64,000 nucleotides of DNA from Raillietiella orientalis (lineage: Eukaryota). The stretch covers positions 2,356,001 through 2,420,000 of the forward strand of contig JAYWIR010000020.1 in NCBI GenBank assembly GCA_036172245.1, read 5' to 3'. The notes under the pieces were generated by a model. It made no database searches, had not been told where the DNA came from, and saw nothing but the letters and a program-made list of their open reading frames with translations. The translations under genes and the position numbers were made by a program. Within the stretch, counting starts at the first letter, position 1; the number at the start of each line of letters is the position of its first letter. Shown here piece after piece: positions 1 to 64,000 of this stretch.

Positions 1-336
1 TCCAATATGTTAATGCAGCCATTCATCTTTCCAGTTTATTTCCGTGCTCTTGCCGTCGCACACACACGGCGTAGGGAACGGCGTCCGAGAAAGCAGGTCT
101 AATTGGATACCGATTACGCGGGACGGCGGCAAAACAACCGACCACTTGACTTTCTCTCCCGGCGAAAATGAAGAGGAACCCAAAGAGCGTTTCCCGACGC
201 TCCTGCCGCCGCCACCCGCGTCCGGAGACCAGCAAGCGTCAGAAAGGTACATTTTGAAAAAAATAAAAAAAAGAGCAATCACTTCCTATGCAGCCGTTTC
301 TGTTGACCCATTAGCGTTTATTCGGAGCAGCAAGTT

Positions 337-780
337 TTGTCTCCCGTGCACCCCCACTCCGGGTTCTTCCCTTCCGGATGGGGGTTCCCTTTCATCGTGT
401 ACCCACTGATCGGTGCATACGGGATTCCTGCGGCGAGTTTCCTTCCTCTCCAGTCTTTTCCGAATTACGGATTGCATGGACAGTTCCCTGCGCGCAGCAA
501 GAAGCCCAAAAGACACTACAAGGTCGTTTTCGTGAAACCTCCGAAAACGCCTCCGCAGGAAGTGATCCTCCCAGAGAGCAAGGCAAAGTCCACGTCCGTG
601 GTGGTGTACTTGCTCGTCCCCAAAACCAAACCGCCAGTGCTGAAACACCCCGTGAAATACGAACCCAGCAAACCAGAGAAACCGGAAGTGTTCCTAGTGA
701 AATACAATTCTAAGCAGGATGACATTAAGTCGAAATTTACCCCCAACTCGTATCCCAGGGATGCCGTTCCTCCAGAGTAG
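337..780 (+). CDS. Tweedle-family (DUF243) cuticular protein, main coding segment; 5' end unresolved, possibly degenerate
   Basis: The ORF has the Tweedle blocks in order: KRHYKVVFVKPP, TSVVVYLLVPK, KPEVFLVKY, in a Pro/Lys-rich context. There is no in-frame ATG or signal peptide (in-frame stop at 304-306), so an upstream exon or frameshift is needed. AATAAA follows at 861. Confidence 0.75.
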   Translation: MSPVHPHSGFFPSGWGFPFIVYPLIGAYGIPAASFLPLQSFPNYGLHGQFPARSKKPKRHYKVVFVKPPKTPPQEVILPESKAKSTSVVVYLLVPKTKPPVLKHPVKYEPSKPEKPEVFLVKYNSKQDDIKSKFTPNSYPRDAVPPE

Positions 781-860
781 CCCTCCCGGACGAACTCGCC
801 ATTGTGCTTCTCCCCTTGCAGCGTCCTGTAAGATGTGCAGTAATACGTCCGTGGGGTTGC

Positions 861-866
861 AATAAA
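861..866 (+). terminator. Candidate polyadenylation signal of the first Tweedle-like gene
   Basis: AATAAA 80 nt downstream of the stop codon at 780. Confidence 0.5.
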
Positions 867-2609
867 CTCGTGAAAAACGACAGCCAATCTATTCATTAGA
901 CGTAGATGGACCCGACACGTTTCCCGAGCGTGGTTTCCCAGGCGCTTCCACGCCTCCGTAACCACGGAGGAAGAAGCCCTTGGTTTTTTGGAAGTTGCTG
1001 GCGTCGCTTCTGGAACGCGGTGGACCGAACGGATTTTCCCGAAGGGGATGGATGCTGCGCGAGACGGATGTGCGCGCGGGCACGAGGGGATGTGTCCGCG
1101 GATGGAATCGCGTCGCCTGGTGCCCGTTGCACCTCTCTGCAGCGGGATCCATGGTGACGTTAAAGGAGAAACAAATTGCTTCGCCTTTCAATCAAGGAGA
1201 AGGATTCAGGAAACGGGATGAGAGGAAGACAAAAAACAAAAAAAATCTCATGCTGTTTTTGTTCCCTCACCACCGAGGAGAAGTTCATTAATTTTTTTTT
1301 TTTTTTTCCTCTGATAGATCTCGGAAATTTCAGAAATGCGAAGCCAGTCAAGAGGGAAGGACTTCAGTTTTTCCTTTTAATAACGATGTGACGCCTAATT
1401 TCGCATTGAAAGTCCTTCTGTTTCGTAATCATCGCTGCATCTTGCTCTTTTTTCTCTTTTTTGAAGGAGAGGGAAGGGGGAGGGGGGAGGAACTGCTCTC
1501 GAAATTCGCCTGGTTTCACGACAAGGAACGAGGGATTCCCGTGCGACTTTGGCAGCTGACGATGGAACGTGGCGGATTCATGTGGTGAAGCTGGATTCCG
1601 CATCCGGAACCAGGATTTCATTCAAGGCATCTTGCGATGCGAAGACTCGAGAGTGAAAGTTTCGAATCCGGCTAATGAATGCATAATGATTTTCCGGTAA
1701 GAGTGTAAGGAGGCAACCGTGAGATTCTGCGTCCCACGACAACTTGATGGACCGATACCGAAGAGGTCGAGAGCGTTTATTTCTCAAGACGTTTCGAGTT
1801 CCCTCGGAAGGACGACGCCTATCTGCCACACGACGGATCCTCCCACGTAAATATTCAGCGCGAGGCGCACCGGAGCCAAGGCAGAATTTGCAAAGTGCAT
1901 TTGGCCCCCCTCGGGCGATTCGGCGGAACTGTTTGCATCGAAAGTCTCCCTTAGTCTCTCCTCTTCCGTGATCGATCTTTGCGTCTTGCAGTTCCCTACA
2001 CCGCCAACTGTTGCTCGGCAAGAATCCTTTCGGATTTGATGCTGATCGATTCCGCGGGTGAGGGCGCAAGACAAGACCTGCTCACCCGCGAGAGTGTGCG
2101 TCCAGTGCAGAAAGGTGGTTCCGTCTCCTTTCTGCGTACCTGAAGACCTCAGGTTCGATTCGGAGATGTTGAATCTTCATTTCGATGAAAGGGGCTTGGG
2201 GCACACGGCGATCCCTGCCGTTCCCGTTCCTCAATTCAAAACGACCTGAAAAAAATCCAGAGATCGCTAGGGAGAGTGAATAGGGAGAGTGAATGCTCCG
2301 AACCCGCAAACGAAGACGAAGCACTTGCCACGAACGCAAGTGCAAACCCAGCGTCGAGCAGCATCTCCACATCTGTCGAGTGCGAGGTGAAAATTATGAA
2401 GTTTGGGGCCGGAGGCTGCTCTTCTGTTTCTGCTCTATTATGGGCGTAATAGGCTTTCTAACAACATACATGTCAAGTTTATCCATAGAAACACTGTAAA
2501 AAATCTTCAGCACATAGGATGTATCATTCAACATCGTCAAGTAGCGCTACAAGACCTGTTACCTTAGAAGGAAGTAAAACGAACGTAAAGGAACATAGCA
2601 GGAAGCGCA

Positions 2610-2810
2610 GTGCACACGAATAACCAAAGACTCGCTTTGTCTCAAGGAAGACGAGCCTTTGGCAATCGATCCAAGACGACATCCGTGCGCACCAAGCCAG
2701 GATCAACATGGAACCACCGCACTCACCCAAGTGCCTGAGTAGTTGGTGTTTCCATGTTTGGCAAATCCACCTGCTGGAGCCGATCGCTGGATTTGGCGAC
2801 AGCGCGAGAT
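2610..2810 (+). mobile_element. Possible highly decayed LTR-retrotransposon (Gypsy-type) integrase remnant
   Basis: Translation SRKTSLWQSIQDDIRAH...PKCLSSWCFHVWQIH loosely resembles the WP-DI...PW-xx-H-D junction of the integrase Zn-binding and core regions; key Cys residues are missing. Confidence 0.25.
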
Positions 2811-5800
2811 GACGGCCAACGACGACCCGTCCGTTCTTGAGCACACAGAGGTGCCTCCGAGGTTGCGCGGGTCCGACACGGCTCCGAAAGAGGTAGCTCG
2901 CAATCCGTTAGTCCTTCCGGAAAGTCAACTGATCCGGAAAGACGTGGACGAGGAAGAGAAGACCTTCCGAGCGCTGACCGACGTTGGATGTGTGCTGGCG
3001 CGAGAACACGTTTCGTGGCACCAGCTTCATTCTTCTTTATCACGTTTTGCCTCAGATTGGATTGCGGCCGCGTAACAAGAACGAAATGCAGGGATGCGAT
3101 TTTCTAGCAGGGGCACGGCGGCGAGGAAACCAACAGATGCTGCAGACTGCGGCATCCGGTAGTTTTTTCCTTCTTCTTCTCCTTATCGGATAACTCCCGG
3201 AACGCTTTCTGTTGGCTCCGAGGGAAAGTCCCGCAGACTTTTTTTTCCCCTCCTGTGGAAGACAGCGACTCAATTCCTGCTGCGGGATTCGAGCAAGAGA
3301 TGCTGTTTGAAGTACCGGTGAAGAGAGCTACTATTTGCGCCTGTCGATGCTCCTGGCATCGGTCGCGACCGGGGGCCCGTTCCAGCAAGTGTTCTGGAGA
3401 TGTAGTCACGTTTGGAAGGAAATTTGTGAATTCCTAATTGAAATGTAAGAAAGAGGGGGTTCGTCGCTAGCAACAGTGATGCTCCGCATCATGGCATGTT
3501 CTGATTATAATTTCCACGTTCGTTTGAAACATAAATAAAGCCAACGGCAGTCGATTTGTCAAAGCAAGAAGAAAAGGGAATTGCTAAAAAAAAATTGAAA
3601 AGGGAGAACGATGGATTTTTTTTTCTTTTTCGCAGATGAAGTGCTTTGCTGTTCGGTGTCTGCGCGCTCCTTGTGCAAGTACCAACCAACTGTTCATCAC
3701 TTCAGTCATCACTGATTGCGGTCTTCATTCAGGTCTTTCACTCGAAGTTTCACCGATTTCGAGTTGGTCCAATTAGCGGCGTGCATTTGTGGGGAGGAAT
3801 AGCTGAGCTTTTTTTGTCGCAGACCCGGGAGCTGTGGGCGCAATTAAGATCAGACAGCGAAATCTAAAGCTGGAAAACTGCCTCCATTGGAGCAGTTCTG
3901 TGACGGCAAACAGTCGGAGGATCTCTGCTAGGAGTGCCGCATCCATGTGGACGAAAAATTGTTTGACATCTAGACATACTGGCATGTCCCCGCATTCCAA
4001 ACATGTTGAACACGTGTGTGGAAAACGTATGTGAATTGCATTTGCTTTGTTCTTGCTCTCCACCTCCCTCAACCCGAATAGCGTACTCAGAGGAAAGGAA
4101 GGTTTCTGGGGTCGAAGAAAGCTAGAGGCACTCTGTGGGGAATGGTAGACGCTACTGTAGGATGGAGATGTGTGATCTGTTCGATATGTTTCTTGCTCTG
4201 CCTCCTTAATCAAAGCATTTCGGGAAGGCACGTCTGTAATGGGATATTACATGATAATTTTCATGTGACATCCGTCTCCGGAGCAATGAGAATAATAGTT
4301 CTATGGAAAGATGGCGAGGGAAGAAAATTTTTGACCATTGCAATAATAGGCTGCCTTATTAACTGATCTGTGTGAAGGGCGATGGGTTTCTACTAATAAC
4401 CTCACGAGTGAATGGCAGCTTTCCATTGCAATCAGAAGCTTAAAATTGTTTAATTATTTATTCACGAATATCTATCTTTAAAGAGAAAGGATCCAGGAAT
4501 GATTTTCTGATCTGATGAACGTGCTTGTGGAAAATTAGGTTAGCAGATATAGATATGTGCTAATTGCTTTCCGACCAACTTATTCTTCAAACAGAGCAGT
4601 TTCGCAATTAAAATTGTCACTTTGTTTCCACATTATGTGTAGGTGCTAATCTTCAGTTAGTCGCTCATTACATACTCATTAAACGATGTACATAAAAAAC
4701 AAAATCTCCCTCTCATTTTTCACGATAGATACACAGAACTGATCAGTAAAAGTGAAATGCTGTGGAAGAGAGGTAGGCTTGTAAATCCTAAACAGCTCTT
4801 CGAGGAGAAAATGAACAGTTTTCCATCTGATTTCTGGCAGCAGCCTTCCATTCTTCAATGAAACGTACTTTGGTTGCTCGATTTTGTACATTAAGAGTTG
4901 AGCGAACGCACAGGAAAACTTACTCGAGTTTAGTGTCCGTTAGGCAACGTGCATCTCGTTTTTCACCTATCCAGCATCCACTCGGAAAGGAGCTCGCCAA
5001 CCTACGAGGCGCATCTCAAAAGAAAGGACGCATCGGATGTAAAGAAAGAACAAATAAGAGACACAAAAGTGTATTCGTGGTTGTTCTAAACACATACGTC
5101 CCCATTTCATTTTTCCACGTGGTCACCATTTCTTTCCAACTTTCCACTTTTGACACCGTGGAACGAGCTTTTTTTTTTTTTTAACCCTCTGCATGAAATT
5201 CTCCGCCTGGGAGTTCAGCCGGTTCAGCAGCACTGAGGTTTCAACTCCTCACTTTCCCCCCTCGAATCGTTGAGCCACTCCTGGAGGTGCAGGAAGGCGT
5301 GGTAGCCACCTTTGGGGTATGTTCGATCCTTCCTTTTGCAGTGCGCCTCGTATGTACGCCTTTTCACTAAGGGATTGAAAATCTTATCTTTTGGTACTTG
5401 GAATCCTTCCGTTTGTATTCTCCGGGTGAAGTTCAGGGTGTGGAAAATGACCTGAAATCCGCAACAGAAGGTGTGGCCACGGGGAAAGCGTAGTGGGATG
5501 AAATGAGAGCCACCCTTATGTGTACATCTCTTGAAAAGCAAGGAAAGCGGGTTCCATTTTCTTTTCTTTTTTCCTTTCAGTCGAAAGATGATGTATTTTT
5601 TAAGGGATTGTCTGTACACAGCGTCTACACAGTCTTTTCTAATTTCGAGAAACTGCGATGAAGCACCACAAGGCAATGTCTGAGATGTCTCAGCTCATAT
5701 CAATGAGAACAATCAGTAATGTGCGATGCTGAGACCGAGAACGAATGGTCACTTCGATCCAAAAACAGCACGCGAAGGGTGAAGATTTGGTGACACGGAG

Positions 5801-6100
5801 GTGAAGATTGGATGGAGCGCAGGCTCGTAGTTTCCCCTCAGAAATCTCTGCACCAATTCAGAATATGGAAACCGGAAGCAGAACGTGATCAGCGATTCTG
5901 GGAAACCTGCCGTATTCTCAACTGCTGCGAAAGTGCCTGCAGGGATCATCTTCACGGGGACCGTATGACTGGCTGCGCTGCAGCCCTCGTTATTTTTTGT
6001 TCCCTTCTCACGGAAACTTCTTTCGACACACGGCTGTAGGTGGAATTGGAGCTTTTTAAAAGTCCGCCTTCAACTGAAAGATGGGAGGAGGCTCTGACGA

Positions 6101-6399
6101 CACCACTTTAACTCTGTGGGAAACACTAACAGCATCAATGCAACCCTGTGGGAAACAATAAAAGCACCAATGCAGCCCTGTGAGAAACACTAACAACACC
6201 CCTTTAACTCTATGAGGAACACTAGCAAGACCGTTGCCCTACTCGAAACACCAGCGACACCGATACAACCATGTGAAACACCGTTTTAACCCTATGAGAA
6301 ACACAAACAACATCTTTGCAACCCTGTGGGAAATACTGGCAACATCCCTTTAACTCTGTGGGGAACACTAACATCACCGTTGCAATTCTATGAGGAAAC
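6101..6399. repeat. Minisatellite, ~32-bp unit, about 9 diverged copies
   Basis: Adjacent units such as caccactttaactctgtgggaaacactaacag / catcaatgcaaccctgtgggaaacaataaaag / caccaatgcagccctgtgagaaacactaacaa with no unique spacers. Confidence 0.9.
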
Positions 6400-9300
6400 C
6401 GGAATTCCGTTTCTTCCTTCTGGACACATTTGCGTATCGAAACCTCAGTTTTCCTATTTGATGTGTGAAGATGGCATTGAGCTTTGCCCTAAGTCTTCCC
6501 GCAGCTGCGTCAGGAACACGGGAACTTTTCGCTGTTTAAAAGTCGAATCGAAAGGTGATGGAAGGAAGAATCGAATGGATACGAGAGTTAAGCTACACTC
6601 GAGAGAGGAGAGAGATCCCACATTCTATTCCGAGGCAGGCCTCATGATTCAAAAAAGTGGATTTCTTGTCGACCGTAGTCATGGGTGCCAGCTGAGACTA
6701 CCACTTTGTGACACATGAGATGGACTCCTAGAGCCGAGTCCAAAGCTTTTTCAGAGTTGTATACTCACCTTGGCGAGGGACAAAGCAGTCTTTTTAGTGT
6801 ACGATGAACAACTTCTACTGTATACAAATTGAAGGAAACCTGTCGCTCTTGCCAGTCTATCCTGCCATTATCGAGAAGGTGCGCCTACCGCAATGAAGAT
6901 GGTGGATAATTCTAAGTAAAGACATGCATTACTCCGTTTAGGAGTAGTTTCTTCGAAAGTGACAACTGTACTATTTTTAAAAAATCAGCAACAATGTTTT
7001 AGAAGAGTATATGAGCCATTTCTTTTTTCCCGGATTGATGATTTTCGAGTCCAAAAGCATTCGGAAGAAAATCTTGAAATCTCGCAAGTTTTCATTCCTC
7101 TACCAATAGTGTCTTGTTTCAAGATCCTGGAAACTTTCCAAACACGAGGTCTGCTGCTGCTTGAAACATCGTGTGTTCAGTGATCGTGCACGTTTGCACT
7201 CGGAATATTCGCATGCACAGTCATTCTTACGATGCGAGCCTCTGGTTTCTCGAGACGTAGTAAAAGTCACGTGTGACTTCTGCTGAATAAGAAACGAATG
7301 TCATCAGGTGACCAGCAGTTATCAAAAAAGAAAGATCCTTTCTTGATTGGACGAGTAAGCAAACTGATCACGGATGTGTTTTGTGTTCTCCTCTGCACAT
7401 GCCGTTCTCTTTGGGATATGGTGGAACATTCGTACCTGAGGAAGGAATCCACATTTCGAAATTCAAATGAGCTTTGATTCAGATGATGATGAGGCACTGA
7501 GTCAGTGTGGTGAAGACGGGTGTGATGCACAGTTTTCAAAGAGATTGTTCGATTAGATTGCTCGGGCTGCCAAGAAAAGGAGAAACAGACATCTCCATAG
7601 AGAGAAACTGTCTGGGCGCACTGAATATGTGACTGAAGCTGAAGATACGCCAACAGTCCAAATGTCAAATTAATATTCCCGAGAAACTCGAGGAGTGTAA
7701 TGAAAAAAACTGTCACATCTACATCTCTAAATATTCGGCACGATATCAGTGCCTAATAAAATGCAGGTGAAGACAGGGAAAAGAGCATTCAGAATGAAGA
7801 GAGTTGATTTCCTCGAAATTCGAGGTAGCTTCGAAACTCCTTCATCCTTAGATCCATCTGCTTGCCCCCTTCTTCCCCCACCCCCTTGCAATCCCAGCAT
7901 TCCTGCTGATGCGTCTGCTTTTTTCGTCCCTCGGCTTCACTTTGAGAGCCTCGAATTTGCCTTCTGCAGTTCTTAGCCACACGAGCAAGAGTGTCATTTG
8001 CACTGAGGAAGCAAACAGACTGATGTCTTCAAACACGAGCGATCTGCCCCACAAGCTCGATCTGATAAAAGAAAAAAGCCTAAACTGGAAAGCGCGCAAA
8101 TCCGCGCGACTCTCGTCAAAGACAGAGATATGCTTGGCTCGGACAGCGGCGATCCTGGATTTTCTTCTCGTTCGCAAAGAGCAAGAGCTCCCAGCGGCCT
8201 CTGTGGCGGAAAAAAATCCCGGGCAGGCTGAACAAACTTCCTCTTGGCAAACAGCTGCTTTTTATTTTTATATGTTATCAGCGTATTTCACAGGATGCAA
8301 TTCATCTCCAATTAATGGCCAACAGCTGATGAACGCAAACCGTGAATCCAGAGACGAAAGGTCTCTCGGCAGAAATGAAAGTCGAAGTGTTTCTGCTACC
8401 AAGCGAGACCGGAAGCAAGAGTTCCATTTCGTTCCGGAGTCCTTGAAGACGTTCAGCACGATTTTCGCCGCACCACTGCGTTCGGCCGTGGACCAAGTGG
8501 TGCGCAAAAATTTTTCCTTTAAATCGGTGTTACTCTCCTGTGCAGATTCTTTCGCACCATAGGAGCATCTGTAAATCTACCTGCTTCTGCAGTGGCTGCA
8601 TGGGGCGAGTCAAGGTGGGACCATGCTTTCTCAGCATCTCTATCAAGGTGCTGAGAAAGGGACACGAATGCCCACTCCGGCCTCGGAAGGCCGCTACAGA
8701 TTTTTCTCAGCTGAGGGAGGAAGAGGGACAACGAGCCGGTGGTCAACATCGTAGCAGAATGGTCGAAGAACATCACAGCAGTGCAGATGTTCTTACAGAG
8801 GCTCAGACAGATCATTGGGAAGGCAATGTACGAGTGGATCCGGCTCAGAAAATCAAGCTTGCGAACTAAACATATGTATGGGTTCCATCTCATGATTGCC
8901 GAGAGCGACTTGGACATCCCGAAAACAGCAAGGAGATGAGATAGTATCGCGTAGGATTGGAAAGATCATGGCAACCACTTTTCAAATTTCTTGGAAGGGA
9001 CCTTAGAAGTTGATCGTAGAATCTTAGCTTGCCGATCGAATTTGCAGGCAAAATTTGCTACCATTTTACAGGTTCCCTGTGAACCAGTCTTTCTTTTCGA
9101 GTGCTAGCCTCCGGTCCATAGATGTGCAATGAAAATGAGGTTTCGACAGACTGTCCTCGCAAGATGAGCTGTTCAAACCAGCGCGTAAAAGCTTATGAGG
9201 AAGATGAATCTACTTGTGCTGTGACGCTGATTTTGGATACCCTTGGAATCTTTTGCTTATTACTGTGCGACCATAATTCTCCGCATCTGGGCAACGACAC

Positions 9301-12138
9301 CGTTTCCGTGCTGATGGTATGGTGGGACCGCTTCTTGCACACGTAGGGAAGGAACGGATCGGTCAACGTTAGGTTTCGTTAGCCGTGACCGGGTAATCGG
9401 AGGCCTTGAGCACCATGCCATGCGGGTGGCATACGTTCCTTTCGGACGGTCCTTCCTATCCTGGATTTTGGTCAGAAGAAATCCAGCTGCCAATCGAAAC
9501 CTCATGCAACGAGTGAGTCCTATGCTCTCCATGAGTAGTGCAAAAGAAGCAATCCGATTGGAAGAAGATGACCTTCCGAATGATGCCGAATTTGAATGAT
9601 ACCATGGCTTTCCCCTAAAAGCTAACAACTTCTCTCACTGAATTCTGAATAATTTCTGTAGGAGAAATTCCAAGACGCATTCATTCAGAGACTCGAGACG
9701 ATGTCCATGGAGCACTAGGGAACAACGTGAAAGAATAATTTTTTTTCACAGTCCACAAGAAGCTACGTGCATAATTGGTGCGATGGATTGTGCAACGATA
9801 GACTTTCAGATTTCGCACCATTCTCTTCATCTGTGGAAACATCTCAAGTTCTCTCCGAGAGAGAAAACTAACTGAAATCGTTTCTTCAAAGATTCTGCAC
9901 AGGGAATGACAGCTGCCGTAGAACAACGTGGTCCAAATGCTTGACTTGTGCGTTCCTAAATTCCTGATTTCATTGCTGCAGTGCTCATCATCACAGATGA
10001 ATCAGAATCTGATGGGCGAAACTAACGAGTGCCTCCATTTTAGAATTCCTTGCTTGTTTAGAATCCTTTCGGAGCACCTTTCGGATCCATGAGCATGTCA
10101 GGAGGAATACATGCTTGGCAATGAAATCCAGATTTGATCATGGCGAGGTGCTTTTACACACGACCGTGCACGGTTAATCGGAGAAACCATACATTTCCAC
10201 TTCGCCCCGTTCTTGCTCCAATCTTTAAGTCAGCCCTCCTTCAAACTTCTCATCTCTGAAAATCCGAAAGTACATACACCTTTCTCGTAAGCTTCTCTCC
10301 TAAGAGCAAGTTTGACTTGGGAATTTGATGAGGGGTGGTAGTTCTTTTGTAGAGTAGATAAATCACGTGCAGAAGTTTTTAAGCTCCTCTACGGATCCGA
10401 TTCAGAGACACTTGAATCTGAGCTGGACCTGTTTTTCTGTAGTAAGCTTGGCTCCTCAGAAAGCCTTTATGGGTTTGCTCAAACGCCCCCATCTCGCCAA
10501 AAATTTCTGCACACGAATCCTCCGTCCTTTGATTTTCCATCGGAAAAGGGATTGGAGGTCTTCTGCTTGACCACTCTGCAAGAAAATTGATGCAGCTTTT
10601 GATGACCACTCTGCGATGCAGCTATCACTGATTAACAACCAACTCATCTTTCGTACCTGTGTAAAGGCTATATATAGAAAACACCCTCGGAGAACCGGGT
10701 TCTTGTGTCCTTAGCAGCTTGGTTGAGTTGAACATCACTTGCCACCGAAAGGCGTATTGAAAGCCGATACGAACCACGGATACCACCCACGAAACGTGGC
10801 GGTGGCTCACATGCGAGATGTTCAAAACACCATTCAGCTCATCAGTGAGATGACGCTAAAGGGATTCATTTGCTTAGGGACACGATAGAAGGCTCTCTAA
10901 AAGCACTTGTACAGAGTTCAAAAATGGGAACAGAAAAGCCTCTGGATTGGCTGATTCCGGGCAGCGTGTTTGATGCACTGAATTTTCTACCCCGTCTGCA
11001 TCCCTAATTTTCATTTTTGTTTTCTTTCTTTGTCTGGATAAGTAGGGCAGCCAGAGAGCGTGGAAAATTCGCAACAATCTTCTGATCTGGTTGGTCCAAG
11101 GTATGATAAGATGTCTTGAGAAGCTTCGATGCCACCGGAAAACAGATAACTGACATTCCGTTTAGCGCCGTCGCTGTCTCAGGTCATACCTGAAACTCGA
11201 GCGAACTCTTATTCGAGCACCCCTTAGCAACCAGGTGACTGGATGCACATTTTCATCTCCAAGAATCATGTCATTCAGAGCCAGCGCTGCAAAGTCAACT
11301 GCATGCTGCCTTCGCACACTGGTACACACGAGTCTCGACACTCTCCAATAGACGCGCGCATCGTCAAACCTGAGTCATTCCGTGAACACTTTTTTTTGGT
11401 CGCAAAACAGAAACAAAGTAGGAACTCCTTTGCTTTGGAAAGGAATCAAATAGATCTTTCCATAAATACATAGATCAGAAGCAATACACGCCCGTGCTCA
11501 CTTCTGCTGTGTGTTTTCGTGCCACTGGGGAAAAAAAAGAACGCTCGAAGGAAGAGGAGCAAGTCCGAAGTTTGGCTTGGAAATCTGATAACCTACGGCA
11601 GCGCTCCGTGTTTGCAGAGAAGACCGGGTAACTGCGATACCATCAGTTAATTGGTACAGTGCAAGAGCGACTCTCCGAAGAGCAGCGTTTCTTATTTATG
11701 AGCTGTCCAAGTCACAAATTCCCGAGGGCTTTTACTTTCTGCTCCACTTCTTTGTATCCTGCCTTGGGAACCAACCGCCGGAGGAACGAAGAGAGGGGGG
11801 TCGGCCCAAGTCATCGCAGTTTGTTCTTCATTATGCAAGCAGCAGCTGCACCTCGCATCCAAAGCCCGGATTTTCCTGTAAGCGAGTCAGTATGGGTCAG
11901 TACATGCATTTGCATGAGGGCACGTGCACGTGCAGAATAACTGATCTCTCACTCTCTCTAGATGAAGTTTCACTGCAGGATGGTGAGTTTGGCCACCGTG
12001 GATGAAAGAAGGATGGACCCCAGAATTTTCGAAAATTCCGATGGTGGGTCAAAGAAATCTCAAGGCACTCAAGAAGACATTTTCCTTTTTTGGAGTGTAT
12101 CACAAACTTTTCCGTAGAAGTGGGAACATTCGTGGTCG

Positions 12139-12930
12139 GAGTTTTGTTCAGAATCCCGAATGTCGAAATCTCAAAAGATCATAGTAAATAAACATATGCT
12201 TATGTTTATTACATATATTAATATATATATATACATTTGAATATAGATGAATAAACATTATAAAGATTGTAAGAAATAAATATATGTGCTCATTATGGAC
12301 CTTAAAAAGCTAATGCATTTTAACATACGTGTTTATTGATATTTATCAACGTACATGTTAATTATACAAATATATGTTATTTGATATATGTATGTGTTTA
12401 TTAATATCCATAATAAACCTTAATATGCATCATAAATATATACTGAATGAATATATAAACAGTGATGATATTATTCATGTGTATGTTAATAGGTATTAAT
12501 AAAAGTTTGTTAAAATGGCAGTTAGTGATATGCATATTAATAAATATGTATGTTAAAATGAATGTGTTGGTTAATCTATACACAAATGTAATTATGTATT
12601 AAAATTATATGATTATGTACTACAATCATATATATTAAAATTATATATTTATTATGTGTGTTAAGGTTTATTGTGTATATCATTGTATAATGAACATACA
12701 TATACATATTAATCACATACTGATATGATTAATATGTATTTTGATAAATATCGATAGACACGTACGTTAAAATACATTTGTTTGTTAATCCATAGAATCC
12801 ATATACGATGAATGTAATAGCACAATAAGTACATGTTTGTATTTTATAATTTTTTGGCACATGTTAATCGATATGCAAATATATACACTAAGCACATGCA
12901 TTTATTTTTCATGATCATTCGAAATTTGAG
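12139..12930. mobile_element. AT-rich foldback MITE, copy A (long inverted arms, right terminus truncated)
   Basis: Left end cagaatcccgaatgtcgaaatctcaaaagatcat matches the ends of the 52.3 kb and 54.7 kb copies. Internal inverted match 12311-12364 vs 12726-12779. Sharp switch to AT-rich composition. Confidence 0.8.
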
Positions 12931-13036
12931 TGTATCCTCATTTCCGCAAATCTGCAACCTCTCGCCTCCGGTAGGCAATGATTCCAGCAAATGCCATCTG
13001 GTGCCCTAGAGACCATCCATTTCTTTCATCAAGTTC

Positions 13037-13790
13037 CTATTCCCAAGAGAACCAGTCAGTCGGCACGTCTGAAACGGTAGGCGTTTCCCGTAGCGCCGTG
13101 CGGACTTTCGGCTGCGGCGTCTGAGACGACCGTTCACAAAGCAAAAAGACGTCTGGAACAATCTGGAGAAAGCTGACCGAGTGCAGAGGGAAGAGCAATT
13201 GAGGTACCTGAGACAAGAGCATAATGCTCAGAATCTCAGGATGAAGTGAAATGGATGCATCCGCCAGAGCTGCCTCCTCTGGTCCAGAGCACGGGTATCT
13301 CATGGAAACGTGGTCTCGGTTCGAAAATCTGCAAAGGGATGCGGATGCAGATTCTTCTCTGAAACGGATGCATAGAACGAGTTTCCTCCTGGTCGATGTT
13401 GTCGCGCAATCTGCGCCGGAGGACTGCACTCGGCTACCCCCTGAGGCATCTGTTGCTGCTAGTCCATCGGTGGATCTCCTGCCGCCCTGTAAACTGGAAT
13501 GCCTGGAGGCAGGAGGCTCTGGAGTGCTGGGACCGCCTCTTTCGAAGTGCGTCCAGAGGAACTGTAACCGCTGCAGGGTCTCCTACGCAAACCGCTAGGA
13601 GATCTCTTGCAGGATTGGACGTAATGGTCCCGGATAGACGTCACACCTCTTGCTGCAGAGCTACCTGCCCTCAGGGCAAGCAATGGCAGTAGCCAACCGG
13701 CGTGGTGGAAGTTCTCCTGCAACATTGCAGGAGTCGAAAAACTTCTGAACGGCCTCAAGACGAGCGAGTTGGTGAATGTCACCACTCCTC
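13037..13790 (-). mobile_element. Decayed non-LTR retrotransposon ORF1 zinc-knuckle and start of endonuclease
   Basis: Minus-strand frames give LQC...TAIACPEGR*LCSKRC (knuckle-like) and downstream VSFLQIVPDVFLLCE (resembles the APE D-x-x-x-L-x-E motif); broken by stops and frameshifts. Confidence 0.4.
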
Positions 13791-13837
13791 TCTTCCGGGA
13801 AAGGGAATCCTTCGGTGGAGTGACCCGCTTGGTTTAT

Positions 13838-15180
13838 CACCTGGTCACACCGAGATGTTTATAAAAAAGAGACATACATCTGTAGGGCCATCGGCCTTAC
13901 ATCGTCCGAAATGCTCGGAACCTGCCGAGTAACCGGCACGCAGGCCGGCGAGGTCCTCCTCGGCAGAGGAGGGGGAGGGGAGAGCAAACAAAAATAAAAA
14001 TAAAATAAAATATATAAGTGTGGATAGGGAAGGGATCACCGGGTGCTCTAGGACGTCCTCTGCATCCTTTCCGGGACTCCGGCAAGTCCCATCAGAGTAT
14101 GCGCCAGGTGGGGGCGTCTGGCTGTCGTCCGCAGGAAGCGCAGAGTGAAACAGATGGCACCTCTATCGCGCCGTCCTCCTCTCGCGTAGCTCCAAGCCGC
14201 CACAATCACACGGAGGCATCAGCAAAGAGCTGCCGGAGATGCGGGAGCAGAAAGGGCGTCGCGCACGAAGAGGTCCTTCATCGCGTTCCTGGGATTGTAC
14301 GTCCATTGGTTCACCAAGGGCCGTTGGGTAACGCAACTACAGGGACGGAGGGCAACACAGTCTACAAGCAGGTGGAGGAGCTAGGATTCCCGCTTCAACG
14401 CATCTGCAGCAGTTGGAGTCCACTGTCCCCCGGGTCCAGTGAGGCCAGCGGGCGTTGCATGGGAGGCCCCCGTGCAACAGAAAAAGTACCGACTCCTGCC
14501 ACTTCAGGGGTAGGTCCAGGCTGTTCTTCAGCTCTGGGGTCACTCGAGGTCTTCCTGTGGGATTCCCAGCACCTTGCCCCAGCACAATAGTCCTTTCGGT
14601 GGGGCACTTGGGGTCGCAGCGTCCGTAAGCTGGTCCGTGATCCAACAACCTAACTTCTTCGTCTAAACACCTTTTTCGCAACTGACCTCCCATTTGACCG
14701 GTTGGTTACTGCCCACGTACTCCCTGAGGGAGGAGACTGCCGCGGCTAGGCAGGTTCTTTGCGCCCAAGCACACGTGGTGGGCTGCACGATGACGTCCTT
14801 CAGGGAGCGCCTGTTGTAGAAGGAGTGCAGCAGTCGCTGCCTCATCACCGGTCTCGCTTCCATGTTCTTGGCCCACGTGCGAACGGTTTCCTGCAACCAG
14901 GCACTACCGTTCGCGGGCTGGAAGAAGATCCAGTTGTTGGTCCTGATTAGCTTGGCCATTCTCTGGAGCTCCAGCCTGCAGCTGGACACGCTGCGTCTGC
15001 GCCACAGCTCCAGGAACGAAGACAGTCCCGCGTAGCCGGTGGCTTGCTTGACCAGGTATCGTGCGGGCCCTCACCAGTTCGTGCTCCAAGGCTTCGCCAC
15101 GATAGCAAGCATCTTCCACTGGAGCTGCCGCTCCAGGCGCTCCAGAGTCAGGAGGCGGAGACCTCCTTAGCGACGCGGAG
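13838..15180 (-). mobile_element. L1/Tx1-type non-LTR retrotransposon 3' fragment (post-RT region, zf-RVT, 3'UTR)
   Basis: Frameshifted PLKWQESVLFLLHGGLPC...CCRC...HLLVDCVAL zf-RVT pattern. Directly homologous to 16.2-17.3 kb (shared PANGSAWLQETVRTW and QLTDAATPSA). T-rich 3'UTR and shared terminal motif. Confidence 0.8.
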
Positions 15181-15239
15181 GGCACAAGTCCTTCAGGCGG
15201 ACTCGGGGCCCTCCCTGTGCCCCAGAGGGCGATTCTGAG

Positions 15240-16104
15240 GAAGTCCTCCTGGTACGTCCTCCTCGTATCACTTCCGTCCCCCTTTTACTGCTACTCGGAG
15301 AGGAGCAAACAAAAAGCAGGGGGAGGAAAAAAAATGGTTTGTGTGCAACCTGCTTGGCGTGCCGCCCGAAGAACTCGTGGTTTTTTCCCTTTGCGTGGAC
15401 ATCTCCGTGTTCACACCACGCTGTAAGCAGGATATCCTGCTGTTTCTGTGCTGGGGATTCCAGTGCAACCAGCGCAGGCACTTGGTTTCCGGAAGAATTG
15501 CTACTCCGAGTTGTCTGAGGTGCGGGGCGATGGATAGCTGCCGCACCTTTTGTTGGAGTGCAGTGCCCTCGTGGATATTGTGGAGGCGACTCGCTCTGGT
15601 GCTCCGACAACCGCAGGACACTGCCAAGGACTTTCTGCGACAATTCTTCACAGAAAGCGAACTGAAGAAGGGTGCTGTGATTGCAACAATCGGTTGCATC
15701 CCGCCATGGTGACAGTTCGCCATGTGTTCTACTCAATTTGGCGGCGAAGAGAGGCCACCAGCATGGCAGCAGCACTCATGAGGACAGCAGAAAGGTGGTC
15801 TCACCTGCCAGAAGTCTCAATGGAGGTTTTTACCATCCAGGGTCGCTTCTAGAGAGGAATGAAGGAACGTCTTAAGCCAAAGATCCCTGTCTCCACCTTT
15901 CCCTCTTTTTAATTTATTTATTGTCCCCTCCCTCCGTTCCCTACTTTTCGGGAGCCGGCCCACGTGCCGGTGGTCATCCTTGATGAACTTTTTTTTTTTT
16001 TTACTTTTCTTGTTTTTTGAGGGGATACCCTTCTTCCCCTCAAACTTGAGGTTTGTTTGTTTGTTTGTTTGCAAAATAAATGTTCCACTGTGCCCGGGTT
16101 AAAA
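15240..16104 (+). mobile_element. L1/Tx1-type 3' fragment, divergent subfamily (zf-RVT plus 3'UTR)
   Basis: KQDILLFLCWGFQCN...PSCLRCGAMDS then, after a frameshift, HLLLECSAL. T-rich UTR with hairpin CCGGC-ccacgt-GCCGG (15955-15970). AATAAA at 16075 followed by ccgggttaaaa. Confidence 0.7.
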
Positions 16105-16164
16105 CCTCCATGGCAACAGGACAGTTCTATCCGCTGCAGTTCTATTCTAGGGAGCGGTGCTGGT

Positions 16165-17275
16165 TGACACCCGGTCACGCAGAGGAGATTATTTATAAAA
16201 CAGACCTATATGTCTGTGACATGACGTCTGACCCTGCCACGTTACTTATGAATACGAAAAGGAACCTGCTGGGATCTGGCACTCAGGCCAGCAGGGTGAG
16301 CCACGGCAGCACGAGGGAAGGGAAGACAAACAAAAAGAGAAAAACAAAACAAAAAACTGCAGTGAAAAAAGATGATGGGAGGGGGGTTCGGGAAGGGATT
16401 ACTGTGGGTTGGAGGGCGTCCCCTGCATCCTTGTAAGGATGCCGGCAAGTTCCTATTTTATGGTTCCCAGATGGGGCCATCTTGACGCTGTCCTCATGAA
16501 GAGGACAGCAAAATGGATGGGTCCCTGTCGTTCTGGCCTCCTCTGGCGTTGTTCCATGCGGCCACGATCCCGCGTAGGCAACACAGTGCTGCTAGGGATG
16601 CAGTCGGCGAGAGAGCGTCGCACACGAAGAGGTGCTTTACAACGTCTCTGGCGTTGCCGCCAGGAGTTCCAAGGATCGTGGCCAAGCGTCCCCAAAGGGA
16701 CGAGAGGGCAACACAGTCTACCAGGAGGTGCAGGAAGAATTCCCACCACCAGCATCTTTCACAGCTTGGGTTAATACATCCCCCGTATCCACAGATGCCG
16801 GGAGGGAATGGCAGGGGAGGTCCCAATGCACCAGCATCAATGCCGACTCCTGCCACTTTAAAGGGAGAGTGCGAGTGTTCATGAGCACCAGGGGCCACTG
16901 CAGGTCTTCCTTCGGAATATTCAGTAGCATACCCAAGCGCAAAAGTCCACGAGACCGAGCACTCGGGGTCGCAGCGTCAGTGAGCTGGCCCATCGTCCAC
17001 TCGCCCAGTCCTCTTCTCCATCCGGAGATTTCCACCGTAACTCCCAGCTGGCCGTAAGGTTGCTGCCCATATGCTCCCGAAGGGGGCAGCGCAGCGGCGA
17101 GGGAGGTTCCGTTTGTCCATGCACTCTTCGCGAGATCTTCCAGGATCTCCCGGAGTGCGCAGTTGTTGTTGCGCGCGAACAGGAAACGTCGTCCCTATTC
17201 CGCGCTATTTCCGCGCTGGATCCTCGCCCAGGTGCGCACGGTTTCCTGCAGCCAGGCACTACCGTTCGCGGGGCG
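16165..17275 (-). mobile_element. L1/Tx1-type 3' fragment (zf-RVT plus 3'UTR)
   Basis: PLKWQESALMLVHWDLPC...CERC...FLHLLVDCVALSSLW...RTASRWPHL; homologous to the 14 kb, 22 kb and 30 kb copies. Confidence 0.8.
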
Positions 17276-18000
17276 GCACTGGTGGAAGCCGGAAACCCTC
17301 GGATGCCTCCTCTGAATGATCGGGATTGGAAGTTGACCGTCCGACGTCCTTCCAAGAATCAAGAACCCATTCAGGGTTCCCTCCGGATGTACAAATGGAC
17401 CCTTCATCTGGTACCATGAAGCTGGTGGTTTGAATTCTCTTCAGAGTAGAAGAAGCGCCCTTCAGAGAAATTTGGAAGCTCCCTTTTGGGTTTTCTTCAG
17501 GGAACCTCTTTTTCCCTTCGGGGCTCCCTAGCCTGCGTAGGAAGAACAAACCTCCTTCCTCTGGAGTCTTCCTGGATGCAGAGGGTGATCCCTCCGGAGA
17601 GAATAAGGAAGAGATCCCCTTCTGGGTTAACTACCAAGTTCAAGAGGAACGGATTGTTTCCTGTGAATTCTTCCTGGATTCATAGGGTAGGTTCTCCGAG
17701 ATTGCCCCCTGAACTTGAAGAGCTACACGCACCCTCGGGTGGCGCGGACGTTGTTAAAGAGCTTTGCGAGACTGTTAAGGAGGCGAAGGGTTCTAGCGAA
17801 GCAAACAAAAAAAAAATCTGGAAGGAAAGCAGTGAAAGCAGAAGAACCCATGAGGAGTTCCATCGTACTGACTGACTCCCTGGTAACAACAGTTCCTAAA
17901 CTATGAAGGAGGCTTTGGTGGTTGATTTCTTCTTCCCTGCCGAAGCATCTCTGGGTGGGTGATATAGTGTGAACGTTTTGGTCACGGCTGGTCAAAACCG
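17276..18000 (+). mobile_element. L1/Tx1-type endonuclease C-terminal half and EN-RT linker, inverted relative to the adjoining 3' fragment
   Basis: Nucleotide homology to 29.1-29.6 kb (+) and 19.75-20.2 kb (-). Shared RGTD.FL and NLKS(H/Y)THP blocks; substitutions against the 20 kb copy are biased to third codon positions in this + frame. Confidence 0.65.
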
Positions 18001-19379
18001 TCTGAAAGAATTGCCACTCGTGGTCCTCGAGTTAATTTTCCTCATGAAAGCGTCTATTTAGGATGTCCATCTTGGATGTTTATCTCTTCCCCGCCGCTGC
18101 GTTCTGTTTCACTGTTGCGGCCACATCTTCCACTTCCGCGATAGTCTTTTCGAGCAAGTTTCCATCCAGCTTTTTCGGATCTGAATCAACGAATCTTGTT
18201 CCACTTTCTTGTTTCTTTCTTTTTCGATTTTTCGACCTCTCAGTTTCCTTCTTCGATGCTTGCGCCTCTGGTCGGTTTACTTTACCGACCAGAGGCGGTC
18301 GGTTACGAGGGCCGATTCTCCTCCGCACCCGATCTTTTGGAACGAAACACGCACCTTCACCTGGGACGAAATTTCGCGCAGCAGCGGGCAGATCGTTGAG
18401 CAGTGCAGCGAGCAGCTTTTTCTGCCGAGCGTTTCCACCTGACGTCGGGTTGTTGACTTTCCTCTGCAGATGCACCCCGGTAGGATTCCGATTCGTTTTC
18501 TGTCTCCGCTGAGTCTTGTCGAGCCGTCACTTTTTTTCCCTCTTCTTTCGATTCATCTGCTCATCCCTCCACCGGCCCGCCGCTTCTTTATAAACGGTTT
18601 CTGAAGTCACTGAACGGTTTCACTGCCACTGACGTCTCCAATAAGCAGTGCGGCGTGCCACTGAAATCGCGCTTTGCAGCCTTTCACTTCCGACGGGCTT
18701 GGAGGAGAAGAAAAGATGGCAGCTGCGACATCGTACCCCCGCTTGCAGACTGCCGCTCTTCATAGATGGATTGAAAAATGCAGTTCTTTTTAAAACTGTG
18801 ATGCACTGGACCAGCAGACCTGGCACAGTGCCACAGAAGATGCTTTTACTTACCTGGCTTCGAGGTGTGCGATTGTGATCAAGACGGAAGATGCTTTTCA
18901 ATCCTAATTCTAAACGAGAAGAGGAAATTAAATAATAATATGTAAATGAAAAGCTCTGGGAACTGGGAAAGCATTCCTGTCCTCCGCATTCGGTCTATGC
19001 GCTTCAGTTTTCTTGTTTTCTTGCTAACGTGCCTTCTGATTTCGTTTCGAGATCCAAAGGAAGACGCAGTACCCACATTCTTAGGCAAAAATTTTAAAAA
19101 AAGGAAAAGGCAACATAAGAGATGCCTTTCTAAGCTGCAACCCGCTCGACCACCACCTTCAGTTTTAGAAGACACCAAATTAGGGATGCGCAGCTGTTGC
19201 TCCGTCCCATGACTCCGTAATCCGAGAAAGGATGTGCCGAGCGGCACTTTTCACACGGTTGTTGATAGTAAAAAAACAGCAAATAGGGAGAAAATCATTT
19301 TCGAGGAGGGGGAGGGGGCGACTGTCGAAAACATTTCTGCATCTCTTCCAGGACCACAAGTGCTCCCATCCCGCATGAA

Positions 19380-20445
19380 TTCTGAACAAACACAGAACTC
19401 AACTTTCGGGGCTTCCCGTTTGCATGCTTTCCGGGCAGGACTCAAGAACGTGAATTCGACCTAAGCGACATGGATGGGGTTGGGCTGTTGGCAGTTCGTT
19501 TTTCGAGTGCAGTCCGCGAGGTATCGCATCTTCCAGCATCCGGGAAATTCATCCGAGACGGAGATCTACCTCTGATTCCAAGAACGATTGCAGGACTCGT
19601 CGCAGCTCTACAGGTGCTTTCCGGACATCCACCATTCCCACGCACTCCTTACTCCTCACTCTGAGCCCGTGGCGACTTCCCGGTTGCCGCTGCCCACCAG
19701 TTCTGGAGGTGAGCACCGCGCCCCGTAGAGGCATGGAATCCACGAGCATGGCCCACGCTGACGATGAAAGTCTTTTTCGGGTTCATCTCCAAATCCTTTT
19801 CTTTGTTGCTTCTCTTCCAGCTTTTTTTCTTCCTTTTTTCGGTTCGCCAAGTGCTAAAGAACCGTTCGCCTCCTTAGGGTAGACTCATAATGAAGTTCTG
19901 TCCACGCTGTCCGAGGGTGCGTGTGACTCTTCAAGTTAGGAGACGACCGACCCCATGGACCCAGGAAGGCTTCGGAGGAAGGAATCCGTTCCTCTCACGG
20001 CTGCTAGGAAACTCCGAAGGGAACACGTCCACTCTGGTTGTCTCCGGAGGGACGCTTCCTGATTTCTCCACCGGCTCCATGGTACTGGATGGAGGATCTC
20101 TATCCCCGAGGGGGAAGGGAGAGTGGAAGGTTTCACAATCGGAGAGAAACTTCTTGATTCCTCAAAGGACCCGGAGGTCAACTTCCCAAATCGGTCTATC
20201 AGCGGGGTGCGTCCGGGAGCTTCCATTTCTCTGCGCCGTTTTTTTCCCCAGGTAGGATTCGAACCCGCCACGTTGGGTGTTCTCATACGCGGATGCCGTC
20301 GCCATGCGGCCGCGCCAAAGCGGTCCTGGAAAATTGCCGTTTGCGATTCCCCCCCCAACATACTCCGCTCGATCCACGGACGGGTGCCCACAAATTGCGC
20401 ACCTCCATAAATGACGAACCACAGCTCTCGACGGAACTCCAACAC
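19380..20445 (-). mobile_element. L1/Tx1-type endonuclease and linker fragment ending near the RT start
   Basis: RGTDSFLRSLPG, NLKSHTHPRTAW, LANRKKEEKKLEE and LRGAVLTSR (GA.xRSR-like linker motif); homologous to the 17.5 kb and 29.3 kb segments. Confidence 0.65.
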
Positions 20446-20630
20446 TAGCTTCGCACTTTAAAGTGCGCTCAGGTGTTCCATTTTGCGCTTCAGTGATCCG
20501 TGCGTAATGGGCGCGAATTTGTGCTTCCTTTACGGCGAATCCTCCTTCCTTTCACAGAAAGTGGCCTCATCCCGAGGAAAATCCACGAAGAGCGGCATCG
20601 GATTAATTTCCGGAAGGAAAAAGGAAAACA

Positions 20631-20654
20631 AATAATAATAATAATAATAATAAT
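20631..20654. repeat. (AAT)n microsatellite
   Basis: Direct reading of the sequence. Confidence 0.9.
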
Positions 20655-21362
20655 GCTGCTGCTGTTTTCAAATGATGGGATTTTTCTGGACTGTATGACG
20701 ACTGTTTTGCTTTCTTGATTCACCGACTGTTCAGCAACCAGAGGGCACGGTCCACTGCCAGCAGCGATTGGAGCTGGAGAGATTTGCTCGTTTCTTCCGC
20801 ATTCGCTGCGCTCGTCACTTTAAAGGCAGTCGCGCTGAGATGCTGTGTTTACGCGTTTGTCGAATTGCCAAAGAGCGCAGTTCCGACTTTTCACCTCTTT
20901 TGCTGTCTCAGTTTGCCTTTGGAGCTCTCGTTTTCCTGATTTCTTCTTTGCAGCTCGCACGGCATTCCACCTAAGGATTCATTTACGGCCATCCAAATCA
21001 ACTGCATAACGGATGGAAACGGATTCTCGTCTCCGAGTGGGGCTGCAACCGTTACCGTGGAAACCAGAAGCGAAAATCAACCAGCATCGAATCATTTTAG
21101 CACTACGTGATCCCATCGGCGTCTGACGGAGGAGGTTCACTTTTGAATTAGTGCGCTGTACAATCCCACGAGCACCCTTCATGATTCTGCTGCGAATACC
21201 AAGGCATGTGCCTCCCGATGGCTTCAAGTTCTTGGCACGCAGGATTCCGGGACCGCCGCCCTTCACTTCTTGCGCACCGACCTGTGAACAGAACACTCCC
21301 TGCGAGAACACTCTCTGCGAAAAAAAACAAAATGGCGTCGTGATGACATGCGAATCGCTAAC

Positions 21363-22750
21363 TTTTATTTTCACGCGGTCGCTCAGGGGCGTTTATTGTA
21401 AAAAAAAAAAAAAAATATTCACGAAAAAAAACAGTCATGTAAAATATATATAAAAAAAATGTCTTCCTTCGCAGTGGTTTCACACGACCACTACCGAGGG
21501 AGATGCCGCCTCGGAAGCTCTCTTTCTCGTGAGCAGCTGCTTCGATGAGGTCCACACAGGAAAGGTGGGAAGAGGGGTGAACAAAAAAGAAAAAAAAGAC
21601 ACAAAAGTTCAGTTTAAAAGAATGTGTTGGGGAGGGGAGGAAAGGGATCACGGATTTCTTCCTGGCGTCCTCAGCACCCTCTGGAGGATGTTGGCAACTT
21701 CCTCCTCCACTTTTGTTGGCAGCGTTGTGGCCATCTTGCCGCCTCCCTGACGAAGGAGCAGGCGGTTGCGATGACGTCACCGTTCACCTCTTTCGGCGCG
21801 GCTGCTCGCCTCCACGATGCTACGCAGGCAGCACGGGACTGCGAGGGAGGAAGCTGCAGGCGAAGAGGTCGCGTCGCCCGCGAAGAGGCGTTGCATGACC
21901 TCCCTGCCGTTGTCCATCGTGAGTGGGGAGGATCGCAGCGAAGCGTTCCAGGACGCTCAGGAGGGCAACACGATCCAACAGCAGATGCGGGAAAGTTTCC
22001 CGTTCCCCACACCCGGCACGGTGCGTGGCCGCACTCCCCTCGTCTACTGGTGGACCGGCCTGGGATCGCCCAGCGCAACAACTGCAGTGCGGCGTCCCGG
22101 AATTCAGGGGAAGCGTGGAGCTGTCCACAAACACTGGGGGTGTTTCTGCCTGGAGGAATGTCCAGAAGTTCCTCTCAGCGACGAATTCCTTTGGGGAGGG
22201 AGGCGGGGGTGCATGCGTCAGTCGGAAATGCTGTCCAGCATCCCAGCTGCTTCTTCTTTCCCGTGATCTCTCAGGATACTTCCCATCCTGCATCGTCATG
22301 TCCATTTTGTTGTATCGTGTTGAGCGCGGCTGCAAGTGGGGTATTCGGCGCACAGGTGGTCTCCTTTCGGCAGTCCATGACTTCCTGCAACGGTCAGCGA
22401 GCGCAGTTCGAGGATCGCAGGCATCGCGATGGCTCCAGGCTCGTGCCGTTTCTTTCCGCCCACGCCCGACCCGTTTTCTGTCTCCAGGTGGCACAGTTGG
22501 TGTGACGACAAGGAAACTCATCTGTTTTCCTGGGCCAAGGCAACCATTTGTCGGAGTTGGTGCTGTCGGTGGCCATGCACGAGGAACGTAACGAGTCCCT
22601 CGGCGTCGGCTACTCGCTTGTCCAGAAGTCTCGCTAGGACTTCCCAGTGGGTGGTCCACAACTTCGCCGCTAGGGCTAATCTTCTACACTGGAGCTGACG
22701 CTCCATTTCCTCCAGAGTCGGGCTCAGCGTCTCGACGCGGCGCGCGCAAG
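21363..22750 (-). mobile_element. L1/Tx1-type 3' fragment (post-RT region, zf-RVT, 3'UTR)
   Basis: CGERETFPHLLLD zf-RVT motif. T-rich UTR. Terminal aataaacgcccctgagcgaccgcgtgaaaataaaa on the minus strand. Confidence 0.75.
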
Positions 22751-25187
22751 TGTTTCAAGAGGACCTGGGACTTCGGTGACTTTTATAAGCAGCATCTTCG
22801 AGGAAGTTCCGGACTCGGGTACCATGAAACCTCGGGCTTTCTATTCAATGCCACGTCGAATCAGCAAGCTGACACTTGGCCAAGGTATTAGTAATAAGAA
22901 AAGTGACGTTCGAGATTTAAATTATCGAGTAATTAAAGTTAAAATTTCTCAGAAAAAAGAAAGGGAGGGGATTTTCATATCCTTAGCATAAAGCGGATAG
23001 TGTTTTCTGGAGCTGGATTGGTTGCATCGCCGACTCAAATTGCTCTTGAAATCGGATCAAATTTAGAGACAATGTGCACGCTTTGTGTACATTCGAATTT
23101 TGAACCATCAGACGCCACGGGGCGGGCGACCTCCTCTTTTCCTTGCGTGGCGCCGCCGCAGGGCGTAGCAATCGCCGGCTTCCGCTCCGGCGAGTGGCTA
23201 CCCTGATCGGGGGGAACACCGCAGTTCCTTGAGGAGAGATGCGCAAGGGTCGTCAAACATTTTTCTTCCAGACCCAGAGTGTGTTCCGAAGGCGAAGAGA
23301 AGCTCGGGAGGAGGACGCTCCTGTTCAGCGACGCCTTCCCCGTTTTTTTTTTTTTTCTTCATCGGTGCCATTCTTTGGGAAGTTTCGATTGTAAGAGATT
23401 ATGGATATCTTCGTGGAAGCCGTTCTGGACTTTGGCTTTTGGAATGAGGAATCGAAGGCTTCCGATGCTGCTCTCACGGTCGAGGTCGTAAGCATGGCTC
23501 GAGGACATAATAATTTCCCATTTCCGCTACAGCAGACGTGCTGGTCGGGAAGGTTCACTAGGAATCGCACTCTTTCAAAACATTTGATGTGTTCCTCGTC
23601 GTAGAATGCAATACTTTACAGGAAGAGAAGCATTCTCGGCTCTGCATTCTCCCTGGCAATGCGTGCAATCAAGAGATTTTCCTTGCCTCGGAATTTTCTG
23701 AGATTCCGAAGCACTCTTTGCAAGGGGGCAACGCCCTCTTCTGCCCAAAGTGCGACAGGCGCGGGTGACTCTTCCTCTGGAGTCCTCTTATGGGGCTCCT
23801 GAAACGTTTTCTTCCTCTCGAGACCTTTTCTTCATGCAGATGAGCTCTCGTCTTGAGATTTGTACGCTGCTCTCTTATTTAATGTACTCGTGTTGGGCTG
23901 CATCCCCACAGCTGCGCATGATGCCCAGAGTGATTCTCCTCGACTGGTGGTCGCCTCCGGACTCGAAAGAAGCGGCAAGCTCCGGTCGCCGCCCATTCCG
24001 TCTAAGCCGTCGATGTTTCACCCTACGACAGCGGTGGGTCTTCACCGTGGAGGAGCAGGCTTTCGAAACTTCCTGGTCGGGAGAGCGGGGAGGAGGGGCT
24101 GTGCCAGTTTTCGATGCCTACCACGAGTCTAACGTTTCGTTCGTGGCAACCCCATGCCAACTCAGGCTCGAGACGCTTTCTGCGGGAAGCAGGCGGTACG
24201 TGCGGTATGGGTAAAAGCAGAATATCTGATCACCGTCAAGGATATTAGGATGTGATTGCGTATGTGTCTTTTACTGCTAGCTGACTCTCATCCAGGATGA
24301 ACAAATCAAAAGGATATTCGTTCCTTTTCGAGTCTCAGGATTCAAATGTATATTAAACACTTGATGCCTTCAGGAACCTGGAAGGGAAAATGAAGCGGCC
24401 TTAATAAACATTTCGATGCATCCAAGAGATATGTCTGGTACATTGCTTAGTGGTGCTCCATGATGATGAAGAACTATCAGGGCCGAGTCTGTGAAAATTA
24501 TGAAAGCAGCAAAACCCCACGTTAAGAGGAAAAGAAATAGAGTTTTCCATTGACCAGAGGACTGGTCACCTCATTTCAGCGTAGACCAATGCACAGCGTT
24601 TCCTGGGCTTGGATTGGATTTCAAGATCCGAGGAGGTCGTGCTTGTTTGTTAGACAATCGAATTGAGCACAGATTTTTCGCAATGATCATCTGGAGCACA
24701 AGACATCAGGAAGAAATCACTTGCTGGAACGCACGCACGCTTTCAGAAGAGCAATCCTTGCACATCAGCACACCTCTGTTTGGCCTCGAAAGGATCGGGA
24801 AGGTGACAAATGCTTCAAACAACCCAAAGCTATGTTTCGGGACGTCTAGATGTTTAGCTGCTTGTGCATGTTCGCGTTCCAAATTCAGGCAGCGGTTGCC
24901 GCTCCAGTTACCTGAAAAACCTGGAAAGATTTTCATCTTGAGCATCTTTCATCCATGAGCTTTTGTGACGAAAGGAGCAATGCTTCTGTTTTGAAATCTT
25001 CTGCTTGCATCAGAATGATGCATTTTTTTCGCACCGACCCAAGAGACTGAAAGTGCACGGAAACTCAGTGAACTTAGACGAATCTCGGTAGCAATGTTTC
25101 AAGAGGAGCAATCTGCATCTGATGAGTTCTTGAATATGCAAACCATCAGCCAGTTTGTTGGGAAATCCTAGATACTCTTTCCTTTCT

Positions 25188-25217
25188 TTCTTCTTCTTCT
25201 TCTTCTTCTTCTTCTTC
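25188..25217. repeat. (TTC)n microsatellite
   Basis: Direct reading of the sequence. Confidence 0.9.
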
Positions 25218-26619
25218 TCCCTCTCTGTCTGTCTATCGGCATTTGAGCTCCTAGAAAGTTCATTTTTTCTTTTTTTGCAACGAGTTGAACCGAAGTAACT
25301 GCTGTGCAGAGAGAGCACAAAAAAGTGTCACTTGTGTCTCCCATTCACTCCGACTAATAAGAAAGAGTGTTTTTGATTGGTCCAGACTAATTTACGAATT
25401 TCCTTCCTAGAAAAAAAAAAATCCTGCATTCACAGAATTCGGTGCGTAAACACGGCTTTTCTGTTGAAAGGTGGACAACTGGGAATGCTTCGGGTTTTAT
25501 CGTTCGGATCAAGAGGAAAAGGCGCCAATGGCAATCAATTACAAGTTTTCATTCGTTTTGCCAACCCTTTTCAACGATGACCTGACCTCAAATGTTCTCA
25601 AATAAACAAGAAAACAACTGAGAAAGTGTGATACTGAGTTTTGGGTACGAGATCCTTGTGCAACCAGGCAACACATGCTCGGGAAGGAGGAGGCCATTCT
25701 GGACCCATGAGAAAAAAATCCAAGAACGACAAAGTGCGTTCGTCAACCTTTATCACAAAATCCCTTTGTTTTTTTATTGAGATGAATAACTTAGCGAGAC
25801 CTCACTTCTTAGCTTCTTCATGCTCACCGAAAAAATTATTCGATTTTCAATTTTCCACTGGAGGCTACAGTCAGTATTAATTAGATGCTGAGTGCTTTCA
25901 AGAGCCAGCCAGAGGGAGGTTTTTTTCGTTGCGGAATAAAAGACTTTATCCTGGAACAGCCATATTCGCCTCAGCGTTCAGTGTGCAGAGTCTTGGAAAA
26001 CGTCTTCTTAATCAGCATTTAAGAAAAAAAAAAAAAAATCATCATGATTACGTCACATCACAAAGCACCATCACATCAAAAGTCATGAGAAGAAGGTTTC
26101 GTCAACTGGTCGATACTGTCCGATGGACAATGAAGTAAAACAGCGACCAGAGGATAGGAGAAGGAAGAGTATGTCATGATTTCAATGATTTTGTCAATGA
26201 CTAGTCTGAAAGCTTCCTAAGAAGTGCCAATCCATCGCAGTGGACGAGCGGTTCTTTCGTGTGCAGAAGAAAATGGTTGCAACCGAGGAAAACTGCGACG
26301 CTTCCTGGACGAAACGCAAGAACTGGAATTTGTTTTGAACAAACACTCTGGACTGCAGCTCAAAGCCTTCATTTTAGTCCAAAGAACATGGAAACATCCA
26401 AAGTTGCCCGCGGAGTAATCATGTAGATGCGATTTCGTGCAACTTTCTCTGCATTGCTGCTTTCCTAATGAACTCGAAGATATCAGATCAATCGGAGTCA
26501 AACCGTTCCCTTGGACACCCCTTGGTTTCGCGTGGATTTCATCCTAGTGAAAGCACTCTTTGAATTTATCATTCATCTCAAAAGGTCTGTACCTGATTCG
26601 CAGTCACTGGAACGGGCTT

Positions 26620-26970
26620 GTTTGCTCGGCAGCTTCCTTGGCCACTTCCGAAGACCAGAGCGGTCAGATGTCCTCGCCTGAACACCTACCTAAAACCAGA
26701 CCTTGCCGGCGTCCTCCAAATCATGCAGAAAACCGCCCCTATCAGAATGTGATCCTTTCCCATACCCCCAAAGTTGTTTCATTTTCATTTTGTTTATTTT
26801 TCTTTTTTTGTTTGGCCCCTCCTTTCTGCTGCCGTGGCTAATCTCACCGGTCTGCGAACCGGTAAGACGGCAGGGTATCTACAAAAAGGACGTGGTTGGC
26901 CCAACGGTCCATCCGCAAAAAACTGCTTATTTTATTTTCATACGAGCGCCCCGCTGAACCCGGGAGAAAA
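26620..26970 (+). mobile_element. Short 5'-truncated copy of the same non-LTR family (ORF2 tip plus complete 3'UTR)
   Basis: LAGVLQIMQKT matches LAGILTRMQGT and LASILNRMQRT of other copies. T-rich tract, nested hairpin 26829-26873, terminal gcgccccgctgaacccgggagaaaa. Confidence 0.75.
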
Positions 26971-27288
26971 CTTCCGAAGACCAGCAGAGGCAGCCGCGAG
27001 TCGCTCGCTGCTGCACCTCCGGATCGTAAGATCTTCCGTGGAAGAATTCTTCGCGCCACGGCGGCGGAACGAAGATGCAACCGAGGAAGAATACGAACTT
27101 CCAGCTGGTGTTTCGCCACTCCCGACTTGGCTGAAATCAAGATCAGCATCTGCGGGTTGCACCACCACGAAGAAAGTCCCACAATCGAATGGGGGGAAAC
27201 TGGAGGCGAGCAATGCATCTCACGTTTCGGTTGCGAGGAGATGGAACAGATAAACAAGCAGGACGGAATTATCATCTCCACCCGCGCT

Positions 27289-27294
27289 TATATA
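27289..27294 (+). promoter_or_regulatory. Candidate TATA box of the second Tweedle gene
   Basis: TATATA in a GC-rich context about 55 nt upstream of the ATG at 27346. Confidence 0.55.
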
Positions 27295-27345
27295 CGGGGA
27301 ACCGTTTCGCTGTTCTTCGCGAAAGGTACTTGACTGGTCGCAGAG

Positions 27346-27360
27346 ATGCCAAGCTCCCTG
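27346..27360 (+). CDS. Tweedle-family gene, exon 1 (MPSSL)
   Basis: ATG plus 4 codons followed by a strong donor GTGAGT at 27361. Phase-0 splice to the AG at 27526-27527, with a branch-like tactgac near 27492, restores the reading frame. Confidence 0.8.
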
Positions 27361-27527
27361 GTGAGTAATCTTAGAGATTCACTGCCACTGCTAGCTTCCC
27401 TGTGCAACTTGGACCGCCGTAGAGGGCGCGTGAGCGAAGGGACTGTTTGCATGGGGTGCGGTGGGGAGGGGAACCCTTTCCTTGTTAGTGATACTGACTG
27501 TAACCCGGTTGTTGTTGTACTTGACAG

Positions 27528-28217
27528 GTCGACCTGCTCCTGATTGTTCACTCGTTCAGTGCACTCAGCGGGGGAGTGTGCGGGATCGATTACCAGTATG
27601 GCGTTCCTCCTCCCCGAGAGGAAATTCGCAAGGAGATCTACACATTCATCGCGCCAGAAGAAGACGCTCACCCGCCCATCTACGTGAAGTCTCCCCCTCC
27701 TCCTCCGCTGACGTACAAAATCATCTTCATTAAAGCCCCCACCTCAGGCCCTCCAAAAGTCATACTGCCCCCGATAGCGGCTCCGAACAAGGAGAAGATC
27801 TTGATTTACCTGTTGAAGAAGAAACCCGCTTACTCAACGGTGCCCCAGATCCAGTACGAGTTTCCAAAGAAACCGTTCAAGCCAGAAGTCTTTTACGCCG
27901 CTTATTCAGCGCCTCAGGAAGGACCTTACAAAGCCTCCGGGCAGCCCAGCAGCACTTACGACTCCCACTACACTTCATTCAATGTGGGTTCTTCCTCAGG
28001 ATCTTACAGGCCGCCACCGTACTCCCCCACCTCATACTTGAAAGGTTTGATGATGAGCTTTGACCAGTTAGAAGAAGAAGACGAGACTTCAAGAGCACTC
28101 GTGTGGTCACTGCTGAGGCGCTGCGCGTGTTTTTCAGATGCCAGCAACGCGAAGACCTCCTCCGTTCTTCCGTCGAGCGAACTCCCACCTCCGCCGCCGA
28201 TGCTCGGGAAAACGTAG
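27528..28217 (+). CDS. Tweedle-family (DUF243) cuticular protein, exon 2; predicted ~234-aa secreted protein
   Basis: The spliced N-terminus MPSSLVDLLLIVHSFSALSGGVCG is signal-peptide-like. All four Tweedle blocks are present: KEIYTFIAPEE, YKIIFIKAP, KEKILIYLLKKKP, KPEVFYAAY. Pro/Ser/Tyr-rich tail. The C-terminus after about 28045 is uncertain. Confidence 0.88.
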   Translation, partial: VDLLLIVHSFSALSGGVCGIDYQYGVPPPREEIRKEIYTFIAPEEDAHPPIYVKSPPPPPLTYKIIFIKAPTSGPPKVILPPIAAPNKEKILIYLLKKKPAYSTVPQIQYEFPKKPFKPEVFYAAYSAPQEGPYKASGQPSSTYDSHYTSFNVGSSSGSYRPPPYSPTSYLKGLMMSFDQLEEEDETSRALVWSLLRRCACFSDASNAKTSSVLPSSELPPPPPMLGKT

Positions 28218-28599
28218 CCCGGTTCAGAGACAAGCGGGTCCCGAGTTTCCCCCGGGAGAGCGTGGCAGGTTCTTGTGAAGGAATAAAAAGAGGAATCCTT
28301 TTCTTTGACTTCACCGTCATTTGCGCGATACCGGAATCGTCTGGAGGCTCCGTTTTGTTCAAGAGTCCCTGCTTCTTCAGGTTCTGAGCCAAAAAGGGAG
28401 GACAAGGACGACAATGAAAAAGCCGGTGGGAAGAAGGAAAGTGGGTTGCTTGGATGGAGGAAGAAGATTTTCAGGATCCCGACAACACCGCCTGATGTCC
28501 GGTCCGCCCTCCGGCCTCGCAAAGAGTCGAGCGGCACGGGAGCGGGTGTCGGCGTCCCGCTCCACGCCATCTACTCTTCCATGCCCGCTCCTTCCCCCG

Positions 28600-30300
28600 C
28601 ATTCCAGACGACGATTCCGCCTCCGTCCGAGGAGGCGAACTGCGCCTCGCCCCCTGCGGGCGTCCGAAGCTCCCGCAGATTCCGCAGGCGGCATCCTCTG
28701 GAGGTCGCCTGGAAGAAGCCGAACGCCCCCCTTCTGCTGATTTCTGACCACTCCCGATTCCTCCGGCCGATGGACGGACCGCTGCCTCGCCGACGGGATC
28801 CCCGGGCCTATCCTCTCCTTCCCCCATGGGGTGGACGGATCCTTCCTAGGGAGGCTGCGCCCGCTGCGTTCCCGCTTTTCACACCTGAGTTCCTGTAGAC
28901 GGTGAACTTGGGGGAATTTGCAGCGTCAGCGTTGGCGGGCCGTGTGGTTGCAGTCTCTCCCCGCTCGAGGTGGAGCCAGGCGTTGCGGGCTCGAATCCCC
29001 AAATGGAGGATCGAGTCGAGAAATGGATGGCGCATCATGGGCTCCCTGCAGGACGGCAACGCTGGCTGGCCTGTGGGTTTCGGGTGCGGCGCTGCTTCCG
29101 AAAGCCAGGAATCCCCGGATGCCTTCGTTGGATGTTCTGGATTGAAAGTTGACCTTTCGGGGTCGTTCCAGAAAATCAGGGAGCCCTTCGGAGTTTTCCT
29201 TCGCTTGTGAAAAGGGACCCTCATCGCTTCCATGGAACTTGTTGATGCCCTCGGAGGGGTTGCCTCACCAGGGTGCAAGAGGAGCGCTGCTTCCTCCGAG
29301 GGGTTCCTCCGGAAAGAATAAGGAAGAGGTTCCCTTCGTGGTTTTCCCTATCAGGCTATCGGGCTTAAGGGGAACGGACTTTCTGGATGCAAAGGTGGTC
29401 TCCTCCCGCTGTACCCCCTGTAACTTGAAGAGTCACACGCATCCTTGGGAAGTGTAGACGGTGTCAAAGGGCTTTGTGACCCCCCCTATTCCTCAAGAGG
29501 AGGCGTGACGAGAGGCGAACAGTTCGAAGGGAACGGTTCTTCAGCACATATCGAACCAAAGAAGGAAGGAAAAAGAAATAAAGCGGGAAGGAAAGCGGAA
29601 AAAACAGGAGAACCCGAGAGCATTTCTATTATCAACAATCACGCTGGGGAGAGCTGCTCTACATCCTTCCGGAGGAGGTGACGTGGCCCTTCCACAGCGT
29701 GCTGGAACGGTGGTGCCTCAAGTGGCAGAAGTCAGCGTTGCTGGTGGTGTATGGGGGGGATCCCGTGCAAAGCGTGCCTCCACCAGTGCACACGGAAGGG
29801 GGCAGCGTGGACTCTCAGAGTGGGGCAGGTGCAGGGAGCAAGAGACCCTTCCGCACCTGCTGTTAAACTGTTCCGCCCTCCGACACTTTTGTTAACGCCT
29901 CGCGGCGACCCTAGGTATCCCGTTGGGCGGACTCAGGGACATTGTCAAGGTGCGTGCTGCACTGCCGCCAGCCGCGTCCCCCGCAGTCCTCTGCTGTCTT
30001 CGCGGGATCACGAAGTTCTGGAACGCCGGAAGAGGAGGTCGAAACGGCAGGGACTCCATCCATTGGACTCGGATCTTCCTGAGGACTGCCTCGAGAGGGC
30101 CCCACCTGGAGACGAGACAAGGACAAAACTAGCCAGCATCCTGAACAGAATGCAGAGGACGTCGGGCAGCGTCCTGAGATCCCTTCCTCGGTCCTTCGTA
30201 AAACTACCCCCCTCCCTCCATTCGTTTTGTGTGTAATTTTGTTGGTTTTTGTTTTCCCCTCCCCCACGCTGCCGAAGCAGACCTCTCCGGTCTGCGTGCC
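28600..30300 (+). mobile_element. Internally deleted L1/Tx1-type element: endonuclease and linker joined (near 29670) to zf-RVT and partial 3'UTR
   Basis: Degenerate APE-like series (LLLISDH, LAGRVVAVS), then LRGTDFL and NLKSHTHP, then LKWQKSALLVVYGG...CREQETLPHLLLNCSAL...RTASRGPHL. The UTR ends at the hairpin loop at 30300. Confidence 0.75.
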
Positions 30301-32294
30301 AATCCACTAGTCCATGTCTTTTCTTGCTGACTTCCCGACCAAGTTCTCCTCAAATTACTTCCGTGAGCAATACGGAAAGACAGGAGCACCTCAGTGAGAG
30401 ACCAAGAATTCGCGCCAAGCGGACGAAAATTAAGTGGTCACATTTCTTTCATAACAGCAACTGGTAACGGAAACAGCAGCACCAGGAAGAAAACCTCCTC
30501 TTCAGGAACTGGGACAAACAGGACTACTGCCAACTATAAACTCTACTGTGGAAGACAGACGTGATGGTCACGCTCAGGGCTTTTACGATCCCAGGTTCAT
30601 TTATCTGATCCCAGGGAATTTTCCGTTGCAATCTAAAAATAGTCCGCCACTCCCAGCAGAAAACTCACGTCCTTCTGAGAATAACTGAATTTTATTCTTG
30701 TAAAATTTATCTTGAGTTATAAAAAATAATATTTAGGAAGCTTCTAAACAACCTCAACTTTCATGCGATGCAGTGTTTTATGTATGGATGACTCGCTTTA
30801 GGTATCGAGTTCAATTTCTAGATGCTAAGCCATCGGTGTTCACGTGGTGTTTGATTTGACTGGAGATAAGAAATGAGAGCAGAGGAGGATGTTTTGCAGA
30901 TTATAAGAAGAAATCCAGAAACGGTACCGGTGACCTGGATGATGCTTTGCTGTCAGCGTCATCATTCATGGTGTTCGTTTCGAGGGTCACGAGTTAGGGC
31001 AGCCGGCATGAGGATCCTAGGGTCAGAAGGGCGCCTTTCAATATTCCAGGGCTTTCGATGGAAACAACCACTTTGATCTTGATTCAGCTCACCTGAAGCA
31101 TCTTTTGTTGCAGCTGTCTGTGTTTTGTTTTCTTGACTTCTTTCGAGCCCCTTGGACCCTCTTGCCACGCGGATTTCTTGTAACTCAGCGAGGAAAGTGC
31201 GACAGTCTTCCATGTAAAGCGGTAAATGAGCCTCGTACGACGCTGCGGATGAAGTTCAGTCTTGTGTCACAGTTTCTGCTCAGCTGTTTTCCCAAAAAAA
31301 ACAGAACACGAGCACACGATGTAAGTAGGCCGGATTCTATTACACTGAAGCTTCCGTGAAGCGCTGGAAGGTGCATTTTTCAGGAACCATCGAGCTGAAA
31401 GACTGGACTCGAAAAATCGTGGTCTTTAGAATCGCATAAACTGATTCAGCATCAAGGGAACTCTAAGGGCTCTCGCTTTCTTTACTTTGAGTCAAGTGCT
31501 AAATAAACAAACCTCAACTTTTTTTTGGTTTTTTCAAGTAAAGTAATAAATGTTATGCACTTATAACGCTTAAGATACATTTCAAGTCTTTTACAAATAC
31601 CATCCATGATCTCATCGAGTAACCAATAAGCAGTCTTCATTAGGCTGAACTCTCCCCAAAAAACATAATATTCTCGAAAAAGTCCACGTTTATTTATAAC
31701 ATGGTATTCTGGAGGTATTTGGAAAAGAGAATGACCGTATTTTTTACTCTGTACTTTTCAGTTACTTATGTACTGCCTTTAGCGCTGATCAGCTTCCTGT
31801 TATTTGAGTTCTACTTATAGCACACAGCCAAGGTTGATTTCCCCATTCCTTTGCATGATGTTCAGAATTGCTGCGAGGCTGAAGTACCAGCTGACGTCGT
31901 TTTTGAGGGCAAACGGATGATATGGGAGTGCTTTCATGTAATTCAACGATAACAAGAAAGGAGGAACGAGAAAAGAAGAAACCCAGCTCTGGAGAGCAGA
32001 AGAGCATGGCTGGAGTCATGGGACATGAAATTCAGTGGGATGCTGTAGCATCTTCTTCGGCATCTCTCAGGTCCTCTGCCGTGCTTTGGCAGTTTGCTTC
32101 CAAGCCTGAACCCTGTAAGCGGACGTTGTCAGGATGAACAGAGGAAATTCGAGGTAGCAAAAATTCATCTTCAACAGGAAAGGGGAGAAGGGAGTAAGAA
32201 AAATCTCAGGAAAGCAATATGCATGTTCTTAGGCATTTTATGGCCACTAACTTGTCAGACAGACGTGATCCAAGATTCAAAATTTCGAGAGTAC

Positions 32295-33400
32295 TTATGG
32301 TCCCAGCAACTGCAAGCCAAGAGATTCGACATCCATGATTATGAATGCAATCACTACCACAAATCCGATGTTCACAGTTTGATGCACGTTTGCAGCCACC
32401 AGGAATCTCCAGAATACTGGAGCAAAACTGAATTCGTAGATGTCCCATCCAGAGACTCCAAATTCCACTTTCACCTATGTAATGTCTAGAGAACACCGTG
32501 AAAGACAAACCGTCATAGTAGCACGACGATGTGAGATGCATATTCAGAGGGTTTTCATCATCTATTCACTTGGGTGCAGTGCTATCAGAGATCATTTTAA
32601 ACAGCTGCATAGACTCATTCCCAATACCTGATTTATTGTCTGCTGTTCTTGCAAGCACCTGAACATGTCCACAAACACTGTGCTCTCTATAGGCACAGAA
32701 ATACGGGGCAGACTCGGCTTGATGCTCATTATCTCGTAACCATAAATCATGTAGCAGAAAATGGGACCGTTGGTTTCCGAAAGGCATAATATTGAACCCA
32801 ACTCAAGAGCATGACTTGTAGTTATCTTGCAGGTCACACAAGGGCCCTGTTCATGCAGGTCGTTCAATGAAAACATGGCGCGCATTCCTGCTTATTGAAT
32901 CCTGCCTCTGCATTTGCAATTATTTATCCCGAAATCCGTGTGCCAAACTGCACGGAGTATCAGGTTCGCTGATGAAAAAAAAAAAAAAAAATCAACCAGG
33001 CTCCTGCCAAATACTAACAGAACACTACCATCTGGACACAACGAACTGGAGGAACAACTAGCTCTCCTCTTTCTAAAGAGCCCATCCAATTGAGAGAAAC
33101 CTCTGCATCTTTTGAGGCACACCCTATGCATTCTGCAGTAAGAGGAAAGGAAGAAACGTATGCAAACATTATGAAGCTGTTGACAAAGTTCATGATTTCA
33201 TCATTCCGTAAAAGGCGGAAATCAAACAGAAAGAAATATAGCAGTATCTTCCCGGGTTTTCGGTGATCTCTGTTTCGGCTTTCAAATTTTGCAGTTTCCG
33301 GATGAAGCTGTTGCATGAGTTTGCAGAATCACAGCGAGCAAGACCACCAAGGAATCAGGTCCAAATCTTCAAGATTTGGTAAGCTATGGGCAAGTGGACG
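32295..33400 (-). pseudogene. Possible degenerate gustatory-receptor-like (7TM chemoreceptor) C-terminal exons
   Basis: Hydrophobic segments in receptor-like order: FGPDSLVVLLAVIL, DEIMNFVNSFIMFAYVSSF, IMSIKPSLPRISVPIESTVFVDMF, VEFGVSGWDIYEF...IGFVVVIAFII then stop. Frames and splice phases do not join cleanly. Confidence 0.35.
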
Positions 33401-36400
33401 TCTTGGATTCAGACCGGAAGTTAGCAAGACCGTACAGCCAGACCCGTTATGAAGCCTTGAAGAGACTCTTCAGATAAAGAGAAATACTGCCTGGGCTTAG
33501 CTGGAATGACTATTTTGGGTTGCCACACAACAGCGGCAGGAGAACATTCTGAATATGATGTAGCAGTGCGGTACCTCTTAAATGAGGAAAGTGCAGCTTG
33601 ATGTATGGGTGGAGGCTTTTGTGAAAAGATTGGGCATTTATCATGAATAGGTATATTTCAAGAGCTCGCTAGCAAAGTCTCCTCATTTTCCCTCATAAGA
33701 TGCCATTACAGGAGGTTTAATCTATCTTTGCATGCATCGCGAATTCCTTCGTGGAGACACATGTTCCCAATTGCTGAGAACACTCCAAGAACAGACTTTC
33801 CTTGAACCATAATTGACCTGTTTAGAAGAATCCTCATGCAGAATCTTTGGAAACGACGCCACGTATACGGGTCTAAAATAAGTAGAACCGACTATAATAG
33901 CTCCTAGATCAATTACGTTACTAACCCTATCAGGTGGGAGTGATTTTTGACTGCCAACTGCATGGGAAACTCTGGGGACCGAGTGCTGAGGCCATTGCAT
34001 TCGGAGCTAAATATCTCATGATGGTAGGTGAACTCGTTTTTCACGAGACTTCAGCCTATGAGAGAGGATGCCATTAAGAGACTGATGTTCAAAGGCATAC
34101 ACTTCGTTTGAGAACCCTAACTACCATCCTTGGAGGAAACTTAGCATTCTTAGAGTTTAGAGCAGTTCCAGGGCGCTTGCCGATATTTCCAAGCGAATTC
34201 GAAAACGGATATTATTGGCGTCGTACTCGTTATTCGAAGTTCATCTCAGCAAATGTTCATCTCTTAAAAGAACCTTGTTTCTGCATGATCACGCTGAACG
34301 AGAAGAGTCTTATCCGATAAATCTACCAGAGGTTCCCCGTTTGCCGAGGTGCTTAATGTCCCGACGGGAGTGGAAAAGAGAAATTCAGAAGGCGAAAGAC
34401 GCCGGAGCGCAGCTTTGTGCATTTGGACTAGCAGTGGCTCCTTACTACTGAGGATCTTCTATTGCCACAGATACACTACTGCTGCGATCCCATCTGTTGC
34501 GGAGCAAACATCTGGGTTTCAAGCTACTACTAGCCTGCATGGTGTGCGCATGCTCCACAAGTCGCTGTTTTGCCGGTGGCGGTACATGAGCCAGATACAA
34601 GACTTGTGTCTAAAACGGCCACCTCTAAACCAATGCTGAAAGGAAGAGCAGTCTCTTCTCCTCAGAGCCATGACGTGACACAGGACACGACTTCTTAATC
34701 GAGATCAGGCGGTTCCTTTCCCTTCATCTGTCTTCACACTGAATGCCATGGTACTCATATTCCACAACAGATTTGTACGTCTGTTACCGTTCATTTGAAT
34801 CGGAAGAACATTCCTCACCAGTGCAAATAAGACATGAAAAGAGCTTTCAGGGCATCGGTAAACTTTAAAAGCAGCCACTTGGAGAGGAAACTTCTCCACG
34901 GTTTGCCTCCAACCAACGAATACCCCCCGTGAACTGCGAGTGCATGGTTTTCCTCATTTACCGGATCTTCCTGCTCCAGGGATCTCGGCTGCAAACGTCC
35001 AGATCGCTACTTTCGATGCGATGCATGATAAGCAGAGTATTGCCGTCATGGTTCCAACCTACTGACAAAACACGTTAAACCATGACGCATGTGTTTCGTT
35101 AGCAAGCAAACAAGTGGTCCATGCACGGCTTTCCTTCGGCAAGCGAGTTTTTCTAATTGAATGCCATTATATAATAGCGGAAAAAATGAAAAACATCTTC
35201 GAGCGAGTGAACGTTCCACGGAGCTTGTGCATGTGTTCCCAAAGGCAGAGGTCAAGAAAAGCTCTCTAGACGCTAGAGCAAGGTTTCTGACGATCGTGAA
35301 GATGCTCAACGAGACATGATTAGAGGTTATGCGATGGAGTGACCTGCGGACAACCATTGCGCTGCAGTGAATCATGAGAAGAGATAAAATGAAGAGACGG
35401 AAACGACGAAGCGAGCCGAAATGCGGCCGCAAGTGACTTTGCAGATGAGAGCCTCCTTCCAGGAAACAGATGGATTTTGTCCGTATTGCCAGACGCTCGC
35501 AGGAAGCTGAGTCGAGATGCGCGTACGCAAGACGTTGGTAGCATTTTGAAAGGGCATGGAGATGTTTGGCGATTGCACTCGATCAAAAGTGAGAACGGAT
35601 GGTGAGTAAGTCGCGAAGAGGCAACGCAACAAGAAAGCCGTGTCCGTCTTAGAGCTTGAAGCACGTGTGAATGCCTGAGATACCATTTTGAGTCTTTTAC
35701 AGTATCCTTCTGCTCGGCTGACAAGAATTACGTTTAGAAACGCGTCTAATTTCAAAGGATTCTCCATCAGTAGATTCCTTGCCCCATCGAGGAGGAAGGG
35801 GATTCGTCTTTTGCTTCTTTTCCAAGATTTCCTAACCATTGGGAGCTCCTGCAACGCTCCGATGCATCTGTTCCCTATGCATCTGTGAGTTGATTTTCAG
35901 GAGATCATTCCAAAGGTGTTCCTGCTGAAGGGAATGCCGGGAGGTCGCATGGCTTCTATGAGGAACATGATCTCAAGCGCACGAGTATCTTTTTTGGATG
36001 AAGCTCAGACCCGTGCTTTCCATTTCAGAAACCAGCTGGGTGTTCTGTACCATGTGTACGATACAGTGTAAAATGTTTTTTTTTTCTTTAAAGTCCAGGG
36101 TGGAAAGCACCTAGACCAAGGTTCTAGGTTCCAGCTTCCGTTTTGATTCATCTCTTTATACAATCCATCCCATGCTCTTACCATGCCTTCATTCGAAAGA
36201 CTCGGTGCTGAGGAAGACATCCAAAGGAAGATGCTTCGCAACTGTGTCTCCTGTGGAGCGAAACTGCACCCTATGTACTTTGGAAAAGTGCAAACTGGAT
36301 ATCACTTGAAGAGATAGCCCTGTACAGTTGACTTCATGCTGACAAGATCACATAGATAGAACGGTGGAAAACTGCACAAGAGCAACATCCATGGACCATG

Positions 36401-39400
36401 CGACTTGTTCCAGACAACTTCGTAGTGATAGCATGCCAGACGGATCATTCGGCAACTGTGAAACCGAAGGAGAGAAGCGGACGGTCACAAAGCAAAGGTT
36501 ATTTCTTAGGGTGATTGTCTTGGCATCAAGGTTGGAACTCGCATCCTGGTTCAATGAGCTGCGTTCAATGCGAATAGGAACTAAGGAAAACGAAGGCAAC
36601 AACAAAAATCTCAGCGGGAGCTAAGGAAAAAAAAAAAAAAAAAAGAATCTTCCAGGGGGACGCACGTCTTTTTTGATCGGAAAGAGATGCACGTCAGCTT
36701 CCGCGTTTTTGCGTGCGACATGAGAAAGGGATGATCGAAGCAAAAAAAAAGGGAGTTAATCTGGTGGGCCGGCTAGCATCCTGAGCTCACGTTTTTCCAC
36801 CTGCATCCCTATGTATCGATGATAGGGGAGGAAACTACAAATTGTAGCCACTGTTTCATTCATGTTTTCGAAAGAGAGCGACAGTTTTCATCCAACTTCC
36901 AATCTTGACACTTTATCTACCTCTCACTGTTTGAGGTCGCCACCCAAGAACAACCGATCTCGGTTGGGCCTGATGAATCTCCAGTACCGGCCCAGTTCCG
37001 GCTATCTCGCGGGGGCGATAAGTGCCTATTTGTGAAGCCCTATACATTAACAATATTGTCATATAATATATGACAATAACATCGTATGCTATATGACATT
37101 GAATTATAATACATGACTATCAAAATCGTTAACAGGTTTTTCGATGTTTCTTTAAAGTCTGCCGGCGCTCACAACCATCATCCTTATGTATCAGAACACT
37201 ACAATGTACACAAACAAAACACGTTCTGCTTCTTATGTCTTTTGATGCACATTGCTCTTTGGGAGGTTCAGCTTTCACGACTGGTCAGTATTCGTATAAG
37301 TTTATGCTACATCTCGACATATTAGTCAAACAAAACTCTTTATCCTCGCTATCTTGATCCGTTGGAAACGGTCAAGATTTTCAAATTTGTAAAGATATGG
37401 AGATATTATCGTACAGTTACTTACAAGTCAGTGTATAGTATGAATGCTTTACGAAACATCGAACAGGCCCCTCTGGCAGATGGACCTCGACAACCGTAAA
37501 GCCGGTTAATAGCCGCTATTGGTCCGTAAGCGTCGTCGTCGAAAAGCTTATTAATATGCTTCCGGGAGGAAAAGTGTTGAGGTACGGATGTAGTGTTTGG
37601 TGAATTCGGTTCTGGAGGGATTTGGCCTGAGATGAACTTCAGTGCTAGGCATGAGTTTCGTAGTAAAATGGAAGCCAGCGTCATCCAGAGTTGGGGCGAG
37701 GCCTTCGAAAACGATTCCATCAGAAGTAATTTTCACTATGAGGTCCTCCTTGCTGACGCATGCGTTGGATGCTGCATTCACGTCAATAAATCGTGTTTCC
37801 GTATTTCTCGCATGGCTGGAACACTAATCATTAATGAAGTGAGTATAATGCACCCTGTCATATCCATGCTGAGAAATGAGTGAGATGCGTTCTCATCGGG
37901 GACATAGATCTTCCTCTCACACCAACAGCGTGGATGGTGTTCTGACATTATCGATCTCTGGAGTTCACAGACACGAGTAACTTCGGGACGCCTTCGAAGA
38001 GGAGCGCCGGGGAGACCACTGGGGTTTCCGTTTCCCTGATTTTTGTTTCTAAATTGTGTTCAGCAGTGTTGGGTGTTGCCTTCCTCCTCAAAGCAGCACG
38101 GAATACGTGTCTGTGTAATCCCGCAACCTTCCGAGTAGGAAACTCACCCTTTCGCATCCCCAAGAGAAATATGGAGGAAGAAACACTTTCTTCCTTGCCC
38201 GTAAGGGATTCATTGCATTTCCTCTCGTGCTCGCGGCAGGAAAGGGGGGGACATTCGGGCTGGAACCTTCCAGCCCGAATGCTTATAAAGGGCAACGGCA
38301 ATCCTGTAAGTCGAGTTTCGGAGTCGAGAAGTCAGCCGGGGTCAAAAAAGTCCATAATTTGGCACTTTGGAGCGTTTCGAATCATGAATTTCATTCCTTG
38401 CTGGAGAAAGATCGTTTATCCCTCATCCTCCGACAAAACTCTGGTACCAGGATCGCCATTTTCCTCTCTGTGAGATCGGATCAGTGATCCAGCCAAGTTC
38501 CGGTGATGCTGGAACATCTGTTCAAAGCTGACCAACAACGCAAAGCTTGCCATACCAATCTTGCGCAATCCGGGACGATGCTGCAAGCCCTTCTCCTTTC
38601 CGATGTGCGCGATGGCTTTCTGTGTCCTCAGAAGAGCAAGGATTCTGTCGGCGGTAGGAAGATTCGAAACTGCTGCTCATCGTCCTCGGAACTTCGAGTG
38701 TTTTTCGGAACGCGTTCTTGCAAGGTCTTCATCGACGACAGGATCCACTCGAAACGGTCATCTTCTCGAACAGCTTCTCGGAACCTCGGAGTTTCTGAAG
38801 ATGCCTGACTTTTCGATTCACGAACACTTGAAGTTTTTCTGCAGAAAGATGTAAAAAGATGAAGGATGCAAGAAGAATCTTTCGCGAACTCGCATCAGCC
38901 AAAACGGTGAAATCGTTTTGTTCCACGAGCAATCATTTCTCCCAAGATTAAAATTATAAGGAGGAAGAAGGAAAAAAAATCTGGCGCAAGTCAACAGGCG
39001 AAAGTCACATCCCACCCGCTTTTGGAAAACAAAAAAAAAAAAAAACCGTTAGGGGCAAGATGTGATTTTTCCAAGAGAGTGTTTTTAATTAGGTGTTCGT
39101 CGGAACACATTGCACACGGAAGGCTTCCAGTTAGCAGGCAGCTTCACCAGGGTTATTGAAAGGATGCCCACGCTACGGTTCCAGACTCGCTGAATCCAGG
39201 CTCGTGTCGGCCACATCCGGTAAACACATAATTCATTTTGACAAATCTCGCCCGTAGCGACAAAAAGATCCGCTCGCAATGCTGCTACAAGTGAAACGGT
39301 TTTTTGAGATGTGGAAAACAACTTTTACTTCGGCCGCCGGAAGGCGGAAAACATAAACTCCAGACATCGAGTGGCAGGCCTGCATGCATACTCAAGATAG

Positions 39401-39774
39401 ATGGCGTTTTCACATGTACCGACGTCGTGTGTGGAAAATATTGAGCCATGCGAATTTCGCATGCATGCATGCCTCTAGCGATGCTTCCAGATCTTCACAG
39501 TTTAGCAGCTGCGCCTCCTGTTCGGTTCGTGGAAGAGCGCCCGGGCTTCTTCGATTCCCCGTTTTAGCCCAGGAGACCGAACGGAGGACGGCAGTTACGA
39601 GAGTGGCTTGACGTGGAGTCTTCGGCATCCCTTTTCCGCAAATCCTTACTCTCCTGTTGCGGGCTCTCCTTTGAGCTGCATTCCTCTTTTCCATCCTCCT
39701 GCGCCGAATCTCCGCATCTCTTCCTGGATTCCCGATTTTCGCGCATTCCGATTCGAAGCTTCCCATCTGGGAGA

Positions 39775-39990
39775 CAAACGGTACTTCAGCACTTGGCGAA
39801 CCGAAACCAGAAAAAAAAAAAAAGCCGTGAAGATAGCAGCGGGAACAAACGAATCCCCAAAGGATCAGCTGAACTCTCGTCAAGACGGAAGAATTTCCGT
39901 GGAACTAAATTGTCCTCTGTGATCTCTTATCTGTTCTGGGACCCCAAGGTGAAACAGCAGTACCCTCTTCCTGCCTCTACATCTTGAAAG
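39775..39990 (+). mobile_element. Non-LTR EN-RT linker fragment (close relative of 50005-50310)
   Basis: cagcacttggcgaacc...gcagcgggaacaaa...gtgatctc...ccccaag alignable with 50091-50305 and, more weakly, with the reverse complement of 19.8 kb. Confidence 0.65.
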
Positions 39991-40162
39991 TCTTCTGATG
40001 CTCGAAATCCAACACTGAGGGATAGGGAGTTCCTCTAAAGTGTTAGGGAGAGCTCAGTTTTGGGCTGCTTATAAACAGCTCCGAACCGAGGTCCAGAGGC
40101 GTTGTCGACTACTTTCATCAGCAGGTGCTACTCGGAGACCGGGATGGATTCATGGATAGCCC

Positions 40163-40325
40163 TGGTTCGTATGGAAATCTCCAGAACCAATCTCCAAGCA
40201 TTCTTTGATCAATGAACAGCTATACGTTTCGGTAGAAGTAGAGGATGTCAGGTCATCACAGAGTCGAGTTGTCCTGAATCTTCGTCTCGTTGCTGGACAT
40301 GCGTTCTTCAACGAGATGGACCAGT
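40163..40325. repeat. Dispersed ~160-bp repeat, copy 1 (copy 2 at 45888-46062); identity unknown
   Basis: ggttcgtatggaa...aatctccaagca...gtttcggtag...cctgaatcttcgtctcgt...gagatggacc is present at both loci in the same orientation. Confidence 0.8.
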
Positions 40326-41509
40326 CTTACCAGATTTTCGTTCCAGCCGCCAAAGGATTTTTTTCCTCGGCAGAAGCTGCTATGGGAGGAAGATAGAAAT
40401 CGAAGCCATCTGTTCCTCGTGCTTTGCACATCTCCAGTGTTTATCGACCCCGACAATCCAAGGTAGGGCAGCACACTGCAGAATGATGCTAGTAAAAGCA
40501 TCGACCGGGCTTCTTCATAGCGACCATTAATGTCAGGCAGATCCATGACTCAGACTCGCAAAGAGCGCTAGTGTTGTTGTTTTTTTGTTGTTGTTGCTTT
40601 TTGACTGTTTCGCTCTTCGTCTTCTCCTTCGAAGTTCAGATTCCATATTCCTACTGGACAGCAGTTTTTTGCGCTCCTTCCTTCCCATGACAACCAGCTC
40701 CAAGCATTCGTTCCTTTCCTCGCCACACTCCGAGCTCCCTAACTTTCAGGAGACACGCGAAAACGGGAAGCGAAGGTCAAAAGCAAAAAGACCGAAGCCA
40801 ATAGGGAAAAATCATCTCTCTCTATAAGAAGGAATCAGGGTCCATTCCAATAAAAGGAAGGCAGATCCAGCATCCAGGATGCCTGCTAAAAAGGAAACAA
40901 GCGAAGAACTCAAGAGATGCTAATAGAGCCTGTTTGTGAGGGAAAGAGGGAGGGAGGGAGGAGGAGACTGCAAATCAGCAGCGCTCGTTGTCCGCCTGTC
41001 TGGGATTCCTGCGTCCCGTGAGAAAGCTTTCAACCCCCCCCCCCACCCACCCACCATGGGTGTCTCAGTAATACCCTTGAGGGAACTGTAGTTTGTCTTG
41101 CGATGATCCAGGAGCAGTCTCCATGCAGAACTGGCAGCTGCGTGCTCCGGGCGCCCCAGCGTGCAAGCGACCAGTGGCAGCACGGAATGAGCTTCAGAGC
41201 AGCTCGAGAGAACTTTGAAGATCCCCTCGAGGGAGTCTTTCTGAGAATTTGTCTTTGCCTCGGAAGATGTGGGCGGGTCGACCGGGTAGTGGTCAACGCA
41301 TCCCCCTCCTCCATGTTTTTGCTGCCCGACTCACACACCCTCCTGCTCAAGAGCCAAGAGTCCAATGGTCCACTCTCGTTCCCTGTTCATTTCCTTATTG
41401 GTCTTTCCACCCTTCCCTTCATCCCAGTTCTGCCCCCAGAGAGCCAGTGACCCCTCTGCTTTTCCTCGGTCACATGTCTCGGACCCCTAACGGAATGGAT
41501 TTTATTTAT

Positions 41510-42430
41510 TCACGTCGCAAAAATTGCCCGGCGACCCCAGATGGGGCGGGGCCGCGGAAGCTGAGCGTCGGTTTCCTTGGTTTTCCGAGGCGGAGCGGTC
41601 AATGGAGCTGGCGCTTCGCCTCCTCTGTGAGAGGGAGCCGCTCGGCGGAGGCGGTAACGTGGGACTCATTCGGATCGGCTCAGTGAGTGACAGATCTGGG
41701 ACACGCGCGAGCACAGCTCGCCTCCTTCCTTCGTCCGCGCTCATCCAAGACGCGTCCAGCGCGGCGCAAGCACGGGGATGAACTGTGTGATCGTCTCCGG
41801 CGCGGTGCAGTTTTAAAGGAGACGCCCTTTCTGATTGCCAAGTGAGGCTCGAGGATCGCGGAGGCAGCCGTGCGGGAAAGCCATCGAAGGGGTACATGCT
41901 GGAGGAGCCTCCAGATTAACTTCGATGAGGAGCCGATAAGGATGCAGCCACCTAGGTGGAGGTAACCTCCCTGTCCTTTTTTTGTCTTTGTTTTTTCCCT
42001 ATTGGACTTCACTGCTGCTAACCACGGGGTTGCTTTCAACCGGCGCTATCGTCTTGCGAGAAAACAATGCTGTCGGCTGAAATCCTCTTCAGATTCGAGG
42101 GTGTATTTCTCGAGCACGTGTACCAGGACGCCTTCCATGTTGCGTGGGTGGTCTCAGTCTGATCTTTCGGGCAAGTGCTCACTTTGCTGCTGCTGCTGTT
42201 TTTCTCTTCCAACTTTTTTCTTCGTCTTTTGCTTTGGCTGTCGGCCAGAAGGACCAAACACGGGGCGGGGAGCGCGTTTGCTCCAGAGAAGTCGAGGGGT
42301 CGCGCGAGAAGCTACCCTCCCGACAGGAAGACCCTTCCCAAAGCACGTGGAAAAAATGCTCCGAATTCGAAATAATTGCGCGATCGCGGGAAGATTCGCA
42401 GCTGTTGTCTGGGTAACCGACAGATGAACC
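41510..42430 (-). mobile_element. Decayed L1/Tx1-type EN-RT linker fragment reaching the RT N-terminal edge
   Basis: KRRRKKLEEK similar to the 19.8 kb copy; MEGVLV; AVLARVPDLSLTEPI (L..vP.ls..L..PI pattern); GP..SGVAGQF (resembles PG.DG...F). Confidence 0.5.
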
Positions 42431-43589
42431 GTCCCAGTGATCATCACCGTAATCATACTCTTGGCAAGTTTGGTTTCACAAAGTACTAAATAACTCGAAA
42501 AAACAAAAATGTCAAAACAAAAGAAAGCTAAAAAAAACCAGCGCGTATATATCAAAATTAAAGTGAGCAAGCTGAAACCTTGTGCACCCGAATAAAAAGT
42601 GACGATTGAATAAATAATTCATCGGGTCGCTGGATGCTTCAGACTGCTTCAGGTAGTCCCATAGCGAGAGGTTGGAGTCCACTAGTTCATTAATCTTTAA
42701 TGAACTTGCCTTTCCAGTTTTCACCGAGTGTATCCGCCTTGACATTTATGGTTAACAGAAGCATCTGGCAACACTTTCCCCTTTGCTTTCCAAGCTGCCA
42801 GCCGATTCTTGCTTCTGGTAGCACTCGAGGAAGAATGGGATTCAGCTCTCGTTTCGTGCGTGGATCGTGCGCCTGAGATCCCTGAAATCGGACAGCCTTC
42901 CTCGTTTCGTAGAAGAGGGACGCAGCGCTGGTTACTTGCTTTCATGTTTCGCGGCGAAGAATCACAGACGACAAGGTGCTTCCCTCCGGTTGCCCTCAGA
43001 CTCCATTTTTCCTCTGTGGCCAATACAGGAAGGGAAGGGTTCCCCAAGGAGCATGCGAAAACTTGGCAAGTGCAGACACGTACGAACTGTCCAGAGTTCT
43101 TTTCTCGATCCTCTTCACCACGAGTCGCCCGTCATCTAATGTCATCATCTTCAGTCTTCAGTTACGAAGAGCGGGTTTCGGCAAGAAGCAGCGGAAATTC
43201 GAAATGCATCGGCTATCAGGAGCAATTAATTTCCAACTTCGTTATTCCAATCAAACTGCTAGGCTGGATGATGACTCCCTTGGTCCACCATGACAGTGCA
43301 AAGTGATTACAGTAAATAACTAAAAAAAAAAAATTGGAAACGATCAGCGAGGAATTCATCACGATGACGGCTCTTTGATAGTCATCCACTCGGAGAATGA
43401 TTCGGCAAAGTTTCGAGCGAAGAACTCGGGGACACATAAGCGTTGAGATCACTCTTGGCCAGCTGTGGAAAAATACAGGAAATCCAGGACTCTATAGGAC
43501 GCTGACGTGGAAACTTCCTTCAGCTCCTGCTCGGCTACAAGTGCTGCAATGCTGGCTTCAAGACGCGAACCGTGCCGGGGTCACGAAGA

Positions 43590-44200
43590 CCAAAGAGCTC
43601 CGTCTTGTGTCCGTTGCTCTGTTCATGAATGCATGGAAACGAAACCTTCTGTTTGAAAAGAGCTACTTGCTCAGCGTTCTTTGTATCCGTATGGAGATGA
43701 CCTCGGGTTCCCGCACTGTACGTACTTGGCAACAAATGTCGAACGTTCTCGGTATCTCATGAATTAATGGATCTAAAGATCAGCCCCGTTTCACCCACAA
43801 ATCACTTTGCTTCGTTCGGCCCTCTTTAGTGGGCAGCGCCAAAATCAGAAGAATGAGCAAATTTTTCACGAACCTTTCCATGAGAAACGAAGCTCCGCTC
43901 TTCCTCGAGGCGGTTCCGTTCAACCTTTGGTTGAATTTTACGGTCTGAATTTGAACCTGCACTTTCCCAAGAACGGCGTCGTATCCAAGGAGACGAGAAC
44001 GGAATCGAGCTTGAAAAATCGACGGAAACTATTCGAAAACAGTTAGCTGACATCCAACCGGGAAAAAACTCCATGAAGTCTAATCTGGTGGCCATCTGAA
44101 TCCAGAAATAGGTCGGCTTTTAGCACTGCTCCTATTCGCATCTACCATGTGGCGTTGAATTTTGTCTTCGGTTCTGTTTTTACGTATGCCCGGTTGGAAA
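43590..44200 (+). pseudogene. Possible gustatory-receptor-like last exons (TM7 region)
   Basis: LFMNAWKRNLLFEKSYLLSV and, downstream, FVFGSVFTYA resemble the split TM7 TY motif of arthropod gustatory receptors; splice sites and the conserved Q are not intact. Confidence 0.3.
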
Positions 44201-44370
44201 ACGGAAAATTCGATGCTGCTTATGATTTGAGAGAAAAACATCATGGAGAAGCAATGAGAAGGAACTCTCGTGAAGAACAAGATGCAAGAAGACATGCGGT
44301 ATTAAAATTCCGGCTTATGCTTCAGGATGGTTGGGAGGCTAAGGGTTTGCACACTGTCTCGTAAGTTTGA

Positions 44371-45302
44371 CGCTAGAAGGGTAACGTGGCGTCATGGCGT
44401 CATAGGAACCCAAATGTGCCGATTCTCTGCTGTGGTCCGTGTTGCGAGGACGCCGCCCCAGCTACCTGTGACCTTCAGCGTGCCTGCGGTCGCAATTGCG
44501 GGTTGATCTCGTTTCCTTTGGTGTCCGACTGTGTCGTGTGCGTCACCTTCTTTTTCTTTTACGCTACACGTGAAAATGTGCATCCATGGCCTCTGGTAAT
44601 GGAATCTCCACACAAAGTGAATTGGGAGGGCTGGTTGGGCGCCATGGGAGAGGAGGAACCAATTGGGAAGAGTTTTCATCTGATGAAGACCAAGGTTCAG
44701 ATGACGGAAATTCGGAAGCAGAGAGCGCACAAGGGGATGAAAGATTTTCAGCTGATGAAAGCGATGCGGATGAAAACTTTGCGAGTTTTTTATGGAACTG
44801 TTAGACGGGGCCGGGATAGGTTCGTACGTGGTGTCCATTGCCAACCACCTCGGAGATCCAAATTACCCAGTTATTTCCAGAAAACTGTTCCTTCGACCTA
44901 CCAGCTTGTAACACCTCACATGGAACGCCCGTTGCAATGCAGAAATTCGCTCCGTTCTTTGCGAAATTCCATTGCATCGGCACTGAATAAAGAAGATCTG
45001 AGGTCCCAAGAGGTTTCCACGACAACCTTTGACCGTCGATAAGCGCTGCGAAATGCGCCCACGTTCCGGAAAGAAAGGGAAAGGTGTGCCTGTCGCCCAA
45101 AATTCACCTGTGCCCAACACCGAACATCTTCATGTTGCCAATGCGCAAACAACTCACATAATGATTTGTAAAGATGATTGTAATTCATTAACAAAATGCT
45201 CAAATGCTCACGAAAAATTATTGAATGCTTATAATTATTTTGATTGGTGTCCTGTGTGACACCACGTAGCCATTTATGCACGAAATCGTTACCCTTCTAG
45301 GG
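44371..45302 (+). mobile_element. Internally deleted piggyBac DNA transposon
   Basis: 16-bp TIRs cgctagaagggtaacg / cgttacccttctaggg (15/16 match). TTAA right flank and TTGA left flank. Acidic N-terminal tract EEFSSDEDQGSDD...DESDADE and C-terminal Cys-rich KRCEM...CACRPKFTCAQH...CCQC; DDD core absent. Confidence 0.9.
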
Positions 45303-45887
45303 TTAATTCCAGTTTATGCTTCAGGATAATTGGAAGGCTAAGAGTTTGCACACAGTCTCTCGCAAGTTTAATATTGAACGACGCAGAATGCAGGAAGCAA
45401 CTCCAGGTGCACTTCAGGTGCCTCCAATGCGAAACTCTCGGAACTTCATGCTCATCTTCAGATCTCTTTAGCACATCTTCGGGAAAGTATACCATCTAGG
45501 TAGTTTCGGTGACCAGCTTTCAATTCATGAGAGTCCATCTGGGCGCAGTGGGCGTCTTTCGGGGATCCTTGAAACCTGATTTTCTTGTCCAGTTCTGCAA
45601 TAGCTCTCTGTGTTTGTCAAAAGTAGTACAGCATAATCTAAGGGTTGTCGCATCAAATTCCATCCATTGGTGCATATGTGATTTGCTCCTAAGTCAGCTA
45701 CCCTTCTTGCAGGTAGCAATTATTATTCGGAGTAATTAAATCACAAATAAGAGACAACAATTATTAGAGGCGATTAAGATCTTCAGACTTGTGGTCGAAA
45801 AGGGGTAATCAGCGGAGGTTTCCAGAGGAGGTGCCAACTGCCTTCGGTAGCCGGATATTGCTTGGAGACGAAATTCATGGGTAGCAT

Positions 45888-46062
45888 TGGTTCGCATGGA
45901 AGCCTCCAGAGTTAATCTCCAAGCAATCTTTGATCAATGAAATTCCTGTGGGAAACAGCTATAAGTTTCGGTAGGAGTAGAGGATGCCAGGTCACCACAG
46001 AGCTGAGTTCTCCTGAATCTTCGTCTCGTCTCTCGACATGCGTTCTGCAGCGAGATGGACCG
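45888..46062. repeat. Dispersed repeat, copy 2 of 40163-40325
   Basis: Direct alignment, with a short extra segment in this copy. Confidence 0.8.
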
Positions 46063-46099
46063 ATTTCGAATTTGTTCTCGCATTTCATCTAAACTTCCT

Positions 46100-46187
46100 A
46101 CATTGCGGACTTTTGCACCTCATTGCTAGGAAATCCGAGGGACATCTTAAGCGATGCAAAGGATCTCCAAGAGAAGGCGAAATCATG
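46100..46187. repeat. Short diverged duplicate of 48010-48096
   Basis: cattgc...catt...gagggacatct.aag.gatgcaa shared in the same orientation. Confidence 0.6.
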
Positions 46188-49100
46188 ATGAGGAGAGACT
46201 GGGCTTGGTCGCGATGCAAAGTAAGTACAAAGTAAGATTTCTGAGGAGAAAGAAATCGGGCATCTCCCAGGCAAAAGACAGTGTTCTGAAAGGCATGTTT
46301 GAGGAAAAGATCTTTCACGTGGAGCGGAAAACGAAAATTAGAATCCGAAACGAAGTTCGGACCGATCGCTAATGCAGGCGGATGTCGAGCCACTGCTCGA
46401 CTTTAACGGGTTGTTTTCTCCGAGTGAAGGTGTTTATGAGAGTTCTTCCGAATAAGCGCATCAACTGAGGCGAGTAAATTCATGGAGCTCCGAATTCTCG
46501 CCTTTTCAGGAGTAGCGTATCAGATGGATCCGTTAATCGAGATGTGCTGCTGCAGTGATTGCTCTCACATTTCCGGAGTTTTTTGCTCCGATGAGAGTGC
46601 GTAGCAAAGCTGCGGCACCGGTGGTGAATTCGTGCTGAGCTGGGTACCATGAGATTTTGATGCTCACTTTCTGCATCCCCTTTTTTGTCAATGTCAGAGC
46701 ATCCGAGGAAAGCAGGATGGTTCTCTAAGCTGCTGTACCAAGGAGCAGGGAGCGGGTTCCGCTTCCGACTGCTTCACTGGTACTCATCTGCTTCTAATTT
46801 GGAGAAGCCGCGAAAAGAATTCCCCCAGAGATCGAATTTTCATTAAGACTGCTTACAGAAAAATTTTCGAGAGAGGGATAGCCGAAGGGTCCATCATCTC
46901 GAGAGATTCGTCGATCGTATTTGGTAACTGGTGCCTCATGTGAATACGATCAGTACTCTTGAGATGAAACAACACTCACATCCATCTTTTTGGAGAAAGA
47001 AAACACTCCGAATTGGTTGATCTTTATCAATGCATAATTTTATTCTGTCGACGAAAACTTCTTATTGCATCCATGCATATTATAGGTGCATGCAGCAGTC
47101 TTGAACACATGTGAAGAAACAGGCAGTCCCGGCGTCGAAATTCCGTGTCGTTGGTACACCGTTTAAAACAAAATTTGTGGAGATTTGAGACTCAAAAGGC
47201 GAACTAGTGACCTAATCGAAAGTTTTTTTCGGACAGCCGCGAAAGAGCCAGCGTTTCCTCAACAGCATCCCGTTCGAAAATGACACGCGACCTTTGGCCT
47301 AGTTTTCGAGTGTTCCTTCCCTGGAAAGTCAGAGGTTGAGTTCACCATGTCGCTTCCTGCAGGCTGGCCCATGCAGCCTGCTCATGGTGCACATCGTTCT
47401 CGATTCTTCTCTCCGTCCGACCGGAAGGTTGGAGTCGCACCTCCAGAAATCTGCCCTTTCGGCCGTGATCCGGTAGCAAGCAATCAAGGCCTTGCTGGAG
47501 CTGCACATTCGCTCCAACTCACCTCCCTGCTTGCCAGTGGTTCTCCCGGCTCGCAGACGGTACGGAGAACCGCAGAAATAATCCTCCCGAAGGTTGTTCT
47601 GAGCAGTAAATCTGGCGTGTATGCCGAAAGATTTCATGCGCGCCGGCTGGAGTGTAAGAAACACTCGAACAGGAAAATTGCGAAATGCACCTTCGCTATG
47701 GAACCAGCGAACACAGAGGTTCTCCCTTTCTCGACCATTTGAGATTTCAGCTTCGAGGAACACCCATTTGATAGCGAGAGGTCTGGACCTTCATTCAGCT
47801 CACAATGCTTCGTCAGGATCTTTGGTACAGTATGATCACCACAATGCCTAATGTGCAAAGTAGGCCTTGGTACCAACTCGAAAAGATTTTTCTCGTCTTT
47901 TTGAGTTGGTGCTTTGGATTTCATATTCTTGGATTGCTTCATTTCTGAGAAATCTGAGTCTCGGGTGCGGATCTGCAGCAGTCAGTTGGAATTTGTTTCC
48001 GCAATCCGGCATTGCATGCTTTGGAACATCATTTCTGGGAATGTCTGAGGGACATCTCAAGGGATGCAAGAGATTTCGAGGAAGGCCGAATCACCATCTA
48101 ACCTTGGTAACGATGCAAAACTCAAGTTACATTCAATGTCACTGACGGTGGGATGATCCCTTTACTTGTGAGTTTTCAATGACTTGGTTGCTACCTGATA
48201 AAATTCCAAGCATGATGAATATGTGGAGGAATGCACTCTTCATCGAAGGAAGCCCAAGAAAGACTGCTCCAATGAAAGGATTGCCGTTTAGACTCAATTC
48301 GTGTCTTCCAGGACTCGGCCGGTCAATCAGCTATCTCATCACAAGGCGATTTTTTTTATTCACAGCGCGTGGATTTTTGTAGCACTCTCTTGGAAATCGC
48401 ATCCGCATCCGGTTGATTCGAGAAAAATGCCTTTTTCAAATTCGGATCAAATTCGAAAAGGTCAAGATCGGTGTGCAATTTTTTTTCCCAATCTTATCCT
48501 TCGATTTCTGTGAATCAGAATTAGAATCCGGGTCAATTTTATTAACCTCGATCAAAAAGACATAGCTAATTTGATTGAATGAGTGAGCAAATTCCTTCAT
48601 CCCAAAGTGTTGAACCCTTTTGGCTGGACATTCGAGCTCTTCCTATCTTGTTCCCATTCTCATAAGTTGTCACCGCACGAGATCCATCGTTAGAGGGGAA
48701 AATTCCCTCTTTGTAGGTCTGCAGGCATTCGAACTGACTCGATTCCGCCTTGGAAGTTTGGGTTCTGCGTACTTTTTTATTTTTTTCCTGCTTCTGCATT
48801 TGATGGATTTCGAAGCTCTTAGCTGCTATCTCTCAAGTGGAAAGCATTTTCAACAGTATCGTCGGATCTTCTTCCACCATCATATCAACCTTACTGTTAA
48901 TTCTCACACTTAATCCTTTCATTGATGTTTCCACTGCATCGCATTCCTTTCACCGAATTCCTCGGGAACCTCTCTTGCCTTACCAGGCAGCTCTTCCATG
49001 TTTCCATGTTCAAGTATAATTGTTCCATAACGAATGGTCCTTCGTCTTTAAGTGGGTGAAACTTTTCTTGTAATGCACCTTTTTGAACTCAACGATCTCA

Positions 49101-50004
49101 TTAGAGTTACACTATTACTTGAAAATTCTCCATTTCTCTTTTAACACTTTTGTCTTACATTCCTAGGCTCGCTTCTATCTACTATAATTATACGTTCGTT
49201 GATTGCAGCCTCCTTCTGTCTATCCTGCACTTAGTATGAATATCGTTCCGTCTTCTAATGAGCTACCCGGAATTCTCTCGAAGAATTATCCAGAAATCAT
49301 GTGCCTGTCAAAAATGTGCTGCTACGAAACTTCTGGTAAAGGACTTTTGAAGGGCACGATTTCATTTCCCCGTACCTGGCCTTCCACGATTTTTCTACTA
49401 TTCAGGTTCCTCAGGATGCCTGTGAAATGCTTCCAATGACTAAATTATTCCTCCGGAAGCGGATTTAGCCACGAATTAGATAAGTGCACTAATTAGATGG
49501 TCAGGATGTGAGTTTGTTAAAACCAAACATTTTCTCGGAATTGTGTGGTCATTCCAATGCAGTGAAAAAAGAGTTCATCTATTAGGTGGCTCCACGGCTC
49601 TTGCTAGTGACTTTGCTAATACAAATTCCGTCGCCTTTAAGCAGCCTCGAAGAGTACGTTTTTGTTACTCCGTTCTCTTTGTCCTCACGATGAATGACAA
49701 AAGTGGGGATGTAAAGAATGCTGCGTTGGATTGTGCAATGTATTGATTAACGAATCGAAAGATATCGAAGGTTGCGACTTGAAGAGACAAGTGCATTTTC
49801 TGACCACCAGAGCATCCCTTTGAGAAGATTACTGGAGGAGGAGTGGAAACTATGCTTGCACTTTCATTTGTGGTAAACCTTCAATCTCAAGATATAAATC
49901 AATGAAATCAGTGAATAAACCGGAATAAAAAGAAATTGAAAAATCCATAAAACCATGTCCCCGTGGAGCACGCCTGGCTTCATAGGGTGATCTTTCCGTG
50001 GTTA

Positions 50005-50310
50005 TCCCTAGCTTGAAGAGTTACACTGTCGGATGGCGTGGACAGCATCAAAGAGTTTTGTGGGCTCTCCCTGAAGAGGCGAACCGTTCGTCAGCACTTG
50101 GCGAACCAAAACCAAAAAAAAAAGCAGTGAGGAAAGCAGCGGGAACAAAAGAATCCCAAAGGATTCTTTATCAGCTGAACCCTCGTCAAGACGCAAGGCG
50201 TGAATTTCCGAGAAACTGTGACGAATTCCATTGTCCTCCGTGATCTCTCTTCTGCTCTGGAACCCCAAGATGAAACCGCAGCGCCCTCTTCTTGACTTCA
50301 CATCACCTTG
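50005..50310 (+). mobile_element. Non-LTR EN-RT linker fragment
   Basis: cttgaagagttacac...gcgtggacag...gaggcgaac...agcacttggcgaacc shared with the 17.7, 19.9, 29.4 and 39.8 kb copies. Confidence 0.65.
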
Positions 50311-50989
50311 GAATTCTAGACCCAAGGATTCCCATGGTCGTAAAATCTCCCTTTCATCTGTGATGACGTGCCCTTTAAGGGAGAACACGGAAATGCACAG
50401 GCCGAGCTGATCAAAGATGCGTCAGCCTTATCGTCAGTCGATATTTTCATTTTTCTGCGAACAGATGGGAAGCTTGGAGGCTTGGGTCCCAAGAGAGGTC
50501 CTACACACACACGCACACGCACACACACACACAAAAAAAAAACATCTCATATGAAAAAGGAAACGGAGATCGGAAGAAATCGAAAGCTGGAAACGGAGTT
50601 GCGAATGTGCCATAAATCTCAAATGATAAATAAAACTCCAGTTCGTGTATCTCTATTTGACAAACGATTCCCCCGAGTCACTTTGCTGCTGGAAGCTGCG
50701 AGGAAACTGGTACTTGCGCGCAGCAGACTCGTGAGAAAGGGATGACGCGGGAATGGGGTTCCGTACCAGTAGATCTGGCGTTTCGGAAGGCGTAACGCGT
50801 GCCAAGATGGTGAGAGGGAACTTGGCCTGGATTACCCAGGATTTTCCCAAATCCGACGAGCGGAGGGGTGAATTTATTTCCATTCTTTTAGACAACTACA
50901 CCTTAAACACTCTGCACACTACACGAGTCGCATTTTCTTCAATGGTGGAAAGGGAATCATTTCAACTGTCTGGACGTAATCGCCGATTT

Positions 50990-53430
50990 CCTTTAAAATG
51001 TATCGATGCGTCCAGGCTGGTATCCTTCCGCAGTTCCTAATCCCGATTTCTTTTTGTATAATTCGTTTGAGGGTTTCCACGGCTAGTGTTCCTCGCTGGG
51101 GTATTTGCATCTTTGCTCTTCTTTTATCAGAACCGCTGTGATAAAGAGGGCAAGCGTTATTTGAATTATCGGGTAGTACAGGGGTACGTTTCCCTGAAAC
51201 GTGTCCGTCAGAATCTCCATCCTCTTGCTTCCCTGCAGGTCGGTCATCACCTCCACCACCTGCCAATCAGGTCGAAGTGTGGAGCAAGTGAACAAGTGGA
51301 GCTGCATTCCTTCCGCTCCACACGCCTTGCAGAGTCCATCTTGGATGATCCCGGTCCAGTGTCGAAGTCTGGAGCCACTCAGGATCCCTCCGTGATAGAA
51401 CAGTATCGAGGAATGACCTTCCCCGGACACCCAGGTGTCATCCTGGGTGTCCTTCCTCCGAAGTGCATCTCCAGCCTCTTGCACGTTTGCATGTGGGCAT
51501 CCACAGCGGTTTGAGGATGCATCGAAGGCACCATCATCTCGATCCTATCTTACCCAGAATTAATCAAGGCGGTGGTGATTTCAGTGCCGACTCTGCTGCC
51601 CGTGGCTTGTTCTCTGCTTGCAGCTGGGCTGTGTTCCTCCGGTTGGACGGATTGGACAGACACATTTTCGTCATTTTCCGACGGGGACACGGAGTGTTTC
51701 TCTCAGGTGCTTCTCCACCCAAGAGCGGATTTCACTCCGGATGCTTCCTTGAATCGCTGTCGCGTGGCGCACCAGCTGGGCACGAAATTCCAGATCCTTC
51801 GAATTTCGGATTCCGGGTTTGAAGCTACTTTTCTTGAGAAGCAGTGATGGTTCTTAGGGACTGATCTTTTTCTTCTGTGCACGAACGGCCAGGGTGCTCA
51901 TTCAGAAAGTTCTTCTGGGAACATGGTCGGAGGCGAGCGACAATTCTTCAAGCACTCCATCCATCCATCCCCACAGCAAGCGGGGTTGGTTGGACCACGT
52001 ATCCCTGCTATCCGCAGGGAAGCCCCTGGAGGTGACGGACTGGAAAAGTTGGTCCATGCTGACAAGCGGAAAGACATTCTGGAAGGTCTTTCACACGCTG
52101 GACAGCGACTGCGGGAAGGGCAGTGCTTCGCAGGCGCACTCCGAGTGGACTCGGGGTGGACTTGTCCTTCCGGTCTTTTGAACCGAGTGCACTGAGTGAA
52201 CTGAATCTGTGCGGACGCCCGCAAGACACCGCCTCCGGAGGATTCGCCTTGCTTCATCCTGCAGCATGTTGCACTTCCAGCGAGCCCGAGTCACCCTCGA
52301 AACCCCACGTTCGAGGACCCCGGTGGCAATTGCGCCCAAGGACAAGACCTCAACGGGTTTGCTTCAAAATCCCGGATGCCGAAATCTCGAGAGCTCACAA
52401 GAAAAGACATAAATGTATATGCTTACTATATACATGTGTATATTAATATACACATGTATGTATGTTATATGTAAATTTATTTCAACATATATGCCATCTA
52501 TATGTCTACGTCTATTCATGTGTCTACGTCAAGCGTCATCTACGTCTACGTCTATCTTTATATCTATATCTGTGTATCTATTCATTTAGCTATCTATATT
52601 ATTAATATGGAAATTTATTTCAACATGCATATCCATTAATATTTATTTATACACATAATACTGATATAATAAATAATGTGTGTTAACACAGATTATTCAT
52701 ATACATATATAAAAATAATTGAAAATATTCATAAAAATAAATACATATGTTTATTATGTATATGAATATCTACATTTATATACATATTAATATATATTCT
52801 GAGGACTATAAAAAATATAGAAAGATATATTTTGTATATTAATATATGGAGAGTAATGCCCAAATTTATTTTAACGCAAACATTTAGTGATTTTCATTAA
52901 GATACCTATTCATAATGATATTATTTGAACATATTTATTAATATTATTAGCACAGATGTTATTAATACAATTAAAACTGTGTTTATCGTATATATATCGT
53001 GAAGATTTTAGAAAATAAATGCAGATGAATGCTGAATATATTAGAATCTATATTTATGTATAGATTGATGTGCAAATTGATTTCAAAGCGCATCTTTATT
53101 AATATAATTCATAGTCTGTATTCACAAATTACAAATATATGTATTGAAGGTGGCAAAAAATAAATGTACATGTTTAGAATTTGGTATTTATGTATTCATG
53201 CAGATAATATATTTATTATACATATACGTGTACATATGAATATACATATGATAAGCACATACATTTATTTTTAATGACCTTTCTGGGTTTCCGCATTCGG
53301 GATTTTGATGAATACTGACCTCAGTTTGCTCCCGCGCAGGAGGGGAAGAGCGTTTCCTGGAAACTGGCCGCCATCCCACGTGATGATTTTAGGGCCTGCG
53401 TCGGGCACTCCCGTGCAGGCTTCCAAATCA
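50990..53430 (-). mobile_element. Second L1/Tx1-type family 3' fragment, interrupted by foldback MITE B
   Basis: ILFYHGGILSG...GLCKACGAEGMQLHLFTCSTLRPDW zf-RVT at 51.2-51.4 kb. GC-rich sequence resumes on both sides of the MITE, with an IWK...DGG post-RT-like motif near 53.4 kb. Confidence 0.6.
52355..53316. mobile_element. AT-rich foldback MITE, copy B, probably Mutator (MULE) superfamily
   Basis: Inverted termini tcaaaatcccggatgccgaaatctcgaga vs tctgggtttccgcattcgggattttga, extending about 100 bp. Flanking direct repeat gacctcaac (52346) / gacctcagt (53317) fits a decayed 9-bp TSD. Confidence 0.85.
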
Positions 53431-53470
53431 ATTTGTGCATATGTACATTGCTGTAAATAATAAACATATA

Positions 53471-53759
53471 CAGTGGTACCTCGGTACTCGGCGGCTCATG
53501 CTCGGAACTCGACACCCAGCTCTCATGATACGAGTGAACGTTTTCTCCTCACGGTCGCTCGCGAACACTTCCCTATGCGGGGCCTCCCGAACCCTCCCCT
53601 CTTTTGCACTCTCTTCGCATTTCAAGCGTTAATCCTGGGTCCTAAAAGGGTTGAAAGTGATACTCCGAAGCCTAGAAAGGAACTCGTTCGGTATTCGTTG
53701 GTTTCGGCACTCGTCACGAGTTACGGAACGAACTACCGACGAGTAGAGAGGTACCATTG
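53471..53759. mobile_element. Tc1/mariner-pogo (Tigger-like) MITE
   Basis: 24-bp imperfect TIR cagtggtacctcggtactcggcgg vs caatggtacctctctactcgtcgg (reverse complement of the right end); TA on both flanks (53469-70, 53760-61). Confidence 0.85.
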
Positions 53760-54200
53760 TACGGGGGACGTGCTTCATGCTGTACCGTCCGTTTTCCGAG
53801 TCGCGTATTTTCCCAGGGACGAGGAATGAACTCCCTCAGAGTTATCGGGAAGCTGACGCGAAACTTGAGTCGCGGACCGGAATGGAAACGAAAAGAACTT
53901 CGACTCATTTCTCGGGATGCGACCTCCTGGAAGGAAAGATACGGAGCATTTCCGCAATGTTCGTGATCTCTGTAGATGGCCCGACCCACTCTCCAAACTT
54001 TTCCAGGAGACCTTTCGTGACTCTGCCCTGCAACCGTATTCGGCTTTTCCTCTTCTCCTCCAAACGAGGTGAGAGCCACAGCTCGCGTTTTTCCAGCTTG
54101 CGTGGTGAGCCCGTAATTGCTTCCTGTCTCCTGGAATCTCCTGGTGTCCGCGACGGAGTCTCGGAGAGGTCACATTTTAACGAGAAAAAAAATGTTTTGA

Positions 54201-54304
54201 CACTCGGAGGCGCATGCTCGGAACTCGGCACCCAGCTCTCGTGAAACGAGTGAACGTTTTCTCCTCACGGTCGCTCGCGAACACTTCCTTATGTGGGGCC
54301 TCCC
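54201..54304. repeat. Partial second copy of the 53471 MITE left arm
   Basis: catgctcggaactcg.cacccagctctc...cgagtgaacgttttctcctcacggtcgctcgcgaacacttcc is nearly identical to 53497-53588. Confidence 0.85.
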
Positions 54305-54725
54305 TTTCGGAGAGAACCGTCCCCTTCGGAGAGGTCACTCCTCGTGTCTTCCGTCGGTGCCCAGCAAAATACTCGCCATTCTTTCGGCAGACGGGAAAGC
54401 ACGCAGCGTTCCCCTTAGAATCGCCGCGGACGGACAGTGGTCAGCGACGGCTCGAGGCGACAAGCAAAAGTGACTCCTTGCGTTAAGCCCGCCATCTACC
54501 CGGGATTTCCGGAAGCTCCAGCCAGCGTTCCGCTTTGCGCGGGGAATCTGTCCCCATTTTTCCAGCATCTCCTTTGCGTAGCAAAACATGACCTTCTTTG
54601 ATCTTTAACAGTCTTCTTGGCATAACCTGCCGCTAGCGTAAAATAAGATCGCTGATGTGTGCAGACAGAAAATCCCATGCCTTTAAACGAAAGCCGGATC
54701 TCCCTTCCTATCTTCAGTAAAACTT

Positions 54726-55197
54726 GGGATCTGTGCGGAATCTCGGATGCCGAGATCTCGGAAGAAAGTAAAACAATAAAAAAAAAAAAAAAATGCTTAC
54801 CATACCTATTAATATATGTATTTATATGGAAATCTGCAAATTTATTGTGACGCGCATATCTATCGATACTCATTAATGTACGTATTATGAATATGATTAA
54901 TAATACGTATTATCATATGCATTAAAGATGACAAAAAGTAAATATTTGTAAATTTATATACTCACATAATTTACATGTGTGATATATACAAATATATACA
55001 ATAAACGTATATAATTATATTTGTAATTTTTGATATATATATCTTAATGCATATTACTGATTATAAGCAAACATGGTAAACATGCATATCAAAACAAATT
55101 TGCATATTAATCTGCATATTTATATATGTGATGAACGTGTACATTAACTTTTTTATGATCTTTTTAGATTTCAACATTCGGGATTTCGATCGGCGCA
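54726..55197. mobile_element. AT-rich foldback MITE, copy C (shorter)
   Basis: Termini gaatctcggatgccgagatctcgg and agatttcaacattcgggatttcga match copies A and B; AT-rich interior; TSD not recognisable. Confidence 0.75.
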
Positions 55198-56040
55198 TGG
55201 AGAAAATCAGTCCTCAGAATCAGTCCTCATCTGCGACATCCCCCTCAGGTAATTTTTCAAAACTCTTTCGGCACAGGATACTGGTTTTGAGGCACAAAAT
55301 ACAGCATCATATGCCGAGCACGTCTTTCAGCATCCAACGGCTGCAAATCCGAGTTTCATGACTCTCCAGACTAAGAAAGAGAAAGATGGTGCAACTCTCT
55401 CTGCCGAGGCAAAGAGATGAAGTGCATCCCTTCAAGTAGCTGCCTTTTCGGTTTTCTCAGCCGCTGGCTGCAGCTGCTTTCCCAAAGAGTTGGAACACTC
55501 GAATGCCCCTTCTTGGAACCGAGATGCCCATTTCCATGAGGGTCGAGCACGAACTTTGGATAATCAACGCTTTGTCTGCTATGAATTAAATAAACACAGC
55601 AGCCGAAGCAACACTTGAAGAATAGCAATGGGCCGTTTTAAAAGCGCATTCAAAAACTCACCGGAAGACAACATGATGGTGGTGGTTCCTCGCGTGCCTG
55701 CCTTCTCCCAAATGCACCGGCAGCATGAAATAGGATGACGCCAACCTCTTAACGCTGGTGACAAGCAAAAGGAGGAAATCCTCGCGCGCCAATTTTCCAA
55801 AAATCCAAAAAGAATGTCAGAGCCGAGAATCAATTACCAGGACCACAGCAAACAGTCCGTTTCCGTTCGATTCTAGTTCGAAAGGTCCATGGAAGGAAAA
55901 CAAAAAAAAAAAAAACACCTCAAGGAATCTTCATGTATGTTTTTTTTTTTTTTGAAAAAAAATAATTGGACATTAAATCATGTTTGAGTTCGAATTCTGG
56001 TGATGAGTTGGCCTTGGGCAGTGTAAGCTGTCAGGAAAAA

Positions 56041-56081
56041 CACACACACACATACAAACACACACACACACACACACACAC
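56041..56081. repeat. (CA)n microsatellite (another at about 50503-50533)
   Basis: Direct reading of the sequence. Confidence 0.9.
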
Positions 56082-59000
56082 TAATGTTCACTCGGGAAGG
56101 CCTAAGAGAAGTGCATTTTGATCTTAGAGTTATTGATGACTTTACTGCTGCATTCGAATGATGTGTCGCAATCCTAGGTGCCGTGGCCACTTACAAGTCG
56201 CAGAAGTCATTGGTACTCAACAGCTTTTCGCTTTCGTGGAGAAGAGCAGCCTTCCTTTGCAAGGACGTAAGAAAACAGCTGGAATCCTTTCAAAGAAAGG
56301 AAAGAGAGAAAGGATAATTTAATAAAGCAGGAGGGATTCAAAGCAAAATAAAATACGGAAGCCCTCCGTTCGTCCTTCTTCATTGAATAAAACACGAATT
56401 TTAAATCCATTCTCGCCACGGGATTAAGAAATTTATTGTGATTGGAAAGAGCAGAAGTGAAGTAAACACCCGTAGGAAACCCAAACAGGTGAATTGCTCC
56501 AGTCTGGCCGGAAGGCCACTTTCTTCGCATCAGGCACCACGAGGCATTCGAAAGGGAGGCAGTCTGGCGTGGACAATCCGCTGGTCATGCTGTGCATCGC
56601 TCTTAGCAAATGAAATGTACATTCAAATGTACAGCGGAGGGATTTTTTTTGTTTTCCTTTTTTCTCTTCCCTGGTCGTCGTACGGCCGCGCGATTCGTTC
56701 CTTGATCGTCGAACGTGCGCTCTGGACCAGTTCCACGAACCTGCTAGCCGCGGGTGTCGTTTAACCCTTCCTTTTGCTGTGCCCTCGGATGTCGCAAGAA
56801 ATAGAGCAGAGCTGACGTCTCGTCCCCACTGCTACCTTTCGCTCCCCCCGGAAAACTGACACACGCGTTCCTTAATATGCAAACCTCCTCGTGAGTAAAC
56901 GTATGATAATCCAGCTGAGGGTCATGCGACAGGTAATTTCTTGAGGGGACCCTTCCGAACGACTTCCAGCGGATGTCATTAGAAATGATATAGTCCTTCA
57001 GCCTCCCGGTTATTCTTCGAGCGAAGCGAAGACACTGGCCTCCTGCTAGCCAGGAAAAAAAAAAGAAGAAGAAAAGCGAATGAACTTGCAGTCTCTCCTG
57101 TGATTCGGAGCAGTTATGAGCACCTGTGTCAAAGACGCTCATCTGAATCCGCCTTTGTTCTTGGTATGAGAACGAAATAGCGGTCATCGCAAGTGTTTGC
57201 ATATTTTCAAGAGGAAAACAGTGGACCAATTAGATGCAACGAGTGGTATCCAAAACATGCTGTCTCTTCTCTTTTTTTCTTTAACGAGGCTCGCGGAGAT
57301 AAAACACACAAAAAAGAAAACTGGAAGACATTGACGCTGAAAGCGTTTCAGGCGGCTATTTGAAATTTCGAAACGACGACTATCTTTTTTGGAGGATGTG
57401 CCCCAAACTAATAAAGCAGCTCTGCTAAGATGTATGCTTTAAGTGGGTAAAAGGACGAATCTTCTCAAGGATTTCCGAGTCAGGATTTCCTTTTATCGAA
57501 AAGAAAAAGCAACAGCGGGCAAAGTTATGGCCCGCGGCCAGCAGACGCAGACTTTTTTCTGTTTCTGACTGGTGCTTTATTTTTTTAATTTCCTTTTTTT
57601 TTTTTTTTTTTCTTTTCGGTTTTGAGGCATTTTTCGTAAAGAGCAAACCTTTTCGAACCTTCTTTCTGTTTGGAGAAGACCAGGTAGATGGTTTCAATCC
57701 GGATTGCGGTTTTTACCATCACCGTGCTCTGTTTTTGGTTTTGTTTTGTTTTTTTCACATACGTTTGCAAGGAAACTGCTGCGTGTATCTGGTCAATCTT
57801 CCATCTTCGTCCGTCCAAGTTGTTTTCGTGTGGATCATGCTGGAGTGCTCCGATGCGGTTAGCTGGGGTCGATGCTGACCCGAAAGGAATCCGTGGTGCG
57901 AGTTTAGGTGCCTCATAGGAAACGTGTTTAGAAGATTTCTCTTGGTTGTTGAGATTACAACCTGCTGCACCCTTTCTTGAGGTCTAATCAGTTTAAACGA
58001 AGAAGAAAAAAAAGCCTTTAAGAGTTTCCTTGACATTTAATCGTCTTAAAAGCAGAGCAGTTTCCTTTTCGCAATCATACTAATGCATCTGTGTCATTTT
58101 GAGGGTCATTCAGTCGACTGCAGGAATTCTTATGTCAATCTAACCAAATAAAGTGGTGTCTTGTGACGCTGCTCAAGATCCGTAATTCCTCTCAGGTCCA
58201 TAATACCGTACGCTTCTGGCTAGCAATCAGTATGTGTGCGTGTGCGCGTGTTTTTTTTAAAGCGAACGGCAGTAAACATTTGCTTAGTTTCTCGAGGAAC
58301 GAAAAGATGAGTGATGATTCCTAGGAGAATACAACCTTCTCGATGCTGATCACCTTCCAACAGTCCTGTTCTTGGCCGTGGATGTATCAATCTTCTACAT
58401 CGCACGTAGGAATGTATCAACCCTTGGTGCGCTATTCAAAACCAAAGTCAGTATGGCCTGCTCGGTCGGTCGAGTTTGCAATTGGAGACATAATCCATCA
58501 GAAATGGGACAGCCTAAAGAACCTTTAGAATTTGAAATGCAAAGGACCACCTGCACTGGAGTCCTGTGGAAGCCTCAACTCTTGTGCAATTGACCTGCAT
58601 TTTCGCCATCCTCTTGGAATTTTTCATCCCTATTATATGCGTTCCTGAAGATCGTACAGTACGTTAGGTCTAAATAACTTGTGACCTCCTCCCCCGCTTA
58701 ACTTCCATGGAATCGAGACATCATTAGTTTCTTTAGTAACCATGCTTACGTGCTTGAGATGAGCCTTTGCATAGGAATGCATGTCAGGCGTTACAGCGGC
58801 ATAATATTGATGTTTAAGAAAACCTGAAATTTATTCATTCATTACTCAACTTTAAGTAAGGAATGAAATTTTTGGACTCGATATTTAGAGGACTTTTATA
58901 CAATTGCCAGAGTTTCATTCTCGTTCGTGAAAAATGCACCTCCTTGCGCCATTTTGTTCACGAAAATCTGAATGCAATAGAAATCAGGTGCTCGTATTCT

Positions 59001-59647
59001 TCATGAGAGCAGCTGGGTCGACGCTGTACCACAATATTAAACTTCAGCCAGAGCGTTGTACATATACTAAAAATGAATACGTAACCTGTCCGAGGATTTT
59101 GAATCCATCTAGAGATGTAAGGGGTGTTTTCGAACTTCGCTAAACACGGTGTAGTTTCCGACATGTCCACCTTCCTGAAGTCAAGGAATTTTTTAACACT
59201 TTGACTGCGAATAGTCAAAATATGAAACGTGAATTGGCAGCTCCGTCATGCATTGGTAAGAGTACAGGAAAAAAAACATACTCAAGTGACGAGAAGCTCA
59301 CCTTTATACTTTCACTAGAAAACTGAATGTGAAATGCCTTTGCACTATGATGTCTTGCTGTGTGCAAATTCAGCAAATGTTAATGCTCGTGGCCTAACTA
59401 ACAAACTGTTTTCAATGAGCCATAAAATTTTTGCCAATCAGCTGTCATCGAGGATGTAACCTAAAGATGATTATTATCTACGAAACACCTAAAACAACAG
59501 GAGACTCTTTTTCTGAGCTTTCGAATATCCGTTGAGAAGGGAGTGACAGAACTGGTTATAAATTCAGCTGCAAAGACAGGTTTCATGGTCTTCTGAACAC
59601 GTTTCCCTTGAAGGTCTCTGAAACTGACCTCCTGGATTCTTCCCAGT

Positions 59648-60301
59648 TCAATACTGACCCTGGTCACCACACGGAAGCAAAGTCCTGTTGCTACCACCTG
59701 CACGCTTTGTATTACCACAAAGATTCTTACACCTTCGATATTTTAGGTGCCCTCTCACTGCATTAGCTGCAGTATAAGACAGAATTCGATTGGAAAAACA
59801 AACTCCAAAAATGATGGCTATGGCAAAGAAGCTGATCGCACAAACACTTTGACTGTACATTGCAATGCTGAGAATTATGCACCTTGTGAGATGACACAAA
59901 AACAGAAGGATGCTGCAGCAGCATAGACATGCAATACGGGTGACATATTTCTTGCCCAGCAAAAGCACCTTATTGCAGACGTGGCCTCCAACTTTCCATG
60001 ATCCACCATACGTCTTACATGCTGTAATTTTTCCGCTGATCATTCGATGACGACCGTTGAATACATGAAAAATCACATGCAGATAGAATGAAGATACTTG
60101 AACGAAGAAACGGATACATTCCGGTAAAATAGGACGAATTAAACGGTAGTTAAGCAACTCGGATCGTTTTGTCAGAATAACAGTATCAAGAAATCTCGAG
60201 TCAACCAACTCCATCAAGGCTGTTAATAGGGGTAAATCGGAGATCGAGACCCCATGATGGGTTTCCAACATCATACTGGAAGCTGCGCTCGAATCCAGCA
60301 C
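59648..60301 (-). pseudogene. Hydrophobic 217-codon frame, possible membrane-protein (chemoreceptor-like) remnant
   Basis: Two TM-like stretches (RIACLCCCSILLFLCHL; IAMYSQSVCAISFFAIAIIFGVCF); no diagnostic motif. Confidence 0.25.
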
Positions 60302-63300
60302 GGAGAGCCAATCGTAGCTCGCAGCCTTTAGATCTCGTAGACTCGCTAAAACCAGCGTTCACCTAAATGGTAAAAATTTACTGCAGCCACGGTTCGATTT
60401 TTCACTCCAAAATCATCCCGGATTCATGGCTTTCCACGAGTTTCGCGGCCAATTACTATTAGGAAAAAAACGCCTCTAGGAAGATAGCTTGATGATGACT
60501 AGTGAAGCAAACTTATCTTGGTTAGAGCCTCGCGAGAGTCCCACCGAAGTCCACTTCGGAATTAATGTCTTTTGAATCTTCACGAAACCGATCACATTGC
60601 AAAGTAACCAGAGGTGTTCCATTGATTTGCAGGACGCAAGAACTTTCTAGATTCTCTCTGTCTGAACGGTTTGATAATCGGGAGAAATACAAAAGGACCA
60701 CCATCGGGAATAAAAACTACGGCTAGCCTTGATCACTTTCAAAGGAAAACATCGTTGCTTTTCAGCTCGTTTAGTCGGCTCCAGATACGGACTTTGAGAA
60801 GATTTTCCGAGAAGTCCTTGCGGGACGGTCCAATTCCTAACTTCATGCTCACCACTACTTGGGACGAAAGCTTTGCAGACAGGGTTTATTGCAGGGTCTT
60901 CTTGATAGGATGGGGAACGTCTGCTTAATGCAAGACTGCGTACAAAATACACAAGTCCAGTGGATCCTGCTACGCGGGTTGCCGTTGGTAACAAATCGGC
61001 ATCTTCAATCTGCTGCTAACGCCAGGATGCAGCAAAATCTTGTTCCACCCTCGAAATTTCTAATAAGATAACATGGTGCTTGCATCCAACATTTCTCTGG
61101 ACAACATACCCAGCAGCCACTCGGATTGCAGAAAACGTCGAAAATTCTTTCCACATTCCATACTTTTTTTAATTGTCGGTGTGGGATTTCAAACTTTATT
61201 TCATTTCAGGCGGTTCCTTTTTATCCACGAAGTGAGTCTCGGTGGCAATTCACACATCAGCTAAGGGATTGGCTGTGGGGTCACTACGCTCATCACTCGT
61301 ACACGAAAACTTTTCTTTTAGCTCCTCGTCAGTTTTTCATTTAGTGGCCTCCCGTTCCTGACGACGGATGTTTTGCGCTCGGGGTTTCTACCGCAGATTT
61401 TTGGCTCCATGGTTTCCCGTCTCCTGAGCGCTCCAACTTCTAATTTGACATTTCTTCAGTATCACCAGCAATCGATTGATCGAAAGCGAATAGTGCAGTG
61501 AAGAAGGAAAAAGTCACAAAATGGATGCACACTTCGCTGTCACGAGTTCAGTGGTTGGCATATGAGCTCCTCGTGTGGCAAAACAAATACGCAAATGGAC
61601 TCCAAACGTGGTCATATTCCTGCCTGATTTGTCCGTTTAACACTTCAGAGCGTTGTGATGATGGCTTTCTTCGAATAGATGGAAAAACGATTTTGGTCGT
61701 ACCCTCCGGGCGAGTCTGTCGCATTTTTATCTCTTTGGTTGTGATTTTGCAACGACGCTAATAGCTTTTGCAGAACCAGAAGCTTGATCCACTTGAACAT
61801 GAAAGTCCTCTGGAGGCATCCCTTGCATAAATCCCTTCATATTTCACCAGGTGATTTGCAAGAGGTTTCTCCTTTTCGGGGATGTGAAAAACACAAGCCT
61901 CTTAACGAGACCTACTCATACAAAGTATATAAAAGTACGTTTCTCCTCCGAAAATGTGATCGGGACAGGGTAGCAAGTAGTAAGTAGGATGTGTCAAGCA
62001 CAAGGAAGAAAGTCTTTCAGATGAACATTCAGAAACAGTACAGCATTCTTCAGCGACGATAGATTCGTAGAATTTCAGGAAATAAAGTTCAACTACTAAT
62101 TGAGAAATACTCGAGTATGGCTCCATGCCCGCAGCATGATCTTCTCTCTAAGAGTACCTGCTCCCCCTCCTCCAAGGGGGTTGCCAGCTGTTCGGTCACC
62201 CTGAGTGGCATTCTTCATTTCAAAGTGTGCTTTTCATGGAGGATGTAAAATTATATCACAAAAAAGTGCGAAAGGTAGAAAAATGTACAAAAAAAAAAGA
62301 AAAACAGAAAAATCGTAAACATACGCATATGTCAGAAGCGCTCTAAAGAGCAATATCTAAGGAAGGAAGAAGTCGCGAGTATCATTAGCGTCATAAAGAA
62401 ATCAGTGAATCAGCAGCTGAACCTGCTGATATCTTCGAGTGACGGATGCCGTTAATCACATTTCATATGATTACATCATTAAGTGGAAAGAGGAAAAAAA
62501 CTGCAAATGCTTCCCAAAGTGGAGTTTTTTAGAAAGCAATCTCAGGAAGTCAGATAATTCTTTCTCATCGCGAGTGAAAATGCAGGATAAAATCAAGGAA
62601 CACAGCAGAGAGGTCAGGTGACCAGTAAACATAGCGAAGCTGCTTATTAGCCCCTTCCTGCCTTGGTTACCCAAAATCAAAGCCATATCGACTTTGGAAC
62701 CCTTCAGAATCCACGTACTCAAAGATCAACCATATGAAACAGGCAGGGAGTCTTCGATTGAAATTCCAGCAGCGGCCGTGCTCACTACTAAGAATAGAAC
62801 CACTAAGAATAGAGGACTGAGGGAGGTTCTCAGTCAGAAGGATTTTTACAGAGGAAATTCCTCGAGTTTAGAGCGAACAAAAAAGATTTTCTTATTTGGC
62901 TATGAATTATGGTTAGGAACGTCAATAGAATGGAAAGAGTGTTTCCCTACGTGTTGCCGAAAAAAGGTCACAACTAATTTGCTTGTATCCCATCTTCTCA
63001 TCTGGAAACTTCCATGACGTCCGATCTTAATAATAGATGGTGAAATGTGTAGAAAAATTCGTCTTCGGGATTGTCAGAATCAAAATTACATCTATTTTCC
63101 ACAAACGGCTTCCTTTTCTTTTCAGCATTGCGAAAGAATCTTTTATATTTCTAAATTTCAAGTGCTCATAAGTCCCACGAGTGAGATTTGCAAGGAATTC
63201 GTTCCACCAGCCAGTTTGAAAAAAGAAAAAAAGGTCAGAAGTTGAATACTGTTTAGAAAGGTATCTCAGGTTATAGAGATGGCAGATTTAAAAAAGGACA

Positions 63301-64000
63301 GGTAATATTTACTTTACAGAGTACGAGACGGATCTCCAAACTACTTTGGGCTAAGCAACGTTCCAACGCACGCCATAGGGCATGGATTTCGTCCCATCAG
63401 ACTTCCATCTGTTCGGTCCAGAGGAGAATGCCATTCCTGGAGCAAAGTTCAGAGGCGGTGAAGAGTGCTTGAGGATATGTTTCTGATGGAGAAGAGAGGA
63501 CATTCATCAATAAGCCCTCGTTTTCAGGTCATGCAACGTCATAAAAACACTTGGAGGCTACATGGAAAATTTTTTTTTTTTTTTTCCTGTCGATTTTTGT
63601 GCATCCCGGCAATGCACTTCAGCTCTGCGAAGATTTTCGGTAGGAAAAGTACTTATCCTATTGAATAATGGTCGTATTGCTTCACTTCCATTCCATATTG
63701 AACTTGACATCTTTTCTTCGAATGATCCTGAATCAGCCAGCAAGGAAGGTCACTGTTTGTTTGTATGGCTCGACATGCCTTCTAGTTTTGCCTTCCTAAC
63801 AGCCCTGTTCTTTCTTCTCGCTCTTTGGGGGGTTCATCTCACTCCAAGAAAGCGCACATTCCCGGTAATGCTCATAATGTGATCTCAAATTTGAGAAATA
63901 GCGGTGGTCCCGAAAATGATCTATTCGAAGGGAGGGATAGACATTTACGATCTGCTAACTCTTTTTTTTTTTTTTAATGCACATTGCTTCTGTTTATTCT

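Follow-up and report, generated by a model that had tools for sequence, protein, structure and literature searches.

A probably constrained inner hairpin in the 3'UTR of decayed copies of a non-LTR-type retroposon family

Here, I show that the window, namely the whole 64-kb stretch of DNA analysed, carries six decayed, 5'-truncated copies (A to F) from one retroposon family, and that the 3'UTR of four of the six (A, B, C and E) contains an intact inner hairpin of 16 nt, made of 5-6 bp and a C-N-N-N-G-N hexaloop. This inner hairpin is probably constrained; for the outer stem that encloses it in some copies, constraint is uncertain. As far as comparison of the copies can tell, the hairpin may act as a cis element of the sense RNA, forming part of the tail signal for the element's ORF2p/RT in target-primed reverse transcription (TPRT), a tentative reading to which I give somewhat less than an even chance. 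The evidence base consists of six dead copies within one 17-kb stretch and, because all of them are dead, part of the variation compared below is post-insertion decay.

In a self-comparison of the window, copies A (13917-14917) and B (16261-17272) align with 66.5% identity over 1037 nt. All six copies have the family's stop region, UTR and tail in common; their 3' part is thus shared, and their 5' extents differ (311 bp in C, about 0.6 kb in E, at least 1.1 kb in A, B and F). An earlier note on this DNA had listed five copies, and its sequences and coordinates at all five places are correct on re-reading; the count has to be raised to six, for copy F, on the minus strand and absent from that list, was uncovered by a profile of the 3' region (E 4.6e-16). 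With A, B and D combined into a longer profile, copy F is returned at 21547-22480 (E 6e-66), copy C at 26641-26970 and copy E in two segments, 15350-15634 and 15775-15971.

A perfect 15-bp direct repeat lies exactly at both ends of the homology in copy C, which is therefore read as a 311-bp 5'-truncated target-primed insertion. The search for target-site duplications (TSDs) covered copies A, B, C, E and F; it found no repeat of at least 10 nt around A, B and E, and just a chance A-rich 11-mer around F. Taken with the variable 5' extents, the TSD of copy C supports a non-LTR retrotransposon identity, and the earlier note's assignment to a non-LTR family is upheld by these two features along with the common 3' end and a frame-shifted ORF with a CCHC knuckle. 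That the copies are the 3' ends of a non-LTR-type retroposon, placed by TPRT-type insertions, is accordingly supported. The TSD-defined 3' end of copy C reads ...GGGAGAAA (GAGAAA), with three A and no poly(A) tail, and copies A, B and F have, by alignment, short A-rich motifs at their 3' ends; so short an A-rich end looks unlike that of a poly(A)-dependent L1, and the L1/Tx1-type lineage proposed in the earlier note is not supported by these copies. The parts of the copies referred to below are:

13833..14035, minus strand: 3'UTR of copy A, after an in-frame TGA ending at 14036, with a polypyrimidine tract (83% over 70 nt), the hairpin and an 89-nt tail holding TTTTATAAA and GTGACCAGGTGATAAA; its 3' end is set by aligning it with the TSD-defined copy C

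14036..14954, minus strand: frame-shifted remnant of the ORF2 C-terminus of copy A (knuckle ...CCRC...HLLVDC..., then ...ASPAALC / CLRVIVAAW...FLRTTARRPHL...LAGVPERMQRTS, then the stop)

16164..17309, minus strand: copy B, a remnant of the ORF2 C-terminus plus the 3'UTR, with a stop TAA ending at 16399

~21363..22480, minus strand: copy F, with the ORF2 C-terminus, a stop TGA ending at 21648, a 104-nt polypyrimidine tract and a terminal GACCGCGTGAAAATAAAAG

26644..26658, plus strand: upstream TSD of copy C (ACTTCCGAAGACCAG), from the TSD search and the sequence read

26659..26969, plus strand: copy C, a 5'-truncated insertion of 311 bp ending in ...CCCGGGAGAAA, delimited by alignment and TSD

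26970..26984, plus strand: downstream TSD of copy C, the identical 15 bp, from the TSD search and the sequence read

The ORF2 C-terminal CCHC knuckle of LINEs has the form C-x1-3-C-x7-8-H-x4-C. In the coding remnant, a C-x2-C-x7-H-x4-C knuckle is complete in copy B (C-ERC-x7-H-LLVD-C, within the ORF at 16497-16976) and broken by frameshift or substitution in A, D and F; no Pfam model matched it. Downstream of the knuckle the translated frame runs ...ASPAALCCLRGI.AAW...FLRTA.R.PHL...LAG(I/V)L.RMQ.T, and the frame's T(G/A)A stop is contained in a conserved motif, GT(G/A)ATCCCTT, in four of the six copies (A, B, C and F), the stop-codon position being occupied by AGA in D and E. Neither RT nor endonuclease nor zf-RVT had any Pfam match among 277 ORF queries (some ORFs having been sent twice); the RT region may simply be missing, since none of the six copies, all of them 3' fragments, exceeds about 1.2 kb. 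What these queries did match were two DUF243 ORFs, plus sub-threshold noise and nothing else: the ORFs at 307-777 (plus strand, E 3e-9) and at 27525-28214 (plus strand, E 8e-13) match the Tweedle/DUF243 cuticle domain, and the DNA of the window has an arthropod look.

A profile search over 1.84 billion representatives gave three matches at E<=0.001, among which the only true relative is an 87-aa fragment, P0001 (E 3e-20); P0002 and P0003 were rejected as repetitive, unrelated proteins. P0001 spans the same C-terminal peptide and confirms the reading frame as far as ...LAGILERMQRT. Searches with the ORF at 16497-16976, and then with the protein alignment, found no homologous protein of greater length; P0001 itself, used as query, returned nothing but itself at near lengths and no related locus in metagenome, genome and viral contigs.

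The 3'UTR follows a common order, from the stop within the motif GT[G/A]ATCCCTTCCC through a polypyrimidine tract and a GC-rich hairpin segment to a tail of 89-102 nt. The tract, present in all six copies including F, is 70-104 nt long, 76-83% pyrimidine, and T-rich then C-rich. In the tail, a second, weaker hairpin is accompanied by a motif resembling TTTTATAAA and, at the terminus, by a GACC-N-GGUGA-A-rich motif, which A, B and F share and C has in looser form; a TATAAA/AATAAA-like motif is found 3' of the hairpin in A, B and F. About 75-90 nt of the 3'UTR precede the hairpin, and 89-102 nt separate it from the 3' end; in copy C, whose 3'UTR measures 217 nt (26753-26969), the distance to the end is 96 nt. 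Terminal short repeats or a microsatellite were not seen at the element's 3' end. The surrounding UTR had been described earlier as barely alignable, which is wrong for its upstream part, where the blocks at the stop codon are conserved as well as the hairpin. Among A, B and C the hairpin block is 66-74% identical, as against 56-70% for the T/C-rich tract; the hairpin is thus slightly better conserved than its neighbours and equalled by the stop-codon blocks.

The stem-loops, in the letters of the sense strand, are:

13922..13966, minus strand: copy A, nested stem-loop; inner CCGGC (13948-13944), loop CUGCGU, GCCGG (13937-13933), i.e. 13944-13948 paired with 13933-13937 plus a G·U pair 13949/13932 around the hexaloop 13938-13943; outer CTGCCGAG (13966-13959) with CTCGGCAG (13929-13922), 8/8 bp

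16266..16309, minus strand: copy B, region of the stem-loop; inner CUGGC (16287-16291), loop CUGAGU, GCCAG (16276-16280)

26829..26873, plus strand: copy C, nested stem-loop; inner ACCGGU, loop CUGCGA, ACCGGU, 6 bp (26846-26863); outer CTGCCGT (26829-26835) with ACGGCAG (26867-26873), 7/8 bp

30269..30302, plus strand: copy D; outer 5' arm CTGCCGAAG (30269-30277), then CCGGU and loop CUGCGU (30287-30297), then a decayed 3' arm GCCAA

15954..15971, plus strand: copy E, inner hairpin only; CCGGC, loop CCACGU, GCCGG (15955-15970), plus a G·U pair

Residues C1 and G5 of the hexaloop are invariant in five out of five copies, exactly as the earlier note had it. Its wider claim, that paired positions change together, is borne out in part. 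At inner pair 2, C-G is replaced by U-A through a double change in B, and inner pair 5 forms a series from C-G (A, B and E) to U-A (C) by way of the U·G of D, so that two inner double changes are seen, with a U·G intermediate; against this, a covariation test on the five sequences gives no significant result (0.200 vs 0.145 +/- 0.044, a score equalled or passed by 68 of 500 shuffles), and the number of double-change pairs (3 vs 1.8 in shuffles) is equalled in 133 of 500. At the sixth inner position, A and E have a G·U pair and C has A-U, with no pairing in B and D. The wobble states (U·G in D, G·U in A and E) pair on the sense-strand RNA only. In the 3' arm of copy D the U·G is kept and two inner pairs are broken, similarity to the family being gone after about 30303. 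Copy F has no CCGGC hairpin; its equivalent GC-rich segment bears two others, CCGAGG-9-CCUCGG and GUGGU-8-ACCAC. The hairpin had also been regarded as maintained across divergent subfamilies, which fits A, B, C and E and does not extend to copy F.

The 401-column alignment of the 3'UTR comprises copies A-E, F being omitted as unalignable there. Over these columns the inner hairpin is the sole 5-bp hairpin (loop of 3-12) found at aligned positions in at least three copies, and it is found in four, with two covarying pairs; among the 72 column-defined 5-bp hairpins, 69 are confined to a single copy and 2 to a pair of copies, the inner hairpin being present in four. When the columns were shuffled (n=1000), a hairpin in at least four copies arose 0 times and one in at least three copies 5 times. 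When A, B, D and F are aligned over 1325 columns, 287 hairpins are counted, and not one is common to three or more copies. A degenerate pattern of the inner hairpin matches the four complete copies only in the window, and shuffles give 0 matches; this search is not an independent test, because the pattern was derived from these very copies.

Folding predictions are uneven. RNAalifold predicts the nested form when given A, B and C, and just the inner hairpin when given all five copies. Folding-energy z-scores against dinucleotide shuffles are unremarkable (-1.9, -2.0, -0.8, -0.5 and -1.1 per copy), and the pair probability of the inner stem in whole-UTR folds amounts to 0.85-1.0 in C, 0.53-0.79 in E, 0.48 in A and 0.0 in B. 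The nested stem-loop is the minimum free energy (MFE) structure of copy C; with short flanks, the MFE of copy A favours a competing CCUCCUC/GAGGAGG helix, and that of copy B contains a competing 8-bp helix, CCUGCUGG/CCAGCAGG, in a different register.

As for the outer stem, the claim of a conserved nested structure applies to copies A and C, where it is complete; it is degraded in B (6/8 pairs, with two internal mismatches), reduced to the 5' arm alone in D and missing from E. Its pair 7 is A-U in A vs U-A in C. Stems of 6 bp common to two copies number 11 out of 198, among which the outer stem is not exceptional, and support for the nested outer stem is weak. Two other kinds of structure were considered and rejected, namely a pre-miRNA-like hairpin, for which about 45 nt is too short, and an ENE-type triple-helix clamp, the U-rich tract not being within the stem.

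Neither at gathering thresholds over the whole window nor at E<=5 over 13.5-30.5 kb did Rfam return anything at the hairpins. A covariance model of the hairpin, run over the whole 64 kb with filters off, recovers the five training copies only, the next best hit scoring 10.4 bits (E 2.8), and no SINE with the same tail was seen in the window by this model. In metagenome contigs the hairpin's DNA pattern occurs at 121 loci, with 0 having a T-rich upstream tract and 1 of the 121 having the closing CGGCAG (69% GC); all look like unrelated GC-rich sequence and were rejected as relatives.

According to the preferred reading, the inner hairpin (16-18 nt, with a G/C stem of 5-6 bp) would be under constraint as a cis-acting part of the sense RNA in the lineages of A, B, C, D and E, via which the element's own ORF2 protein/reverse transcriptase would pick its RNA for target-primed reverse transcription, as stringent-type LINEs do; the outer stem, where present, may hold the hairpin out from the long polypyrimidine tract. 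I infer that the hairpin may fold in vivo, be bound by ORF2p and be needed for retrotransposition. Counting against this explanation are the distance of the hairpin from the 3' terminus, about 90-100 nt, and the missing motif in F, although the different hairpins of F fit tails that change between lineages. The hairpin might instead have no function at all, being an ancestral GC-rich palindrome of the UTR, passively kept and picked post hoc, with coincidental paired changes. I regard such an origin as rather unlikely. In its favour are the non-significant covariation, the z-scores of -0.5 to -2.0, the motif being broken in D, missing in F and re-registered in B, and a block identity (66-74%) slightly above that of neighbouring blocks. 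Moreover, the double change of copy B takes CpG to TpG on one arm and CpG to CpA on the other, so that both of its changes are CpG transitions, and no mutation is more frequent under CpG methylation. The CpG observed/expected ratio of 0.905 makes CpG decay a weak alternative source of paired transitions, and as a full explanation it was rejected, since the double change in copy C is also outside CpG. Passive retention is further at odds with the persistence of the hairpin in four of the five alignable copies, an extreme outlier with respect to the 71 other hairpins and the 1000 column shuffles; with copy E, in which 14 of 16 positions of the hairpin block are kept between flanks only 42-62% identical to the other copies; and with the two copies that carry exactly two stem substitutions each, both on complementary partner positions, the rough chance of which is ~(1/9 x 1/3 to 0.6) squared, i.e. 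<0.005.

A selected hairpin need not serve the reverse transcriptase, and could act in RNA stability, 3'-end processing, nuclear export or translation or, jointly with the polypyrimidine tract, in binding a host protein. The same evidence of conservation would apply, and several features of the UTR agree with a role at one of these other steps: the 89-102 nt between hairpin and terminus, the position of the hairpin directly 3' of the 70-104-nt pyrimidine tract found in all six copies, the TATAAA/AATAAA-like motif after it in A, B and F, and the terminal GACC-N-GGUGA-A-rich motif, which could be the priming signal instead. I nevertheless hold this to be unlikely: neither a known host-factor motif nor a matching Rfam family was identified, and a lineage-specific replacement of tail hairpins, such as the different hairpins of F, is what co-evolving RT-tail pairs are expected to display. 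Finally, the CCGG-containing inverted repeat might matter at the DNA level, as a protein-binding site or through a structure of the cDNA or antisense strand. In A, B, C and E, Watson-Crick pairing holds at all five core pairs, which are hence symmetric on both strands; the wobbles, G·U at the sixth position in A and E and U·G at the fifth in D, form on sense RNA only, however, and the location is a 3'UTR, with no obvious DNA role, which leaves a DNA-level function very improbable.

With the RT-recognition reading in mind, the family can be set beside known systems. In L2/CR1 tails the hairpin adjoins the 3' terminus, and CR1 combines a 3'UTR hairpin with an octamer microsatellite. Like CR1, the present family belongs to 5'-truncating LINEs with a 3'UTR hairpin; unlike CR1, it has no terminal microsatellite. 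Conserved 3' stem-loops are already established in stringent LINEs, some L1-clade lineages included, as related in passages of two papers (PMC4176376, PMC3472496). In the stringent LINEs of zebrafish (L2), a cognate 3' stem-loop bound by ORF2 is required (PMC4176376). The same passages describe, for UnaL2 of eel and ZfL2-1 and ZfL2-2 of zebrafish, a short stem-loop of the 3'UTR with a conserved loop and a compensatory stem, to which the present hairpin may be likened; that it varies from lineage to lineage would be expected if every ORF2 recognised a tail of its own (PMC4176376). Unlike in UnaL2 and ZfL2, the hairpin studied here stands 89-102 nt upstream of the 3' end, and the element has no terminal short repeats and ends in GAGAAA.

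Along the L1 branch, passages of PMC3472496 report lineages of monocots and of a green alga, with SINE partners, that possess a conserved structured 3' end and stringent recognition. An L1 reading of the family would therefore not be unprecedented either, stringent L1-clade lineages with 3' structures being in print in those passages (PMC3472496). The monocot and green-alga L1s would be a precedent if the family were L1-like, with the difference that no tail-sharing SINE was seen in the window here. If real, the hairpin would mark one more arthropod LINE family with a specific 3'UTR recognition hairpin, and would provide a 16-nt handle for locating copies of the family and SINE partners and for testing RT-RNA specificity.

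A further comparison concerns the loop. In a pseudo-triloop, a hexaloop is closed by a cross-loop pair of residues 1 and 5, preferably C-G, and the CUGUGC loop of HBV epsilon binds RT, as stated in the relevant passages of PMC1636360. Four of the five loops here are CUG-N-G-N, like CUGUGC, C1 and G5 are present in all five, and residue 6 is U in four. According to passages of van der Werf et al., the pseudo-triloop calls for a 5'G-C3' closing pair and a pyrimidine at position 6, and a closing pair other than G-C, or an A at position 6, each abolishes a detectable pseudo-triloop (PMC3884659). Unlike the hairpins of HBV epsilon and of the foamy-virus 5' region, those described here close with C-G in copies A, B and E, with U-A in C and with U·G in D instead of 5'G-C3', and the sixth loop residue of C is A. 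The earlier proposal of a C1-G5 pseudo-triloop hence retains its two residues in 5/5 loops and runs against the closing pair and the A of copy C, in so far as those passages apply (PMC3884659); the pseudo-triloop and the HBV epsilon/foamy-virus resemblance may be taken as a lead only. A bolder proposition, which I consider highly unlikely, is that of a LINE lineage whose RT would select its RNA via a hairpin placed internally, about 90-100 nt short of the 3' end, with an HBV-epsilon-like CUGNGN loop behind a long polypyrimidine tract and few terminal A. If true, such an internal-hairpin architecture would be distinct from both the terminal stem-loop-plus-repeat and the poly(A) types, and its loop would be convergent on the RT-bound motifs of hepadnaviruses and spumaviruses.

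Among the UTR features of this family of decayed, 5'-truncated non-LTR-type retroposon copies, the most consistently retained is a polypyrimidine tract of 70-104 nt (76-83% C+T), which in all six copies immediately follows the stop codon of ORF2, the frame-shifted C-terminal ORF remnant, and passes from T-rich to C-rich. Two examples are:
13967-14035 (-), polypyrimidine tract
26753-26828 (+), polypyrimidine tract

The sixth family member, copy F, is located at 21363-22722 (-) and was absent from the five copies listed in the earlier note; it carries the tract and lacks the 3'UTR hairpin. Its open frame of 287 aa, at 21823-22683 (-), contains a remnant of the C-x2-C-x7-H-x4-C knuckle, CGERETFPHLLLD, and its upstream part (22582-22722) shows a 68.5% match to copy A (15012-15152). 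The last codons of ORF2 (...LAGIL.RMQ...) hold another small hairpin, common to copies B and F only:
16420-16440 (-), ORF2-end hairpin in B, CAUCCU-N4-AGGAUG
21675-21695 (-), ORF2-end hairpin in F, a G·U variant

Copies A, B, F and C share a terminal motif in which GACC-N-GGUGA leads into a short A-rich end; in A, B and F, a TATAAA/AATAAA-like motif lies ahead of it. This terminal motif may mark the true end at which the RNA is primed. In the order A, B, F, C, it lies at:
13833-13850 (-), terminal motif
16164-16180 (-), terminal motif
21363-21380 (-), terminal motif
26955-26969 (+), terminal motif

Copies E and B are convergent, and the interval between their 3' sides contains a (GTTT)n/(CAAA)n microsatellite at 16050-16075. 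The 311-bp copy C was inserted into a target sequence that is not AT-rich, and a 15-bp target-site duplication without mismatches, ACTTCCGAAGACCAG, flanks it:
26644-26658, upstream repeat
26970-26984, downstream repeat

The second of two ORFs with a DUF243 (Tweedle cuticle protein) domain, 307-777 (+) and 27525-28214 (+), lies 0.55 kb downstream of copy C. In the window as a whole, TpA has an o/e of 0.546, a strong depletion, and CpG is near expectation (o/e 0.905). Unrelated interspersed or local repeat pairs are:
39771-39983 / 50076-50304, 77% identity
40148-40322 / 45873-46061, 81% identity
53486-53588 / 54202-54304, 93% identity

The stretch directly upstream of B (17265-17863) is found again, inverted, upstream of copy D (29079-29629), in four pieces of 72-87% identity, with about 400 nt of B's upstream sequence being absent between the matching pieces at D; the upstream stretch in A and F differs from that of B and D. 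If the stretch is part of the element, the B/D layout would be that expected for a twin-priming 5' inversion.
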